The notes under the pieces: generated by a model
The model's database searches: none
The model's input: the letters and a program-made list of their open reading frames with translations, nothing else
What the model was told of the DNA's origin: nothing
Origin: Candidatus Dormiibacterota bacterium
GTDB taxonomy: Bacteria > Chloroflexota > Dormibacteria > Aeolococcales > Aeolococcaceae
Assembly (NCBI GenBank): GCA_036378495.1
Contig: DASUWI010000129.1
Span: forward strand, 1,172 to 65,171
Length of the DNA: 64,000 nucleotides
Direction of reading: 5' to 3'
Shown: piece by piece, positions 1 through 64,000 of the stretch
Layout of the letters: each line of letters starts with the position of its first letter
How positions within the stretch are numbered: the stretch's first letter is position 1
Program-made: the position numbers and the translations under genes

Positions 1-616
1 GGTGAAGCGCTCTCGCAGTTCGATGAGCAGGTCGCACAGCAGGCTGAATGGGCGCGTATCCCCCGCGGCAGCTGCGTCCGTCATCAGAGCGATGGTGAAA
101 TCCTTCGCTGCATCAACGACATCGCTCTGGTTGCCGGCGATGCCGAGACGCACCGCCGTTGCCAGAGCTCGGGTCGCGTATCCGCGGGCGAGGTTGTCGC
201 CGGATTCCAACGAGAAAAGGATGCGCGCCCACTCGAGCGCTGCCTGGGCAGCAGCGCCAACGTGGCGGCGGTGTTCCGGAGTGCCGCGTTGCCACAGGTA
301 GTCGCCGATCTGCATCCGGATCCGTGGACTTGGCGACGTCATCCGCACGGCCAACAGGTCGATCACTTCCGCGTCCGGAGCGAGGAGGTCCCACGGGATA
401 GCGCCGAAGATCGCAGCTTCAAGCCCGAGTGCGCGAACCTCGGTGTTCGTGTCCCCAAGCGCGGCGGCAGCAGCCTCGTAGTAGGTGTTGAGGTGTGTGA
501 AGAGCTCGACATCGGAGATAGAAGGATCACTGGCCGCGACATCACGCGCGGCAGGATCGAGCGGCGGCTGCGCGTCAGCGCTCGCGTCGGTCGTCAAGTC
601 CTGCTCGGGAATCGTT
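1..616 (-). CDS. Hypothetical protein, partial (C-terminus runs past window start); co-oriented directly downstream of the Type I RM operon
   Basis: Stop-free minus-strand frame from a GTG at ~616-614 (just after an in-frame TAG) to position 1. It is absent from the ORF track because it has no ATG. The translation (…ELFTHLNTYYEAAAAALGDTNTEVRALGLEAAIFG…) has protein-like composition. Local GC (~63%) is below the flanking chromosome. Confidence 0.35.
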
Positions 617-678
617 GATACCACCGTGGGGTTCGACTAGGAATGCACTCCGACCACCACAGGGTGATCGTTTACAGC

Positions 679-1758
679 CTACGCTGTGGCCGATCCGCGC
701 GTCGCCCTTTCAACCGCCTCTGCCCACTGGAGGCGCGCGTAAAAGTGCGAGCACCACGCTGCTCTCGTCTCGTCGTCTTTGTCGGCGAACTCGTCGGCGA
801 GAAACTCGAAGCGCTCGAAGGTGCCCTCCCAGCCAGGCTGCATGTAGTTCTGGGTCATGAAGACGGAATCAAGCGCGCACGTGATGTCGAACGACCAGGG
901 ATCGAGCAACAGCGGCTGCTGCTGATCCAGCGCAAGCGCGTCGAGCAGCGTGTCCACCGATTCGCGGCAGGGTATGCGCGCAAGCGCAAGGCAGCACGCT
1001 TGACCCGGCAAGCCGACCGGGCGGTCCAACAGTAGCGAGCGCACCCGCCTGAGGAACTGTCGGCGCCTCGTGATCGCAATGAACGTAACGCCTACCAGGC
1101 ATTCCTTCTGCCCTCCCGTGGCGAGCAGTGCCTCGATGTCAGCGTCGGTCGCGCGGTACGCGAGCCGACCCAACTCGTAGTCAACGTCGCGTAGGCGCAC
1201 CTCGTCCGCGGGGTAGCGTGGTATGTCCCACAGCGCGTCCCAGCACGGCTCGACCCAAGATTCCGCCAGGGTGCTGTTGGCGATGTAGGGCCTCGCACGT
1301 ACCGCCGCGCGCATGTGAAGGAGCCGACCTCGCACCTCGTTGGCGATGCGGGTCCCGGCCAGGAAGAGGTTCGGCATGGCCCCTTCCACCCAGTGATCGT
1401 AGCGATAGAGGTAGAACAAGCTCTGCCACAGGACGTAGGTCTCGCCGGGCACGGGATCGTCGGGGTCGCCATTGTTGACCCGCTCGAGCAGCGGCTCCAT
1501 GCGAGCAGCATCCGTGCTGCTGCCGTACTCGGCGTTACGCGCGAAGAGGATCAGCCGTGCATAGCGGGGCCAGTACGTGTCCGGGGACCACAGATTCTCG
1601 AGGCTCTGCCATGACAAGGCGCCGTCGAGGTTGTGAATCTGCCCTCCTCCGAGTAGACCCACGCTCGGGAGCGTGAAGGGGTCCAAGTTGTTGGACTCGT
1701 TTCGGAGAAACGCACCATCGCGCAGCGCCTGCGCTTCCGCTCCTGGCAGGGCTGCCAC
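679..1758 (-). CDS. Hypothetical protein (359 aa, Trp/Tyr-rich, no recognisable motif), 120 bp downstream of hsdR on the same strand
   Basis: Long minus-strand ORF with balanced amino-acid composition. It is co-directional with hsdM-hsdS-hsdR, and the overlapping antisense ORFs are Arg/Pro-rich junk. Confidence 0.5.
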   Translation of the reverse strand: MAALPGAEAQALRDGAFLRNESNNLDPFTLPSVGLLGGGQIHNLDGALSWQSLENLWSPDTYWPRYARLILFARNAEYGSSTDAARMEPLLERVNNGDPDDPVPGETYVLWQSLFYLYRYDHWVEGAMPNLFLAGTRIANEVRGRLLHMRAAVRARPYIANSTLAESWVEPCWDALWDIPRYPADEVRLRDVDYELGRLAYRATDADIEALLATGGQKECLVGVTFIAITRRRQFLRRVRSLLLDRPVGLPGQACCLALARIPCRESVDTLLDALALDQQQPLLLDPWSFDITCALDSVFMTQNYMQPGWEGTFERFEFLADEFADKDDETRAAWCSHFYARLQWAEAVERATRGSATA

Positions 1759-1880
1759 GTAGTCGCGGATATCTTCGAAATTCTTGATGACCCAATCCTA
1801 CGGGTCGGCCCGCCAACGGGCCCCGTTTTGAGACGAGCTCGACACACAGCCCCGGGCTTTGAGTGCTCGCGGCGGAGACC

Positions 1881-4800
1881 TCAGTAATTCTCGTGAATGT
1901 AGGCGTACGCTTTGTCGAAGAGTTCGCCGGTGGTTGGGAGCCCGTATTTGTGCAGCACGTTCCGCACTTCGCGGCGCACCAGACGGTCACCGGTCTGAGT
2001 TGTCTCCCAACCGTCAAAGCTCACCTGGCGCACGATGGTGTCGATGTCGTTGACGACGTTCTCGATGATCACCGGCGTATCTGGGGGTGCGTATTCCTTG
2101 AAGATCTGGGTGAGAGCGCCGACGTTGGGATCGGGCAGGAGATTCAGCGCGCCGGCGTCGTCGGCCTTCTCTGCTGCGGTCACCTCCGTGGCAAGGTCCA
2201 GTAGCTGCTTGAGAAAGTCCTGCGACGCCTTGGCCTGCTGAACCTGGGCCAGGCGGAGGCGTTCCAGCCTTGCCGAAAGCGCCACGAACACGTGGTGATG
2301 GCCGCTGCTTTCGATGCGGCGCTGGATCCGAGCGGCAATAGTGTCGAGGGCCTCGGCGACGGTGAGCGGCTCGGTCGGGTTGGCGACATCCGTATTGGGC
2401 AGCGCGAGCTGACGGATCGCTTCGATGGTCGCCTCATCGACGATCACGTCGTCGAGGGCGGTGGGACGTACGCGCACACCGGAGATATGGCCATGTACGA
2501 GCTCGAGCGTCTTTTGCCCGAGGCGCTGCCAGAGGAGAGCATCGGACACGCCGGTGGGCTTGACGGATTCGTAGACCTTGGCCAGCCAACGGTAGTCATC
2601 CCGATATGGATCGAGGGCGCTGCTTGGCGACAAGAACTCCCACAGGCCCTCGCAGTGCATGAACTCGTGAGCAAAGTCCTCTCGTTGCGGGCCCTGAGGA
2701 ATACGTTGCTGCGCAGCGTGGAGAGCCGCGAACGAGAAGTCGGTGCGATCGATGCCGTCGAAACGCGAGAGCGCCACCGCGATCGCTGCTTCGAGCTCGG
2801 TTACGAGCCCCTCGACATCGACGGGCCGGCGCCCGCCGAACTCGGGATCGGCCGCTTTCAACGCTGCCGCGATGTCGTTGCCAAGGCCGACGTAGTCCAC
2901 GATGAGGCCGAAGAGTTTCTCTTGCCCGGTGAACGGGTTGGTCCAGCGCCTGTTGGTGCGCGTGATTGCCTGGAACAGGGTGTGCAGCCGCAGCGGCTTG
3001 TCGAGGTACATAACGCCCTCAATGGGCGCGTTGAAGCCTGTCAGCAGCTTGGAGGTGACGATGAGGAACGCCAGAGGGTCGGACGGGTCGCTGAACCGCG
3101 CCTTGAGGGCGGCTTCTTGGTCGCTGGTGAGGCCAAAGCGATCGCGCCACTCCGGCGGCTCCGACTTCGTGGTGCTCGTGGTCATGACCACCGCAGCTTC
3201 GAGATCGACCCTTGCTTGCTCCAGGATGCGGGTGATTTCGTCGAAGTAGAGAACGCAGAGCTGGCGATCGAAGGCGACGACCTGAGCCTTGAGACCCAGG
3301 GGCGCGACCTTAGTGAGGTAGTGCTCAACGATATCGGTGCACACCTTGCGCACGCGCTCTGGATTGCGCATGATCGTCTGCGCTCGCGCCGCTCGCTCCG
3401 AAAGCAGTTCGCGCTCCTCGTCGCTGAGGCTCTCCTCGTCGGCCATCGCGGCGAAGGCGTCATCGAGCGACTCGCGATCGACGTGGTACTCGACAAGGCG
3501 ACCTTCAACGTGGATGGGGACGGATGACCCATCCGTGATGGAGCGCTCCATCGAGTACTGGTTGAGCACCCACCCGGGATCGTCCTCTTCGCCAAAGAGC
3601 TTGAATGTGTTGCGATTTAGGTCCGCGATCGGCGTCCCGGTCAGCCCGAAGAACTGTGCCTGGGGAAGGGCCGTGCGCATGTCGGTGCCGAGACGACCCT
3701 CTTGGGTGCGATGCGCTTCATCGACCATCACGATGATGTTCGACCGGTTGTTGAGAAAGCCGGCGCCTTCGAAACGAAAGATCGTGGTTACGATGATCCC
3801 GCGCTCGTCTTGCGCGAGCATTCTGCGGAGGTCTTCCTTGGTTGCGGCGACGCGGAGTGTGGGCAGACCAACGGTCGTGAACTGGCGAACCGTCTGCTCG
3901 ACCAGCTCGATGCGATCCAGCACCATGAGGACGGTGGGACCACCGACGGATTCGTCGTTGAGCAACTTCAGGGCCGCGAATGCCATGAGCAGTGTCTTGC
4001 CGCTGCCCTGGTAGTGCCAGAGCAATCCCCGCTGTCGAGTCGGGTCCTTGACGCGGGCGTAGATTGCATCAGCGCCTTCGACTTGCGGATACCGAGGGAT
4101 GAGCTTGACATGGGTCGGCTTGCCATTGACGAGAGGCCGGTCGTACAGCGTGAAGTCGCGGAGAATCGCGAGCAGCTGCGCCGGATGGAGTAGTAGCTCG
4201 ACCGAGCGCATCACGCGTTCCGCTTGATCGAGATCGTAGGGGTCCTCGGTCGAGCCCCACATGAGCCACTCCTGTGGGAGCTGCCGAACGGCGCCGTAGT
4301 GGAATTCACGCCCTTCAGTGGCGAAACTCAGGATGTTCGGGACGAAGAAACTGGGCCACTCCGTTTCGTAGACGTTGTGAATGTCGTTGGCGCCAGTAAG
4401 CCAGCTCTCCTTCGCATTGACCGGGCTTTTGGTCTCACCCGGTACGACCGGAAGCCCGTTGATCCAGAGGACGATGTCAAAACGGCGCGCTTTCGGTCCG
4501 ACGCCGATGGTCACCTGGTTCGAGACCACAAAGCGGTTATTGCTGAGGTCGTCGAAGTCGATCAGGTGAACAGGGACGTAGGCGTCGGTGCCCATGTACT
4601 TGTGCGTACGCGCGCCGCGCATCCAGGTAACCATGCGCTCGTTCGCCGCAACGAGGCCATCCGTGTTGGCCGACAGGACGACCGCGCGAAGAATTGGCAA
4701 GATTTCGTCGACGCGAGACGGCACCGCTCGAGTTTCCGGGTTGAGGCGCAGCAGGGCGTCGATGAGATCCGACTCGATCAGGACACCGTCGGTGGTGCGG

Positions 4801-4901
4801 TTGAGCGAGGGGCCGTGAATGTAGATCCAGCCGAGGTCGGGCTGTGAAAGCCGCTCGATGATCGCCGGCTCAATGGTCGAGGCTTCGGTGAAACCGGTCA
4901 T
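1881..4901 (-). CDS. hsdR: Type I restriction enzyme R subunit (HsdR), SF2 helicase/endonuclease
   Basis: 1006 aa. Walker A (YQGSGKT) and DEAH-box (MVDEAH) motifs. It overlaps the hsdS stop, as is typical for hsdMSR operons. Confidence 0.9.
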   Translation of the reverse strand: MTGFTEASTIEPAIIERLSQPDLGWIYIHGPSLNRTTDGVLIESDLIDALLRLNPETRAVPSRVDEILPILRAVVLSANTDGLVAANERMVTWMRGARTHKYMGTDAYVPVHLIDFDDLSNNRFVVSNQVTIGVGPKARRFDIVLWINGLPVVPGETKSPVNAKESWLTGANDIHNVYETEWPSFFVPNILSFATEGREFHYGAVRQLPQEWLMWGSTEDPYDLDQAERVMRSVELLLHPAQLLAILRDFTLYDRPLVNGKPTHVKLIPRYPQVEGADAIYARVKDPTRQRGLLWHYQGSGKTLLMAFAALKLLNDESVGGPTVLMVLDRIELVEQTVRQFTTVGLPTLRVAATKEDLRRMLAQDERGIIVTTIFRFEGAGFLNNRSNIIVMVDEAHRTQEGRLGTDMRTALPQAQFFGLTGTPIADLNRNTFKLFGEEDDPGWVLNQYSMERSITDGSSVPIHVEGRLVEYHVDRESLDDAFAAMADEESLSDEERELLSERAARAQTIMRNPERVRKVCTDIVEHYLTKVAPLGLKAQVVAFDRQLCVLYFDEITRILEQARVDLEAAVVMTTSTTKSEPPEWRDRFGLTSDQEAALKARFSDPSDPLAFLIVTSKLLTGFNAPIEGVMYLDKPLRLHTLFQAITRTNRRWTNPFTGQEKLFGLIVDYVGLGNDIAAALKAADPEFGGRRPVDVEGLVTELEAAIAVALSRFDGIDRTDFSFAALHAAQQRIPQGPQREDFAHEFMHCEGLWEFLSPSSALDPYRDDYRWLAKVYESVKPTGVSDALLWQRLGQKTLELVHGHISGVRVRPTALDDVIVDEATIEAIRQLALPNTDVANPTEPLTVAEALDTIAARIQRRIESSGHHHVFVALSARLERLRLAQVQQAKASQDFLKQLLDLATEVTAAEKADDAGALNLLPDPNVGALTQIFKEYAPPDTPVIIENVVNDIDTIVRQVSFDGWETTQTGDRLVRREVRNVLHKYGLPTTGELFDKAYAYIHENY

Positions 4902-6093
4902 TCGGCTTCCGATCCCCTAGGATCGATCCCAACTCCGCGAACTGAGTCCAACAGTGAGGAAAGAAAAGCTCCGCGGAACACCGCAAAAGATCGTCGAAGC
5001 CTTGTCGCCACCTGTTCATGAGTCCGCAAAACGTCAATAAGGCGGGCGAATCGCTCTTGAAGGGCGAGGGGTGAACCGGAATACGTAGGTTGTTGATCAG
5101 GTCTTGATTCAGAGAAGGAACCGCTCCACTCTGGACAATGTCTGAAAGCGAAGTGGCTTCAAGAAACGCAAGAAGGTAGCCCGGGACGAGATCAGGCCCA
5201 GGAATAACCGCAAGATGATTCTCGTCGCACGCAGCCTCGGTCAGCAGCATGCGCTTCTTTTCAGTCCTGACCGCAGCACCTACGCGCGGCAGGGCCACGC
5301 TCCCCGCGGGCAGCAGTCGCGCACCCCTCTTTTCGAGGAGGTCTCGTGATACGCAAGTTGCAGCCAGGCTATAGCCGTACTCGTTTTCCGGCGACGTCAT
5401 ATCGGAGATCTTGAACCACGATATGGGGCCGCTTTTTGTCCCGGATATCGCAAGCGGTAGGCTGTTCCCCTGCGTGATCCTAGCTACCGAATTGAGCGCG
5501 ACCGAGGGGGTCTTACCTGAACGAAACCATTCACGGGCCAGTGCGGACCGCGCTTGAGATGCCGCCTTGATAGCTCTGGTGATGCTGGCGCCGTACGCGT
5601 CTGCTGCGTCCACGAGGCCGACGATTCGCCGTTGTTCATCGATCGGAGGTAGGGCTAGCTGAATCGTCCGCAAGCTCACGCTGTTGAGCGTTTTGCCTTT
5701 TACGGCTCGCCCTGCGCGCTCGCCGAGATTTTGAGACTCCAAGGCGAGAGCAAGAAAGCGCCTATCAACGTCGTCTATGCTCGGCTCAAGCCATGCGATC
5801 GCTTCGTTAGGAAACAAATCGCGAGCGGCAACACCAACACGGCCTATTGTCAACTTGAAACTCAACAGCAAGCTTCCAGCAGGAACCCGCTTGGCCTTAC
5901 CCTCAGCCTCAGCTTTTGCGGTGACACCCTCCCTCTGTGGATCGATTAGTCCGCCACCCTGCATGTCGGCGATCGTGCAAAACGGCCGTGCGAGATCGCT
6001 GGTCCAGTAGGAAGGGTCGTTCCGCGGCGGCGTCCTTCCGATTGTGATGGTCGCGATGTCACCCAAGCGGACTTCGCGCGAACGGTCACTCAT
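4870..6093 (-). CDS. hsdS: Type I restriction-modification specificity subunit (HsdS), two target-recognition domains
   Basis: 407 aa. Duplicated TRD architecture with conserved HsdS repeat motifs (…LGDI..I..GRTP…YW… and …LP.G.LL.S..LTIG.V…). Overlaps hsdM by 8 nt and hsdR by ~30 nt. GC is about 50-55%, much lower than the surroundings. Confidence 0.85.
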   Translation of the reverse strand: MSDRSREVRLGDIATITIGRTPPRNDPSYWTSDLARPFCTIADMQGGGLIDPQREGVTAKAEAEGKAKRVPAGSLLLSFKLTIGRVGVAARDLFPNEAIAWLEPSIDDVDRRFLALALESQNLGERAGRAVKGKTLNSVSLRTIQLALPPIDEQRRIVGLVDAADAYGASITRAIKAASQARSALAREWFRSGKTPSVALNSVARITQGNSLPLAISGTKSGPISWFKISDMTSPENEYGYSLAATCVSRDLLEKRGARLLPAGSVALPRVGAAVRTEKKRMLLTEAACDENHLAVIPGPDLVPGYLLAFLEATSLSDIVQSGAVPSLNQDLINNLRIPVHPSPFKSDSPALLTFCGLMNRWRQGFDDLLRCSAELFFPHCWTQFAELGSILGDRKPNDRFHRSLDH

Positions 6094-7633
6094 ACCCCGC
6101 TGCCTGCAGCTGCTCGCTCAGCGACGCCTCCGCTGCGTGAAGCTCCTCTTGAGCGAGCCGTAATTCCGTGAGCGCTGACTGTACGTCCAGAGCCTCGGCA
6201 ACGCTCGCCTGCACGTAACGGGCAATGTTGAGGTCCCAGCCGTTCGCCTCGATATCGCCCAGTGATGCGGATCTCGTTCCAACGCCGATATCCGTACCCT
6301 TCTGGTATGCGGTCGCGATGGCCTCCACATCGGCGGCTAGCATCCGATTCTGGTTGCGCCCTTTGGTGAAGCGCTGCGCACCATCGACGAACAGGACATG
6401 CCCGCGCCGATCGTCGGCCTTCTTGTTCCGGAAGATGAGCAAGCACGCCGGGATCCCCGTCGAGTAGAACAAGTTTGGTGCCAGCCCGATCACGGCCTCG
6501 AGCAGATCGGATTCGACGAGCTTCTGGCGAATCCTCTGCTCGACGCCACCGCGGAACAACACCCCGTGCGGCATGACGACACCGACTCGTCCGGTGCCTT
6601 GCCGCATCGAGTACACCATGTGCTGCACCCACGCGAAGTCGCCGGTAGACGCCGGCGGGATGCCAGCGAAGGCACGCACGTCACCGACCCAGTTCTCTGC
6701 GCCCCAGTTGGCCAGCGAGAACGGGGGATTCGTGATCACAACGTCGAAGCGCTGAATGTCACCTGTCCTGGTACGAAACAGCGGATCGCGCAAGGTGTCG
6801 CCGCGTAAGATCTGAAAGTCCTCGATCTCGTGCAGATAAAGGTTCATGCGCGCGATGGCCGCGGTTGTGAGATTCACCTCCTGGCCATAGAGCTTCAAGG
6901 TCCGCGGGTCACCACCCCTCTCTCGCACTTCTTGGATGGTCTCGACGAGCATGCCGCCGGAGCCGCAAGCGGGGTCGTAGACGCTTTCTCCGGGTTGCGG
7001 TTCGAGGATGTTGACGAGCAGGCGCACTACAGCGCGCGGAGTGAAGAACTCACCTGCCTTCTTGCCTGATGCGTCAGCGAACTGCTTGAGCAGATATTCG
7101 TAGGCGGCTCCGAGTACGTCGTGCGGGACGACCTTCGGGTTGAGGGTCAACGAGTTGAACGCGTTGATCAGGTTGAGCAAGGCCGCTTCAGGGAGGCGCT
7201 CCTTGTTGCCCCACGCCACGTCGCCGAAGATGCCGGCGAGCTTGCTCGGGTTGGCGGCCTGGAGGCGATCGAGAATGAGCCCCAACTTGGAGCCCACGTT
7301 CACCGTCGCGATGCGCACATCGTTCCAGTGGCAGCCGTCAGGCACCACAAAGCGGTGGTAATCGGCTTCCTCTTCGTCGCGGACCTCGTTGCCGTAGACG
7401 GCGAGCGCCTCGGCGTGCTCGAGGTCCCAGGTGTCGGAGATCCACTTGAAGAAGAGCAGCGGGAAGATGTAGGACTTGAAGTCGGCCGGGTCTACCGGTC
7501 CGCGGAGGCTGTCCGCAGCGGCCCAGAGCCGTCGCTCCAGCTCCGCTTGGGTGAGCGTAGTCGGGGCTGGTGGAACGCCCGACGCCCCGGCCGGCTGGTT
7601 TTCATGCTTCTTCCTGGTTGTGTAGGTCGCCAC
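6086..7633 (-). CDS. hsdM: Type I RM N6-adenine DNA methyltransferase subunit (HsdM)
   Basis: 515 aa. NPPF catalytic motif (VVITNPPFSLANWG), SAM-binding fold, and N-terminal HsdM_N-like region. Confidence 0.9.
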   Translation of the reverse strand: MATYTTRKKHENQPAGASGVPPAPTTLTQAELERRLWAAADSLRGPVDPADFKSYIFPLLFFKWISDTWDLEHAEALAVYGNEVRDEEEADYHRFVVPDGCHWNDVRIATVNVGSKLGLILDRLQAANPSKLAGIFGDVAWGNKERLPEAALLNLINAFNSLTLNPKVVPHDVLGAAYEYLLKQFADASGKKAGEFFTPRAVVRLLVNILEPQPGESVYDPACGSGGMLVETIQEVRERGGDPRTLKLYGQEVNLTTAAIARMNLYLHEIEDFQILRGDTLRDPLFRTRTGDIQRFDVVITNPPFSLANWGAENWVGDVRAFAGIPPASTGDFAWVQHMVYSMRQGTGRVGVVMPHGVLFRGGVEQRIRQKLVESDLLEAVIGLAPNLFYSTGIPACLLIFRNKKADDRRGHVLFVDGAQRFTKGRNQNRMLAADVEAIATAYQKGTDIGVGTRSASLGDIEANGWDLNIARYVQASVAEALDVQSALTELRLAQEELHAAEASLSEQLQAAGYE

Positions 7634-7912
7634 GGGGCAACCCTACGGTCCCGAGCGCCTCATGGGAACACCTGCCTGCTGCTCGTCCGGCCGGGTTCGG
7701 TTGACGCGGGGGTTGCGTCGGGAAGGCGCAATCCCGCCGGCTCGGGTATTGCCAGCTCAGGCCAAGCGTCGGTCTTGAGCGCGGGAAGCCGCCCGATTTC
7801 CCTGCTGGAGTGAGTCCGATTTCGACTCAATTTCGTTACGCGGCAGGTCGTCTGGCAGCATGGATGGCGAGACAGACAAACGTCACCGCCGACCGGTGAC
7901 AGACATGAGGAT

Positions 7913-8314
7913 GTGCCAAAAATGGCTACAAATACTTCTGCTTCCGCGCGCCCGGATTCGGATGGAATCGCGCTGGCATGCCGATGCGCGACTGTCGTCG
8001 TCGATCTCGCCGACGAGATGTACGTAGCTCTCGCTCTGGACGCGCAGGTGATGACAGGTGGTGACAGACAGCTCGCGCGCGAAGTCACCAGCGTTGCCTG
8101 GGATCGTTATGCAGCCGCCAACGGTGCACCGAGTAGCGCAGAACTCTCAGAGATCCTGCGGTTGCCGTGGATCACCTTGATGCGAATGGCATTCGCGTCT
8201 CGCGCCGCAAGGATCCTTGCCCTCTGGGGCATGTACGCGGGGGGACACCTGGAGGTAGGGCATGCGTGGGGATGCCCAGCTTCGACCGCAGCGCAGCGGT
8301 CCAGCCTCAACTGA
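7913..8314 (+). CDS. Small hypothetical protein (133 aa)
   Basis: Plus-strand ORF with plausible composition between the RM operon and lexA. The antisense ORF is Ser/Arg-rich junk. No homology recognised. Confidence 0.25.
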   Translation: MPKMATNTSASARPDSDGIALACRCATVVVDLADEMYVALALDAQVMTGGDRQLAREVTSVAWDRYAAANGAPSSAELSEILRLPWITLMRMAFASRAARILALWGMYAGGHLEVGHAWGCPASTAAQRSSLN

Positions 8315-8364
8315 TGCCACAGAGTCGCTTGAGCGCGGCGGCGGCACTGGTAACACTGCCGCCG

Positions 8365-8970
8365 TCACGCCGGCTTCTGCGGCCGAATCTCGTGCTGCAC
8401 GTAGCGCACGGGACCGACGATGTAGAGAAGGCGTCCGCGGGCCCGTTGCTCGATCGGGTGGCCAGCGACGTCGGTGGTGACGTGTCCAGTAACGCGACGC
8501 ACCTGGTAAATGCGAATGTCTTTGACGTAACCGCTGGCGTTCTTGCGAATACCGTCGTGGTAGGCGAGAACGAGATCGCCCGTTTCTGCGGTTCCCAGGC
8601 GGACGAATACCAGGTCGTGGGCGGAGAACCCAACGACATCGGTGTCAAGCCGCCAAGCAACCAAGCCGGGTTCGGGTGCGACAACCCACTGCCGCGGCGA
8701 CGAGTCGAGCACCGCCGCCAGGGAGAGGCCGCTGCTGGTAAGCCCTGGGACCTTGAGCGATCCGTCGGGCAGGCGCTGCAGCCTGCCGGCGTTGATCAGG
8801 GCGTTCACGGAGCGCTGCGTGGGGCCGTGGGAGCCGTGGCCGCGACCTTTGGCCACCTGTCGCAGCGACGGAGGATGCCCATACGCAAAGGTGTAGGACG
8901 CGATGTAATTCAGCGTCGCCAGGTCGCCCGGGGTCAGCTTGGTGTCGGGCCCGGGAGGCTTGCGGGGCAC
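8365..8970 (-). CDS. lexA: LexA-family transcriptional repressor (winged-helix DNA-binding domain plus S24 peptidase domain)
   Basis: 201 aa. N-terminus LTPGDL..L.YI....YGHPPSLRQVA.G.G…VNALINAGRL matches the LexA DNA-binding domain. The C-terminus carries S24 Ser (GFSAHD) and GDLVLAYH plus Lys motifs. A near-consensus SOS box lies ~25 bp upstream of its start. Confidence 0.8.
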   Translation of the reverse strand: MPRKPPGPDTKLTPGDLATLNYIASYTFAYGHPPSLRQVAKGRGHGSHGPTQRSVNALINAGRLQRLPDGSLKVPGLTSSGLSLAAVLDSSPRQWVVAPEPGLVAWRLDTDVVGFSAHDLVFVRLGTAETGDLVLAYHDGIRKNASGYVKDIRIYQVRRVTGHVTTDVAGHPIEQRARGRLLYIVGPVRYVQHEIRPQKPA

Positions 8971-8994
8971 GCGGAGACCGTAGCCGACGCCGAA

Positions 8995-9010
8995 TCGAAC
9001 AGATGTTCTA
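8995..9010. promoter_or_regulatory. SOS box (LexA operator) TCGAACagatGTTCtA in the lexA / ORF383 divergent promoter region
   Basis: It matches the actinobacterial/Gram-positive LexA box TCGAAC-N4-GTTCGA at 11 of 12 positions, and also fits the Cheo box CGAACRNRYGTTYC. It sits between the divergent starts at 8970 (lexA) and ~9003+. Confidence 0.6.
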
Positions 9011-10154
9011 TTCTTGCCGTGTCCGGTGGATACAATCTGTATCCCCAGCGTGGGGAGCGCCGCCGGCGGAGGCAGGTTCGGTGGGCTCCGGGCAGGGGGC
9101 GGACGCAGCGGTGAGTGCGGTGCTGCGCGTCAACGGCAGGTATGCGACGCAGCGGACGCTTGGGGCGACGCTCGACGCGGTGGCGGCGGTGGCGCTCGCC
9201 GCCGCCGATGGTGACCTGACGCGCGCGCAGTCGGTCAGAAAGTGGCAGTTCGACAGAGCGCAGCGGGCGGCGAACATGTCGCTGCCGGGCGCTGAGAGCA
9301 TCCGGCAACAGCTTGGGTTGACCTGGGCGCAGGTGTTGCGCATCGCACTCAACCCGGCAGAGCGACGCCGGCTCGCGTTGGTGCACGACCCGGACTGGCA
9401 GCTCGGGTTCGACGGGGGCGGGCAAGACCTGGCGGTGCAGGCGTTGCGAGCGGTCGCGTTGCGCGTGGGCGACGGCGCGCCGCTCTCCCAGGTGCTGTAC
9501 GACGAAGAGGCGCGCCGGATCGAGCAAGAGACCCGGCGCTGGCGTTCCGCAGATCCCGTGCGTATGCCGCGCAGCGTGTTCATCCTCGAGCAGTTCAGCG
9601 GTGCCTGGTGGGCGGCGCTCGAGGCGGCGGGGCTGCTCAGCACCGAGAGCGGCGAGAGTGCGGTGACGCAGGCGAAGCGCAAGCGCCTGTACGAGCAGCG
9701 CTACGACCAGCTGCCGCCGGTCGAGGCGATCCTCGAGCAAGCGCTCGAGGAGCTTGGGGCAATTCCGAACCGGGCGTATTTCGAACGCTGGTGCCGGCAC
9801 CGCGGCACAGAGCTGCCGCCGGAGCGGACCTGGCGGTTCGACGAGGTGATCGCAGCGCTGCGGCGCAGCCGAGCCGAACGCGGCCTGGCGACACCCGTTG
9901 CGGCGCGACGCAGCCGCAAGCTTCCGCCGCTGCCCGCGGGCGCGCGACCGCAGCCGCGCCGCCGCGGTGTCACGCGTGGAGATGCGATGGCGAGCCTGCG
10001 CCGCTACGCGAAGCTGTACCTGCCGGCGAATACCCTGCCGCGGCAGAAGCACTACATGCTCGCCAGCAGCGGCGACGCGCTGCTGCTCGCGTCGCACACG
10101 CTGCACAAGTTCGGACGTTTTCAAGATCTCTGCCGCGAGGCCGGCATCGCGTGA
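9003..10154 (+). CDS. Hypothetical protein (≤383 aa) transcribed divergently from lexA, downstream of the SOS box; start codon uncertain (the annotated ATG lies inside the SOS box, so alternative starts downstream are likely)
   Basis: Plus-strand ORF with protein-like composition (…EQFSGAWWAALEAAGLL…YFERWCRHRG…). The antisense 445-aa ORF is Arg-rich junk. Its stop TGA at 10152-10154 lies 2 nt before the ATG of the next gene (10157), suggesting translational coupling. Confidence 0.5.
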   Translation: MFYSCRVRWIQSVSPAWGAPPAEAGSVGSGQGADAAVSAVLRVNGRYATQRTLGATLDAVAAVALAAADGDLTRAQSVRKWQFDRAQRAANMSLPGAESIRQQLGLTWAQVLRIALNPAERRRLALVHDPDWQLGFDGGGQDLAVQALRAVALRVGDGAPLSQVLYDEEARRIEQETRRWRSADPVRMPRSVFILEQFSGAWWAALEAAGLLSTESGESAVTQAKRKRLYEQRYDQLPPVEAILEQALEELGAIPNRAYFERWCRHRGTELPPERTWRFDEVIAALRRSRAERGLATPVAARRSRKLPPLPAGARPQPRRRGVTRGDAMASLRRYAKLYLPANTLPRQKHYMLASSGDALLLASHTLHKFGRFQDLCREAGIA

Positions 10155-10156
10155 CC

Positions 10157-11797
10157 ATGAGCACCACGAACACGCCGCGCTCTTCCGGCGGGCGGCGGCG
10201 GCTGCGCCGCGCGCAGCAGAAACTGCGAGTGCCTGCCCGGCGCAGCATGCCGGAGAGGCTCCCTTTGGCAACGCGCTACAGCGACGACGCGGCGTTCGCC
10301 AACCCCTTCACGCTGATCGCGATGGTCAAGGGCATACCGGTGGTGCACCTGGACCTGCGGGCCGCATGTCAGCGCGTGTACGAGTGGGGCCCGTCCCGGA
10401 TGCCCGGCGAGTGGCACCTGGCGTATCTGTGCTTTGTCATCTCGCGCATCCCGGACATCCAGCCCTGGTACCAGCGCATGAAGAATGACCTGGAGTTCTG
10501 GGAGGCGTGCGGGTTCGACCCGGATCGCCTGCCCAGCTACCGCACGGTGCACCTGCGATTCACGGAACTGGAGGACGTGGCCGCCGTCTTCGAGCGCGCG
10601 GCGGCACACCTCATCGGGATCGCGCGCAAGCGCGACTCGAGAGTGGGCTGCTGGTGGCACATCGACGCGACGGAAGCCGAGACGCATGCCTCGCCGCAAC
10701 ACGATTGCACGGCGCGAGAGTTGTGTCCGACACGCAGGCGCAAGACGCAGCAGACGCCAACGATGCGCTCGGTGCCTATGGATGTCGCGCGCGCGATTCG
10801 CCAGGCCGAGGCCGAACAGCCGGCGGGCAGCGGCGATGCAGTGGAGTACGGAGAGTACACGCCGCAACCGGTTGCAAAACAGTTCAAAGATCCAACGCGA
10901 AAGGGCCGGCGGCTGCGGCTGGGCGACCACTGGTGGTACTCACGCGACCCCGATGCCGGGACACGGCTGTACAGCCGGGGCGACAGGGTGATCCGCGTGT
11001 GGCACGGCTACTTGCAGATCGACGTGGTGGACCATTTGACGGGCGGCTTGCTCTGCAGCCGCTTGGTCCCGGCGGACAGCTATGAGGCGCACGCGTACGC
11101 CGACGTGTACACCGCCACCGTGGGCAACACCGGTGTCGATCCGCTGCTCGTGGCCGGCGACAAGGGGTACTCGGTCAGCGACGTGTTCCGTCACAACACA
11201 GAGCACGGCGTGGGCTCTGTCTTCCCATACCGCAGGGCGGGCAAAGAGAAGGGCCGGCAGGGGACGGATCGTTACGACGCGTACGGGATCCCTCGCTGCC
11301 AGCACTGCGCCGGCGACACGCGTTTTCATTCTTTCGCGGTAGACCGCGGCATGCCCCGGCTGTGGTTCCGCTGCTTGCTGCCCAAGCAGCCGGGGTGTCA
11401 GAAGGTCCAGGTGATGCAGTGCGACGTGGCGCCGCGGTATCTGCTGCCCGTGTGGCGCAACGAACCTGCCTACGCGGCGATGCGCCATTCCCACCAGACG
11501 TACGAGCACCGGCACCGCAGCGCACGCATCCAGTACCTCACCGCCCCGGACACGCTGGCGCTGCGGCCCAAGCGTCCCGGCATCAAATGGCAGCAGCTGC
11601 GCGCGAACGCCGCGGTGCTCATCGACTGGCTGCGCATCTTGCGGCGGGTAGGCTGGGACGGGAGCGGGGTGCCGGCGCGAGTGGGTACGGTCGCGGTGAC
11701 CGGCGACGGCGGGATGCCGGAGCGCCTCGACATTATGCGCGGGCGGCGCCGGGCCAAGGCGCCTCCGGGCGCGAAAGCGTCGGCTCCGTCCCGCTAG
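10157..11797 (+). CDS. DDE-type transposase-like protein (IS4/IS5-superfamily signatures), 546 aa, Cys-rich C-terminal segment
   Basis: Starts at MSTTNTPRSS. The track ORF 9608..11797 is an upstream-extended frame. Motifs are WWHIDATE (first Asp), LLVAGDKGYSVSD (the ADKGY second-Asp signature of IS4/IS5 transposases) and YRRAGKE (Y..R...E). It also has CQHC…C…C clusters. The assignment was made by eye and is not verified. Confidence 0.45.
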   Translation: MSTTNTPRSSGGRRRLRRAQQKLRVPARRSMPERLPLATRYSDDAAFANPFTLIAMVKGIPVVHLDLRAACQRVYEWGPSRMPGEWHLAYLCFVISRIPDIQPWYQRMKNDLEFWEACGFDPDRLPSYRTVHLRFTELEDVAAVFERAAAHLIGIARKRDSRVGCWWHIDATEAETHASPQHDCTARELCPTRRRKTQQTPTMRSVPMDVARAIRQAEAEQPAGSGDAVEYGEYTPQPVAKQFKDPTRKGRRLRLGDHWWYSRDPDAGTRLYSRGDRVIRVWHGYLQIDVVDHLTGGLLCSRLVPADSYEAHAYADVYTATVGNTGVDPLLVAGDKGYSVSDVFRHNTEHGVGSVFPYRRAGKEKGRQGTDRYDAYGIPRCQHCAGDTRFHSFAVDRGMPRLWFRCLLPKQPGCQKVQVMQCDVAPRYLLPVWRNEPAYAAMRHSHQTYEHRHRSARIQYLTAPDTLALRPKRPGIKWQQLRANAAVLIDWLRILRRVGWDGSGVPARVGTVAVTGDGGMPERLDIMRGRRRAKAPPGAKASAPSR

Positions 11798-11984
11798 TCC
11801 GATCCCCTCGGGGGACGGGCGCAGCGCGCGCCAAAGCCTGCTCTGGGGCGTTTCTCGTTGTCCACCAAGGGCTCGTTTGATGTGCACAGCGCGCCGAAGA
11901 GGAGCTACGCGCGGCTTCTTCAGCGCCGAAAACGCTTACTGCACAAGGTTTTCGTCAACCTTGCAACTCGCGCTGCAACAAGCC

Positions 11985-12071
11985 TGGTGCCGGGAAAGGG
12001 ACTTGAACCCTTACGCCCTTACGAGCACAGCGCCCTGAACGCTGCGTGTCTACCAATTCCACCATCCCGGC
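11985..12071 (-). tRNA. tRNA-Leu (anticodon CAG), class II with long variable arm, CCA encoded
   Basis: Minus-strand sequence GCCGGGA-TG-GTGG…ACAC-G-CAGCG-TTCAGGG-CGCTG-(15-nt variable arm)-AAGGG-TTCAAGT-CCCTT-TCCCGGC-A-CCA. The acceptor stem is a perfect 7 bp. The anticodon loop TT-CAG-GG gives anticodon CAG. The T-loop is GTTCAAGTCC. Length is 87 nt. Confidence 0.85.
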
Positions 12072-12086
12072 TCGGGCCCATCGATA

Positions 12087-13601
12087 CTAGCAGTGGCCGG
12101 TGGCGGCCGCGGTCTGACGTCGCGTCGCAGCCGGAACGCGAACGGTGAAGCAGGCCCCGCCGCCACGGGCGCGGCGATACTCGACGGTTCCGCCGTGCGC
12201 CTGCGCGAGCTGCCTGACGATGTACAGGCCGAGGCCGGTTCCCTGCGCGGACCGGCGCACGTTGGCGAACTTGGTGAACAGCTTGGGGATGTCGGCGTCG
12301 GGCACGCCCGGACCGTTGTCGCTGAACGCGATCTCCACCATCGCGCCTGCCGATGCCGCCTTCACCTCCACGGGCGGTGAGCCGTACCGCATGGCATTGG
12401 TCATGAGATTGGTGACGATCTGCATCAGCCGGCCGCGGTCACCATCGACGGCGAGCCCGTCGGTGCACCGGATCTCGATCGATCCGCGGCTGTCGACCTC
12501 GCGCGCAGCCTCCTCGAGCAGCGGGCGCAACCGCAGCGGAGCGACGTGCAGGTCGAGGCGGCCGGCCTCGGCGCGGGTGACGACCAGCAGGTCTTCGAGC
12601 AGCCGGTGCAGGCGGTTGCCGCCCGTGGCCATGAGCTCGAGCAGGCGCTTTCGCATCGGGTCGTCGAGCCGGTCCCACTCGTCGAGAAGCGTCTCCGCGC
12701 TGCCGCGCATCAGCTGCACCGGACCGCGCAGCTCGTGCGCGGTGATCGCGACAAACTCGGCCTTCTCGTCGGCCGCCTTCTGCAGGCGCTCGTTGGCCTT
12801 GGCGAGCGTGCGCGACACGCGTTCGCGCTCCTCGCCGATGTCGTGCCGCTCCGTGTTGTCGCGCGTCACCTTGCCGAAGCCGACGAGGTCGCCGGCGTCG
12901 TTGTGCAGCGCGGTGATGACGACGCTCGCCCAGAACCGCGTGCCGTCCTTGCGCACGCGCCAGCCGTCCTCCTCGTAGCGGCCGTCGCGCGTGGCCAGCT
13001 CGAGCACGTGCTCCGGGTGCCGTCGCGCCTGCGCGTCGGCGCTGTAGAAGACGCGGAAGTGCTGCCCCGTGATCTCGCCGGCGGTGTAGCCCTTGAGCTT
13101 CTCGGCGCCGACGTTCCAGGTGGCGACGTTGCCGTCGGTGTCGAGCATGAAGATCGCGTAGTCGGCGACGCTGTCGACAAACGCGCGAAAGCGCGCCTCG
13201 CTGTCGAACGGCGCGCGCGATGGCGCGGCCTCCGGCGTGATGTCGTGCGCCTCCAGGATGAGATACGGCGTGCGCCCGCCGCTGTCGCGCACCGCCGTCA
13301 CGGTGCAATGGATCACGGCCTTCGTGTCGCCGGCCAGGCCGTGATCGACGGAGACGGCGTGCGGCTCGGTGGTCGCGCGCTGCAGCGCGGCCACCACCCG
13401 CTTGCGCGCGGCGGGGTCGACCAGGTCACCGAATGGGACGCCGCCCAAGCCGTCCGCCTCGCGGCCGAGGAGCGCAGCGAGACTCGCGTTCACGCGGACG
13501 ATGCACCCCGTCGGCTCGAGCACAGCCATGCCGGTGCCGGCGCCGTCGAACACCGCCCGGAAGATCTCGTGCTCGCCCTCCGGCAGTGGCTCGGCCGTCA
13601 T
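12087..13601 (-). CDS. Sensor histidine kinase with tandem PAS domains (HisKA plus HATPase_c)
   Basis: 504 aa. PAS-like repeats, H-box ITAHELRGPV, and G-box region (GTGLGLYIV) at the C-terminus. No cognate response regulator is adjacent. Confidence 0.8.
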   Translation of the reverse strand: MTAEPLPEGEHEIFRAVFDGAGTGMAVLEPTGCIVRVNASLAALLGREADGLGGVPFGDLVDPAARKRVVAALQRATTEPHAVSVDHGLAGDTKAVIHCTVTAVRDSGGRTPYLILEAHDITPEAAPSRAPFDSEARFRAFVDSVADYAIFMLDTDGNVATWNVGAEKLKGYTAGEITGQHFRVFYSADAQARRHPEHVLELATRDGRYEEDGWRVRKDGTRFWASVVITALHNDAGDLVGFGKVTRDNTERHDIGEERERVSRTLAKANERLQKAADEKAEFVAITAHELRGPVQLMRGSAETLLDEWDRLDDPMRKRLLELMATGGNRLHRLLEDLLVVTRAEAGRLDLHVAPLRLRPLLEEAAREVDSRGSIEIRCTDGLAVDGDRGRLMQIVTNLMTNAMRYGSPPVEVKAASAGAMVEIAFSDNGPGVPDADIPKLFTKFANVRRSAQGTGLGLYIVRQLAQAHGGTVEYRRARGGGACFTVRVPAATRRQTAAATGHC

Positions 13602-13711
13602 GGGGCGCCGCGCACGAGCGCGCTCGAAGGTGCCATCGTCAATGGGGGATTATCCCGTGCCGGCACAAAGGGGAATCGCCACGTCCCGGTTACAGGAGGG
13701 ACGCGCTTCGA

Positions 13712-15289
13712 TCAGTGACGCCAGCCGGCGATGTCGTCGAACCGCGCGGTGCTGTCGCCCGTGGCCGGGATCGGCATGGCTCCCAACGAGGCATGGACCA
13801 CGTAGGAGACCTCCGGCGTGTAGAGGAACACCGCCGTGGCGTCCAGCACGAGGTGGCGGCTGACCGAGGCCGCGGCCGAGATACGCGCCTGCGGGTCCGA
13901 GGCGGTGGCGAGGACGTCGAGCGCCTGATCGAGGAAGGGGTCCACCGGCGAGCCGGACACGTTGAAGCCCTGCGGCGGCGTGGCGTTGGATCGCCAGAAC
14001 GCGCTGACGTCGGGATCGGGGCCGCCATCCCAATCGCCCAGGGCCAGCTGGAAATCGTGCTGCTGGACGTCCGGTGACACGAAGTGGTCGGCGGGCACCG
14101 GCGTGACGCGGATGGTGACGCCGATCTTCGCCAGCTGCGTGGCCAGCTCGGCGGCGACCGTGCGCAGGGGTTCGACATCGGGCACGGTGAGCGAGTAGCT
14201 GAGCGCCACGGCGCCGCGGACGCGGGTGCCCTGTGCGTTGAGGCTCCACCCGTCCTGCTGGAGGTACGCGCTCGCCTGCGCCGCGGACGTGGTTCCGGCC
14301 GACGCCGGTCCGGCCGCCCACGGGAGGCCCTCGCTGATCGCCTGCACCTGCGGCGCCCCGCCCGAGGAGTCCAGCGCTCCCTGAATGATGGCCGCACGAT
14401 TCACCGCCAAGGCGATGGAGCCGCGAACCAGGAGGTCGTCGAGTCCCGGCACCCGCTCGTTGAAGAGCAGGTCGACGAACTGAAAGGTGCGGATGCTGTG
14501 CGCCACCGACCCCGAGCGCTTGAGCAGGGTGGCGCTCTGCTGCGGCGTCGCCGCCAGCACCGCGTCTGCGCCACCGCTGTTGTAGGCCGCCGCTGCGGCG
14601 GTGAAGCTGGTGTAGAGGTCGAAGCGGATGCGTCCCAACCCTGCGCGGGCGGTGGCATGGGGGTTGCGCTCCAGGTCGATCGCAGCGTCGGTGGCAGCCG
14701 CGACGCGGTAGGCGCCGGACGTGGCCAGCGGCTGGTTCGGCCGCGACGCGACTGCCGCCAGCTGCTTCGTGCTCAGGGTGCCGAACGGCAGGATCGGCAC
14801 CTGGGTGAGCGCGGCGCCGAAGGCGGTGTGCGGCGCCGGCAGTGTGAACACGACGTCGGACCCGGTGACCGCCAGCTTCACCCCCTGCACCAGCGACGCC
14901 AGGCGGCGGTCGGCGGTGGTCGACGTCTGCAGGAACGCGAACGTTGCGGCCACGTCGGCCGGCATGATCCGGCCGCCGGACGACCACCGCTGACCCGGTG
15001 CCAGCGTGAGGTGATACGTGAGCCCGTCGGCGCTGACCGAGTACTGCCGGGCCAGGTCGGGCCGGGGGACCGCGCCGGCGTCAAGCTGCAGGAGGCTGCG
15101 GTACAGCAGGTGGCCGACGTCGCGGACTGCGGGGTCCTGCTCACCGATCAGCGGATCCAGCGAGAGCGGCTCCTGCTCGACGACGAGCGCCTCACGAAAG
15201 TCGGGACCGCCGATGACGCCGAAGTGCAGCGAGGCGGCGACACCCAGGGAGATGACGGCGAGCACGGCCAGGGTGATCGCCGTGATCAC
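13712..15289 (-). CDS. ABC transporter substrate-binding protein, family 5 (peptide/nickel DppA/OppA-like), probable lipoprotein
   Basis: SBP_bac_5-like sequence (…LDPLIGEQDPAVRDVGHLLYRSLLQLD…GLTYHLTL.PGQRWSSG…). The start was moved to a GTG preceding a signal/TM segment (ITAITLAVLAVISLGVAA) so that it does not overlap secG. The track ORF extends to 15625. Confidence 0.7.
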   Translation of the reverse strand: MITAITLAVLAVISLGVAASLHFGVIGGPDFREALVVEQEPLSLDPLIGEQDPAVRDVGHLLYRSLLQLDAGAVPRPDLARQYSVSADGLTYHLTLAPGQRWSSGGRIMPADVAATFAFLQTSTTADRRLASLVQGVKLAVTGSDVVFTLPAPHTAFGAALTQVPILPFGTLSTKQLAAVASRPNQPLATSGAYRVAAATDAAIDLERNPHATARAGLGRIRFDLYTSFTAAAAAYNSGGADAVLAATPQQSATLLKRSGSVAHSIRTFQFVDLLFNERVPGLDDLLVRGSIALAVNRAAIIQGALDSSGGAPQVQAISEGLPWAAGPASAGTTSAAQASAYLQQDGWSLNAQGTRVRGAVALSYSLTVPDVEPLRTVAAELATQLAKIGVTIRVTPVPADHFVSPDVQQHDFQLALGDWDGGPDPDVSAFWRSNATPPQGFNVSGSPVDPFLDQALDVLATASDPQARISAAASVSRHLVLDATAVFLYTPEVSYVVHASLGAMPIPATGDSTARFDDIAGWRH

Positions 15290-15315
15290 CTCGCGGCGCC
15301 GGTTGCGGCGGAACT

Positions 15316-15549
15316 TTACTTGGTGACGTAGGTGGAGAGGACCGACAGGACGACGAACAGCCCGATCATCACCGCCGAGAACCGGAGCAGCCCCTGCTCC
15401 AGGCCCCGCCGGCGGCGGTACCCGCCGCCCGAGTCCGCCCCGCCCCCGATCGTTCCACCCAGCCCCGTCGCCTTCGGGGTCTGGAGCAGGATGCCAAGGA
15501 TCGCCAGGATTCCCACGGCGTCCTGCGCCACGGACAGTGCGGTCTTCAC
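15316..15549 (-). CDS. secG: Preprotein translocase subunit SecG
   Basis: ~77 aa from a GTG start. Two TM segments (AVGILAILGILLQ and MIGLFVVLSVL) with a Gly-rich loop (GLGGTIGGG) match the SecG family. It lies downstream of tpiA/gpmI, as in the actinobacterial gap-pgk-tpi-secG arrangement. Confidence 0.7.
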   Translation of the reverse strand: MKTALSVAQDAVGILAILGILLQTPKATGLGGTIGGGADSGGGYRRRRGLEQGLLRFSAVMIGLFVVLSVLSTYVTK

Positions 15550-15693
15550 CCAACCGCTCCTCCTCGATCGTGCACGGGCGCAAGTATAGAAGCCGCCTCC
15601 GCGCGCCACCCTCGGAGCGCGTCAAATTGCCATATCACTGTGGCACCGGCGCTCGCCACTACACAGACTTGTTTGTGGTACCGTTCATGCGAA

Positions 15694-16746
15694 ATGCCGC
15701 GACTGTCGGTGTCCCCGCGCTCCTGCCTTGCGCTGTGCCTGGCGACCCTGCTGGCGAGCGCCTGCGCGTCCTCCGCCACCACGGTGGGCGACCCGCGGCC
15801 CGCACCCCTGCTGGGCCCGGCGCCGGCCGAGCATCTGGCGGCCGACAGCGTCAGCCTGCTGCGCAGCGGCGCCCCCACGTTTGCGCAGCTGCAACTGCTG
15901 ATCGATGGCGCGCGGCTGACGCTGCACATCGAGATGTACGAGTTCAACAACGCCGCGCTGGTGGTGGCGGTGCTGGCTGCGCACGCCCGCGGTGTCGGCG
16001 TGACGGTGATCGACGATCCATCGGAGGTCACCAGCAACGCCACCGCGCAGCAGCTGCGCGGCGCCGGAATCGACGTGGTCGACTACCCGGTGCGACGGCT
16101 GATGATCGACCACGTGAAGCTGCTGGTGGTCGACGACACGGTTGCAGTCGTTGGTGGCATCAACTGGGGTTCGAGCTCGCCGGCGAACCACGACTACGAT
16201 GCGCTGATCCGCGGACCGGCGGTGGCCAATCTCGACCGCGTGTTCTTACGCGACCTGGTCACCTGCGGCCGCGCCGTCACGGTGCCGGCCGCCGTGACCG
16301 ACGCGGCGATCACCGTGGCGGCCACCCTCCCGGCGGCGGAGATCCGGCCGCTGGCCCTGCAGATGATCAACGCCGCCAGGCGCACGCTGCGGCTGGAGCT
16401 GTTCGTGCTCACCGACACCGGCGTCGTGCACGCGCTCGAGGCCGCACGGCTGCGCGGGGTGGACGTGCGGCTGCTTCTCGACCCGTCGCAGCACTCGAGT
16501 GACCCGTCGTACCAGGCGCTGCTCGCCGCCGGGGTGCCGCTTCGCTGGTATCGCAGCCACGGCGAGCTGCTGCACGCCAAGGCCATCGTGGCCGACGGCA
16601 CGTCGGTGCTCTTCGGCAGCGCCAACTGGTCGGGCGGCGGCTTCGCGCGCAACCACGAGCTCGACATCCAGCTGCCGCGGGCCCCGGGGGTCGCCGCCGC
16701 GATGCTCGCGCAGATGTCGCTCGACTGGGCCGCCAGCCCGGGCTAG
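15694..16746 (+). CDS. Phospholipase D-like / cardiolipin-synthase-family protein with two HKD motifs; lipoprotein signal peptide
   Basis: Two HxKxxxxD motifs (HVKLLVVDD…GGINW and HAKAIVADG…GSANW). The N-terminus MPRLSVSPRSCLALCLATLLASACASS is a signal peptide with a lipobox-like Cys. Confidence 0.75.
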   Translation: MPRLSVSPRSCLALCLATLLASACASSATTVGDPRPAPLLGPAPAEHLAADSVSLLRSGAPTFAQLQLLIDGARLTLHIEMYEFNNAALVVAVLAAHARGVGVTVIDDPSEVTSNATAQQLRGAGIDVVDYPVRRLMIDHVKLLVVDDTVAVVGGINWGSSSPANHDYDALIRGPAVANLDRVFLRDLVTCGRAVTVPAAVTDAAITVAATLPAAEIRPLALQMINAARRTLRLELFVLTDTGVVHALEAARLRGVDVRLLLDPSQHSSDPSYQALLAAGVPLRWYRSHGELLHAKAIVADGTSVLFGSANWSGGGFARNHELDIQLPRAPGVAAAMLAQMSLDWAASPG

Positions 16747-16945
16747 TGGAGCGCGCCGGGTCCGTGATGATGGAACGCGAGCAGGTCGCGCTGGCGGCCC
16801 GGGCGTCCCGGGGATGCCCATCGAAGTCGGCCGGCCTCCGTGCATCGGGCCTCATCGCGTGCCCGTACCCGCGATTCTACCCCTTCTAACGCCAATGGCC
16901 ATTAGCTATTGAGCTGGCATGTCCCGGCGCGTCCTGCGGTTCCCG

Positions 16946-16974
16946 TTTGACAAGCGAGCGGTTGCGATATATCG
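16946..16974 (+). promoter_or_regulatory. Putative sigma70-like promoter (-35 TTGACA) with a perfect 10-bp palindrome CGATATATCG overlapping the -10 region, upstream of the PadR gene (candidate autoregulatory operator)
   Basis: TTGACA at 16946-16951. The AT-rich palindrome CGATATATCG at 16965-16974 stands out in ~70% GC DNA, ~50-70 bp upstream of the PadR ORF. Confidence 0.3.
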
Positions 16975-17024
16975 TGATGGCACGTTTAGGCACCCGGTAG
17001 CACGCCGGAACGCCACCGAGAACC

Positions 17025-17720
17025 GTGGAGGAACACGTTCACATGCACGCACGACATTCCGCCTACGAGGCGGAACCATGGGCGCCCTTCCGCCGTGAGG
17101 CGGCGGAGCGGCTGCATCGCTTCGCGCACGCCGCCGGCCGGCGTCACGGCCACGGCTGGCCACCGTTCGATCCCGCCGACTTCGGCGGCTTTCGCTCCTG
17201 GGGCGGGGGCTTCGGCGGGGGTCCGCCGTGGGCGCGCGGCGGCAGGCGCGCCGGGCGCGGCGACATCCGGGCGGCGATCCTCGTGCTCCTGGCCGAGAAG
17301 CCGTCGCACGGGTACCAGATCATCCAGGAGCTGGAGGCGCGCAGCGGCGGCGCCTGGCGCGTGAGCCCCGGCTCCGTCTACCCCACGCTGCAACAGCTGG
17401 AGGACGAGGGGCTCGTGCGCATCGTGGCCGGCGAGACCGAGCGGCGCGTGTACGAGCTCACCGACGCCGGCAAGGCCGAGGCCGAGCGGCTCGGGGGCGA
17501 GCGCGCACCCTGGGATCAGGTCGCGGGCGCGGTCCCCAACGAGCTCGTGGAGCTCAAGGACCTGGTCATCGGGCTCGTCGCGGCCACCTGGCAGGTGGCG
17601 CGGGCCGGCGAGAGCGCCCAGATCGCCGCGGCCAAAGACATCCTGCGCGACGCGCGCAAGCGGCTGTACATGCTGCTCGCGGGCGAGGCGCAGTCACCCT
17701 CGGAGAAGGCGGAGAGCTGA
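17025..17720 (+). CDS. PadR-family transcriptional regulator with Gly-rich N-terminal extension
   Basis: PadR winged-helix core: ILVLLAEKPSHGYQIIQELEARSGGAWRVSPGSVYPTLQQLEDEGLV. The true start may be the ATG at ~17043. Confidence 0.75.
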   Translation: MEEHVHMHARHSAYEAEPWAPFRREAAERLHRFAHAAGRRHGHGWPPFDPADFGGFRSWGGGFGGGPPWARGGRRAGRGDIRAAILVLLAEKPSHGYQIIQELEARSGGAWRVSPGSVYPTLQQLEDEGLVRIVAGETERRVYELTDAGKAEAERLGGERAPWDQVAGAVPNELVELKDLVIGLVAATWQVARAGESAQIAAAKDILRDARKRLYMLLAGEAQSPSEKAES

Positions 17721-17759
17721 CACCCCGGGTCGCCCGAGCGCGACAGCGGGCTCACCGGC

Positions 17760-19325
17760 TCAGACCTGCCCTCGGCTGAGCATCAGGGAGCGGCCCGTCA
17801 TCGCCTCGGGCGCCCGGATCCCCATCGCATCGAGCGCGGTGGGCGCGATGTCGCGGAGGCCGCCCCCGTCGCGGAGAGCCGTCGCGGCCGTGCCGCAGAG
17901 GATCACCGGCACGGGGCTCGTCGTGTGAGCGGTGAGCGGGGACCCGTCGCGCTTGTCCCGCATTCGCTCCGCGTTGCCGTGGTCGGCGGTGATCAGCACC
18001 GCGGCGTCATGCTCAACAGCGGCGCTGGCGATGCGCGCCACACACACATCGATGAACTCCACCGCGCGCACCGCGGCGGCCAGGTCGCCGGTGTGGCCCA
18101 CCATGTCGGCGTTGGCGAAGTTGACCACGATCAGCGCGTCGTCGCCGCGGCGGATGTGCTCCACCACCGCGTCGGCGACCGGCCGGGCGCTCATCTCGGG
18201 CACGCCGTCGTAGGTGGCCACGCGCGGTGACGGCACCAGCAGCCGCTCCTCGCCGGGAAACGCCCGCTCGCGCCCGCCGTTGATGAAGTACGTCACATGC
18301 GCGTACTTCTCGGTCTCGGCCACGTGGAACTGTGCCAGGCCGCGCTCCGCGATCACCTGGGCCAGCGTGTGGCGCACGTCCTCGGTGGGAAACGCGATCT
18401 GCACGGGCAGCGCGCGCTCGTACTCGGTCATGGTCACCACGGCGAGGTCGAGGAGCACGCGAGAACGCTCGAAGCCGGAGAAGTCGCGATCGACGACGGC
18501 GTGCGTCAGCTGCCGGGCACGATCGGGGCGGAAGTTGAAAAAGACAACACTGTCGCCATCTTCGATGCGCACCCGGGCCGCGCCCGGCGCCACGATGCCG
18601 GCCGGCGGGATGAACTCGTCGCCGACGCCGGCCGCGTACTGCGACTCGATGTACGCCACCGGGTCGGCGGCATCGGCGCCGGTGCCGCTGACGATGACGT
18701 CGTACGCGCGCTCGGTCCGGTCCCAGCGGCGGTCGCGGTCCATCGCGAAGTACCGCCCGGACACGGACACCACGCGGCCGGCCCCGGCGCGCTCGAGGTC
18801 GTCGCAGAACGCCTGCATGTAGCCGGCGCCGCTCATCGGCGGCTCGTCGCGACCATCGGTGAACGCGTGCACGAACACTCGGTCGAGCCCGCGACGCCGG
18901 GCGAGCTCGGCGAGGGCGACGGCGTGGTCCATGTGGCTGTGCACGCCGCCGGGTGAGACGAGCCCGAGCAGCTGCAGTGACGCGCCGCGGTCGCGGGCCC
19001 GGTCGATGGCCGCGCACAGCACCGGGTTGTCATGGAAGGAGCCGTCGGCCACTGCACGGTTGATGCGCGAGAGCGGCTGGTACACGACGCGGCCGGCGCC
19101 GATGGTCAGGTGCCCCACCTCGGAGTTGCCCTGCTGACCGCGGGGCAGCCCGACCGCCTCGCCGCTTGCCGCCACCAGGGTGGTGGGGCACTGGCGCATG
19201 AGCCGCTCCATCTCCGGCGTGTCCGCGTCGCGGATCGCGTTCCCGAACGGATCGGCGCTGAAGCCCCAGCCATCGAGGATGACGAGCACCAGCGGCCGGA
19301 CGCCCTCATCAGGCGCGGCGGCCAT
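17760..19325 (-). CDS. gpmI: 2,3-bisphosphoglycerate-independent phosphoglycerate mutase
   Basis: N-terminus [21 protein letters not shown]…[18 protein letters not shown] is the iPGM signature. The track ORF (to 19589) is an upstream-extended frame overlapping tpiA. The chosen start lies 9 nt after the tpiA stop. Confidence 0.85.
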
Positions 19326-19333
19326 GGATTGAA

Positions 19334-20110
19334 TCAGCCGACGCGCGCCCCGGGCGCAGCGGCGGCGACGATCGCCGTGAACTGATCGGCCTTGAGGCTG
19401 GCGCCGCCGACGAGCGCGCCGTCGATCGAGGCTTCGGCGAACAGCGAGGCGGCGTTCTCCGGGGTCACGCTGCCACCGTACAGGACACGCGGCGCGGCGC
19501 CGGCACGCTCCTGGAGCCACGCCTTGATGTGCGCGCACACCTCCTCCGCCTGCGCGGGGGTCGCGGTCCTGCCGGTGCCGATCGCCCACACGGGCTCGTA
19601 GGCGATCACGTACCTCGCGGGCGCCGGCGGCGACTCGAGGAAGCGCAGCGCCGCGTCGAGCTGCCGGTCGACGACGCGAAACGTGTCACCGCCGTCGCGC
19701 TGGCTCTCCGTCTCCCCCACGGCGAGAATGCCGTGCAGCCCCTCGCGCAGCAGCGCAGCGAGCTTCCGTCCCACGTCGTCGTCGGACTCTCCCAGCAGAT
19801 GACGACGCTCGGAATGGCCGACGAGCGCGTGGTCGCACCAGCCGGCGAGCATCGGCGCGGAGATCTCCCCGGTGTACGCACCCCAGTGCTCCCAGAAGAC
19901 GTCCTGGGCGCCGAGCTGCACGTGGCTGTGGCGCAGCTCCTCGTACACCGGGCGCAGGTGGGTGAACGGCGGCAGCACCGCCACCTCGACGGCGCCCTCG
20001 AGGGCCTCGGTCCCGAGACGCACGGCCTCCGCCAGGCGCACGCCATCGTCGATTGCGGTGTTCATCTTCCAGTTGCCGGCGACCAGCGGCATCGCGCGGT
20101 CAGCTGTCAA
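19334..20110 (-). CDS. tpiA: Triosephosphate isomerase
   Basis: 258 aa, with the conserved VAGNWKMN…[11 protein letters not shown] motifs. Confidence 0.9.
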
Positions 20111-21321
20111 CGACGCGCAGCCTCGGGATCGTTGACCGCGTCGCGCTCGCGCAGCGCAGCCACACCGGGCAGGACCCGGCCCTCGAGAAACTCGATCGTG
20201 GCCCCGCCACCGGTGCTGATGTGGTCAATCTTGTCGGCAACGCCGGCGTCCTCGACGGCCGCAGCGAGGTCGCCGCCGCCGATGACGGTGAACGCCGGTG
20301 ACGCGGCCACGGCGCCGGCGACTGCACGCGTTCCCTGTGCGAACGCCTCGATCTCGTAGATGCCGAGCGGACCGTTCCACACCACCGTACCCGCCCGCGC
20401 ACTGTCGGCGGCGATGCGCTCACAGGTGGCCGGACCCACGTCCACCACCATCAGGTCGTCGGGGATCGCGTCCGCCGCGACCACGGTGGTGGGCGCATCG
20501 GGGTCGACGGACGGCGCGACCACCACGTCGACCGGCAGCTGCAGCGTGCCCTCCTTCGCCGCCGCCGAGCTCAGCAGCGACCGCGCCGTGTCGATGTGCT
20601 CCTCCTCGACCAGCGACCTGCCCGTTTTCAGGCCCTGGGCGCGGAAGAAGGTGGACGCCATCGCACCGCCCACCCAGAGCGTGTCGACGCGATCCATCAG
20701 GTTGGAGAGCACGGCGACCTTGGTGGACACCTTGGCCCCGCCGATGATCGCCAGCAGCGGGGGTGCAGGGTGCTGGAGCACGCCTCCGAGGACGTCGAGC
20801 TCGCGCGCCATCAGCCGCCCGGCGACGGCGGGCAGCAGGTGCGCCACGCCCTCGGTGGAGGCGTGCGCGCGATGCGCGGTGCCGAACGCGTCGTTGACGT
20901 ACACGTCGGCGAGCGACGCAAGCGCCTCGGCGACCGCGGGATCATTGGCCTCCTCGCCCGGCTCGAAGCGCACGTTCTCGAGCATGCCGACGTCACCGCC
21001 GCGCAGGGCCTCGACCATGGCCTGCGCGCTGTCACCGGCGACGTCGGCGGCCACCGGCACCGGAACCCCGAGCAGCTCCCCGAGGTGTGCGGCGAGCGGC
21101 GCGGTGCTCAACGCCGCGTCGGGCTTGCCCTTGGGACGGCCCAGATGTGTGACCACGACGACGCGCGCACCGTGCTCCCGCAGCGAGTTGATCGTGGGCA
21201 CGGCGGCACGGATGCGCCGGTCGTCGACGATCCGCCCGTCGCGCATCGGCACGTTGAAGTCGACGCGCAGCAGCACGCGGCGTCCGCTGACGTCGATGTC
21301 GTCGACCGTCGCCTTCGGCAT
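20107..21321 (-). CDS. pgk: Phosphoglycerate kinase
   Basis: 404 aa, with PGK N- and C-domain motifs (VDFNVP…, GGGASLE-like …IGGGD). Confidence 0.9.
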
Positions 21322-21328
21322 GCCCGCG

Positions 21329-22402
<1,074 letters not shown>

Positions 22403-22437
22403 TTATTCACGATTCCGCCGGGCGCGGCGGCTCAATC

Positions 22438-23277
22438 TCAGGCGGTGTCGCGGGGGTCGGGACGCTCCACGTCGCGGTGCCGCAGGGTCACCGCGAGGCC
22501 GGTCGCACCCAGGCGGGAGGCGATCTCCCCGGCGAGCACCACCGAGCGATGGCGGCCTCCGGTGCAGCCGACGGCGAGGTGGAGAAAGCGCCGCTCCCGC
22601 TCCCGGGACCGGCCGGCCGCCCAATCGACGAGGCCGACCACGCTGTTCACCAGGTCCTGGGCGGCGGGGTCGGCGAGCACGTAGTCGCGCACCTCGGGAT
22701 CGAGCCCCGTCAGCGGGCGCAGCTCGTCGACCCAGAACGGGTTGCGCACCAGCCGCGCGTCGATCACCCAGTCCGCCTCCGTCTCGGGGCCGAACTTGTG
22801 GCCGAACGAGGTCACGGTGCAGCGGACACCCGCCGTTCGCGCTGTGTCGTCCACCACGATGTCGCGCACGCGGCGGTGCAGCTCGGCCGGCTCGAGGTCG
22901 GAGGTGTCGAGCACCACGTCGGCGGCGGCTCGCAGCGGCCGCAGCAGCTCTCGTTCTGCCAGCACGGCCGCTCCCGCACTCCCAGCGGCGGCGCAGGGAT
23001 GAGGGCGCGTGCTCTCCGCCATCCGCCGCACCAGCACGTCGTCACGCGCGTCGACGAAGAGCACGCGCACCCCGGGCAGCGACGTGATCCGCCGCAGCCG
23101 CTCACCCTGGCGGGCGTCGATGACCGCCGCGGCTGTGCCGTCGCGGGGCATCCGGGCGAACTCGTCGAGCAGCGCCGCGGGGAGGTTGTCGACACACTCG
23201 ACGCCGCCGCGCTCCAGCCCGGCCAGCGCTGTGGCCTTGCCGGCACCCGACGGACCGGTCAGCACCCAGACGGTCAC
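22438..23277 (-). CDS. rapZ: RNase adapter protein RapZ (YvcJ-family P-loop NTPase)
   Basis: 279 aa. N-terminal P-loop GPSGAGKAT. Conserved position between uvrC and gap, as in Actinobacteria and Firmicutes. Confidence 0.8.
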   Translation of the reverse strand: MTVWVLTGPSGAGKATALAGLERGGVECVDNLPAALLDEFARMPRDGTAAAVIDARQGERLRRITSLPGVRVLFVDARDDVLVRRMAESTRPHPCAAAGSAGAAVLAERELLRPLRAAADVVLDTSDLEPAELHRRVRDIVVDDTARTAGVRCTVTSFGHKFGPETEADWVIDARLVRNPFWVDELRPLTGLDPEVRDYVLADPAAQDLVNSVVGLVDWAAGRSRERERRFLHLAVGCTGGRHRSVVLAGEIASRLGATGLAVTLRHRDVERPDPRDTA

Positions 23278-25298
23278 ACGAGCTCCTTGATGCGCAGCGC
23301 CACCGGTCGCGGCACCACGCGTATCAGCTCCTCGACCGGTGCGTCGCGGATGGCGTCGATGCTGCCGAACTCGCGCAGCAGCGCGCGCCGCCGCGCCGGG
23401 CCCAGCCCGGGCACGACGTCCAGGCGCGAGCGCAGCGCCGAGCGGCCGCGGCGGGCGCGATGCCGCGTGATGGCGAAGCGGTGCGCCTCGTCGCGCACGC
23501 GCTGCACGAGGAACAGCGTCGGGCTGTCGCGATCCAGCACGATCGGGTGCGGCTCGGCGGGGCGGAAGAGCTCCTCGTTGCGCTTGGCCAGGCCGAACAC
23601 GGGGATCGACTGCAGCCCGAAGTGCTCGAGCACATGAACCGCCGCGTTGAGCTGCCCCTTGCCACCGTCGATGAGCACGAGGTCGGGGACCACGCCGAAG
23701 CTGAGGTCGGCGTCCTCGCGCTCCTCCCGCCGGTGGCGGAGGGACTCACGCTGGTCGCCGTTGGCCCCGGCGGGATCGATGATGGGAAAGTCCTCGGCCA
23801 CACCGGTCGCACGCTGCAGCCGGCCGAACCGGCGGCGCAGCGTCTCCTCGATGGAGGCGAAGTCGTTGGCGCCCTCCACCGTCTTGATGCCGAAGTGGCG
23901 GTACTTGGCCGGCACAGGACGGCCGTCCTCGAACACCACCATCGAGCCGACGGAGTTGGTGCCCATGGTGTTGCTGATGTCGTAGCACTCGATACGCTGC
24001 GGCGGTGCCGGCAGCCCCAGGCGCGAGGCGAGATCCTCGAGCAGCGCCTCGGTCTTGGCCTCGTCGTAGTCGTCGACGATGCGCTGCTGGCGCAGGGCCA
24101 CCAGCGCCGTCTCCGAGGCGCGCTCCACGAGGCGGCGGGCGTCACCGCGCTGGGGGACGTGGAGCTCGACGGTGGTCCCGCGCTGATCACCGAGCACGTC
24201 GGCGAGCAGCTCCGCGTCCTCCACGGGATGGGAGAGCAGCAGCCGCCGCGGCACCGCGGTGACGTTGGCGTAGTACTGGGGCACGAAGCCGCTCAGGCAC
24301 GCCGAGGCGTCGAGGTCGGCGACGCCCTCGAGCTCGTGCGTGTCCATCGCCATCACCCGGCCCTCGCGCACCGACAGCACCGCCACCATCGCCCGGCCGG
24401 CCTCGAGCGCGACCGCGACGCAGTCCTCCTCCCAGCGGCCGCCGCGCAGCACCGTCTGGCGTTCGCTGATGCGCTCGATGGCGCGCAGCCGGTCGCGAAA
24501 GCGCGCCGCGAGCTCGTAGTCACGCGCCTCCGCGGCGCGATCCATCTGCTCGGTGAGCTCCGCCTGCAGCGAGTCCGACCGTCCCTCCATGAACTGCTGC
24601 ACCTGGTCCAGGAGCAGCGCGTACTGCTCGGGCGCGATGCGACCCTCGCATGGTCCCGCGCAGCGCTTGATGTGATAGTCGAGGCAGACGCGGCCGCGGC
24701 GGAAGATCTCGTCACTGCACGTGCGGAAGGGGAAGATCGTGCGCAGCGAGCGCACGGTGGTGCGCAGCGATTGGGCGCTCGTGTAGGGGCCGAAGTACCG
24801 GGCGCCGTCGCGGATCACCTTGCGCGTGTAGTAGGGCCGGGGGAACTCGGTGGCCCGGCGCGCGCTCTCGCCCCGGGGTGTGCGGATCTCCTCGCGCGCC
24901 GTGCCGGGGGCCACCGCGTCGTGCACGCCGGGGCGCGGGATCTTCAGGTACAGGTAGTTTTTGTCATCCTTGAGTCGAACATTGAAGCGCGGGCGGTACT
25001 GCTTGATCAGCGAGTTCTCGAGGATCAGCGCCTCGCGCTCGTTGGCGGCGGCGACGACGTCGAAATCGAAGACGCGTTCCACCAGCTCCCGCGTGCGCGG
25101 CTGCAGCGTGGTGAGCCCGGTGAAGTACGAGCGCAGCCTGGCGCGCAGGTTGGCCGCCTTGCCCACGTACATGACGCGCGTGTCCATGCCCCGCATCAGG
25201 TAGACGCCCGGCGCGTCCGGAGCGGCGCGGAGGCGGGCGCGCAGCAGCTCGGGGTCGTCGATCAGCCGTTCAGCGCGCCGGCCGGTGGTGGTCGCCAT
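23274..25298 (-). CDS. uvrC: Excinuclease ABC subunit C
   Basis: 674 aa. N-terminal GIY-YIG (PGVYLMRG…YVGKAANLRARLRSYF), UvrBC-interaction and RNaseH-like endonuclease domains, and C-terminal HhH. Confidence 0.9.
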   Translation of the reverse strand: MATTTGRRAERLIDDPELLRARLRAAPDAPGVYLMRGMDTRVMYVGKAANLRARLRSYFTGLTTLQPRTRELVERVFDFDVVAAANEREALILENSLIKQYRPRFNVRLKDDKNYLYLKIPRPGVHDAVAPGTAREEIRTPRGESARRATEFPRPYYTRKVIRDGARYFGPYTSAQSLRTTVRSLRTIFPFRTCSDEIFRRGRVCLDYHIKRCAGPCEGRIAPEQYALLLDQVQQFMEGRSDSLQAELTEQMDRAAEARDYELAARFRDRLRAIERISERQTVLRGGRWEEDCVAVALEAGRAMVAVLSVREGRVMAMDTHELEGVADLDASACLSGFVPQYYANVTAVPRRLLLSHPVEDAELLADVLGDQRGTTVELHVPQRGDARRLVERASETALVALRQQRIVDDYDEAKTEALLEDLASRLGLPAPPQRIECYDISNTMGTNSVGSMVVFEDGRPVPAKYRHFGIKTVEGANDFASIEETLRRRFGRLQRATGVAEDFPIIDPAGANGDQRESLRHRREEREDADLSFGVVPDLVLIDGGKGQLNAAVHVLEHFGLQSIPVFGLAKRNEELFRPAEPHPIVLDRDSPTLFLVQRVRDEAHRFAITRHRARRGRSALRSRLDVVPGLGPARRRALLREFGSIDAIRDAPVEELIRVVPRPVALRIKELV

Positions 25299-25336
25299 GC
25301 ACCCACTGTACCCAGCGCCACGAACGCGTCAGCGAA

Positions 25337-26095
25337 TCAACCGCCGCTGAGCGCCGAGAGGTCGATGGGGTGGGGCGGCGGGGTCACTGTGATCGAGGAG
25401 CCCCAGCTGTCGAAGGTGATCGTGCCCCCGCTGCCGGTCACCGGCGTGCTGCCGGACGAGCTGCTCGACGACCCGTTCATGCAGTCGTCGAAGCTGGGCG
25501 TCGAACCCGTCGACCTCACCTGCAGCAGGTAGGTGGGGCCGCTCGACGCGAAGTCCATGGTGAGCGCGGAGGCCTGCAGCACCACGACCGGCTTTCCGTT
25601 GATCGTGGCCGTGGACTTGGTGAGGTTCACGCCGCCGAACCCGCTGACGAGGCAGCCGCCGAGCTTCTTGGTGTTTGCCAGGCCTGAGAAGCTCTGCGTG
25701 AGATCGGAGGAGCCGCTGGCCGGTACCTTCACCCAGTTGTCGTCGATCAGGGTCGCAGCCTGCGATCCCGCCACCTGCTCGAGGAAATCCTTGCCCTTGA
25801 GGTACGCGTCACCGTTGACAACGACGACCTGGGCGGTCACACCCGCCATGGTCACCGAGCCCGACGCCGCCGTGGGTCCGCCGATGTGCAGGTCGAAGCC
25901 GATCTTCGAGCCACCGGACTGGCCCGAGCCCGCCAGGTGGTACGTGCTGACCGCCTTGATGGCTGTCGATGCGTCCTGCAGGATCTGGCTCGGACTCTTG
26001 TCCGCTTCACTCGACCCGCAGGACGCGAGCGTCAGCGGCACAAGCGCAGCAAACGCTCCTGCCACCAATGGGATCGAGCGCTCCCTGCCCAACAC
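25337..26095 (-). CDS. Secreted lipoprotein, possibly LppX/LprAFG-family
   Basis: 252 aa. Signal peptide with lipobox (LTLASCGSS). Ser/Thr/Gly-rich mature part; ~230 aa size and pattern are reminiscent of actinobacterial LppX_LprAFG proteins. The family call is unverified. Confidence 0.45.
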   Translation of the reverse strand: MLGRERSIPLVAGAFAALVPLTLASCGSSEADKSPSQILQDASTAIKAVSTYHLAGSGQSGGSKIGFDLHIGGPTAASGSVTMAGVTAQVVVVNGDAYLKGKDFLEQVAGSQAATLIDDNWVKVPASGSSDLTQSFSGLANTKKLGGCLVSGFGGVNLTKSTATINGKPVVVLQASALTMDFASSGPTYLLQVRSTGSTPSFDDCMNGSSSSSSGSTPVTGSGGTITFDSWGSSITVTPPPHPIDLSALSGG

Positions 26096-26149
26096 AGCGC
26101 GGGATTCTACCGCCGGCGCGCTGTCGAGCTGTCGGCCGGGTCAAGCTCG

Positions 26150-28177
<2,028 letters not shown>

Positions 28178-30328
28178 CTACGGCTCCACCGGCCAGAGCA
28201 CCGCGTCGCCGACGGCGAAGATCTTCACGCCCTGCTCGTCGAACTTGATCACCAGCTCCTCGCCGGAGCGGGTCATCGTGCTCTTCAGCACCGTGCCCTC
28301 GCCGTATCGCTCGTGACGGAGGCGCATGCCTGCACGATATCGCTGCGGCGCTACCGTCACGGGGTTCGGCTGCACGGCGCGCGCGTGCACCGCCTGCCGC
28401 ACCGACCCGGGACGGCGGACGTCCTGCACCAGGCGGCCGCCCGGTCGCGACGCCAGCTCGAGCAGGTTCGCAGGGATCTCGCGGAGAAACCGCGAGGCCT
28501 CCGCCAGCTGTGGTGTGCCGTAGAGATGGCGACGGAACGCGTGCAGCAGATACAGGTGCCGGCGTGCGCGTGTCATCCCCACGTACGTGAGACGGCGCTC
28601 CTCGGCGATGCCGGTGTCGCCGTCCTCGAGCGAGCGCACGTGCGGCAGCAGGCCCTCCTCCATCCCGGCGACGAAGACAACGTCGAACTCCAGTCCCTTC
28701 ACCTGGTGCAGGGTGATCAGCAGCACGCCCTGATCCTTGTCGTCGACGCTGTCGACGTCACTGACGAGCGCGACGTTCTCCAGGAACTGCTGCAGCCCGT
28801 CCGGTGCCGGCACGTCCTCGTACTCGGCCGCGAGCCCGGCCAGCTCGACCACGTTGCCCCAGCGCTCCTCGCCCTCTGGCGTGCCGTCGCGCAGCATGTC
28901 GCGGTAGCCGGTCGCGGTCAGGACGGTGTCGAGCAGCACCGGGAGCGGCACCTGCAGCGCCTCCTGACGGAGACGCTCCATCAGCCCGGCGAACGCGGTG
29001 ATCGCCTGCATCGCCGCCGCACCGAGGCCCTCGGCCTCGTCAAGGCGGCGTGCCGCCTCCAAGGGCGACAGACGTTTGCGCCGCGCCAGACGCTCGAGCT
29101 CGGCGACGCTGCGGTCGCCGATCTTGCGTCGCGGCACGTTGACGACGCGCGCGAACGAGACGGCGTCGCGGGGATTGGCGCAGAGGCGCAGGTAGGCGAG
29201 CACGTCCTTCACCTCCCTGCGCTCGTAGAAGCGGATGCCGCCCACGAGGCGGTACGGGATGCCGCGGCGCAGCAGCACCTCCTCGAACGCACGCGACTGT
29301 GCGTTGGTGCGATAGAGCACGGCGCACTCGCTCAGCGACACGCCCTCGCGGCCGACGAGTCGTTCGATCTCCGCCGTGACCCATAGCGCCTCCTCGCGCT
29401 CGTCGTACACCGAGACGAGGCGCACCGGCTCGCCACCGCGATGCTCGGTCCACAGCCGTTTGTCCGCGCGCTGCTCGTTGCGTTCGATCACCGCGTGGGC
29501 GACGTCGAGGATGGGCTGCGTGGAGCGGTAGTTCTGTTCCAGCGTGACGGTGCGCGCGTCGGGGTAGTCGCGCTCGAAGGCGAGGATGTTGCGTACGACC
29601 GCTCCGCGGAACCCGTAGACCGACTGATCATCATCGCCGACCACCGTGATGTTGCGGTGCCGCGCCGCCAGCACCTTCACCAGCTCGTACTGCGCGTGGT
29701 TGGTGTCCTGGTACTCGTCGATGAAGAGGTGCCGGAAGCGCGTCTGATAGTGCTCGCGCACCCCGTCGGCTTCACGCAGCAGCACCACCGTGCGGAACAG
29801 CAGATCGTCGAAGTCCAGCGCCGACGCCGCGTCCAGCTCCTGCTCGTACGCGAAGTAGCAGCGGCCGATCGCCTGCTCGAACTCACCGCGGGCCCGCGCC
29901 GCGTAGTCGCGCGCGTCGATGAGCTCGTTCTTCGCGGAGCTGATGACGCTGCCGACGCGCGACGGGACGTACCGCTTGTCGTCCAGGCCCTCGGCGCGCA
30001 GCGCGTTGCGCAGCGCCGCAAGGCGGTCGGCCTCGTCGTAGATGGTGTAGTCCCGCGGGATGTTGATGGCGTCGCCGTCGCGGCGCAGGATGCGCGCCCC
30101 GAGCGCGTGGAACGTCCCCAGCCACATGCCCTTGATGCTCGCCCCCACCAGCTGCTCCACCCGCGCGCGCATCTCACGCGCCGCCTTGTTGGTGAAGGTG
30201 ACTGCGCAGATCTCCTCGGGGTGCACGCCACGCGTCGCCATCACGTACGCGATGCGATGCGTCAGCACGCGCGTCTTGCCGCTGCCGGCGCCGGCGAAGA
30301 TCAGCAGCGGGCCGTCGGGCGCCTCCAC
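28178..30328 (-). CDS. pcrA: ATP-dependent DNA helicase PcrA/UvrD family
   Basis: 716 aa. Walker A GAGSGKT at the N-terminus, with the conserved SF1 helicase motifs (DEYQDTN, etc.). Confidence 0.85.
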   Translation of the reverse strand: MEAPDGPLLIFAGAGSGKTRVLTHRIAYVMATRGVHPEEICAVTFTNKAAREMRARVEQLVGASIKGMWLGTFHALGARILRRDGDAINIPRDYTIYDEADRLAALRNALRAEGLDDKRYVPSRVGSVISSAKNELIDARDYAARARGEFEQAIGRCYFAYEQELDAASALDFDDLLFRTVVLLREADGVREHYQTRFRHLFIDEYQDTNHAQYELVKVLAARHRNITVVGDDDQSVYGFRGAVVRNILAFERDYPDARTVTLEQNYRSTQPILDVAHAVIERNEQRADKRLWTEHRGGEPVRLVSVYDEREEALWVTAEIERLVGREGVSLSECAVLYRTNAQSRAFEEVLLRRGIPYRLVGGIRFYERREVKDVLAYLRLCANPRDAVSFARVVNVPRRKIGDRSVAELERLARRKRLSPLEAARRLDEAEGLGAAAMQAITAFAGLMERLRQEALQVPLPVLLDTVLTATGYRDMLRDGTPEGEERWGNVVELAGLAAEYEDVPAPDGLQQFLENVALVSDVDSVDDKDQGVLLITLHQVKGLEFDVVFVAGMEEGLLPHVRSLEDGDTGIAEERRLTYVGMTRARRHLYLLHAFRRHLYGTPQLAEASRFLREIPANLLELASRPGGRLVQDVRRPGSVRQAVHARAVQPNPVTVAPQRYRAGMRLRHERYGEGTVLKSTMTRSGEELVIKFDEQGVKIFAVGDAVLWPVEP

Positions 30329-30404
30329 CGCATCGCGCTGCAGCGCGTTGAGGTCCTGCAGCAGCGCGGCGACGCTGGGTGCGGGCGTCAGAGGTTCGGC
30401 TGCC

Positions 30405-31271
30405 TCATGCGGGAACCGAGGCAGCGCTGCTGCTCACCCGCACGCGGTACGCGCTCGGACGGCGGTCGTCGAGCAGATGGTTGCGCGGCGTGCTGCGACG
30501 CGCGCGCTCGATGCTGCCGAGGTCGATGTTGGCGTCGAGCTGCTCGTCAGCCGACCGGCTCGCCGGACCGGCCAGCGGCCAGCCATCGGGCCCCACGATG
30601 ATCGACGCCCCGATGAACTGCACGTCGCGCTCCACGCCGACGCGGTCGGCGCACGCGATGGCGACGCCGTTCTGCCCCGCGGTGGCCATCGCCAGGTAGT
30701 CGCCCTGGCAGTAGCCGCGCTCGTCCCACACCGTGTGCTTGAACGCCGCCACCCAGTTGGTGGGCACCGCGATCAGCTCTGCGCCCGCGAGGGTGAGGGC
30801 GCGCGCCGCCTCCGGGAAGCGCAGGTCGTAGCAGATGAGCACGCCGATGCGGCCCGCGGGTGTCTCCGCGATGACCAGGTCGTCGCCGGGAGCGAACCAT
30901 GACTGCTCGTCGTTGAAGAGATGCAGCTTGCGATACACGGCAACAGGCCCGGCCGCGCCGACCACCACCGCGCTGTTGTGCCGCCGCGACCCGGACTCCT
31001 CGTTGAACCCAGCGACGACCACGCACCCGAAGGCCGCGCACACCTCCTGCAACGCGGCGGCGAACGCACCGTCGACCGGCTCCGCGGTGGCGGCCGCCTC
31101 CTCCTGGCTGCTGAAGACGTAGCCGCTCGAGGCCAGCTCGGGGAGGACGATGAGCGACGCACCACGCTCCGCCGCGGCCGTCGCCTGCCGCACGGCTTCA
31201 GCGCGGTTCCACTCGACCTCGCCGAGGCGCGGCGCGTACTGCGCGGCGGCGAGACTCACAACTCGCGACAC
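30405..31271 (-). CDS. Carbon-nitrogen hydrolase (nitrilase/amidase superfamily)
   Basis: Glu-Lys-Cys triad context (VLPELA…, …GVLICYDLRFPE). The start was moved to a GTG 29 nt after the alr stop. The track ORF (to 31475) overlaps alr. Confidence 0.7.
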   Translation of the reverse strand: MSRVVSLAAAQYAPRLGEVEWNRAEAVRQATAAAERGASLIVLPELASSGYVFSSQEEAAATAEPVDGAFAAALQEVCAAFGCVVVAGFNEESGSRRHNSAVVVGAAGPVAVYRKLHLFNDEQSWFAPGDDLVIAETPAGRIGVLICYDLRFPEAARALTLAGAELIAVPTNWVAAFKHTVWDERGYCQGDYLAMATAGQNGVAIACADRVGVERDVQFIGASIIVGPDGWPLAGPASRSADEQLDANIDLGSIERARRSTPRNHLLDDRRPSAYRVRVSSSAASVPA

Positions 31272-31299
31272 AACATCACGGTACCGCAACAGGCAGCGG

Positions 31300-32445
31300 T
31301 CACTCAGCCGGTGGCGCCGCGTCGACGGCGATGCGCGGCACCTGCGCCGACACCCCGCAGAGCAGCTCATGGGGAATGGTTCCCACGAGCTCCGCCACCA
31401 GGTCGGCGCCCTGCCGCACCGACCCCCGCACGCCGAACACCATGGCGGGCTCACCCCGGCCGACGCCGCGCACATCGCTGACGTCGACGGTCACCTGGTC
31501 CATGTTCACGATGCCGGCGATCGGACATCGGTGCCCGGCGATCACGAGTGTGCCGCGGTTGGACAGGCTTCGCGGCACGCCCTGCCCGTAGCCGATCGCG
31601 ACGGTGGCGATGCGGCGCGCGGCGGGGGCCGTCCAGGTGCGTCCGTAGCCGACCGTCTCCCCGGCGGCGACCGTCTTCACCTGCGACACACGCGCGAACA
31701 GGCTCATGGCCGGCCGCAACCCGGGAGCAGCGGTGAGATCAACGGGCAGGTAGCCGTACAGCGCGATGCCGAGGCGCACCAGGTCGTGGTGCATCTCGGG
31801 GAAGCCCAGGATTGCTGCGCTGCCACAGGCGTGCAGCAGCGCTCGGGGAGTGACCGGGTGGAGCTGATCGGCGGCGGACAGGAACCGTTCGTGCTGCTCG
31901 CGCGTGTAGTCGGGGTCACGCTCCGGATCGGCGAAATGGGTGAACACGCCCGCCACCTCGACCTCGTCGGCGGCAGCACCCAGCGACGTGCTCAGCGCGC
32001 GGAGGGATTCAGGACGCGCCCCGAGGCGCCCAAGCCCGCTGTCGATCTTCACGTGCACGCGCGCCCGCGCGCGCAGCGCCACGGCCGTCGTTCGCACGGC
32101 GTCGACACCGGCGGCGTCGAGCACGGTGACATCGACGTCGCGGGTGATCATGTCCGCCAGCGAGGGCGGCGGGCTCCAGCCCACCACGAGCAGCCGCGTC
32201 TCGATTCCCGCGTCGCGCAGCGCCAGCGCCTCGCCGGGCGTGTACACACCGAGCCAGGTGGCGCCTCCCGCGATCGCCGCGCGGGCCGCGGTGACGGCGC
32301 CGTGCCCGTATCCGTCCGACTTCACCATCGCCATCAGCTGCACAGACGGCTGGAGCAGCCCCCGGATCAATGCTGCGTTGTGCTGCAGGGCGGCGACGCT
32401 GACCTCGGCCCAGCGCACCAGGGATTCGAGAACCGGCGTGGGCAA
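31300..32445 (-). CDS. alr: Alanine racemase
   Basis: 381 aa, with the PLP-lysine motif AMVKSDGYGHG. Confidence 0.85.
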   Translation of the reverse strand: MPTPVLESLVRWAEVSVAALQHNAALIRGLLQPSVQLMAMVKSDGYGHGAVTAARAAIAGGATWLGVYTPGEALALRDAGIETRLLVVGWSPPPSLADMITRDVDVTVLDAAGVDAVRTTAVALRARARVHVKIDSGLGRLGARPESLRALSTSLGAAADEVEVAGVFTHFADPERDPDYTREQHERFLSAADQLHPVTPRALLHACGSAAILGFPEMHHDLVRLGIALYGYLPVDLTAAPGLRPAMSLFARVSQVKTVAAGETVGYGRTWTAPAARRIATVAIGYGQGVPRSLSNRGTLVIAGHRCPIAGIVNMDQVTVDVSDVRGVGRGEPAMVFGVRGSVRQGADLVAELVGTIPHELLCGVSAQVPRIAVDAAPPAE

Positions 32446-32456
32446 CTCCGTGTCTG

Positions 32457-35129
32457 CTACACCGCGGCCGCCACCGGCGCCCGAGCGGACGCCGGCGCGC
32501 GCGCGCTCATCCGTCGCACCAGCCCGAAGGGCGTCTGCTCGTCCGACTGGCCGAGCGGATTGTCCGCGACCACGGCGATGACGTCCTCGTGGCGAACATC
32601 GCCGGCGATGGCGAACACGTCGGCGGCGAGGTCACTCGCGTCGATGACGGCAACCGCCACGCGGCAGCCGGTGTGATCGCGGACGGCCGCCGCAATGCGC
32701 TCGGCCGCCGCCTGCGGGTCGACCGGCGCCTTGGTGGCCCACCGGTCGTACGGCGGGAGGTTGAGCGCCGATGGGCCGTCGATCGCGTTGACGCCGGCGC
32801 CGGCGACGCGGTAGAAGACGCCGCGGACGCCGAACGGACGCGTCACCGCGGCCGCGGCCGCCGCCATCAGGATGCGGGGCGCGCCGGCCTCGTCGAGCGC
32901 CAGCTGCATGGTTGTGGGATGGGCGAGCCCCACGCCCGTGGGCAGCCGGCTGACGAAGCGGCTCAGCGCGCGCGCCAGCGGCGTGGTGCGGATGTCCTCC
33001 ACCGGGTAGGAACGTCCCTGGCTGATGGCCAGCGCCTTCTCGCTCACGAGGATCACGTCGCCGTCGCGCACGGTGACCCCGTCGCCGGCCAGCGCGTCGA
33101 GCGATCGCTCGATCGCTGCAACGATGTCGCTGCCCGGCTGCAGGAGCTCCGACCGCAGCGGCACGCGCCCCCACACGGTGTCGCCGTCCTCGATGAACAC
33201 ATGCCGCGCCCAGTTGGTGCGGCCGGCCGCGACGAGAGCCGCGCCGCCGTCGAGCGTCGCGGCCACGGCGTCATCGGCGCGACGCACGAACCCGTAGCGA
33301 TCGCTGCGCTCGTCCAACGCCATCGTCGGCGAGTCGATGTACAGCCGCATCCACACCTCGGCGTTGACCGCGCGCCAGAAGAACATCGACTCCTCCACCT
33401 CGCCGCGGCACGCGAGCGCGAAGCGCCGCGCGATCTCGTCGGCCTTCCAGTACGGGCGGCGGCGGAACGCGGGGGAGCGCATCAGGCTCTGCAGCGCGGC
33501 GCGCTCGCGGCGGTACCAGCGAAACTCCGGCGTGGTGAAGCCGATCTTCTTGCGGCGCCGCTCCACCTCCTCGGGAAGCAGGCCGTGCAGGCCGCGCCGC
33601 ACGATGGCGCGAGTCCAGCCGTTGTCGATGATCGACGACGCCGGCAGACGGAGGACGTGCTCCACCAGCTCCTGATCGAGAAACGGCAGGCGCGCCTCGA
33701 GCGAGTGCGCCATGGACGCACGGTCCTCGTAGCGCAGCAGCGGCGGCAGGCTGTAGGTGACGAAGTCCTGCAGCAGCCGCAGCTTGAGGTTGTCGGCCAC
33801 GCGGTCGTCGTGCGGCGGTGCATGACGGTCCACGAACTCGGGGCGGAGCATCTCGGCGGTGTCGTTGTGGTGACGACGATCCCACAGACGGCGTCGCGCC
33901 AGGGGCCACACGATGTCGCGCAGCAACCACGCCTCGCGCGCGAACTTCGCGTACCGCCGCTCGCGCAGCAGCTGCCGCAGCAACACATAGGGATAGTGGT
34001 CGTACCCGGCCAGCAGCTCGTCGCCCGCCTGCCCGTCGAGCACTACTTTCACCTGCCGCCGCGCCAGCCGCATCACCATCCACATGGCGAACGGCGCCGA
34101 CGACACCATCGGCTCCTCCATGTGCCACACCCACGGCTCCATCTCGCGGATGAAGTCGCGCTCGGTGGGTTCCACCACGCTGCTGTCGGCGCCGGTGACG
34201 TCGAGCACGGTCTTGATGTACGCGCTCTCATCGATCGGGTCGCCGGGGAAGAACGCGGAGAATGTCTTGAGCCGGTCGCCCATGGATTCCGCGTCGCGCA
34301 CGTGCTCGCGCAGCTGCTGGGCCATCACGGTGCAGATGGACGAGGAGTCGAGCCCGCCGCTGAGGCAGATGCCCACCGGCACGTCGGCGACCAGCCGCCG
34401 CTGCACCGCCCGCTCGAACACCTCGCGGAACGCCGCGGGCGAGGGATCGCCGTCCTCGCTGATGCGCGGGATCCAGTACTTCGTCTCGGTGACGCCGTCG
34501 CCGTCGATGACCGCATGCGCCGCCGCCGGAACCTGCCGCACACCGTTGAAGAACGTGGCGTCGTTGTGGTCGAAGAGGCCATAGCGCAGGTACTCGTACA
34601 TCTGCTGCTCGTCGATGGCGCGGGGAAACGTGGGGTGCTGCAGCAGCGCCTTGATCTCCGAGCCGAAGAGCACGCGGTCGTCGTGCGTGGCGTAGAACAG
34701 CGGCTTGATGCCGAAGTGGTCGCGGGCCAGCACCAGCCTCGGTGACGAGGCTCTCATGTCGAGAATCGCCACCGCCCACATCCCGTTGAAGCGGCGAAAA
34801 CAGTCGACACCCCACTCTGCGTACGCGTGCAGCACCACCTCGGCGTCGCACGTGGTGCGAAACTCGTGCCCGGCGGCCGCAAGCTCAGCGCGAAGCTCGC
34901 GGAAGTTGTACACCTCGCCGTTGTAGACGATGTGCAGGCGATCGTCCGCCATCGACATCGGCTGGTGCCCGTGCGCGAGGTCGATGATGCTCAGGCGGCG
35001 GAAGCCCAGCGATGCGACATCGTCTTCGAAGTAGCCGACGTCGTCGGGACCGCGATGATGCAGCGACTCCGTCATCGCCTCGAGCAGCCGGCGATCCGGC
35101 CGTCCCCAAAAACCCGTGATGCCGCACAT
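32457..35129 (-). CDS. asnB: Asparagine synthetase (glutamine-hydrolysing) fused to a C-terminal CofE-like (F420-0:gamma-glutamyl ligase-like) domain
   Basis: Starts MCGITGFW, giving the N-terminal nucleophile Cys2 of class-II amidotransferases. The AsnB synthetase domain has a PP-loop (SGGLDSS). After ~610 aa a further ~280 aa follow in the same frame without a stop. That segment (DGDVILVSEKALAISQGR…VAVAVIDASDL…) resembles the CofE/F420-ligase fold. Confidence 0.7.
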   Translation of the reverse strand: MCGITGFWGRPDRRLLEAMTESLHHRGPDDVGYFEDDVASLGFRRLSIIDLAHGHQPMSMADDRLHIVYNGEVYNFRELRAELAAAGHEFRTTCDAEVVLHAYAEWGVDCFRRFNGMWAVAILDMRASSPRLVLARDHFGIKPLFYATHDDRVLFGSEIKALLQHPTFPRAIDEQQMYEYLRYGLFDHNDATFFNGVRQVPAAAHAVIDGDGVTETKYWIPRISEDGDPSPAAFREVFERAVQRRLVADVPVGICLSGGLDSSSICTVMAQQLREHVRDAESMGDRLKTFSAFFPGDPIDESAYIKTVLDVTGADSSVVEPTERDFIREMEPWVWHMEEPMVSSAPFAMWMVMRLARRQVKVVLDGQAGDELLAGYDHYPYVLLRQLLRERRYAKFAREAWLLRDIVWPLARRRLWDRRHHNDTAEMLRPEFVDRHAPPHDDRVADNLKLRLLQDFVTYSLPPLLRYEDRASMAHSLEARLPFLDQELVEHVLRLPASSIIDNGWTRAIVRRGLHGLLPEEVERRRKKIGFTTPEFRWYRRERAALQSLMRSPAFRRRPYWKADEIARRFALACRGEVEESMFFWRAVNAEVWMRLYIDSPTMALDERSDRYGFVRRADDAVAATLDGGAALVAAGRTNWARHVFIEDGDTVWGRVPLRSELLQPGSDIVAAIERSLDALAGDGVTVRDGDVILVSEKALAISQGRSYPVEDIRTTPLARALSRFVSRLPTGVGLAHPTTMQLALDEAGAPRILMAAAAAAVTRPFGVRGVFYRVAGAGVNAIDGPSALNLPPYDRWATKAPVDPQAAAERIAAAVRDHTGCRVAVAVIDASDLAADVFAIAGDVRHEDVIAVVADNPLGQSDEQTPFGLVRRMSARAPASARAPVAAAV

Positions 35130-35146
35130 GAATCGTCGCCAGTGTA

Positions 35147-36742
35147 TCAGCGGGTCGCGCTTGTCAGCGACGTGATCACAGTGCCCTGGCGCACGAAGAT
35201 GTCGGCGACGTCGTCGCGGTACGCGAGTCGCCAGTGCCCCGACTCCTGCAGCACCGCATCCAGCGGTTTGCCTGCGGCGAACACTACATAGTCGACGTGG
35301 TAGCCGTCGAGCACCTGCTCCCAATCACTCTTCACCTGGTTGACGTCGGCGTAGTCGGCAAGCAGCCGATCGCCCATCAGCTCGGCCTCTCCGTAGATGA
35401 ACACCCGGCGATTGGGATTGGGATAGAAACGGTCGGCGAGATAGCCACCCCAGTCGTACTGGTTGAACGCGCGCGTGCCGACGCTCGGGTTGGCGGCCAG
35501 CCAGTTGGCTGCGGCCACGGGAAAGTTGGCTTCGGTGGACGCGGTCTGGCCGCGCAGCGTCAGCCCCGCGATACCCATCCCGCCCACCGCGACGACGCTC
35601 GCCAACAGGCCCGTGGCGAAGGTGACGTCGCGTGCGGTCAGGCTGCGCAGCCGTGGTGCGAAGCGGTCGCGCACGGCCCACCAGGCGGTGCTCCACTGCC
35701 ACGCCACCACCGGCGTGGCCACGACCGCGAAGACGATGGTGAAGCGCACCGAGCGCAACGCGAGCGCAGCGGCTGCGATGACCAGCAGCGTGTCGAAGAG
35801 CCGTGGGCGGCGCATCGCGAAGCCCACGAGCAGCACCACCAGCATGAGCAGGAAGCCCAGCAGCTTGATGTCGTGGAAGTCGGGCGACTGCCACTCGGCG
35901 ATGAACGACGGCTGCTCCGGGCTGAAGAGGGTCCGCCACACGTATACAAAGAGCGATGGCCCCCATGGAGTGATGAAGCTGGCCACGACGCAGCCCGCGG
36001 TGACCAGCGCCGTGCGCCCCAGCAGCGCGCGCTCCGGTGCGGCTCGTCCGTGGGCGATCCACTGCAGGCCGAGCGTGCCCATCAGCACGGCGAGGACGAG
36101 CAGACCCACGAGGAATCCACCGTGCAGGTTGGCCCAGAGCAGGACCACGGCGGGCATGAACCAGAGCACGCGCCTGTGTCCCGCCAGGAAGCGCTCGATG
36201 ATCAAAAGCTCCAATGCGATGAACAGGAAGTCGAACATCTGGGGCGCGGCGCTCCACATGAAGAAGCCGGCCGCGGCGCCGAGGATCATCGACGCGCCGG
36301 CGACCACCGGATCGGCGCCGCCGGCGCTGCGGATGCGCGCCAGCACCAGCCAGAACCCGGCGAAGACCACCAACGCGAAGAACACGCTCACCGCGAGCAG
36401 GCCGCCGGCACGCGTCAGCGCGTAAAAGATGACCTGCGACCCGTACTCGTGATCGGTCCAGGGTGTGCCGGCGACCGTGTAGGTGTAGAGGTCGCTGCGC
36501 ACCAGCGCGCGGTTGTGCACGATGAGCTGCCCGGTGAGCGTGTGCCACCAGTAGTCGGGCGTGCCCACCCGTCGCGTGATGAACGGCAGGGTTCCCAGCG
36601 TCAGCAGCGCAGCCGCCCACCATCGCGGCGACGGCGTGCTCTGTGCCGCCCCGGGCGCGATTAGCCGGATCTCACCGGCCGCCCCGCGCGAGGCGCTGCC
36701 CGGAAGCATGGGCGCCCATGCTAGTCCAGCGACCGGGAGCAA
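35147..36742 (-). CDS. Polytopic integral membrane protein (possible GT-C-type glycosyltransferase-like)
   Basis: 531 aa with at least 10 predicted hydrophobic helices. No precise family recognised. Confidence 0.45.
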   Translation of the reverse strand: MLPVAGLAWAPMLPGSASRGAAGEIRLIAPGAAQSTPSPRWWAAALLTLGTLPFITRRVGTPDYWWHTLTGQLIVHNRALVRSDLYTYTVAGTPWTDHEYGSQVIFYALTRAGGLLAVSVFFALVVFAGFWLVLARIRSAGGADPVVAGASMILGAAAGFFMWSAAPQMFDFLFIALELLIIERFLAGHRRVLWFMPAVVLLWANLHGGFLVGLLVLAVLMGTLGLQWIAHGRAAPERALLGRTALVTAGCVVASFITPWGPSLFVYVWRTLFSPEQPSFIAEWQSPDFHDIKLLGFLLMLVVLLVGFAMRRPRLFDTLLVIAAAALALRSVRFTIVFAVVATPVVAWQWSTAWWAVRDRFAPRLRSLTARDVTFATGLLASVVAVGGMGIAGLTLRGQTASTEANFPVAAANWLAANPSVGTRAFNQYDWGGYLADRFYPNPNRRVFIYGEAELMGDRLLADYADVNQVKSDWEQVLDGYHVDYVVFAAGKPLDAVLQESGHWRLAYRDDVADIFVRQGTVITSLTSATR

Positions 36743-36757
36743 ACCCGGCGGCGGCGC

Positions 36758-37402
36758 CTAGCAGGCAGCCTCTCGCTCGTCCAGGAATGCCCACCATGCG
36801 TCGGCAGCGGCGCGGGCCCCGCTACGCACCGCATCGGGTGTGGCGCCCAGCGCCGCCAGCGCCTCCAGCGCCCAGCGCGCGTGCTCGACGTCGGCGGTGG
36901 CGTGCACCGTCCAGAACTCGACGGCCTCGCCGCCCATCGCATAGTGCGTCTTCAGTCCGGCGGCCTTCGATTCCGCGATCTCGGACGCCTGTGCCTCGTA
37001 GGCGAGCACGGCGGCCAGCCCGCGCTGCGGGCTCTCGTCGACCAGAGCGCGGTAGGTCGAGATCAGGTTGACCGTGGCGGTGCTCGGCGCCGCCTCACGA
37101 TCGGCGGCGAGCTCGTCCGCAAATCGCTCGAAGAGATCGAGGTGGGCGGTGCCTGTGACTCCGAGCTCGTCGTCGAGGTTGCGCTGCACCATGGTCTGCA
37201 CGCCGCCGTCCCCGGCGCGGTCACGGATGCGACCCAGCGCGCCGGGCAGCTCCGCCTCGAAGAAGCGGTACTGCTCTGCGTACGCGCGGAGGTCGCTCAC
37301 ACTGAGCTCACCGCGGCACCAGCGCTGATAGAACGGGTGCGTCAGCAGCCGGCGATCCGTCAGCGCTGTTTCAAGAGCCGCGTGCAGTTGCAGGTTGCTC
37401 AC
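36758..37402 (-). CDS. TenA/PqqC-like heme-oxygenase-fold protein
   Basis: 214 aa. The HPFYQRWCRGELS…LRAYAEQYRFF…P pattern is characteristic of the PqqC/TenA_C superfamily. Confidence 0.5.
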   Translation of the reverse strand: MSNLQLHAALETALTDRRLLTHPFYQRWCRGELSVSDLRAYAEQYRFFEAELPGALGRIRDRAGDGGVQTMVQRNLDDELGVTGTAHLDLFERFADELAADREAAPSTATVNLISTYRALVDESPQRGLAAVLAYEAQASEIAESKAAGLKTHYAMGGEAVEFWTVHATADVEHARWALEALAALGATPDAVRSGARAAADAWWAFLDEREAAC

Positions 37403-37438
37403 GTGGTGTCTCCCCTAAGTGATCCATATGGTCGGCAG

Positions 37439-39082
37439 CTAGAAGTCCATATCGTCGTCCATGCCGCCCATTCCGCCGTGGGAATGGCCGCCGGCCGCCG
37501 CCTCTTCCTTCTCGGGCGCCTCCGCAACAAGGGCTTCCGTCGTCAGCACGATGCTCGAGATCGACGTCGCGTTGGTCAGGGCCGACACCACCACCTTGGT
37601 GGGATCGATCACACCTCTGGCAGGCAGGTCTCCGTACGTCTCCGACACAGCGTCGAACCCGTCGTTGCCCTCCGCCGCGCGCACGCGCTCGACGACAACG
37701 CCGCCCTCGCGGCCGGCGTTGACCGCGATCACGCGCAACGGCTCCGCAAGCGCCCGGGCGACGATCTGCGCTCCCACCTTTTCGTCGCCGCTGAGCGCCA
37801 GCGCCTCAACCGCGGGGATGGCGCGGATGAAGGCGACGCCACCACCCACGACGACACCCTCCTCGATCGCGGCGCGGGTGGCTGAGAGCGCGTCCTCGAC
37901 GCGCGCCTTGCGCTCCTTCATCGCCGTCTCGGTGGCAGCGCCCACCTTGACCACGGCGACGCCACCGGTCAGACGGGCGAGCCGCTCCTGCAGCTTCTCC
38001 TTCTCCCATTCAGAGGTGGTCTCGGCGATCTGCATGCGGAGCTCTTCGCACCGCCCGGTGATGGCCTCGCGCGCGCCGCCGCCGCCCACGATGGTCGTGT
38101 TCTCCTTGGTGACCGTCACGCGCCGGGCGGTGCCCAGCTGATCCTCGCGAATGGCATCGAGCCGCTGGCCCGTCTTCTCGGTGATGAGCTGCCCGCCGGT
38201 GAGCACCGCGAGATCCTCCAGCTGTGCCTCGCGACGGTCGCCATAGGCCGGCGCCTTCACTGCCACTGCGCTCACCGTGCCCCGCAGCCGGTTGACCACC
38301 AGCGTCGCGAGCGCCTCCGCCTGGACATCCTCGGCGATGATCAGGAGGGGACGGCCCAGACGCATCACCAGCTCCAGCGCCGGGAGCAGGTCCGCGACCG
38401 CGCTGATCTTGGCATCCGTGACCAGAACTCGCGCGTCGTCGATCACCGCCTCCATGTTCTGCTGGTCGGTGACCAGATACGCGGAGACATAGCCGCGGTC
38501 GATCTGCATGCCCTCGACCACCTCGACCTCGGTTTCGAGCCCGCTGCCCTCCTCCACCGAGACCACACCCTCGCGCCCCACTTTGTCGAAGGCGTCGGAG
38601 ATCATGCGGCCGATCTCCTCGTCACCGGAGCTGATCGTGGCCACGCGTCGCACGTCGTCGTTTCCGCTCACCGGGTGCGAGCGATCGCGAATGTCGGCAA
38701 CCGCGGCGTCCATCGCCGCGAGCATGCCCGTGCGAAGCGCCATCGGCCCTGCCCCTGCAGCGAGGTTCTGCAGACCCGCGGCGATCATCGAGCGGGCCAG
38801 CACCGTCGCGGTGGTGGTGCCGTCGCCGGCGACGTCGTTGGTCTTGATCGCCGCTTCCTTGAGCAGCTGCGCGCCCATGTTCTCGAAGTGATCCTTGAAC
38901 TCGAGGTCGCGCGCGATGGTGACGCCGTCGCTGGTGACCAGCGGCGTGCCGAACTTCTTGTCCAGCACGACCGACCGCCCGCGCGGACCAAGCGTCACCG
39001 ACACCGCCCGGGCGACCGCGTCGGCACCGTGCTTCAGCGCGGCGCGCGCCTCCTCATCGAAGCGAAGCTCCTTCGCGGGCAT
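37439..39082 (-). CDS. groEL: Chaperonin GroEL (60 kDa)
   Basis: 547 aa. Canonical GroEL sequence with a C-terminal GGM-type tail (GGMGGMDDDMDF). Confidence 0.95.
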   Translation of the reverse strand: MPAKELRFDEEARAALKHGADAVARAVSVTLGPRGRSVVLDKKFGTPLVTSDGVTIARDLEFKDHFENMGAQLLKEAAIKTNDVAGDGTTTATVLARSMIAAGLQNLAAGAGPMALRTGMLAAMDAAVADIRDRSHPVSGNDDVRRVATISSGDEEIGRMISDAFDKVGREGVVSVEEGSGLETEVEVVEGMQIDRGYVSAYLVTDQQNMEAVIDDARVLVTDAKISAVADLLPALELVMRLGRPLLIIAEDVQAEALATLVVNRLRGTVSAVAVKAPAYGDRREAQLEDLAVLTGGQLITEKTGQRLDAIREDQLGTARRVTVTKENTTIVGGGGAREAITGRCEELRMQIAETTSEWEKEKLQERLARLTGGVAVVKVGAATETAMKERKARVEDALSATRAAIEEGVVVGGGVAFIRAIPAVEALALSGDEKVGAQIVARALAEPLRVIAVNAGREGGVVVERVRAAEGNDGFDAVSETYGDLPARGVIDPTKVVVSALTNATSISSIVLTTEALVAEAPEKEEAAAGGHSHGGMGGMDDDMDF

Positions 39083-39088
39083 CGCCGG

Positions 39089-39412
39089 TCAGCTCTTGCC
39101 GCCGTTCTTCTCGACGATGGCGAGGATGTCCTTCTCGGACAGGATCAGGTATTCGATGTTCTCGATCTTCACCTCGCTGCCGGCGTACTTCGCGTACATC
39201 ACGCGGTCGCCGACCTTGACGTCGAGGTCGACGCGCTTGCCGGTCTGCTCGTTGTACCGGCCGTTGCCCACGGCCTCGACGGTGCCCTCCTGGGGCTTCT
39301 CCGAGACGGTGTCGGGGAGCACGATGCCGCTCTTGGTGACCTCTTCACGCTCGAGCGGTTTGATGACGACGCGATCGGCCAGGGGACGAAGCTGCAGGGC
39401 CACTGCACACAC
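39089..39412 (-). CDS. groES: Co-chaperonin GroES (10 kDa)
   Basis: Mobile-loop and dome motifs ([12 protein letters not shown]…GIVLPDT…). The true start may be the internal GTG (MALQLRPL…). Confidence 0.9.
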
Positions 39413-39422
39413 CTCCGGGGAA

Positions 39423-39449
39423 TTAGCACTCGGGATTGCTGAGTGCTAA
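39423..39449. promoter_or_regulatory. CIRCE element (HrcA operator) TTAGCACTC-N9-GAGTGCTAA upstream of groES-groEL
   Basis: Perfect match to the CIRCE consensus inverted repeat, 10-36 bp upstream of the groES start. Confidence 0.9.
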
Positions 39450-39569
39450 CACTCTAACGAATCGACTGCCAGTGCTGCAACATGCGGGGGCTCCGCCTCC
39501 GCATGCCCCCGAAATCCGATCACGAGGTCAGCGGAGTTGACCACCAGGTCAGCAGTTGATCGGGGGTCC

Positions 39570-39590
39570 GCGGGGGGCGGAGCCCCCCGC
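39570..39590 (-). terminator. GC-rich hairpin (GCGGGGGG-cggag-CCCCCCGC) immediately downstream of the tsaD stop; possible intrinsic terminator/attenuator before the groESL promoter
   Basis: Perfect 8-bp G/C stem with a 5-nt loop, 4 nt past the tsaD stop codon. There is no U-tract. Confidence 0.3.
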
Positions 39591-39593
39591 GTG

Positions 39594-40613
39594 TCAGGCG
39601 TACTCCTCGAGGGAGGGGTCGACGGCGATGCCGGGCGCGTCGGGGCCGTGGAGACGCAACCGGTGCCAGCCGGCCGCCGCGATCATCGCGGCGTTGTCGG
39701 TGCACAGGCTCAGCGGCGGCACCACCACGTGCAGGGACGGGAAGCGCTCGCGCACCGCCTCGCGGAGCGCGCCGTTGGCGGCGACCCCGCCCACCACCGC
39801 GATGCGCTCGGCGCCCGTGCGCTCCACCGCCTCCTCGAGCCCGGCCACCAGCTGCGCGATCGCCGCACGCTGGAACGAGGCGGCGAGGTCGGCGACGGTC
39901 CTCGAGTCGCGCGGCAGCCCCGACTCGTCGCGCTCGTCCGCGGGCAGGTCGCGAACCGTGTAGCGCACCGCGGTCTTCAATCCGCTGAAGGAGAACGCGC
40001 CGCTGACACGCGTTACCGGGAGCGGGAAGCGAGCGGCCTCACCGTCGCGTGCGGCGCGTTCGATCGCCGGTCCCCCGGGATAGGGCAGGCCGAGGAGGCG
40101 GCCCACCTTGTCGAACGCCTCGCCCACCGCGTCGTCGCGGGTGCCACCGAGCCGCTCCGCGACACCGTGCTCGTGCAGCAGCACGCACTCGGTGTGGCCG
40201 CCGCTCACCACCAGCGCCAGAAACGGCGGCTCGAACCCGGGCTCGGCGAGCCACGCGCTGTAGACATGCCCGGCGAGATGAGACACGCCGCAGAGCGGCA
40301 GCGCACGCGCCGCGGCGACGCCGTCGGCGTACATCGTGCCGACGAGCAGGCAGCCCACCAGTCCCGGGCCACGGGTCACCGTCATCGAGTCGATGTCGTC
40401 CCAGCCGCCGGGGAGCGGCCGCAGCGCGGCGTCGACGACGGTTGCGATCGACTCCAGATGGGTGCGGGCGGCGAGCTCGGGCACCACGCCGCCATGCGGC
40501 GCGTGCATGGCGATCTGCGACGAGACCACGCTCGACACGATCTCGCGACCATCACGCAGCACCGCAGCCGCGGTCTCGTCGCACGAGGTCTCGATGGCGA
40601 GGAGGTTCAGGCT
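39594..40613 (-). CDS. tsaD: tRNA N6-adenosine threonylcarbamoyltransferase TsaD (Kae1/YgjD)
   Basis: Starts LNLLAIETSCDETAAAV. His-His metal site (HAPHGG). The track ORF (to 40721) overlaps rimI by ~110 nt, so the real start is probably a non-ATG codon near 40610. Confidence 0.85.
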   Translation of the reverse strand, partial: SLNLLAIETSCDETAAAVLRDGREIVSSVVSSQIAMHAPHGGVVPELAARTHLESIATVVDAALRPLPGGWDDIDSMTVTRGPGLVGCLLVGTMYADGVAAARALPLCGVSHLAGHVYSAWLAEPGFEPPFLALVVSGGHTECVLLHEHGVAERLGGTRDDAVGEAFDKVGRLLGLPYPGGPAIERAARDGEAARFPLPVTRVSGAFSFSGLKTAVRYTVRDLPADERDESGLPRDSRTVADLAASFQRAAIAQLVAGLEEAVERTGAERIAVVGGVAANGALREAVRERFPSLHVVVPPLSLCTDNAAMIAAAGWHRLRLHGPDAPGIAVDPSLEEYA

Positions 40614-41161
40614 CCCAGGTACTCCTGGGTTGGACCGCTGCCCAGCCCGTTCACCTCGATGCCGGACAGGATCTCCTGGAAGCGCCGCTTGAACGCAGGC
40701 GCCTGGATGCTGTCGCTCCACATGATCACCGCGTCTTCGCCGTTGTCCGTGTAGTAGCCGCGACGGCGGCCGATGACGGAGAACAGAAAGCGCTCGTAGA
40801 GGCGCATCGCCGGCAGGTTGCTGGCACGCACCTCGAGCGTGATCCAGCGCGCGCCCATCTCGTACGCCCGCTGCACCAGCGCAGCGAACAGCGCGGTGCC
40901 GTAGCCGCGATGCTGATCACTGGCGCGCACACCGATCGTGGTGACGTGCGCCTCGTGCACCATGCGCCAGATGCCCGCATATCCCACGATCACGCCGTTG
41001 TTGCGCAGCACGAGATACGACGCCTGACGGTTCTGCGACAGCTCACTGGCGTATGCATTCCGCGGCCAGGGCGACAGAAAGATCTCGCGTTCGATCTGCT
41101 GAACGGTGCCGATGTCGTCGTATCGCATCGGCTCGATGGCAAGGCGCGGAACTACCTGCAT
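40607..41161 (-). CDS. rimI: Ribosomal-protein-alanine N-acetyltransferase RimI (GNAT)
   Basis: 184 aa GNAT fold with the acetyl-CoA motif (HRGYGTALF). Conserved tsaB-rimI-tsaD gene order. Confidence 0.8.
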   Translation of the reverse strand: MQVVPRLAIEPMRYDDIGTVQQIEREIFLSPWPRNAYASELSQNRQASYLVLRNNGVIVGYAGIWRMVHEAHVTTIGVRASDQHRGYGTALFAALVQRAYEMGARWITLEVRASNLPAMRLYERFLFSVIGRRRGYYTDNGEDAVIMWSDSIQAPAFKRRFQEILSGIEVNGLGSGPTQEYLGA

Positions 41162-41219
41162 GACTATCGCTCGATGGCTTCAGAAACTTCATGATACGCG
41201 CGCCCCGGCGGCCAAACAG

Positions 41220-41789
41220 TCAACTGGGATACAGCGCGCGCAGCCGGTCGCGCGCCAGCGCGGGCCGGGCCAGGGCGGCCGGCAGCGCGCGCGTCAGCCC
41301 GTCGGCGGGGTCGACGCGCTGCACGCCCCGCAGCGTCAGCTCCTCGGCGCTGTAGACCGCGTCTCCCCGCGCATCGAAGGCCGCAAGCGGCAGGTGCGAC
41401 CACTCCCCCGTCCCGTCGCCGTCGAAGAACGCCGCGTAGACGGCGCCGCGCCCGGCGGCGACGAGCGCCCAGCCCCGGGATGCGCCGGCGCCGGCCGCGG
41501 CGGCGGCGACCACCTCGAGCGAGGTGGCGCCGCGCAGCGGCAGGTCGCGACCGTGGGCCACGCCCAGCGCCGCAGCCATGCCGGCGCGGATCCCCGTGTA
41601 GGACCCGGGGCCAGTCACCACCACGACGTCCGTCGGACTCCCGGCGAGCATCTCGTGGAGCGCCCGCGGCAGGGCGAGATCGACGTCCACGTCTGCGAGC
41701 ACCACCGAGCGGAGGGGCCGGCCGCCGGGCTCGGCGAGCACGCAGACGATGCGGCGCCGCGACGAGGTGTCGATGGCGAGCACGGTCAT
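41220..41789 (-). CDS. tsaB: tRNA threonylcarbamoyladenosine biosynthesis protein TsaB (YeaZ)
   Basis: Starts MTVLAIDTSS, 189 aa. The ATGA overlap with the tsaE stop is typical. The 523-aa track ORF is an upstream frame extension. Confidence 0.8.
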   Translation of the reverse strand: MTVLAIDTSSRRRIVCVLAEPGGRPLRSVVLADVDVDLALPRALHEMLAGSPTDVVVVTGPGSYTGIRAGMAAALGVAHGRDLPLRGATSLEVVAAAAAGAGASRGWALVAAGRGAVYAAFFDGDGTGEWSHLPLAAFDARGDAVYSAEELTLRGVQRVDPADGLTRALPAALARPALARDRLRALYPS

Positions 41790-42259
41790 CGTGGGCTCTG
41801 CTCCGCGAAGGCGGCGGCGAGACGATCCGGCGCCTGCCCGTCGACGCTGCAGAGGCGGCCGTCGGCGGGCTCGCTGTCGATGGCGATGCGCACCGGCTCG
41901 AAGCGCCGCAGGTCGGCCAGCTCCCCCCACTCGACGGCGACGGCGCCGTCTTCGAGCAGCCCGTCGAAGTCGAGAAAGGTGAGGTCCACCTCCGGTCCGA
42001 TGCGGTACAGGTCGACGTGATGCAGGCGGAGACGTGGCCCGCGATACACGTGATGGAGCACGAAGGTGGGGCTGCGCACGAGGCGGGGGTCGACCCCGAG
42101 GCCCTCGGCGATGCCGCGCACCAGCACGGTCTTGCCGGCCCCGAGCGGCCCGCTGAGCACGAGCAGGTCGCCGGGCAGCACCGCCCTGCCGATGCGTTCC
42201 CCGAGGGCGATGGTGTCGAGCTCGGTGGGGCAGCGGAGGGCTCGCCGCTTGCCGGTCAT
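41786..42259 (-). CDS. tsaE: tRNA threonylcarbamoyladenosine biosynthesis ATPase TsaE (YjeE)
   Basis: 157 aa with the P-loop GPLGAGKT. Confidence 0.8.
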   Translation of the reverse strand: MTGKRRALRCPTELDTIALGERIGRAVLPGDLLVLSGPLGAGKTVLVRGIAEGLGVDPRLVRSPTFVLHHVYRGPRLRLHHVDLYRIGPEVDLTFLDFDGLLEDGAVAVEWGELADLRRFEPVRIAIDSEPADGRLCSVDGQAPDRLAAAFAEQSPR

Positions 42260-43290
42260 CGCCAGTGGCGTGACCGCGGCTGCGGCAGCGCCACGGCCTC
42301 ACCGCCGCGACGGCGCAGCAGAACCACGCCCGATCCCTCAACCAGCCGCCCCACCTCGCGCAGCGGCGCCAGGTCGGCCGGCCAGGCGGCGAGCAGGCCG
42401 GCCGTCGCGTCCGGGGCCACGGCGCACAGCAGCTCGAAGTCCTCGCCGCCGCCCAGCGCGAGGTCGGGCCACTGCTCGGGAAAGGAGCGCTGCAGCCCCG
42501 GCGCCACCGGCAGATCGTCCAGCCACAGCTCGGCGCCACAGCCCGAGGCATGGGCCGTGCGTCCCGCGTCGGCCACGAGGCCGTCGCTGATGTCTCCGGC
42601 GCAGCGCACCCCCGTCTCGGCCAGCAGGAGGCCCTCCGCGACCCGCGCCGTCGGCGCCAGCAACGCGTCCACCCACGCAGTGGCGCGGTCATCGCCGCCG
42701 TCGGAACCGCCACCCTCGAGCCACACGAGCCCGGCAGCGGCCGCGCCCAGGCAGCCCGTGACCAGGAGCGCGTCTCCGGGGCGGCCGGCATCGCGACGCA
42801 GCCAGCGGCCGCGCGCGGCGGTCCCGCCGGCGGTGACGTCTATGACGATCGGACCGCCGGTGTCGCTGACATCACCGCCGGCGACGGCGCAGAAGGCGCC
42901 GGAGGCCGCCTCCACCAGCCCGCGCTGAATCTCGAGCACGTCCTCGAGCTCGGTGTCGCCCGGCGCGCACAGCGTGGCCAGGCACCAGGCCGGCCGGGCG
43001 CCCATGCCTGCCAGGTCGGACAGCGATACGGTCAGCGCCCGCCTTCCCAGCACCCGGGGTGCGATCCAGCGGCGGCGGAAGTCGCGGTCCTCCACCAGGG
43101 CATCCTGGGTGAGCGCCACCTCCCTTCCGGGCGGCGGAGCCCACACCGCGGCGTCGTCCCCAGGGCCCACGACGAGCGCCTCGATGGACCCCGAGGCGGC
43201 CACCTCGCGGAGGCGGCGGAGCACCTCCACCTCCCCCGTCTCGGCGAGCGTGGGGCCGCCGGCGTCAAAGGCCCGCTCACCAAATGTCAC
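42256..43290 (-). CDS. thiL: Thiamine-monophosphate kinase
   Basis: AIRS/PurM-like N and C domains (…VVGPGDDAAV…ALTQDALVEDRDF…VSLSDLAGMGARP…). The start was set at a GTG (VTFGERAF). The track ORF extends to 43401. Confidence 0.7.
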   Translation of the reverse strand: MTFGERAFDAGGPTLAETGEVEVLRRLREVAASGSIEALVVGPGDDAAVWAPPPGREVALTQDALVEDRDFRRRWIAPRVLGRRALTVSLSDLAGMGARPAWCLATLCAPGDTELEDVLEIQRGLVEAASGAFCAVAGGDVSDTGGPIVIDVTAGGTAARGRWLRRDAGRPGDALLVTGCLGAAAAGLVWLEGGGSDGGDDRATAWVDALLAPTARVAEGLLLAETGVRCAGDISDGLVADAGRTAHASGCGAELWLDDLPVAPGLQRSFPEQWPDLALGGGEDFELLCAVAPDATAGLLAAWPADLAPLREVGRLVEGSGVVLLRRRGGEAVALPQPRSRHWR

Positions 43291-43451
43291 AACAGCATTG
43301 TGAGGTTGCGAATGCTCACCTTGAACGGTTATCGTCCAGCGCGCCGCTTTTTTCGGGGAGGCGACTGGGGGGAGACCCCGGGGTAGGGAGCAGCCGACCA
43401 CGTCTGCCGCTGGGCACCAACCGCTTCGCCACGAGGAAGGAGGGCAGCCTA

Positions 43452-44540
43452 TTGAGACGGAGCCACAAGCTCGTTCTCATGCTGGCGGGCGCGGCGGCTT
43501 TGGTCACCACCGGCATCGGCTCCATCCCGACATCGCACGCGGCGACCTCCTCGAGCACGATTGACAGCTTGCGCGCACAGCGCGCGGCGCTCGTGCAGGA
43601 GCTCGCAACGATGCAGCCGGACATCAGTGTGGCGCAGGGTCAAATGAGTGGCGCTGAGTCCGCGTACAGCTCGCAGCAGCAGAAGGTCCTCAGTCAGCAG
43701 AAGCAGCTCAACACGCTGAACAACCACCTGATGTCGCTCAACCAGCAGCTGCAGGCAAACGAGGCCACCACCGCGACCGACAAGCAACAGCTCGCAGAGG
43801 TCATCCGGGCCACATGGGAGAGCAACAGCACCGACCAGGTGCTGATAGCGCTGCTCAGCGCGCAGGACTTCAGTCAGGCCGTCGACCGATTGAAAGCCGC
43901 TACCCAGGTGTCGCAGCAGGTGCAGGAGTTCGTGTCGCAGCTGGCGACACAGGACAAGCAGATCAAGCAGGAGCAGGCGCAGATCAAGACGCAGTTCGAC
44001 CAGGCCTCGTTCATCGAGAATCAGCTGTCGTCAACGTCTGGACAGCTGCTCGCCGACCTGGAGAACCGTAATCAGTTCTTCAACATGCTCAACGGACCGG
44101 CGCGCCAGGTGGCTGAGCAGATCGCCAACATCGACAACCAGATCGCCGCGCTGGAGATGCCCGCGTTCGTTGGCAGCGGGCCCTGCGGCGACAACTTCGC
44201 ATACGGCCAGTGCACCTGGTATGTGGCGTCGCGGCGCTGCATCCCGTGGGGCGGCAACGCCAACCAGTGGTACTACAACGCCGGCGCGATGGGTTTCCAG
44301 GAGGGGCACACCCCGGCGCCCGGTGCTGTCGTCGTGTTCTGGCCGGGCGGTGACGGCGCCAGCTCCATCGGCCACGTCGCGTACGTCGAGGCGGTGGGCC
44401 CCACCAGCACCGTCCCGGCGGGCTACTTCCTGCAGTCTGAGATGAACTTCTTCGGCAACGGGGGCGGCTGGGCGCGCGTCAGCTACCGCGTGCTGCCGAA
44501 CAACTCCTCCGGCATCCAGGGCTTCATCTACAACCGATAG
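43452..44540 (+). CDS. Secreted coiled-coil protein with C-terminal CHAP domain (peptidoglycan amidase/endopeptidase)
   Basis: TTG start 7 nt after the strong RBS AGGAAGGAGGG. Signal peptide (KLVLMLAGAAALVTTGIGS…AHA). Long Gln-rich coiled-coil region. C-terminal CHAP catalytic Cys (GQCTWYVASRR) and His (GHVAYVE). Confidence 0.7.
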   Translation: MRRSHKLVLMLAGAAALVTTGIGSIPTSHAATSSSTIDSLRAQRAALVQELATMQPDISVAQGQMSGAESAYSSQQQKVLSQQKQLNTLNNHLMSLNQQLQANEATTATDKQQLAEVIRATWESNSTDQVLIALLSAQDFSQAVDRLKAATQVSQQVQEFVSQLATQDKQIKQEQAQIKTQFDQASFIENQLSSTSGQLLADLENRNQFFNMLNGPARQVAEQIANIDNQIAALEMPAFVGSGPCGDNFAYGQCTWYVASRRCIPWGGNANQWYYNAGAMGFQEGHTPAPGAVVVFWPGGDGASSIGHVAYVEAVGPTSTVPAGYFLQSEMNFFGNGGGWARVSYRVLPNNSSGIQGFIYNR

Positions 44541-45778
44541 TTACCCTGTCTCGCGCCTGCGTCGCGCTCCAGGGCGCGGCGCAGGCGTTCTTGCGCCTGG
44601 GGAAGCGCCTCGATGACGTCGGAGGCGAGCGCACCAGCCCGGCCGCGGCGCGCCTGCGCGATCGCGCCGGCCTCGGCGTGAACGGTCACGGCGGCGACCG
44701 CGGCGTCGAAGGGCGCAAGCCCCTGGGCGATCATCGATCCCAGAAGCCCGGCGAGCACGTCGCCCGTGCCACCCGACGCCAGCGCCACCACGCGGTGCGT
44801 GTCCACGTGCATGCGGCCGTCCGGTGAGGCGACGATCGTCTCTGCGCCCTTGAGCACGACGACCACTCCCTGCCGGCTCGCGTAGTCCGCGGCCACCTGG
44901 CGCCGGTCGCGCTGCACCGAGGCGGTGTCGACGTCGCAGAGCCGGCTCATCTCCGCCGGATGAGGAGTCAGCACCACCGGCTGCGGCACCTCACGCCACG
45001 AGAATCCTCGGAGCGCTGCAATGTTGAGGCCATCAGCGTCCACAACTGCCGGGCAGGGAACTGCCTGCAGGATGGAGAGCAGCGCCTCCTGTGTCGCCGG
45101 CGCACGCCCCAGCCCGGGACCGATCACCAGGGCACCGGCGCCGGCGAGATGCCCGAGCACCGGGGCGAGGGCGTCGGGCGTCAGCCGTCCGCTGCCGCGG
45201 TCGGGCAGCGGCGCGGGCATGACCTCGAGCAGGTGGCCGGCGACGATGGGATAGATCGCGTCGGCCACGCACACGGTGACAAGGCCGGCGCCGCCGCGGG
45301 CCGCGCCCATCGCCGCCAGCTGCGGCGCCCCGGTGTAGCCGCGTGCGCCGGCGACGACGACCACCCGCCCGAAGGTTCCCTTGTGTCCGTCCTCGGGGCG
45401 TGGCGCCAGCCGCAGCCCCGGCGGCGCCGCGGGCAGCGGATCGGCCAGCGACTCGGCGGCGACGACCGCGATCGCGACACCGCCATCGTGCGTCAGCGAC
45501 AGCGCGATATGCGTCGCCTCGCCGCGCACGTTGATGCGCGGCGCGCCCCGTCCGTGCACAACCTCCACCTCGCGCATCGCGGGCAGCGGGTAGGAGCGAG
45601 CGGTGCCGTACAGCTTGCGCACCGCCTCCTTCGCCGCCCAGCGCGATGCCCACCGCTCGGCTTTCGCGGCGCAGTAGCGGCGTTCCGCCTCGGTGAAGAT
45701 GCGTTCCGCGAAGCGAGGATGGCGCTGCAGCGCGAGCTCGATGCGAGCGATCGAGGCCACGTCGACGCCGAGCAGCAT
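44528..45778 (-). CDS. acpS: Fusion protein: holo-[acyl-carrier-protein] synthase (AcpS) N-terminal domain plus NAD(P)H-hydrate dehydratase (YjeF-C/NnrD, ribokinase-like) C-terminal domain
   Basis: The N-terminal ~120 aa, MLLGVDVASIARIE…FTEAERRY…AAKEAVRKLYG, is the AcpS 4'-PP transferase signature. The C-terminal ~280 aa (…GTFGRVVVVAGARGYTGAPQLAAMGAARGGAGLVTV…GPGLG…) is a YjeF-C carbohydrate-kinase-like dehydratase. It sits in the conserved actinobacterial glmS–acpS–nnr neighbourhood. Confidence 0.7.
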   Translation of the reverse strand: MLLGVDVASIARIELALQRHPRFAERIFTEAERRYCAAKAERWASRWAAKEAVRKLYGTARSYPLPAMREVEVVHGRGAPRINVRGEATHIALSLTHDGGVAIAVVAAESLADPLPAAPPGLRLAPRPEDGHKGTFGRVVVVAGARGYTGAPQLAAMGAARGGAGLVTVCVADAIYPIVAGHLLEVMPAPLPDRGSGRLTPDALAPVLGHLAGAGALVIGPGLGRAPATQEALLSILQAVPCPAVVDADGLNIAALRGFSWREVPQPVVLTPHPAEMSRLCDVDTASVQRDRRQVAADYASRQGVVVVLKGAETIVASPDGRMHVDTHRVVALASGGTGDVLAGLLGSMIAQGLAPFDAAVAAVTVHAEAGAIAQARRGRAGALASDVIEALPQAQERLRRALERDAGARQGNYRL

Positions 45779-45799
45779 TCGTCAGGCTCGCGGCCGGCG

Positions 45800-47638
45800 C
45801 TACTCGACGGTGACGGACTTGGCCAGGTTGCGGGGCTGGTCCACGTCGCACCCACGCTGCACGGCGACATGGTAGGCGAGCAGCTGCAGCGGCACCACGT
45901 TGACCAGCGGTGAGAGGAGCTCGTTGCACGCCGGGACGCTGATCGTCTCGCTGACCAGCCCGCTGTCGAAGGGATCCTCGCCCTCACTGACGATGGCGAT
46001 GACCGGCGCGTCGCGGGAGTGCACCTCCTCGACATTGCTCGCCGTCTTCGCCAGCGTCCGCCCGCGTGTGGCCACGGCGACGACGGGGACATCGGGATCC
46101 AGCAGGGCGATGGGCCCGTGCTTGAGCTCACCGGCCGCGTAGCCCTCGGCGTGCACGTACGCCACCTCTTTCAGCTTCATCGCGCCCTCGAGCGCCACCG
46201 GGAAGTTGATGCCGCGGCCGATGTACATCGCGTTGCGCGCGTGGGCGTAGCGCTGCCCGATGTCGCGCACCTGCTCTTCGACGTCGAGCGCACGCCGGAC
46301 CAGTGCGGGCATGCCACGAAGCTCTTCGACGATGGCACGATGGCGATCGACGTCGAGCGAGCCGCGCACGTCACCGAGGTGCAGCGCCAGCAGCAGGCCG
46401 CAGGCCACCTGGTTGACGAACGTTTTGGTCGCCGCCACCGACACCTCGGGCCCCGCCTGCATGTACAGCACCCCATCGGCGGCCATCGACAGCGCCGAGC
46501 CGACCACGTTGGTGACAGCGATCACCGGAGCGCCGCGCTCGTGCGCCTGGCGCACCGCGGCGATCGTGTCCGCCGTCTCACCGGACTGCGAGATGGCGAT
46601 CACGAGCGAGTCGCGGTCGACAACGGCGTCGGTGTAGCGGAACTCGCTGGCCGGTTCGACCGAGCAGCGCACGCGCGCCAGCCGCTCGATCATGTAGCGC
46701 GCGATCATCGCGGTGTACCACGCGGTGCCGCAGGCAACGAGCACCACCTCGCGCGCCCGCGTCAGCGGCTCATCGCCAACGACAAGCTCGGACAGATTGA
46801 CGAGGCCGGTGTCGTCTATTCGGCCCCGCAGCACGTGCTCCAGCGCCTCCGGCTGCTCGTGAATCTCCTTGAGCAGGAAGTGCGGGTACCCGTTCTTCTG
46901 CGCTTGCGACGCCTCCCAGTCGACGGTGATGACGCGCGGGGCCACCGCCTCGCCGTGCTGCGTCTGCACGCTGATGCCGTCCGGTGTGGCGGTGACCACC
47001 TCACCCTCACCGAGCAGCGCGACGCGCTTGGTGAACGGGATCAGGGCGGCGATGTCACTGCTGACGAAGGACTCACCGCGGCCCAGGCCCACCACCAGCG
47101 GCGCGTTCAGCCGCGCGCCGACGATGCAACCCGGTGCATCCGCGCTGATGACCACCAGCGCGTACGCGCCGCGCACGCGGTTGAGCGCCAGCCGCACCGC
47201 GGCGGCGAGGTCACCCCGGTAGCAGTCCTCGATCAGGTGGGGCACCACCTCGGTGTCGGTGTCGCTGGCGAACTCGTGACCGCGCAGACCCAGCTCCGTG
47301 CGGAGCTCGCGGTGGTTCTCGATGATCCCGTTGTGGATGACGTGGATGCGGCCGGTGCAATCCTGGTGGGGGTGCGCGTTCTCCGTTGTGGGACGGCCGT
47401 GCGTCGCCCAGCGCGTGTGCCCGATCCCGGTTGACCCGCCCGGCACTCCCTCTGCCTCGACGAGCCGGGTGAGCTCGGCCACCTTGTGCGTGTCCTTGGT
47501 CACGGACACGCCGTCGGCGTCGGTATCGAGCACCGCGATGCCGGCGGAGTCGTAGCCGCGGTACTCGAGCCGGCGCAGCGCGTCGAGCAGGATCCCGGCA
47601 GCGGGCTGGCTGCCCGTGTACCCGATGATTCCACACAT
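45800..47638 (-). CDS. glmS: Glutamine--fructose-6-phosphate aminotransferase (isomerising)
   Basis: Starts MCGIIGYTG (Ntn Cys2), 612 aa, with a GATase-2 domain and two SIS domains. The 991-aa track ORF is an upstream-extended frame. Confidence 0.9.
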   Translation of the reverse strand: MCGIIGYTGSQPAAGILLDALRRLEYRGYDSAGIAVLDTDADGVSVTKDTHKVAELTRLVEAEGVPGGSTGIGHTRWATHGRPTTENAHPHQDCTGRIHVIHNGIIENHRELRTELGLRGHEFASDTDTEVVPHLIEDCYRGDLAAAVRLALNRVRGAYALVVISADAPGCIVGARLNAPLVVGLGRGESFVSSDIAALIPFTKRVALLGEGEVVTATPDGISVQTQHGEAVAPRVITVDWEASQAQKNGYPHFLLKEIHEQPEALEHVLRGRIDDTGLVNLSELVVGDEPLTRAREVVLVACGTAWYTAMIARYMIERLARVRCSVEPASEFRYTDAVVDRDSLVIAISQSGETADTIAAVRQAHERGAPVIAVTNVVGSALSMAADGVLYMQAGPEVSVAATKTFVNQVACGLLLALHLGDVRGSLDVDRHRAIVEELRGMPALVRRALDVEEQVRDIGQRYAHARNAMYIGRGINFPVALEGAMKLKEVAYVHAEGYAAGELKHGPIALLDPDVPVVAVATRGRTLAKTASNVEEVHSRDAPVIAIVSEGEDPFDSGLVSETISVPACNELLSPLVNVVPLQLLAYHVAVQRGCDVDQPRNLAKSVTVE

Positions 47639-47670
47639 ATGTGCGTTGAACGACCTCGCTCGAACCGCGG

Positions 47671-48681
47671 TTACGGCGTGGCCACCGGGGACGCAGGCGT
47701 GCTCGGTGTCGCCGTCGGCGATGGGGTGGGCGTCGGAGTGGCGAGTGGCACCATCGTCACCGTAACAGTCACGGTCCCCGGGTCGGCGGTGACCCCGCTG
47801 GGCGGTGTCACCGTCACGGTGCGCGACACCGTCCCGGTCACGTTGTTGAGCGACAGCGTCGACGTCGTCACCGAGTCGAGCGCGTTGAGCAGCTCCTGCG
47901 GGCCGGACAGCACCACGGTCGCCGGGTTGACGCTGATGCCCACCAGCTGCCACCCCGGCGGTGGGTTGCCCGACCGGCTGGGCACCACGGCGCTGGCGCG
48001 CGAGGTCTGGCTCGACGACACGATGAGCGTGACGCGAACGCTGCTCGGCGTCACCCCGCTCAACCACGGCGGGTTGGTGATCGCCGTGCCATGTGAGTCG
48101 TACAGCAGCACGGGCACGTCCGCCTCGACGTTCGTCTTGCGATTGCTGAGATCGAGGTTCACGCGTGCCTGCACTCCGGCCAGCTGCTGCTGTGCGCCGG
48201 TGACCACAACAGACGCCGGGCTCGCCGACTCCGACGAGGTGACATAGCCGGCCGGCGGCGGGTTGGTGACGTTGATGTTCACCGGCAGCGTGGTGGACGC
48301 CAGGTTGTCCAGCTCGGCGCTGATCGATCTCGGCGGGTCGATGAGCTGCACATTGGGATCGCTGTTGCTGATGCTGATGGGGACGGTGGCGGCTCCGGCG
48401 CTGGTGACGCTGCGCCAGCTCACGTTGACGGTCAACGACGATGTGCTGAACGCATTGAGGCTGCTCTTGTTGCCGCCGATGTGCAGCGAGATGCTGGGCA
48501 CCGGGCTGACCAGGACGAACTTCGCCGGGATCGCCGACGCCGACTGGGGCACGGGAACGCTGACCGTCTTGGTCTCGGGCGGATTGCCCGCGTACACGAC
48601 ACCCACCCAGGACACGAGCGCAACCGCGGTCGACAGCAGTTTGAGCCGCCAGTTGCGCGTCATGAAGCCGGGCAGCTTCAC
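47671..48681 (-). CDS. cdaR: YbbR-domain protein (CdaR, regulator of diadenylate cyclase CdaA)
   Basis: 336 aa. N-terminal TM anchor, repeated YbbR-like beta domains, Pro/Thr-rich C-terminal tail. Overlaps the cdaA stop (operon). Confidence 0.75.
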   Translation of the reverse strand: MKLPGFMTRNWRLKLLSTAVALVSWVGVVYAGNPPETKTVSVPVPQSASAIPAKFVLVSPVPSISLHIGGNKSSLNAFSTSSLTVNVSWRSVTSAGAATVPISISNSDPNVQLIDPPRSISAELDNLASTTLPVNINVTNPPPAGYVTSSESASPASVVVTGAQQQLAGVQARVNLDLSNRKTNVEADVPVLLYDSHGTAITNPPWLSGVTPSSVRVTLIVSSSQTSRASAVVPSRSGNPPPGWQLVGISVNPATVVLSGPQELLNALDSVTTSTLSLNNVTGTVSRTVTVTPPSGVTADPGTVTVTVTMVPLATPTPTPSPTATPSTPASPVATP

Positions 48682-49565
48682 AGGCCACCCCGCCGCCGGA
48701 TCGCCCGCAGCTCCTGCACGCGTGTGAGCGGCCGCAGCACCGCGCGGCGCTGCAGCGGCCGGCGCGGCGTCTCACCGGACTCGCCGAGCTCCGCGAGCAG
48801 CATCTCGCGCAGCGCCGGCTGATCCAGGCCGCGGTAGATCTTGCCCTGCGAGGCCACGCTGATCAGTCCCGTCTCCTCGCTCACGACCAGCACGAGCGCA
48901 TCGCTCTGCATGGTCAGCCCCAGCGCGGCGCGATGGCGCGTGCCCATGCGCCCCACTCCGGGAAGCGTCTCCGCCAGCGGCAGCACGCAGCCGGCGGCCA
49001 CCACACGATCCTGGCGGATGATCACAGCGCCGTCGTGCAGCGGCGAGCCGGGCACGAAGATCGTGGCCAGCATCTCCGCCGTGACCTCGCCGTTGATGTG
49101 CACGCCGGTGGCGGCGATGTTCTCCAGCCCGGTCTCGCGCTCGAACACGGTGAGCGCCCCCTCGCGCCGCTCGCTCAGCGAGCGCGCTGCCCGCAGCACC
49201 TCGTCGACCGTGCGCGTGATCGCCGTCTCCGTGCCATGTCTGCCGAGCACGGTGCGCATGGCGCCGAGACGGCCGACGCGATCGAGCGCACGGCGCAGCT
49301 CGGGCTGGAACAGGATGACCGCGGCGATGATGATCGCCTGCGACCCGTTGGCGAAGATCACGGCGAGCAGCTGCAGGTTGAGGAGCTGCGCGATCCAGCC
49401 GATGACGAAGATGACGCCGAGACCGAGCAGCAGCTGCACGGCCTGCGTGCCGCGGATCAGCTTGAACAGCTGATAGAGAAGAAACGCGACGATAAGGATG
49501 TCGAGCGCGTCGCGCCAGCTCAGGTTCTGGAGAAAGAAGTGCGCGTTGCGCAGCAGCTCGCTCAT
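48678..49565 (-). CDS. cdaA: Diadenylate cyclase CdaA (c-di-AMP synthase, DAC domain)
   Basis: 295 aa. Three N-terminal TM helices. DAC-domain motifs DGA (LHDGAVII) and RHRAA (TRHRAALG). Confidence 0.85.
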   Translation of the reverse strand: MSELLRNAHFFLQNLSWRDALDILIVAFLLYQLFKLIRGTQAVQLLLGLGVIFVIGWIAQLLNLQLLAVIFANGSQAIIIAAVILFQPELRRALDRVGRLGAMRTVLGRHGTETAITRTVDEVLRAARSLSERREGALTVFERETGLENIAATGVHINGEVTAEMLATIFVPGSPLHDGAVIIRQDRVVAAGCVLPLAETLPGVGRMGTRHRAALGLTMQSDALVLVVSEETGLISVASQGKIYRGLDQPALREMLLAELGESGETPRRPLQRRAVLRPLTRVQELRAIRRRGGL

Positions 49566-50506
49566 GCCACGCGCTCTGCGGGGGTGGCGTAGAGCTGCGC
49601 CAGCAGCGCCATCTGCACCCAGAGCCGGTTCTCCGCTTGGTCGAACACAATCGACTGCGGCCCGTCGATCACCGAGTCCGTGATCTCCTCACCGCGATGC
49701 GCCGGCAGGCAGTGCATGACGCGCGCCGATGCCGGCGCAAGCGCCATGAGCGCATCGTTCACCTGCAGGCGCGCGAAGTCGGTGCGGCGCCGCTGCTGCT
49801 CGGTCTCCTGCCCCATGCTGGCCCAGACGTCGGTGTACACGATGTCGGTGTCGGCGAGCACGGGGGCCGGGTCCTGCGTCAGCGTGAACGGCGTGCCGTG
49901 GTGACGCAGCTGCGCTCCGCGCGCGAGCACCGTCACCGACGGCTCGTATCCGGACGGCGTCACCACGCGAAGATCGACCCCGCACAGAGCCGCCGCATAG
50001 ATCCACGACGTGCACACGTTGTTGCCGTCGCCGATGTACGTGACACGCATGCCCGCGAGACGACCGAATGACTCCTTGACCGACGTGAGATCGGCGAGCA
50101 CCTGGCAGGGATGCTCGAGGTCGGTGAGCGCGTTGACCACGGGACGCCGAGCCGCTTCGGCGATGGCCACGAGATCGCGATGCGAGACGAGGCGCGCCAC
50201 GATGCCGTCGGCATAGCGGTCGAGGATGCGGCTGATGTCGGCGGGCGACTCACGCTCGCCCAGCTGCACCTCGGGGTTGAACAGCGCGATCGGGTGGCCG
50301 CCGAGCCGCTGGATGGCGACCTCGAACGAGACGCGGGTGCGGTTGCTCGGCCGCTGGAAGATGAGCGCCAGCGACAGGCCCTCGAGCGGGCGGCCCAGGC
50401 GTGCTCCGGCCTTCGCCGCGCACGCGAGGTCGACGAGACCCTCGATCTCACCCGCGGTGAGGTCGGCGATGCTGAGGAGGTCGCGGCCCACAAGCGTCGA
50501 ACCCAT
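49562..50506 (-). CDS. argF: Ornithine carbamoyltransferase
   Basis: Carbamoyl-phosphate motif S.RTR (SNRTRVSFE), HPCQ, and the ornithine-binding DxxxSMG (DVWASMGQ) and HCLP motifs. Confidence 0.8.
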   Translation of the reverse strand: MGSTLVGRDLLSIADLTAGEIEGLVDLACAAKAGARLGRPLEGLSLALIFQRPSNRTRVSFEVAIQRLGGHPIALFNPEVQLGERESPADISRILDRYADGIVARLVSHRDLVAIAEAARRPVVNALTDLEHPCQVLADLTSVKESFGRLAGMRVTYIGDGNNVCTSWIYAAALCGVDLRVVTPSGYEPSVTVLARGAQLRHHGTPFTLTQDPAPVLADTDIVYTDVWASMGQETEQQRRRTDFARLQVNDALMALAPASARVMHCLPAHRGEEITDSVIDGPQSIVFDQAENRLWVQMALLAQLYATPAERVA

Positions 50507-50579
50507 TTCCGCCGCCTATGGTTGCACCGTGTAGCCGATCGCAGACGGCGCGTGACCCGGCCGGCACGCGATCGGCTCG

Positions 50580-51599
50580 GTGCACACCGGGTACCGTTGG
50601 CCCGTGGACATCGCGGTGATAGTCGCGGGGGGCGTCACCGAGACGCTGCACGCGACGCCCCTCCTGCGCACCGTTCGCGCCGGGGAGCCAGAGGCCCGGA
50701 TCGTGCTGCTCTGCCCGGCGACCGCTGCGGCGCTCTGGGGCGGCCTCCCCGGGGTCGACCAGACGCTGCCGCTGACGGCGCTCGACGGAATCCCGTCGCT
50801 CGCGGACGGCATCACGGTCTGGGCTCAGCTGCGCCGTCGCCGGCTCGACGCCGTGCTGCTCTGCTCCCAGCTGGCGTCATTGCGGCTGGCCGCGTACATG
50901 GCGGCGGTCCCGCGGCGGCTCGGCCCGAGCGGCGGCGCCTCCGCCTGCCTGCTCACCGATCGAGGGGCGGCAGCACCCGGCGACAGCCCGGTGAACGCCT
51001 GGCTTCGGCTGGCGTCGCTCCTCGGCATCGGCGGCCAGCTCCACGAAACACGGTTCGAGCCGGGCGACGAGGCCCGCGCCCGGGCGGCGCGACTGCTCGA
51101 CGAGCACTGTGGCCATGACAGCCGCATATGGGTGGCGCTGGCGCCCGGCAGCGGCACCGTGCAAGGTGACGGGCTCGGCCTGGACTGGCATCCGGAGCGC
51201 TACGCGCTGCTGGCCAACGCGATCGCTCAGCGCAGCGGGGCCCAGGTCATCCTCGTCGGCACGCCCGAGGAGCGCCCGGGCGTCGAGGCGGCCAAGCTCG
51301 ACGTGGGTGTGGGAGTTGTCGACTTCAGCGCCGAGCGCGACCTGCTGGTGACCGCGGCGATCATCTCCCGCTGCGATGTGCTCATCGCGGCCGACGGTCC
51401 GCTGCTGCATCTCGCGGCCGCCGTTGGCACCCGCGCCGTCGGGCTGTACGGTCCCACCTCAGGGGCGATCTGGGGTCCCTACGGCGACGAGCACCGCGTT
51501 CTCCAAGCGCTGCCGGCGACGGCGGACGGCGACGGCGGCGCGCTCATGGATCGCATCCGCGTCGAGGATGTCCTGGCCGCCCTCGACACCGTGATGTGA
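50580..51599 (+). CDS. Glycosyltransferase family 9 (heptosyltransferase-like)
   Basis: 339 aa, GT-B fold. The C-terminal domain has the GT9-typical …AADGPLLHLAAAVGTRAVGLYGPT… motif. Confidence 0.65.
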   Translation: MHTGYRWPVDIAVIVAGGVTETLHATPLLRTVRAGEPEARIVLLCPATAAALWGGLPGVDQTLPLTALDGIPSLADGITVWAQLRRRRLDAVLLCSQLASLRLAAYMAAVPRRLGPSGGASACLLTDRGAAAPGDSPVNAWLRLASLLGIGGQLHETRFEPGDEARARAARLLDEHCGHDSRIWVALAPGSGTVQGDGLGLDWHPERYALLANAIAQRSGAQVILVGTPEERPGVEAAKLDVGVGVVDFSAERDLLVTAAIISRCDVLIAADGPLLHLAAAVGTRAVGLYGPTSGAIWGPYGDEHRVLQALPATADGDGGALMDRIRVEDVLAALDTVM

Positions 51600-51608
51600 G
51601 TCACACGC

Positions 51609-52139
51609 TCAGGTGCCGGCCACCCTCGCGAAGAGGATGTGGTCCTGCCAGCGCCCGGCGATGCGCAGGTAGTCGCGCGACACGCCGATGCGCTCGAAGG
51701 CGTTCTTCTCCAGCACTCGCTGTGACGCGAGGTTGCGCCGCAGCGTCGCCGCCTGCAGGCGATGCAGCCGCAGGTCTCCGAAGGCGACGTCGACTGCCGC
51801 GGCCACCGCGGCGGTGGCCACGCCGCGTCCGTTGACCGGACGGCTCACCCAGTAGCCGAGGTGCGCGCTCTGGAAACTTCCGCGGACGACGTCGGAGATG
51901 GTCAGCGTTCCCACCAGGGCGCCCTCGAGCTCGATGGCGTATGAGTAGCTCTCGTCGGCGCGTGTGCGGCGCATCGTGGCGCTGATGCGCTCCAGCTGCG
52001 CCGTCGCCGTGTAGAACGAGTCATCGGCGCGCGGCTGGTACGGGGCGAGAAACACACGGTTGGCCTGATACAGATGGGCGAGCGCGACCGCGTGGCGTCG
52101 TTGCAGCGGCGACAGGCGCACCGTCTCCGTCCGTTCCAT
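51609..52139 (-). CDS. GNAT-family N-acetyltransferase (RimJ/RimL-like)
   Basis: Starts MERTETVRL, 176 aa, with an acetyl-CoA-binding region (…VNGRGVATAAV…). The track ORF is extended upstream. Confidence 0.7.
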   Translation of the reverse strand: MERTETVRLSPLQRRHAVALAHLYQANRVFLAPYQPRADDSFYTATAQLERISATMRRTRADESYSYAIELEGALVGTLTISDVVRGSFQSAHLGYWVSRPVNGRGVATAAVAAAVDVAFGDLRLHRLQAATLRRNLASQRVLEKNAFERIGVSRDYLRIAGRWQDHILFARVAGT

Positions 52140-52683
52140 GATGCAGGGGGAGTTAAGCCTATACGCTTCTGCGGTGCCCGAATCGCTGCCGCCCCGAGAG
52201 CTGAGTGCGCTCATGATGGAGCAGGCCGCCGCCGGCGCCGAGCGGACGTCCGCGCGCTGCGGCGGATCTCGATCATCGAGGCGTCGTCGCTCGCAATTGT
52301 GGCGGGGCTTGCCGCGCTCTCCGGCTACGCCGCTACGCGGTGGTCCACCGATTCGTCGCATTCAACGCCTGGCTCGCGACCAACCCGGAATCGAACACCG
52401 CGGCGCCACCGGGACCGAGCTACATGCCGCAGTACCAGCAACCCGAGAAGCAGCGGGGGGTGACGCTCTCGTCCCAAGCCGAGGCGAACTGCACCGCCGA
52501 CGTCAAGGCTGGCGCCAACTCCGACAATTACATCCTGATCACGGTGCATCTGGTTCCTGGCCGGCATCGCCAGCCACTTCGCCTATCAGCGGCTGCGCTA
52601 CGCCACGACGGGCGTGGGCACGGCGATCCCGATCGCGGCGCTGATCCTGCTGGCGCTCAGCCCCAAGCCCCCGTAGGCGATGG

Positions 52684-53847
52684 CTACGGGGTGGGTTTGA
52701 TCACGGTGTCGCAATACGTGGAATCAGTGCCGGATGGCCCGCCGCACTGCTGGGTCGTGGCGAACTGGGCGCCCTGGCCGTAGTCGAACTCCGTCCCGGG
52801 ATAATCCACGCCGTACGTGAAGGCGCTCGCGGACGCGTTGAAGGTGAACCACGGGTAGATGCAGAAGGTGCCACCGTAGCTCGAGCAGTTCGCATTCACC
52901 TCTGCGGTGCCGCCGAAATCGCTCACCACCGCCCACTGCTTCGGCGTTGACCCGCCGGCGAAGCTCACGGATTTGATCTGCAGCGGCGCGAAGCCCTGCC
53001 AGTGGGACTTGTCGTACGAATCGCAGCCGGCCTGCCCCGGGAGGCAGAACCGGGCGGCGGGCGATGTGAACTCCGACGTGTGACCGATCTCCCACACGAA
53101 CGAGTTGGGGGTGTCATCCACCACACCCCAGCCGAGGGCATTGCCGATCTGCTGCCTGTTGAACGCGGGAAGCATGGGACCGTACTTGCTGTTGAGCACG
53201 ATGGTGCCGGAGTGCCCGGTGGTCACGTCGTTGACGCGGATGTGCCAGCCCTCGGCATGCGAGGCCACGAAGAACTGCACGGTGATCGTGTCGCCGGCGT
53301 TCATCACCAGGGGAGCAGAGGATGTACCGTCGAAAAGCTCGGCGTTGAACGCGGCGTCCTCCTTGCTGCTCAACGATGACACCTGCCACACCGGTGAGCA
53401 CACCGAGAACTTGTTTGGGGCGTATGTGACATTGAATCCGCCGGCAGACGAGCACGTGTTGACGATAGCGTCAGGATAAAACTGCACCTCGAGGAACCCC
53501 TGCCCGAACAGCGCGTGGGGGTCGGGATCCGTCACCGTGCCGCCCCACCAGAACGTGGGGCCCACCGCGGAGACGGGCACTGCGCCATCGCTTGGAAGCA
53601 CGGCCGTCCAGGTGAGGTCCTGCGCCGATCCGCCCAGCGAGGAGACGGGATCGAGTTCGGGTTCGTCGTGCCCGCTGCAGCCGGCCGTATACGAGATGTG
53701 GTATTCGTAGCCGTGGTTGAAGGGATGCGCAATGCAGTCGCCGGCGCCGGATCGTGCGGCTGCCGCAGGCACCGTAGACGTTGTCAGCGCAACCGACATC
53801 GCTGCGCAGATGACGGCCGACGCGACAGATAGCTGCCGAAATCGCAT
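52684..53847 (-). CDS. Secreted Cys-rich hypothetical protein
   Basis: Start set at MRFRQLSVASAVICAAMSVALT (signal peptide). ~12 Cys residues, and Gly/Ser/Thr/Trp-rich. No family recognised. Confidence 0.5.
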   Translation of the reverse strand: MRFRQLSVASAVICAAMSVALTTSTVPAAAARSGAGDCIAHPFNHGYEYHISYTAGCSGHDEPELDPVSSLGGSAQDLTWTAVLPSDGAVPVSAVGPTFWWGGTVTDPDPHALFGQGFLEVQFYPDAIVNTCSSAGGFNVTYAPNKFSVCSPVWQVSSLSSKEDAAFNAELFDGTSSAPLVMNAGDTITVQFFVASHAEGWHIRVNDVTTGHSGTIVLNSKYGPMLPAFNRQQIGNALGWGVVDDTPNSFVWEIGHTSEFTSPAARFCLPGQAGCDSYDKSHWQGFAPLQIKSVSFAGGSTPKQWAVVSDFGGTAEVNANCSSYGGTFCIYPWFTFNASASAFTYGVDYPGTEFDYGQGAQFATTQQCGGPSGTDSTYCDTVIKPTP

Positions 53848-53913
53848 ACTTCGCACACCCACGACCTCTCGAAATCCTTGGTGCCTGTTGGGCATTGATT
53901 CTAGGACGTCCTG

Positions 53914-54912
53914 TTATCGGATGTACATGAAGTTGCGCTTGAGCACGTCGAGGTTGTCGAGCGCGTAGCCGGTGCCCTTCACCGTGCACAGGTGCGGCTC
54001 GGAGTCGACGTGCACCGCGATGCCGCTCGACGCCTCCAGCGCGCGATCGAGTCCCTCGAGCCGCGCGCCTCCCCCGGTGAGCACGATCCCTTCGCTGCGG
54101 ATGTCGTTCAGCAGCGACGCAGGCGTATCGGCAAGCACCTCGTTGAGCGCCGACGCAATGCCGCGCACGTGCTCGTCGAGGCACGGTGCGAGCTCGGTCG
54201 AGGTCAGCGTCACCTCGTGTTCGGCGCCGTCGCGGCGGCCGCGCAGCCGCAGCCGCCGTTCCTCGTGCGTACCGACGCGCGTCAGCGACGCGATCAGCGC
54301 CTCGATCGTCTGCGACTCCACGCTGATGCCGTGCACGCTCGCCAGGTGGTCGACGATGCACGCGTGCAAACGCTGACCGCCATGATCGGCAAGCGTGCGC
54401 CCGGCAACCGTGCTCTCCAGCGCCACCACGGCGACGTCCGTCTTGCCCGCGCCGATGTCGACGACGCAGTGACCGTTGGAGCCGGACAGGCGCATCCCGC
54501 AGCCCATCGCCGCAGCGATCGCCGTGCTCAGCAGGTATGCGGTGCGCGCACCTGCGAGCATCGCCGCCTCCAGCAGCGTGCGGCGCTGATCACCGGGCAG
54601 CGCCGCCATCACGGCGATGACCACATCGGGCTTGAAGATGCGCTGCCGCCCCACGGCGCGGCTGACCACGTGGTTGATCAGTGCCCGCGCCGCCACGGAG
54701 TCGACCACGGCGCCGCCCATGACCGGGCGGTACAACCGCTGCCGCGGCGAGATGCTCGCCGCCTCCAGCGCCGCGGTGCCGAACAGCCCCGACCAGTCGC
54801 CCTCGGCGCCCAGCGCAACCACCGACGGCTCACCCGCGACCATCCCCTCTCCCTTCACCACCAGCCGCACGGTTGCGGTGCCGAGGTCGATCCCCAGCTT
54901 CTTGCCGAGCAC
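53914..54912 (-). CDS. mreB: Rod-shape-determining protein MreB (actin-like ATPase)
   Basis: 332 aa, with the phosphate-1 motif (GIDLGTATV) and adenosine motif of the actin/HSP70 fold. Confidence 0.85.
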   Translation of the reverse strand: MLGKKLGIDLGTATVRLVVKGEGMVAGEPSVVALGAEGDWSGLFGTAALEAASISPRQRLYRPVMGGAVVDSVAARALINHVVSRAVGRQRIFKPDVVIAVMAALPGDQRRTLLEAAMLAGARTAYLLSTAIAAAMGCGMRLSGSNGHCVVDIGAGKTDVAVVALESTVAGRTLADHGGQRLHACIVDHLASVHGISVESQTIEALIASLTRVGTHEERRLRLRGRRDGAEHEVTLTSTELAPCLDEHVRGIASALNEVLADTPASLLNDIRSEGIVLTGGGARLEGLDRALEASSGIAVHVDSEPHLCTVKGTGYALDNLDVLKRNFMYIR

Positions 54913-54913
54913 G

Positions 54914-56218
54914 TCAGTCGCCGATGACGCCGGTGAGGTCGCGCACCTCAGGCTCCTCGCCGGCCATCACGAGGCGCACCACGTCGGCGCCGAGATTGCG
55001 CAGCTTCATCTCCATGTCCTCGTACTTGCGGTCGAGGTGGTAGATGTGCGCGAGGTGCGTCGTCCCCTCGGCACACAGGCCGCAGATGACGAGCGCGGCG
55101 CCGCTCCTGATGTCGGGGATGGTGAGGTCCGCACCGTGCAGCCGCGACGGACCGGTGATGATCGAGCTGCGGCCTTCGACGCTGATCGCGGCGCCCATCG
55201 CGCGCAGCTCGGGCACGTGGCGGAAGCGATTCTCGTAGAGGGCCTCGCTGATGATGCTCGTGCCCCGCGCCTGCGTCATCAGGGCGCCGAACTGCGGCTG
55301 CAGATCGGTGGCGAACCCGGGATGCGGCCACGTGGTGACGTCGACGGAGCACAGGTGGCGCGCGCTGACACGCACCTGGCTGGCGCCCTCGACAACCTCG
55401 CAGCCGGCGGCGCGCAGCTTGTGCACCAGCGCTCGCACATCGACCGGCCGGATGCCCTCGACGACGGCGTCACCGCGGGTCGCCGCCGCCGCGACCATGT
55501 AGGTGCCCGCCTCGACGTAGTCGGAGGTCACCGAATGCGTGGTGCCGTGCAGCGGCCGGCCCGATCCCTCGACCACGATCAGCTCGGTGCCGACGCCGGA
55601 GATGTGGGCGCCCATGCCCACCAAACAGCGGGCCAGATCGTAGACGTGCGGCTCGCGAGCGGCGTTGCCGATGACGGTGATGCCGTCGGCGAGCACCGCC
55701 GCCATCATCAGGTTCTCGGTGCCGGTCACCGTCGGCAGGTCCATCTCGATGCGCGCCCCGTGGAGCCGCTCCGCGTGGGCGATGTACGCGTCGGGGGTCT
55801 CCTCCACCGCCGCGCCCATCAGCCGCAGCCCCTCGAGGTGCTGCTCCACGCGGCGCATGCCGATGTCGTCGCCGCCGGGCTTGGCGATCGTTGCGCTGCC
55901 CGCGCGCCCGGCCAGCGCGCCGAGGAGGAGCAGCGACCCGCGCATGCGCCGGGTGAGGTCGGCGCCGACCGAGGTCGGGCCCACCGACGCCGCCTCGAGC
56001 CGCCAGTCGTGGACGTCGAGACGGGCGACGGACACGCCGACGTGCTCGAGCACCCGGGCCATGGTCACCACGTCCTCGGTGCTGGGCACGTTGTGCAGCT
56101 CGACCGGCTGGTCGGAAAGCAGAGCAGCCGCCATCACCGGGAGGGCCGCGTTGGTGCTTCCCGAGACCGGCACCCGCCCCTCCAACCGCCCCCCACCGGC
56201 GATGCGCAGGCGTTCCAT
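54914..56218 (-). CDS. murA: UDP-N-acetylglucosamine 1-carboxyvinyltransferase (MurA), active-site Asp variant
   Basis: Starts MERLRIAGGG, 434 aa. The loop AKPGGDDIG has Asp in place of the fosfomycin-target Cys. The 770-aa track ORF is a frame extension. Confidence 0.9.
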   Translation of the reverse strand: MERLRIAGGGRLEGRVPVSGSTNAALPVMAAALLSDQPVELHNVPSTEDVVTMARVLEHVGVSVARLDVHDWRLEAASVGPTSVGADLTRRMRGSLLLLGALAGRAGSATIAKPGGDDIGMRRVEQHLEGLRLMGAAVEETPDAYIAHAERLHGARIEMDLPTVTGTENLMMAAVLADGITVIGNAAREPHVYDLARCLVGMGAHISGVGTELIVVEGSGRPLHGTTHSVTSDYVEAGTYMVAAAATRGDAVVEGIRPVDVRALVHKLRAAGCEVVEGASQVRVSARHLCSVDVTTWPHPGFATDLQPQFGALMTQARGTSIISEALYENRFRHVPELRAMGAAISVEGRSSIITGPSRLHGADLTIPDIRSGAALVICGLCAEGTTHLAHIYHLDRKYEDMEMKLRNLGADVVRLVMAGEEPEVRDLTGVIGD

Positions 56219-56290
56219 CTGCCAACCTACGGTACTTGGAAACGGGTGGATCGGGGCGGTCGCCCGCCCCGCGCAGCGGGGGTTGAGCAC

Positions 56291-57115
56291 GTGGCCGGCG
56301 AACACACGATCACAAGCAACGGCGCGCGGTTGCGCTACCTGCGCGAGGGGGCCGGCGAGCCCGTCCTCCTGCTGCATGGCTATCTCTTCGGCGCCGACTC
56401 CTGGCGGCCGCAGATCGACACCCTGCGCACCCGCTTCGACGTGATCGCCCTCGACCTGCGCGGCCAGTTCGGCTCGGAGGTCACCGCCGGCGGCTACGAC
56501 CTGTGGAACCAGGCCGAGGACGTCCGCGAGGTCATCGAGGCGCTCGGCGTGGCTCCGGTGCACCTTGTCGGACTCTCGATGGGAGGGATGATCGGCTTGC
56601 GCCTCGCGCTCCGTCATCCCGATGCCGTGCGCTCGCTGGTCCTGATGGACACCACCTCCGGTCCCGAAAACCCGGAGCTCGTCGAGCGCTACGAAGCGAT
56701 GGCCGAGGTGGTGGAGGCAGGTGACATCGAGGCCGTCGCACCGGCGCTGCCGCCGGTGTTCCTGGCAGACGACTTCATCGTCGAGCACTCCGACCAGGTG
56801 GACGCCTGGCTCGACCGCGTCCGCGCTGCCGACCCGATCGGCTTCGTGCACGCCCTGCGGGCCCTGAACACGCGCGACGACGTCAGCGAGCGGTTGGGCG
56901 AGATCGCCGTGCCCACGCTCGTGATCCACGGCGAGGAGGACGTCGCCATTCCGGTGGAGCGCGCCCGCGAGCTGCAGGCGGGCATCGCCGCGGCCAGGCT
57001 CGCGATGGTCGGCGGTGCGCACCAGTCGAACGTCGACCGCGCCGAGGAGACCACAAGCCTGATCCTCGACTTCCTGGTCAGCATCGCGACGCCGGCCGCC
57101 GATGGCCGAACATAG
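56291..57115 (+). CDS. Alpha/beta-fold hydrolase
   Basis: HG oxyanion motif (LLLHGY) and nucleophile elbow GLSMGG. The start (a GTG at 56291 or an upstream GTG at 56246) is uncertain. The 832-aa track ORF is a frame extension. Confidence 0.75.
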
Positions 57116-57152
57116 AGAACGGGCGAGGACGGCGCAGCAAGGAGATTCGAGC

Positions 57153-58229
57153 ATGGCAACGGCGACGCGAACGGCACTGGGCACCGTGGCAGGGCTGCTG
57201 GGGAGCGAGGCCGAGGACCTGCTCACACATCAATGCGAGACCATCCCGCGCGACCTGCTCCACCTTCCCGGCCCCGGGTTCGTGGAGCGCATGTGGGCCC
57301 TGAGCGACCGTCCCACGCCGGTCCTGCGCAGCCTCGAGAGCCTGCACGCACACGGGCGTCTGGGGGGCACGGGCTACCTCTCGATCCTGCCCGTCGACCA
57401 GGGCATCGAGCACTCCGCGGGCGCGTCGTTTGCTCCCAACCCGGAATACTTCGACCCGGAGAAGCTGGTGCGGCTGGCCATCGAGGGCGGCTGCAACGCC
57501 TTCGCGTCCACATTCGGCGCGATGGGCTCGGTGGCGCGGCGCTACGCCCACCGCATCCCATTTCTGGTCAAGATCAACCACAACGAGCTGCTGACCTACC
57601 CGAACAAGTTCGACCAGATCATGTTCGGCACGGTGCGCGAGGCATGGAACCTGGGAGCGGTGGCCGTGGGCGCCACCGTGTATTTCGGATCCGATGAGGC
57701 GGACCGGCAGATCAGGGAGGTGTCGGAGGCGTTCGCGCTGGCCCACGAGCTGGGCATGGCCACTGTTCTCTGGTGCTACTTGCGCAATTCGGCGTTCAAG
57801 CAGGACGGCACCGACTACGCCGTCGCCGCCGACCTCACCGGCCAGGCCAACCACATCGGCGTGACCATCCAGGCCGACATCATCAAGCAGAAGCTGGCCA
57901 CCACCAACGGCGGCTTCACCGCGCTCCACTTCGGCAGAACGTCACCGCTGGTGTACAGCAAGCTGACGTCGGAGCATCCGATCGACCTCTGCCGCTACCA
58001 GGTCGCCAACTGCTTCATGGGGCGGGTGGGCATGATCAACAGCGGCGGCGAGTCGGAGGGCTCGGCGGACATGGCCGACGCCGTGCGCACCGCGGTCATC
58101 AACAAGCGCGCCGGTGGCACGGGATTGATCAGCGGGCGCAAAGCGTTTCAGCGGCCGATGGACGAGGGCATCCGGCTCCTCAACGCCATCCAGGACGTGT
58201 ACCTGAACCCGGCCGTCACCATCGCCTGA
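57153..58229 (+). CDS. fbaB: Class I fructose-bisphosphate aldolase (DhnA/FbaB, archaeal-type)
   Basis: ATG preceded by an AAGGAG RBS. Motifs [13 protein letters not shown] and the Schiff-base lysine region (FLVKINHN) match the DeoC/FbaB class I aldolase family. Confidence 0.75.
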
Positions 58230-58232
58230 GCC

Positions 58233-58931
58233 GTGGCGCGCTCCGGTGAGTGGGTGGAGTGGCACCGCGGCTACGAGAAGCCCGACGGCTTGCTGGCGCG
58301 CCGCCTCGCCGTGGTGCAGCGGCTCGTGGCCGCGGCGATCGACCGCGCTCCACCGGACGCGGTGCGCGTGATCAGCATGTGCGCCGGCGACGGACGCGAC
58401 CTGCTCGGCGTGCTCGCGGCGCATCCGCGCCGCCGCGACGTCCGCGCCCGGCTGGTCGAGCTGGACGAGAGCCTGGTGGCGCGCGGCCGCGAGCGCGCCG
58501 CGCACGAGGGGCTCGACAGCGTCGAGCTCGTGTGCGGTGACGCCTCCGACACCTGCGCCTACCGCGATGCCGCGCCCGCCGACGTGCTCCTGGTATGCGG
58601 CGTCTTCGGCAACGTTACTGACGAGGACGTCCACAACACCGTGGCGCGCCTCCCCGAGCTGTGCGCCCCCGGCGCCACGGTGGTCTGGACCCGGGGACGT
58701 TTCGAGCCCGACCTCACCCCGGCCATCCGGTCGTGGTTCGGAGATGCCGGGTTCGCGGAGATCGACTTCGTGCCCATCGCCGGCACCACCGCCGCGGTGG
58801 GCGCGCACCGGCTGACCGCGGCACCGCGACCATACGTCGCCGGCGTGCGCCTGTTCACCTTCCTCGAGGAGCGCGAGCGCCCGTCGCGGCGGTGTTCCGT
58901 TCCGTACCGCGCCACCCCGTCTCCCCCGTGA
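58233..58931 (+). CDS. SAM-dependent methyltransferase (class I)
   Basis: 232 aa with a Gly-rich motif I ([12 protein letters not shown]) and an acidic motif II. Substrate unknown. Confidence 0.55.
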
Positions 58932-59503
58932 CCCCGGCCCGCCTCGATCAGCTCCTGCCGGTTCTCCAGCGGTGCGAGTGGCTCTGCGAGTGTCTGGAGA
59001 TCGCCGCTCGCGTCAACGCACCCGACTGGTGGATCGGTGCGGGAGCGATTCGCGACGTCGTGTGGGGCGAGCGCTTCGGGCATGGTTTCGAGCCTCGAAT
59101 GGTCAAGGACGTCGACCTGGGTTTCTTCGACCCCGCAGATCTGTCGCCGGAACGCGATGCGGAGATCCGGTCGCAGCTGTGCTCGCACCCGCCGGCACGG
59201 AAGTGGGACGCCAAGAATCAAGCGGCAGTGCATCTCTGGTATCCACGGCGCTTCGGCGTTGCCGTGCAGCCTTTCGCCAACACGGAGGACGCCGTCGCCA
59301 CATTCCCCGAGTACGCGACGTGTGTCGCGGTGCGGCGAACGTCGTCGGGCTCGTGGGACGTCGCCGCTCCGCATGGGCTCGACGACCTGCTCGACGGAGT
59401 GTGGCGCCGCAACCCGACGCGCGTCACCGAAGCCGAGTACGAGGCACGCTTGCGCCGCAAGGACCCGGGGAGGCTGTGGCCCGGGGTGCGCGTCCTCCGC
59501 TGA
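58928..59503 (+). CDS. Nucleotidyltransferase-family protein (NTP_transf_6/DUF925-like)
   Basis: GTG start overlapping the preceding stop (GTGA). Sequence [13 protein letters not shown]…DVDLGFFD fits the small nucleotidyltransferase family. The 58661.. track ORF is a frame extension. Confidence 0.5.
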
Positions 59504-60715
59504 TTACGCGCGACCCTCTTCGCGGCGCAGCTCTTCACGGCCGATGGCCGCGAGATGCACCTCGTCGGGGCCGTCCATGAACCGCGTCGCCCGCGCGTAG
59601 GCGTACATCTGCGTGAGCGGCAGGTCCTGCGAAACACCCGCTGCGCCATGCACCTGGATCGCGCGGTCGATGACGGCGCACGCCACGCTGGGCGCCACCA
59701 CCTTGATCGCCGAGATCTCGAAGCGCGCGCCGCGGCTGCCCTCGGTGTCCAGCAGCCACGCCGCCTTCTGACACAGCAGCCGTGCCTGCTCGATCTCCAC
59801 CCGCGACCGGGCGATCTGCTCGCGGACCACGCCCTGCTCTGCCAGGCGCTTGCCGAACGCCACGCGGGTGCGCGCACGGTCGACCATCAGTGAGAGCGCG
59901 CGCTCCGCGAGGCCGAGCATGCGCATGCAGTGGTGCAGCCGCCCCGGACCGAGGCGCACCTGCGCGATGAGAAACGCCATGCCCTCCTCGCCGATGCGGT
60001 TGCTCTGCGGCACGCGCACGTTGTCGAAGATGATCTCGCAGTGGCTGCCGGGGTCGTCGAAGCCGAACACCTGCAGCTGGCGCACGATGGTCAGCCCGGG
60101 CGTGTCGAGCGGCACCAGCACGAGCGTGTGCCGCTGGTGGCGCTCCGCCTCGGGATTGGTGAGGCCCATGAGCAGCACCACCCGCGCATTGGGATGCGCG
60201 GCGCCGCTGATGAACCACTTGCGACCGTTGATGACATAGTCGTCACCATCACGGTCCATGCGCAGCGCGATCTGCGTCGGGTCCGAGCTGGCGACGTCCG
60301 GCTCGGTCATGCCGATGCACGAGCGGATCTCGCCGGCGAGCAGCGGCCGCAACCAGCGCTCCTGCTGCTCGGGGGTGCCGAACTGGGCCAGTACCTCCAT
60401 GTTGCCCGTGTCCGGTGCCGAGCAGTTCATCGCCTCGGGGGCGAGCGGGGACCAGCCGGAGATCTCCGCCAGCGGCGCGTACTCGACGTTGGTCAGGCCC
60501 GCACCGAACCGCTCATCCGGAAGGAACAGGTTCCACAGGCCGCGATGGCGCGCCTCGGCCTTGAGCTCCTCGATCACCGGGGAGATGCGCTGCGGGATCG
60601 TCGCCGCCGAGAACTCCTCCCAGTAGCGCGGCTCGGCGGGCCGCACGCGCTCGTCGATGAAGGCCCACAGCCGTTCGCGCAGCTCGCGCACCCGGGTCGA
60701 CTCAGTGAACTCCAC
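59504..60715 (-). CDS. Acyl-CoA dehydrogenase (ACAD10/11-like)
   Basis: 403 aa with N-terminal, middle beta-barrel and C-terminal helical domains and a catalytic Glu near the C-terminus. Confidence 0.85.
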   Translation of the reverse strand: MEFTESTRVRELRERLWAFIDERVRPAEPRYWEEFSAATIPQRISPVIEELKAEARHRGLWNLFLPDERFGAGLTNVEYAPLAEISGWSPLAPEAMNCSAPDTGNMEVLAQFGTPEQQERWLRPLLAGEIRSCIGMTEPDVASSDPTQIALRMDRDGDDYVINGRKWFISGAAHPNARVVLLMGLTNPEAERHQRHTLVLVPLDTPGLTIVRQLQVFGFDDPGSHCEIIFDNVRVPQSNRIGEEGMAFLIAQVRLGPGRLHHCMRMLGLAERALSLMVDRARTRVAFGKRLAEQGVVREQIARSRVEIEQARLLCQKAAWLLDTEGSRGARFEISAIKVVAPSVACAVIDRAIQVHGAAGVSQDLPLTQMYAYARATRFMDGPDEVHLAAIGREELRREEGRA

Positions 60716-60741
60716 GGCTCAGCCGGATCGCCTGCCGCGCG

Positions 60742-61809
60742 TCATGGTGGCCCGGCCATGCGCCGCAACGTCTGCAGCGCGCCGTCGACGATGATCGGCA
60801 CCATCGCGCCCACGGTATCGAATCCCTCGCCCACCGTCATGCCCATGAGGAAGCGCGCGGTGATGCCCTCGGCGATGATCGCCAGCTTGTACGCGCCCAG
60901 GGCGACGTACCAGTCGAGCGCCGACAGATCCCGCGTGCTTCCGGCGGCGTACGCGCTCAGCAGCTCGTCGCGCCGGTAGAAGCCATCCTCGACGGTGATG
61001 GCGCGGCCGTGCAGCGTGCTCGCGGCCGCCTCGTCACCGCTGTCCGCCCAGTAGACCAGCAGCAGGCCGAGGTCGCACAGCGGATCACCGATCGTGCTCA
61101 TCTCCCAGTCGACGACGGCGACGATGCGCGACGGGTCCGTGGGCGCGAACATCACGTTGTCGAGACGGTAATCGCCGTGCACGATGCCGGCCGCGGACTG
61201 CGCCGGGAGCGTCGCCTCCAGGCGCCGGTGCAGCTCGTCCATGGCCGGCAGCTCGCGCGTCGCCGACGCCTCCCACTGCTGCCACCAGCGACGCACCTGG
61301 CGCGCCAGGAACCCCTCGGGATGGCCGAAGTCGCCCAGGCCGACCGCTGCCGGATCGATGTCGTGCAGCGCCACCAGGGAGTCGACCAGCGCTGCGGACA
61401 TCGCCCGGCGTGTCGCCGCGGTGTCGGGGAACTCCGCCGGCAGCGAGTCGCGCACCACGCGCCCGTCGACGTAGGCCATGACGTAGAAGGGCGTGCCCAG
61501 CACCGAGTCGTCATCACAGTACGCGAGCACGCGGGGCACCGGGATGCGAGTTTCGGCCAACGCCAGCATCATCGTTGACTCCCGGCGCATGTCGTGCGCC
61601 GTGGGCAGCACGTGCGCCAGCGGCGGGCGGCGCACCACGAAGCGCCGCTCGCCATCGCTGACGACGTAGGTGAGGTTGGAGCGTCCTCCGGGGATGACCT
61701 CACCGTCCAGCGGGCCGGCGAGCGGGCCGGCGTGCTCGGCGAGGTAGCGGGACAGCGCGTCGAGGTCGAGCCCGGGAAGGTCGCGCGCCGGTGTGGACGT
61801 CGAGCTCAC
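60742..61809 (-). CDS. Phosphotransferase-family kinase (APH/ChoK-like), ACAD10/11-associated type
   Basis: 355 aa. Brenner motif IVHGDYRLDNVMF and DFG-like D. Paired with the adjacent ACAD, as in split ACAD10/11 loci. Confidence 0.75.
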   Translation of the reverse strand: MSSTSTPARDLPGLDLDALSRYLAEHAGPLAGPLDGEVIPGGRSNLTYVVSDGERRFVVRRPPLAHVLPTAHDMRRESTMMLALAETRIPVPRVLAYCDDDSVLGTPFYVMAYVDGRVVRDSLPAEFPDTAATRRAMSAALVDSLVALHDIDPAAVGLGDFGHPEGFLARQVRRWWQQWEASATRELPAMDELHRRLEATLPAQSAAGIVHGDYRLDNVMFAPTDPSRIVAVVDWEMSTIGDPLCDLGLLLVYWADSGDEAAASTLHGRAITVEDGFYRRDELLSAYAAGSTRDLSALDWYVALGAYKLAIIAEGITARFLMGMTVGEGFDTVGAMVPIIVDGALQTLRRMAGPP

Positions 61810-62247
61810 CTACCCAGATGTCGGCGGCGGACCGGACGGCCGTTCGCGGCGATGGCGCCGCACCTCGGCGACGCGGAGCCGGAGCACCTCGCGCTCCAGC
61901 ATCGCGGCGGCTTCGAGGTTCTCCGGCTCGTGCTGCAGCAGCTCCTCGGCACGCTTGCGCGCCTCCTCGGCGCGGGCCTCGTCGATCTCCTCGGCACGCT
62001 CGGCGACGTCGGCGAGGATCACCACCTTGTCGGGCAGCACCTCGAGGAAGCCGCCGGCGACGAACAGGTAGTCCTCGTGGCCGTCGTTGCGCACCATCAC
62101 CTCGCCGGTGCGCAGCGTGGTCAGCAGCGGGATGTGCCGCGGCAGCACGCCGAGCTCGCCGGCCGTTCCCGGGGCGAGCACGAAGTCCGCCTCCTGGCTC
62201 AGCACGCGCTTCTCCGCCGTGACCAGCTCCACCTGCAGCTTGGCCAC
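61810..62247 (-). CDS. atpC: F0F1 ATP synthase subunit epsilon
   Basis: 145 aa. Beta-sandwich N-domain (MAKLQVELVTAEKRV…) and helical C-terminus, immediately downstream of atpD. Confidence 0.85.
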   Translation of the reverse strand: MAKLQVELVTAEKRVLSQEADFVLAPGTAGELGVLPRHIPLLTTLRTGEVMVRNDGHEDYLFVAGGFLEVLPDKVVILADVAERAEEIDEARAEEARKRAEELLQHEPENLEAAAMLEREVLRLRVAEVRRHRRERPSGPPPTSG

Positions 62248-62249
62248 GG

Positions 62250-64000
<1,751 letters not shown>

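Follow-up and report, generated by a model that had tools for sequence, protein, structure and literature searches.

A low-GC defence island occupies positions 1–7900 of the window, the 64,000-nucleotide stretch of DNA from the soil bacterium Candidatus Dormibacteraeota that was analyzed. We interpret this block as probably the right-hand portion of an island that was acquired horizontally and consists of separable modules: a Type I restriction-modification (R-M) operon, a gene for a predicted HEPN RNase that is already listed as a phage-defence candidate (gene B), and a gene for a rare helical protein (gene A). The locus is a defence island of known kind and is mostly ordinary, and gene A is the only gene in it that is truly uncharacterised.

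The island contains five co-oriented ORFs on the minus strand, hsdM, hsdS, hsdR, gene A, and gene B, in the layout and at the coordinates that a first-pass annotation of this DNA had given. The GC content is 62.3% over 1–7900 compared to 70.4% over 12.1–64 kb, and outside the block no 6-kb stretch of the window falls below 68.2%. These values bear out the earlier view of a compositionally distinct defence island (62% versus 70% GC) with a Type I R-M operon. The possibility that genes A and B are spurious ORFs had also been raised. Their GC3 values are 0.81 and 0.74, and dN/dS against orthologues is 0.14–0.20 for gene A and 0.27–0.37 for gene B. These data show that genes A and B are real genes under purifying selection between loci, and their reading as non-metabolic genes is upheld. 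Both lie directly after hsdR in the same orientation with a gap of 54–81 bp between them, a search of the spacers revealed no terminator-like site, and A and B are probably co-transcribed with hsdR. The only Rfam family detected in the locus is a tRNA, and the spacers are free of unusual RNA folds. The island adjoins tRNA-Leu (11985–12071), and no att-like repeat of tRNA-Leu was found.

The Type I R-M subunit set, an N6-adenine methyltransferase, a specificity subunit of the two-TRD kind, and an SF2 helicase plus nuclease, is present in one operon. The hsdM gene (6086..7633, minus strand) encodes a 515-residue N6-adenine DNA methyltransferase with Pfam N6_Mtase (E 1.4e-100) and HsdM_N domains and a match to PADLOC MTase_I (E 2e-129). 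The hsdS gene (4870..6093, minus strand) reads as a 407-residue specificity subunit (Methylase_S, E 5e-15; PADLOC Specificity_I). The hsdR gene (1881..4901, minus strand) encodes a 1006-residue restriction/translocase subunit with Pfam HSDR_N, SWI2_SNF2, ResIII, and T1R_D3-like domains (PADLOC REase_I, E 3.6e-101). The genes overlap at the hsdM/hsdS and hsdS/hsdR boundaries. At 57.8%, hsdS has the lowest GC content in the block; the 50–55% previously ascribed to it does not hold, and only a stretch of ~300 bp (4921–5220) reaches 52–53%.

Frame analysis of hsdS indicates that one base has apparently been lost at ~5073/5074 (GTT[C]CACCCC on the minus strand). After this loss, the canonical C-terminal segment of HsdS, 'IPVPPLALQERFARLIDVL...', is out of frame and the conserved C-terminal helix is replaced. 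Restoring the base in silico gives a 398-residue HsdS whose TGA (4898–4900) overlaps the hsdR ATG (ATGA). The repaired protein matches Methylase_S in two stretches with 71.3 bits, compared to one stretch with 56.6 bits as read. The frameshifted 407-residue HsdS is also called on a separate Logan contig (L025, run SRR25158386). An intact HsdS has both central and C-terminal helices for the assembly coiled coil, and the product as read lacks the latter. The first-pass annotation had called hsdM-hsdS-hsdR complete and intact; all three subunit genes are indeed identified by Pfam and PADLOC, but the system is not intact because the frameshift takes away the conserved C-terminal helix, and the activity of the operon predicted from its sequence is therefore doubtful. 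A more drastic reading is that the locus is a decaying remnant in which the hsdS frameshift inactivated the R-M system and the downstream genes are non-functional. With the frameshift, HsdS loses its C-terminal helix and hsdR its ATGA coupling, which fits such decay, as does the presence of the frameshift in two assemblies. We consider this reading unlikely. The hsdM, hsdR, A, and B reading frames are long and intact, A and B are under purifying selection, and a frameshift of one base is recent, and it could revert or be polymorphic in the population. In some Type I systems, HsdS subunits with an altered C terminus remain able to assemble.

Gene B (1..624, minus strand) is the 5' part of a gene for a ~600-residue DUF4209/HEPN protein (NCBI HEX6539829.1, designated P0007). 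Its start is at 597 (NCBI) or 624 (GTG), and the frame is open to the window edge and beyond, in agreement with the stop-free gene seen earlier to run off the window. The leftward extension of the contig that had been called for succeeded in part: P0007 supplies 589 residues, the near-full product of gene B, and matches window positions 597..1 at 99.5% with the start codon as the sole difference, but the contig end still cuts the gene. Logan contig L001 contributed only 90 further residues, and an exact look-up of protein P0001 returned nothing. P0007 matches DUF4209 (PF13910) over residues 475–563 with 32.0 bits (cut-off 22.3), and its orthologue P0005 (598 residues, 84% identical) does so with 27.8 bits. 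The architecture consists of a helical-repeat N-terminal region followed by the C-terminal DUF4209 HEPN domain; this domain lies outside the window, and its sequence comes solely from orthologues and from the protein that NCBI lists for this contig. This domain contains the sequence L538-R539-N-R-V-G-H544-G545, in which L538, R539, H544, and G545 are invariant ('LRNxxxHG') in five close and four distant members. The family thus carries the conserved Rx4-6H motif of HEPN proteins. A PQxExxxR helix is likewise invariant across the nine diverse members, and the conservation of Rx4H and PQxExxxR spans Dormibacterota, Rhizobiales, and Bacillus.

The earlier statement that gene B has no recognisable motif is superseded by these matches. 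Its orthologue P0005 also gives a near full-length HMM match to the PADLOC candidate system PDC-S39 (PDLC05012; E 3.3e-20, 70 bits), with residues 65–554 of 598 aligned to positions 88–583 of the 615 in the model. This match was obtained with P0005 rather than P0007, and the 206-residue window fragment of gene B had no match in PADLOC. A search of the PDB by sequence retrieved no relative of gene B or gene A. Judged by its sequence, gene B is a DUF4209 (C6orf70/ERMARD-type) HEPN protein and a predicted RNase. DUF4209 is the C6orf70 HEPN family, which was predicted to be catalytically active, was reported fused to TPR repeats, and was already placed in R-M related operons in 2013 (PMC3710099). 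The PDC systems are 145 defence candidates identified by 'guilt-by-embedding' (bioRxiv 10.1101/2024.01.29.577857), and PDC-S39/DUF4209 proteins are candidates for an anti-phage role.

Gene A (679..1758, minus strand) encodes a 359-residue protein (NCBI HEX6539830.1, 'DUF6000 family protein') with 12 Trp (3.3%), which confirms the Trp-rich ORF of the first-pass annotation. That annotation found no recognisable motif in it. The protein is indeed uncharacterised and contains no catalytic motif, but residues 195–275 match DUF6000 (PF19463; E 1.3e-8) with 35.4 bits (cut-off 25), covering only positions 34–113 of the 185 in the profile. Its homologue in locus L003 scores 53 bits. Gene A thus joins an N-terminal helical domain (residues ~17–156), distantly DUF6508-like, to a HEAT-like DUF6000 C-terminal domain. 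Relatives of the N-terminal domain reach DUF6508 (PF20118), with P0011 at 28.7 bits, and the gene A domain itself has no direct match to this profile. Typical DUF6000 proteins are single-domain Streptomyces proteins of ~200 residues, unlike the two-domain gene A. The AF2 model of gene A is all-alpha (pLDDT 85.6). No relative was found among PDB and BFVD structures; the structural matches are weak and HEAT/alphaRep-like, along with a weak match to the CDI immunity protein 5t87_B (TMt 0.64, E 1.5). PADLOC defence models, PHROG-type searches, and tblastn against phage and plasmid collections gave no match to gene A, and no matching papers on DUF6000 or DUF6508 were found in the literature searched.

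The distribution of gene A is narrow. Its two domains occur together in only two clusters among 1.84 billion cluster representatives, and matches are otherwise split by domain. A scan of genome contigs with the N-terminal domain yielded only 3 loci, and a word-index protein search yielded only 10 matches. The full two-domain architecture is found in four loci, and in three of them it lies directly after hsdR. Elsewhere, the N-terminal domain occurs as an insertion in BREX PglX and as a fusion to PARG. In PglX, it follows the N-terminal region and precedes the methyltransferase core, and the PglX proteins that bear it score 775–950 bits and have BrxB and PglZ as neighbours. A full-length homologue of gene A (44% identical, L003) adjoins an IS3 element with no R-M genes, a stand-alone N-domain gene (L012) adjoins a catalase gene, and on linear plasmids of Streptomyces, stand-alone DUF6000 genes occupy variable regions with neither R-M nor defence neighbours.

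These settings bear on the idea that gene A travels with the mobile island as a passenger unrelated to defence, such as an immunity-like protein or a scaffold from another conflict or housekeeping system, and that only the R-M system and gene B defend. The stand-alone DUF6000 genes among unrelated plasmid neighbours, the surroundings of L003 and L012 that contain no defence genes, the lack of PADLOC, PHROG-type, or phage matches, and the hint of an immunity-like helical fold from 5t87_B are all consistent with a passenger. We regard this idea as doubtful. The two-domain architecture is confined to two clusters and follows hsdR directly in three of its four loci, and proteins that contain the N-terminal domain within PglX or fused to PARG are conflict-system proteins. 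We read gene A as one of the separable modules, a putatively non-enzymatic protein that may be a protein-binding adaptor or sensor.

Genes A and B had been presented as a two-gene cassette riding on hsdR. A Type I R-M system adjoins family members in the window, in L002, in L009 (gene B without gene A), and in L004 (gene A only), and the order is hsdR-A-(x)-B in L002 and hsdR-A in L004. Co-occurrence with R-M therefore holds for these four loci, but it fails for gene A in L003, where gene B is also missing, and for several gene B loci. Homologues of gene B with 49–52% identity are found without gene A in L005–L008, L009, L021, and L022, and plasmid members of the B family also occur without it. 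The gene B homologue of L021 adjoins an integrase followed by DUF6414, SIR2_2, and helicase genes, that of L022 adjoins a KwaB-like gene, and that of L005 adjoins an integrase/excisionase pair. These plasmid genes stand alone, in the vicinity of integrases and toxin-antitoxin pairs. An antitoxin role of gene A toward gene B was considered and rejected because gene B is widespread without gene A.

The R-M cassette is exchanged independently of its neighbours. In related loci, genes A and B and the far flank are retained and the hsdMSR cassette is unrelated: A and B are 83–87% identical at the nucleotide level compared to 28–34% protein identity for hsdMSR. A and B are, on this sequence comparison, not bound to one particular R-M system, and the replacement of hsdMSR beside such conserved neighbours makes it unlikely that A and B have co-evolved specific contacts with either HsdR or HsdM. 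The right-hand edge of the exchangeable cassette is marked by a conserved 45-bp element (7812..7856, minus strand) that contains the inverted repeat TGAGTC-N7-GACTCA and lies 174 bp upstream of hsdM. It is shared with L004, and it is the sole sequence common to the window and L004 between gene A and position 8875. The 29-nt core (7812–7840) is identical in the window, where it occurs once, and in L002 and L004; L002 and L004 each contain a single exact match to the 19-nt inverted-repeat part. No copy of the element was found in JGI metagenomes, and no repeat is common to both cassette junctions.

The alternative is a single two-component accessory of the R-M system made up of A and B, in which gene A would sense the R-M state or an anti-restriction protein through its PglX-type domain and then activate or restrain the HEPN protein B. 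Their adjacency and shared orientation right after hsdR, the close spacing with no terminator-like site, the gene orders kept in L002 and L004, and the presence of the gene A N-terminal domain inside methyltransferases of BREX, another modification-based defence, argue for such a pair. However, the 49–52% identical gene B homologues lack gene A in every context seen, the 44% homologue of gene A has neither gene B nor R-M, an unrelated 289-residue gene splits A and B in L002, and the neighbouring R-M cassette was replaced while A and B stayed ~85% identical. The two-component accessory is decidedly unlikely. The case for the two-gene cassette is weak, and the sequences offer no evidence for an obligate A and B system across diverged homologues.

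The island of separable modules would operate as follows. The first module is the hsdM-hsdS-hsdR operon with its frameshifted specificity gene. The second is gene B, a putative single-gene second line of defence that may work like PrrC and other R-M-linked HEPN proteins. Its latent RNase would be kept inactive by the N-terminal region and released on phage infection, and the released RNase would cleave host or phage RNA and abort the infection. RNase activity and abortive infection are predicted for gene B by analogy. Some gene B loci have no R-M genes and others have unrelated R-M cassettes, and control of gene B by a specific R-M complex is therefore unlikely. The third module is gene A, a putatively non-enzymatic, all-helical protein in which a PglX-insertion-type domain is joined to a HEAT-like DUF6000 repeat, and which may serve as a protein-binding adaptor or sensor. 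A bolder version makes gene A an accessory module of modification-based immunity whose N-terminal domain would dock onto or sense DNA-modification complexes or phage anti-restriction proteins and whose DUF6000 scaffold would relay R-M failure to effectors such as gene B; we consider this very improbable.

These findings do not overturn current views. If gene B is active, the R-M-linked HEPN 'second line' defences gain a member from Dormibacterota, and the candidate PDC-S39 gains a test case with defined catalytic residues, R539 and H544. The swapping of whole hsdMSR cassettes between conserved flanks shows a natural defence hotspot at work in a phylum that has received little study. A helical domain common to an R-M-adjacent orphan and PglX insertions was not described in the literature searched, and the two may share a role in regulation or docking.

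Several known systems resemble parts of this locus. PrrC-EcoprrI and RloC resemble gene B in the physical linkage of a HEPN RNase gene to hsdMSR. PrrC is an anticodon nuclease associated with a Type Ic R-M system, and the logic expected of such an arrangement is a latent suicide RNase that acts as a back-up to restriction (PMC3710099). PrrC-type proteins combine an ABC-ATPase with HEPN and are encoded inside the hsd genes, whereas gene B is two genes downstream of hsdR rather than embedded between them, and neither P0007 nor P0005 has an ATPase domain. Membership of gene B in the PrrC group is rejected because it lacks this domain. Gene A shares with BREX PglX the N-terminal domain that forms the PglX insertions. 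HEC-08, a HEPN protein of the DUF3644 family, is a single-gene defence that was found by its embedding in a larger defence system, Hma, and gene B is a candidate for a comparable single-gene HEPN defence. HEC-08 was tested experimentally, and defence was lost on mutation of the Rx4-6H histidine, whereas the gene B family is a candidate. Gene B also resembles the PDC-S39/C6orf70-type HEPN proteins, which share with it a length of ~600 residues, a helical N-terminal region, and a C-terminal DUF4209 domain with Rx4H (PMC3710099; bioRxiv 10.1101/2024.01.29.577857). Gene B differs in that it lies downstream of the R-M operon rather than within it, in the moderate strength of the match (70 bits, obtained with the orthologue), and in its Dormibacterota source. 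Like PDC-S39, gene B also occurs as a single gene in defence islands that are mobile or linked to R-M genes.

The locus is most likely a defence island of a known kind that combines a Type I R-M system, a HEPN effector, and an orphan helical protein. The source is a 65,794-bp contig of a Candidatus Dormibacteraeota metagenome-assembled genome (MAG), and all five genes within positions 1–7900 lie on the minus strand. Pfam and PADLOC established the Type I R-M identity of hsdM (6086–7633, 515 amino acids; N6_Mtase, E = 1e-100), hsdS (4870–6093, 407 amino acids as found; Methylase_S/Specificity_I, E = 1e-15 to 1e-26), and hsdR (1881–4901, 1006 amino acids; REase_I, E = 4e-101). Two genes follow hsdR on the minus strand, co-oriented with it as the first-pass annotation described: gene A (679–1758, 359 amino acids; NCBI HEX6539830.1, "DUF6000 family protein") and gene B (1–597/624, running off the window edge; HEX6539829.1, "DUF4209 domain-containing protein, partial"). 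That annotation's view of a defence island with extra cargo holds, the cargo being genes A and B beside the Type I R-M system.

The R-M operon had been called complete and intact. All three genes are present, but hsdS carries a one-base deletion at ~5073/5074 that shifts its frame and removes the conserved C-terminal helix. The frame as found continues for 66 unrelated residues past NLRIPV and overlaps hsdR by 32 nt. Frame analysis located the canonical HsdS C-terminal segment, PLALQERFARLIDVLRTHEQ..., in another frame, where its closing TGA overlaps the hsdR ATG, an ATGA coupling that is lost in hsdS as found. Adding one C at ~5073/5074 in silico gave a 398-amino acid HsdS, extended the alignment to another HsdS from residue 176 to residue 354, and lifted the Methylase_S score to 71.3 bits over two stretches, compared with 56.6 bits over a single stretch for hsdS as found. 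The identical frameshifted 407-amino acid product is called on a separate Logan contig (L025, run SRR25158386), and therefore we regard the frameshift as a genuine allele rather than a MAG artefact, noting that both assemblies may derive from the same reads. The Type I R-M system is possibly crippled.

The GC content is 62.3% in positions 1–7900 compared to 70.4% in 12.1–64 kb, where the lowest 6-kb value is 68.2%. The compositional contrast reported earlier is thus real but smaller than claimed: hsdS, the lowest of the genes, is 57.8% GC, not 50–55% together with its surroundings, and 52–53% is reached only in ~300 bp at the hsdS/hsdR junction. A tRNA-Leu (11985–12071) has its 3' end towards the island. 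A search for its att repeat found none, and there is no recognisable integrase beside it. The adjoining 356-amino acid ORF (10727–11797, plus strand) gave only a sub-threshold DDE transposase match. Upstream of hsdM, a 201-amino acid protein (8365–8970, minus strand) has a weak LexA-type wHTH match and may regulate the island. Its gene is divergent from a 383-amino acid unknown gene (9003–10154, plus strand). Of the related loci L002 and L004, the former has the 201-amino acid gene (61% amino acid identity) and the latter does not; both keep the 383-amino acid gene. The island probably reaches well leftwards of the window.

The window holds the first ~200 codons of gene B, which gave only a weak HEAT match with Pfam and PADLOC. 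The NCBI product from the same contig (P0007) corresponds to window positions 597 to 1, the start codon being the sole difference, and its residues 475–563 match PF13910 (DUF4209; 32 bits, cut-off 22.3). The PADLOC model PDC-S39 matches the L002 orthologue (P0005, 84% identical) over nearly its full length (E = 3e-20). PDC comprises 145 candidate systems from "guilt-by-embedding" in BREX, DISARM, and Type I R-M (bioRxiv 10.1101/2024.01.29.577857). Within the HEPN superfamily, DUF4209 corresponds to the C6orf70/ERMARD family and is predicted to be catalytically active; TPR repeat fusions are reported, and it "occurs in R-M related operons" (Anantharaman et al. 2013, PMC3710099). Neither L538-R539-x4-H544-G545 nor the PQxExxxR helix upstream of it varies among homologues from Dormibacterota, Rhizobiales, and Bacillus, and the dN/dS of gene B is 0.27–0.37. 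Gene B would be a single-gene HEPN effector of the DUF4209/PDC-S39 type with putative abortive-infection RNase activity. It had been described as lacking a recognisable motif; its family was already predicted and catalogued.

Gene B homologues occur in varied surroundings. The order is hsdMSR, A, a 289-amino acid gene, B in L002 and B, integrase, hsdMSR in L009, and the homologue adjoins an integrase/excisionase pair in L005–L008. A homologue and integrase pair is conserved between L021 (11258–19984) and L022 (12237–21716) with different downstream cargo: DUF6414, SIR2_2, and an HsdR-like helicase in the first, and a KwaB-like protein with large unknown proteins in the second. Because a TrwC relaxase and IS lie upstream, on the other side from the integrase, these two loci are probably an integrative conjugative element. 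Distant relatives on plasmids are solitary, close to integrases and toxin-antitoxin pairs. From these contexts, gene B acts as a one-gene module within mobile defence islands. Past gene B, L002 (12247–19328) holds small unknown genes, a Holliday-junction-resolvase-like endonuclease, a metallophosphatase, and a weak E2-CBASS match.

A profile search of 1.84 billion representatives resolved gene A into two domains, found together in only two cluster representatives. The N-domain (residues ~17–156; motif ...G.pDDPV.G.T..LW..L..V.RADRF.EG....ALTRIANELRRRL) has three other settings: it forms small proteins by itself, is joined to a PARG macro-domain enzyme in P0025, and interrupts BREX PglX after the N-terminal region and ahead of the methyltransferase core. 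This ~140-amino acid insertion is found in Planctomycetota PglX (L010 9059–11527, L011 9131–11512, P0020, and P0011); PglX models match the proteins bearing it at 775–950 bits, and BrxB or PglZ is encoded next to them. The literature searched contained no description of the insertion or the PARG fusion. Pfam DUF6508 matches some N-domain relatives but not the gene A N-domain itself. The C-domain is DUF6000, elsewhere a ~200-amino acid protein whose genes have unrelated, non-defence neighbours on Streptomyces linear plasmids. The AlphaFold model is confident (pLDDT 85.6, pTM 0.80) and all-helical, and gave only weak HEAT/alphaRep-like matches in the PDB and none in BFVD; the N-domain alone had no PDB match. 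No catalytic motif was seen in gene A, and its dN/dS is 0.14–0.20. The domain combination and the N-domain link to BREX PglX remain new. The earlier opinion that the cargo deserves attention was right.

The spacer between A and B is 54–81 bp, and no terminator-like site was found in it. An unrelated gene separates them in L002, the L003 homologue of A (44%) lies beside an IS3 element with neither B nor R-M, and beyond the closest relatives A was not near any B homologue found. The L002 insertion, the solitary A in L003, and the B homologues without A favour independent modules. An undescribed two-gene system lacks support, since the family of gene B had already been predicted and catalogued and the pairing is not conserved.

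At the DNA level, the window shares 80–87% identity with L002 or L004 in gene A, gene B, and the far flank to the right of 7807 or 8875. The 6-kb hsdMSR block between them (1786/1801–7806/7811) has no detectable DNA similarity in the same comparisons (window 1786–7811, L002 1743–8242, L004 3233–9338). The R-M proteins are 28–34% identical between the window and these relatives and 40–48% between L002 and L004. The whole cassette has been swapped between conserved flanks, in what looks like a defence hotspot with exchangeable cargo. A 45-bp element (7812–7856) with the inverted repeat TGAGTC-N7-GACTCA, conserved as a single copy in each of the three loci, sits exactly where the swapped cassette ends on the right, 174 bp upstream of hsdM. 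JGI metagenomes gave no match to it, and it may serve as an operator, a recombination site, or a promoter element. Genes A and B are conserved beside unrelated hsdMSR cassettes and thus are not tailored to any single R-M enzyme, which speaks against PrrC-like control through a specific R-M complex.

Follow-up and report, generated by a model that had tools for sequence, protein, structure and literature searches.

Positions 8365-11984 of the window very likely comprise the regulatory and transposition module and the right terminus of a large (>12 kb) cargo transposon at the 3' end of a tRNA-Leu(CAG) gene. The window is the whole stretch of DNA analysed, 64,000 nucleotides of a Candidatus Dormibacteraeota MAG. 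The transposon family is apparently undescribed in the literature outside ISfinder and inserts precisely at tRNA and tmRNA 3' ends. All sequences compared are metagenome assemblies; related loci are numbered with the prefix L. The features of the window are as follows (coordinates, strand, description and basis).

1 to about 640, minus strand: partial ORF; probable cargo
679-1758, minus strand: DUF6000 protein; probable cargo
1881-4901, minus strand: type I RM hsdR; probable cargo
4870-6093, minus strand: type I RM hsdS; probable cargo
6086-7633, minus strand: type I RM hsdM; probable cargo
7913-8314, plus strand: conserved 133-aa ORF; probable cargo
8365-8970, minus strand: element-encoded repressor-like protein, 201 aa (ORF call)
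8995-9010: box 1, LexA/Cheo-type palindrome TCGAACAGATGTTCTA, candidate operator (read from the sequence, conserved)
9028-9044: box 2, second palindrome GGATACAATCTGTATCC, candidate operator of the LexA-like protein (conservation)
9111-10154, plus strand: partner of the transposase, 383 aa if read from ATG 9003 (ORF call and homologue alignment)
10157-11797, plus strand: DDE transposase, 546 aa (ORF call, alignment, profile match)
11957-11984: transposon right end AACCTTGCAACTCGCGCTGCAACAAGCC (motif recurs beside different tRNA/tmRNA genes)
11973-11984: right terminal inverted repeat CTGCAACAAGCC, last 12 nt (inverted at the left end in complete relatives)
11985-11989: target nucleotides TGGTG, which read CACCA on the tRNA-Leu strand and form the final 5 nt of that gene (presumed right copy of the 5-bp duplication)
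11985-12071, minus strand: tRNA-Leu(CAG), intact, insertion target (ARAGORN)

The three ORFs of the module, the 8995-9010 palindrome, the 2-nt spacing of the two plus-strand genes, the tRNA-Leu gene and the type I RM genes were found at the positions given in the initial annotation. Its suggestion that the locus is part of a mobile element is borne out by relatives with terminal inverted repeats, target duplications, arrays and insertion polymorphism. As proposed there, the architecture differs from that of a standard IS, with a two-gene transposition module, a divergent regulator and kilobases of cargo.

Transposase and partner protein

Conserved catalytic residues D170, D335 and E450 place the 546-aa protein in the RNase H-like DDE superfamily. 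The IS1182 profile NF033551 matches it with 26.1 bits (E 3.8e-6), not reaching the cut-off of 270 bits, and matches 33 of 37 family members (best E 2.6e-15), every score lying far under the cut-off. By these profile matches the protein is distantly related to the IS1182/IS5 group and falls outside the IS1182 family as NF033551 defines it; its earlier reading as a DDE transposase sharing a transcript with a partner is supported. Two details of that reading were not upheld: the supposed DDE signature 'Y.R...E' is no catalytic motif, and the cysteines assigned to a C-terminal region (C381, C384, C406, C414, C422) sit inside the catalytic triad, in a zinc-ribbon-like insertion between D335 and E450.

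The upstream 383-aa ORF (9003-10154, plus strand) was recovered with its stop 2 nt before ATG 10157; its start was revised. ATG 9003 falls within the palindrome at 8995-9010, homologues measure 276-380 aa, and protein conservation starts near GTG 9111, so that a product of about 347 aa from GTG 9111 is probably the true one. Four helical repeats make up the partner; they are of the HNH_repeat type (PF18780) associated with homing endonucleases, and the pattern is visible in the alignment; PF18780 matches are weak or faint and come from homologues, the window protein itself having no family match in the profile searches. Every close relative has a homologue directly in front of its DDE gene. 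The two genes overlap by 4 nt wherever both are called, abut in P0019 and are separated by 2 nt in the window, a spacing that makes translational coupling probable. The partner is probably a DNA-binding accessory factor that would assist in recognising either the element's termini or the particular tRNA gene. The distant members L038 and L039 have no adjacent partner gene, yet lie at tRNA 3' ends; the partner is therefore dispensable for tRNA targeting in general.

Right end, target site and relatives

The initial annotation proposed a search for inverted repeats and target-site duplications around 9000 and 11850. The right end was located at 11957-11984, followed by TGGTG, whereas no left-end motif was found in window positions 1-11900. 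The left end of this copy and its left TGGTG lie beyond position 1, so that how large and how intact the copy is, and which cargo it carries, are estimates.

Complete relatives are bounded by terminal inverted repeats of 12-13 bp and flanked by 5-bp target duplications. In L009, L027 and L034 the terminal 12-13 nt of the window's right end recur in inverted form at the left end, and L032 is likewise organised with a different sequence. In L009 the element spans 6455-11794 (inverted repeat GGGTTGTTGCAA, duplication TGGTG); the L034 element (2518-11287) has AGCTA at both ends; the L032 element has inverted repeat GGCCTCTTCTGG and GATGC at both ends. Three tandem elements in L027 are separated by TGGTG, and complete elements there have it at both ends.

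The tRNA-Leu gene abuts the locus as previously noted, not as a mere neighbour, however, but as the insertion target. In every related locus with sufficient downstream sequence, the DDE gene stops 180-350 bp short of the 3' end of a target on the opposite strand, the target being a tRNA or tmRNA gene, a tRNA-like fragment or a further element copy. The RNA genes are:

tRNA-Leu: window
tmRNA: L001, L008, L009, L011, L017, L027, L028
tRNA-Lys: L005, L013, L014, L019, L030
tRNA-Ala: L021, L039
tRNA-Glu: L032, L033/L034, L038

Exceptions are L018 and L020, inserted at non-tRNA sites, and L003, beside a tRNA-like fragment only. The insertion point lies 18 bp from the T-loop box TCGAACC (plus strand), or 17 bp in L032, independently of an encoded CCA. 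Insertion would accordingly be measured at a fixed 17-18 bp from this box, whether or not CCA is encoded, and staggered cuts by the transposase would yield the 5-bp duplication. A fixed distance would leave the tRNA or tmRNA gene intact and regenerate the site for further insertions, which would account for the tandem arrays.

The comparison for presence or absence proposed at the outset yielded one polymorphism: L012 equals L028 up to the right end and TGGTG, beyond which L028 runs on into tmRNA and L012 meets the left end of another element of 1.6 kb, reflecting recent mobility. Complete autonomous relatives measure 4.25-5.3 kb and one decayed copy 8.8 kb; they carry regulator, partner and cargo genes. 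The smallest autonomous element (4.25 kb, L027) is free of defence cargo, and L027 also holds non-autonomous derivatives (a 0.76-kb remnant and a 1.6-kb ATPase-only element). Frameshifts or in-frame stops occur in several copies (L013/L030, L020, L021, L031, L033/L034). The distribution of the module is patchy, with no synteny with housekeeping genes.

Repressor-like protein and palindromes

The 201-aa protein probably begins with a DNA-binding winged helix of LexA type, which is followed by a beta-rich C-terminal domain. Of the LexA/S24 repressor originally proposed, the winged helix alone is detectable. It is probably present, though scoring under curated thresholds: Pfam LexA_DNA_bind (PF01726) matches with E 9e-4 and 19.5 bits, below its gathering score of 23.7, and a profile of four homologues matches PDB 8s7g (LexA) with E 0.003, over residues 10-81 only. 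In the AF2 model, residues 14-60 contain helices (pLDDT 63-84), and residues 78-201 have pLDDT <50, which makes the C-terminal model unreliable. Homologues in L023/L024 (57-61% identity) and L008 (34%) occupy the identical divergent position. No Peptidase_S24 domain was matched in Pfam or NCBIfam at E up to 1, the LexA model TIGR00498 scores 15.5 bits where its cut-off is 110.95, the candidate Ser and Lys positions vary across the four homologues (S/H/H/R and K/K/K/non-K), and no Ala-Gly cleavage site is conserved in their linker. Like host LexA acting on phage and ICE promoters and like CI/SetR, the protein combines a probable winged helix, a divergent autoregulator-style gene and a palindromic candidate operator of GAAC-N4-GTTC type. 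Unlike the cleavable CI/SetR-type repressors, it shows neither a detectable S24 domain nor a conserved Ser/Lys dyad or Ala-Gly site, so that RecA-stimulated self-cleavage is unlikely and the protein is probably not RecA-cleavable.

Box 1 (TCGAACagatGTTCtA, 8995-9010) lies 24 nt from the GTG start of the 201-aa ORF and overlaps the promoter region of the partner-transposase operon. It had been called an actinobacterial SOS box; the host is a Dormibacteraeota MAG, no actinobacterium. GAAC-N4-GTTC is the LexA consensus of Gram-positive-type bacteria and may not be that of Dormibacterota. It occurs once in the 64-kb window (0.46 expected), a count that shows no significance by itself. The longer form CGAAC-N4-GTTCTAT occurs at four distinct places in 557 kb (window and related loci), all in the equivalent intergenic region, and therefore represents a phylogenetic footprint; box 1 is kept in the window, L023, L008 and L032 despite diverged flanks. 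The palindrome is thus, as suspected, a conserved cis-element of the divergent promoter region. A -10-like TATnCT stands immediately after it; a consensus scan found no promoter. Box 2 is conserved in the window, L023/L024 and L008, exactly the loci with a LexA-like gene, and was not found in L032 or any other locus compared.

The operon would be driven from the divergent region of about 140 bp that holds both palindromes. Its repressor is most likely the element's LexA-like winged-helix protein, acting probably at candidate box 2, and host LexA may add SOS control through candidate box 1; such control of the element is possible from the sequences compared.

Probable cargo

The RM genes had been taken for an island beside the locus. 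The hsdR/S/M-like ORFs do lie at 1881-7633; rather than a separate neighbour, they are probably the element's own cargo, since its left end lies beyond position 1, and window positions 1-8314 as a whole probably belong to the same transposon, although the complete elements captured all lack an RM system. The gene order of the window (RM, 133-aa ORF, repressor, module) is repeated in L023, with flanks 79-86% identical and the RM cassette swapped between them. Type I RM genes precede the module at tRNA-Leu, tRNA-Lys and tmRNA sites (window, L001/L015, L005, L008, L012/L028). They do so in L023 and L040 as well, two loci with the target off the contig, giving seven RM loci in total. Elements with different targets share RM homologues (L012 with L005; the window with L008 and L001), and other defence-like genes occur in further loci. 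Cargo, mostly defence genes, would thus be placed between the left end and the module, in the window probably the type I RM system.

Alternative explanations

An SOS-inducible element, in which host LexA would bind candidate box 1 and repress the operon until DNA damage induces transposition, is a reading with some promise that we hold to be rather less than probable. The LexA-like protein would then serve either as a repressor that can be cleaved or as an additional immunity factor; the proposal concerns a regulatory layer only and is compatible with a tRNA-targeting cargo transposon. Box 1 fits the Gram-positive-type consensus and is kept in four elements, and its presence in L032, which has neither the LexA-like gene nor box 2, makes host LexA a possible binder. 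A precedent for SOS control of a transposase is reported for ISCR (PMC13393415). Against this stand the absence of a conserved Ser/Lys dyad and of a detectable S24 domain from the LexA-like protein, the different regulator and lack of such a box in most family members, and the TATnCT element adjoining box 1, as a promoter could explain part of its conservation. The initial annotation also allowed for a domesticated transposase and partner, an immobile chromosomal pair of the DNA-damage regulon. Intact reading frames, the conserved LexA-type box nearby and the second end not being visible in the window would suit such a pair, which is nevertheless refuted to near certainty by five different tRNA/tmRNA targets, conserved termini, duplications, tandem arrays, decayed copies, insertion polymorphism and patchy distribution outside any housekeeping synteny.

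It is unlikely that the mobile unit is a compact, IS-like one (regulator, partner and transposase, about 3.7-4.3 kb) beside an unrelated, pre-existing RM island. The 4.25-kb autonomous L027 element without defence cargo, the 93% identity of L005 and L014 only from the regulator gene rightwards, and the status of tRNA genes as general island hotspots speak for such a unit; but the stretch from hsdM to the LexA-like gene contains no left-end motif, RM and module occur together at three different target genes, with RM homologues crossing targets, and L023 keeps the entire order. Movement of a classical tRNA genomic island by a tyrosine or serine recombinase, with the DDE gene as an incidental IS, is very improbable. 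The tRNA 3' end facing the island and the recombination gene beside the tRNA mimic integrase islands, and large serine recombinase genes adjoin some copies (L009, L027); these genes, however, are located beyond the element ends, which interrupt them. No integrase was found among the ORFs of window positions 1-12000, nor a second tRNA-Leu 3' copy in the window or the relatives' upstream flanks, and the junctions bear typical marks of DDE transposition, namely inverted repeats with 5-bp duplications.

Comparison with known systems

IS1182/IS5 elements (DDE_Tnp_1, PF01609; NF033551) share with the tRNA-targeting transposons a homologous DDE catalytic domain, short inverted repeats and short target duplications. 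The new elements differ in their score (26 bits against 270), in the two-gene module with divergent regulator, in kilobases of cargo and in targeting tRNA/tmRNA 3' ends; to our knowledge, insertion there is not described for IS1182 members. Simple ISs measure about 1.3-2 kb with one ORF, against 4.25-5.3 kb for the relatives and >12 kb for the window copy, which do not fit that class.

Tn7-like transposons, including the CRISPR-associated V-K and I-B types with their homing sites downstream of tRNA genes, are likewise DDE-based and site- and orientation-specific, make 5-bp duplications, insert beside a conserved gene and spare it, and have their transposition genes at the end nearest the attachment site; defence-rich cargo is a further shared trait (Benler et al. 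2021, PMC8649781). In contrast to them, the new module has no TnsA, TnsC (AAA+) or TniQ/TnsD, and its transposase is IS1182-like, not TnsB/Mu-like: no Pfam or NCBIfam match to TnsC, TniQ/TnsD or TnsB was found in the module proteins, and TnsC and TniQ are absent from the relatives' neighbourhoods. The new system consists of a transposase and a repeat protein, or a transposase alone in distant members, and inserts at the last nucleotides of the RNA gene, whereas Tn7-like elements insert tens of bp downstream.

Integrase islands at tRNA/tmRNA genes (P4-like; Islander/TIGER, PMC7192596) have the same targets, topology, tandem arrays and defence cargo, but use a tyrosine or serine recombinase and direct repeats that rebuild the 3' part of the tRNA, in place of a DDE enzyme, inverted repeats and a 5-bp duplication. 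The eukaryotic elements Dada (PMC3706591), Ty3 and Dictyostelium TRE also use tRNA genes as safe havens, and Dada is also DDE-based; they belong to another domain of life and have unrelated transposases, and Ty3 and TRE find their targets by way of Pol III factors, absent from bacteria.

Identity of the module

The three-gene module beside the tRNA-Leu gene is the right-hand part of a large copy of a transposon family that uses a DDE transposase and homes to the 3' ends of tRNA and tmRNA genes; this copy probably carries a type I restriction-modification (RM) system. The ORFs, the tRNA gene and the palindrome reported in the initial annotation were all recovered in place, including the stop codon of the 383-aa ORF 2 nt ahead of the ATG of the 546-aa ORF.

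1881-7633, type I restriction-modification ORFs
7634-7912, 280 bp of non-coding DNA
7913-8314 (+), 133-aa ORF
8365-8970 (-), 201-aa LexA-like protein
8995-9010, box 1, palindrome TCGAACagatGTTCtA
9003-10154 (+), 383-aa partner protein
9028-9044, box 2, second palindrome
10157-11797 (+), 546-aa transposase
11957-11984, right end of the element
11985-12071 (-), tRNA-Leu(CAG)

Transposase

Taken alone, the 546-aa protein gave weak matches to DDE_Tnp_1 (E 0.018) and to the NCBIfam IS1182 model (E 3.8e-6, 26 bits against a cut-off of 270). A database search returned 43 homologues; 33 of 37 homologues matched the IS1182 model (best E 2.6e-15) and 19 of the 37 matched DDE_Tnp_1. Residues D170 (in HIDATEAETHA), D335 (in GDKGY) and E450 are invariant among the homologues, as are several cysteines between D335 and E450. 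These profile matches and the invariant triad bear out the DDE assignment made from the sequence: the protein is a true DDE transposase belonging to a separate branch of modest size close to IS1182/IS5. An AlphaFold2 model built from the homologue alignment has a pLDDT of 90 and a pTM of 0.90. Against 1.84 billion representative proteins, a profile search retrieved 392 relatives at E ≤ 1e-30; the family comprises about 400 protein clusters at 50% identity among these representatives. The genomic loci fetched for the family (L001-L040, related metagenomic loci carrying transposase relatives) are mostly from Dormibacterota. PHROGs and PADLOC gave nothing useful for the 201-, 383- and 546-aa proteins, and a scan of viral contigs found no relatives. 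The transposase gene is broken by in-frame stops or frameshifts in L013/L030, L020, L021, L031 and L033/L034; these split copies may be decaying elements or assembly errors.

Target site

In each related locus that extends far enough downstream, the transposase gene is followed at 180-350 bp by the 3' end of an opposite-strand RNA gene, or else by a tRNA-like fragment, a similar-looking non-tRNA site or another copy of the element.

RNA genes found at the right end of the elements
tmRNA: L001/L015, L008, L009/L010, L011, L017, L027, L028
tRNA-Lys(CTT): L005, L013, L014, L019, L030
tRNA-Ala: L021, L039
tRNA-Glu: L032, L033/L034, L038
tRNA-Leu(CAG): window

A distance of 18 bp separates the insertion point from TCGAACC, the T-loop box (17 bp for L032), with CCA encoded or not, and the sequence of the 5-bp duplication varies between targets; the fixed distance together with the varying 5 bp favours a ruler from the T-arm over recognition of the cut site. 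Subfamilies keep one target (all Lys-type ends, for example, lie at tRNA-Lys), which argues that recognition goes beyond the generic T-loop to some more specific feature.

At L003/L035 (9794-9815) no intact tRNA is present and the right end abuts only about 18 nt of tRNA-like 3' sequence (TGGTACCCCGTATCGGAT...); the IS fragments close by suggest a secondary site or a later rearrangement. Several tmRNA loci have a large serine recombinase gene that borders the element and has been cut short by it (L009 4800-6485; L018 1137-1180; L027 4477-5132). In L018 the right end abuts the 3' end of the recombinase gene, at a sequence resembling a tmRNA 3' end (GGTTCGAATTC...TCCACCA).

Element ends, tandem copies and polymorphism

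A conserved motif of about 28 nt adjoins the last nucleotides of the RNA gene, and in four relatives the left end is marked by an inverted copy of the terminal 12-13 nt.

Ends and target duplications
Window, right end, 11957-11984: AACCTTGCAACTCGCGCTGCAACAAGCC, then TGGTG, the CACCA end of the tRNA
L009: TGGTG, GGGTTGTTGCAAC ... TTGCAACAACCC, TGGTG, tmRNA; 5.34-kb element
L027, 5133-11774: three tandem elements at one tmRNA, with TGGTG at the joints
L027, 0.76-kb element: internally deleted remnant, transposase C-terminal fragment
L027, 1.6-kb element: non-autonomous, coding for an AAA_14/DUF4143-like ATPase only
L027, 4.25-kb element: autonomous
L034: 8.8-kb element, AGCTA on both flanks, at a tRNA-Glu without encoded CCA
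L032: different inverted repeat GGCCTCTTCTGG, GATGC duplicated

L012 and L028 (compared at L012 11822-11901 and L028 11822-11892) are identical up to the right end and TGGTG, after which L028 continues into the tmRNA and L012 into the left end of a 1.6-kb ATPase element. This looks like a presence/absence insertion polymorphism, an assembly difference being the less likely explanation; such a polymorphism would point to recent movement. The locus had been proposed to be either a mobile element or a transposase domesticated into the DNA-damage regulon. The ends, target duplications, arrays and polymorphism in the relatives establish the former and refute domestication.

The window and the 8-10 kb upstream flanks of the loci were searched for the right end and the 3' part of the tRNA, as inverted or direct copies; no left end of the window element was found in window 1-11900. 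The left end of this copy would be expected upstream of the RM genes, as TGGTG followed by GGCTTGTTGCAG. The partial ORF at window 1-640 returned no matches in a homology search. Two other ideas were rejected. The break in similarity between L005 and L014 upstream of the regulator gene, considered as a left end, has no terminal motif, only a shared -10-like TGTGGTATA. The right end was also considered as the source of a terminator for the tRNA or tmRNA gene; L009-type ends show a hairpin and T-run to the eye, but a scan for terminators was negative for both L009 and the window.

Relation to known elements

Site-specific insertion beside bacterial tRNA and tmRNA genes is the textbook domain of tyrosine integrases, and more recent descriptions extend it to multi-protein Tn7-like and CRISPR-associated transposons. 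We incline to the view that the present elements form an undescribed, IS1182-related family, which homes to the last nucleotides of tRNA and tmRNA genes with one transposase (plus one small repeat protein in most members), measures from the T-arm, regenerates its target, forms arrays and ferries defence systems such as type I RM. Its transposase is distantly homologous to those of IS1182/IS5, but falls below the curated family threshold, and the elements depart from the architecture of a simple IS. Tn7-like transposons resemble it in site- and orientation-specific insertion beside a conserved gene, in the 5-bp duplication and in defence cargo; in contrast to them, the element is without TnsA, TnsC and TniQ and inserts at the last nucleotides of the gene. 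Integrase-driven tRNA islands share its topology, whereas its chemistry is that of a transposase.

If this view is correct, site-specific cargo integration would be carried out by a system far simpler than Tn7 or CAST, and bacteria would have a third, convergent route to tRNA safe havens beside integrases and Tn7-like elements. A single-DDE transposon with at most one partner would serve several tRNA and tmRNA targets, leave them intact and carry more than 10 kb of defence cargo (probable for the window copy), which would account for some of the tRNA-associated defence islands of little-studied soil phyla. It would also offer a compact system for dissecting DDE target choice (a mini-element, two proteins and one tRNA gene) and possibly a small tool for safe-site integration.

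For comparison, eukaryotic DDE elements that target tRNA genes are known (Dada; PMC3706591), integrase islands are treated in PMC7192596, and Tn7-like and CAST systems in PMC8649781 and PMC9881144. A bacterial IS1182-like family homing to tRNA or tmRNA genes was not found in the literature, ISfinder lying outside the search; an earlier description is possible.

Partner protein

The 383-aa protein itself matched no family. A homologue is encoded directly upstream of the transposase gene in all close relatives, the two genes overlapping by 4 nt wherever they were called, abutting in P0019 (a relative known by its protein and contig) and lying 2 nt apart in the window. Several partner homologues gave weak or faint matches to the homing-endonuclease-associated repeat PF18780; the partner alignment contains four repeats of this type, with conservation starting near GTG 9111 and not at ATG 9003. 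Distant members without an adjacent partner gene are still found at tRNA 3' ends. The partner would be the obvious candidate for reading the target beyond the generic T-loop. The partner and transposase genes of L021 lie in opposite orientations.

LexA-like protein and other regulators

The 201-aa protein had been called a LexA/S24 repressor; the label probably holds for the DNA-binding domain and not for an S24 domain, to which the protein showed no match. PF01726 was matched below threshold (E 9e-4), and the LexA-like profile matched LexA structure 8s7g over residues 10-81 (E 0.003). The known homologues number only four; the positions that could hold the catalytic Ser and Lys vary among them, and an AF2 model from three sequences is unreliable in the C-terminal domain (pLDDT <50). 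The protein probably has a LexA-type winged helix only and is apparently a LexA-derived, non-cleavable repressor.

Most other members have a different divergent regulator of about 140-155 aa, often next to a protein of 221-225 aa; some elements instead have an AAA_14/DUF4143 ATPase at the regulator position. The family thus has several interchangeable control cassettes, the LexA-like module being one of them. The regulator of about 140-155 aa has a coiled-coil-like N-terminus, a conserved C-terminal 'RFxKVxGRRGYWxL' motif and no informative Pfam match.

Loci of the regulator of the ~140-155-aa type
L001 6224-6826
L005 5592-6008
L009 8323-8787
L012 7642-8073
L014 7620-8123
L027 8301-8765

Regulatory region

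Two palindromes in the divergent intergenic region, box 1 (CGAACAnATGTTCTA) and box 2 (GGATACrATCTGTATCC), are common to the window, L023 and L008, in which the flanking DNA has diverged. Box 1, labelled an actinobacterial SOS box in the initial annotation, does have the GAAC-N4-GTTC form; its source is not actinobacterial, the best protein match being to a Candidatus Dormibacteraeota MAG contig of 65,794 bp. The window contains one GAAC-N4-GTTC palindrome against 0.46 expected, a count that is not significant; the significance of box 1 comes from its conservation. In the 557 kb of window and loci, CGAAC-N4-GTTCTAT occurs at four distinct places only (window, L023/L024, L008 and L032), all upstream of the partner gene. 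Box 2 is confined to loci that carry the LexA-like gene; L032, which lacks both that gene and box 2, has box 1.

Judged from these distributions, box 2 is a candidate site for the element's own repressor, and box 1 may be a site for host LexA or, since a -10-like TATnCT directly follows it, part of a promoter. SOS control of the element is possible. A search with E. coli LexA as the query found no canonical lexA in the window or any locus, and a sigma-70 promoter scan of the divergent region found none. With a LexA-derived repressor, a LexA-type box and a second palindrome, the region is a testable case of transposition control. Subfamilies without the LexA-like repressor share a conserved leader, '...CATTTGC...GATGAAGGACCAGCAGCT', ahead of the partner gene (L009 ~8930-8965; also L012, L014, L016 and L027).

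Cargo

The gene order DUF6000, hsdR-S-M, 133-aa ORF, repressor and module is the same in the window and L023. The flanks on both sides of the RM cassette are 79-86% identical, while the cassettes themselves (window 1881-7633, L023 2179-8122) are unrelated at the nucleotide level, so that the RM cassette has been swapped. The window hsdR is 72% identical to the inverted hsdR of L008. RM systems look to be exchanged as cassettes inside the element. The RM system of the window is most probably cargo. The 133-aa ORF, which separates hsdM from the LexA-like gene, has a conserved counterpart in L023/L024 (E 3e-54) and matched no family.

A type I RM system lies upstream of the module in seven loci: five with a visible target (tRNA-Leu in the window; tRNA-Lys in L005; tmRNA in L001/L015, L008 and L012/L028) and two with the target off the contig (L023 and L040). 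Upstream of the tRNA-Lys element of L014, in which no left end was found within 10 kb, genes for a phosphate ABC transporter, a glyoxalase, an aquaporin-type channel and a pyridine-nucleotide disulphide oxidoreductase occupy 57-6964; these may be cargo or host genes. Further members of the family have SIR2, Mrr-type and TIR genes (L038), SLFN/AlbA-type genes (L039), and toxin-antitoxin and Mrr genes (P0019 contig).
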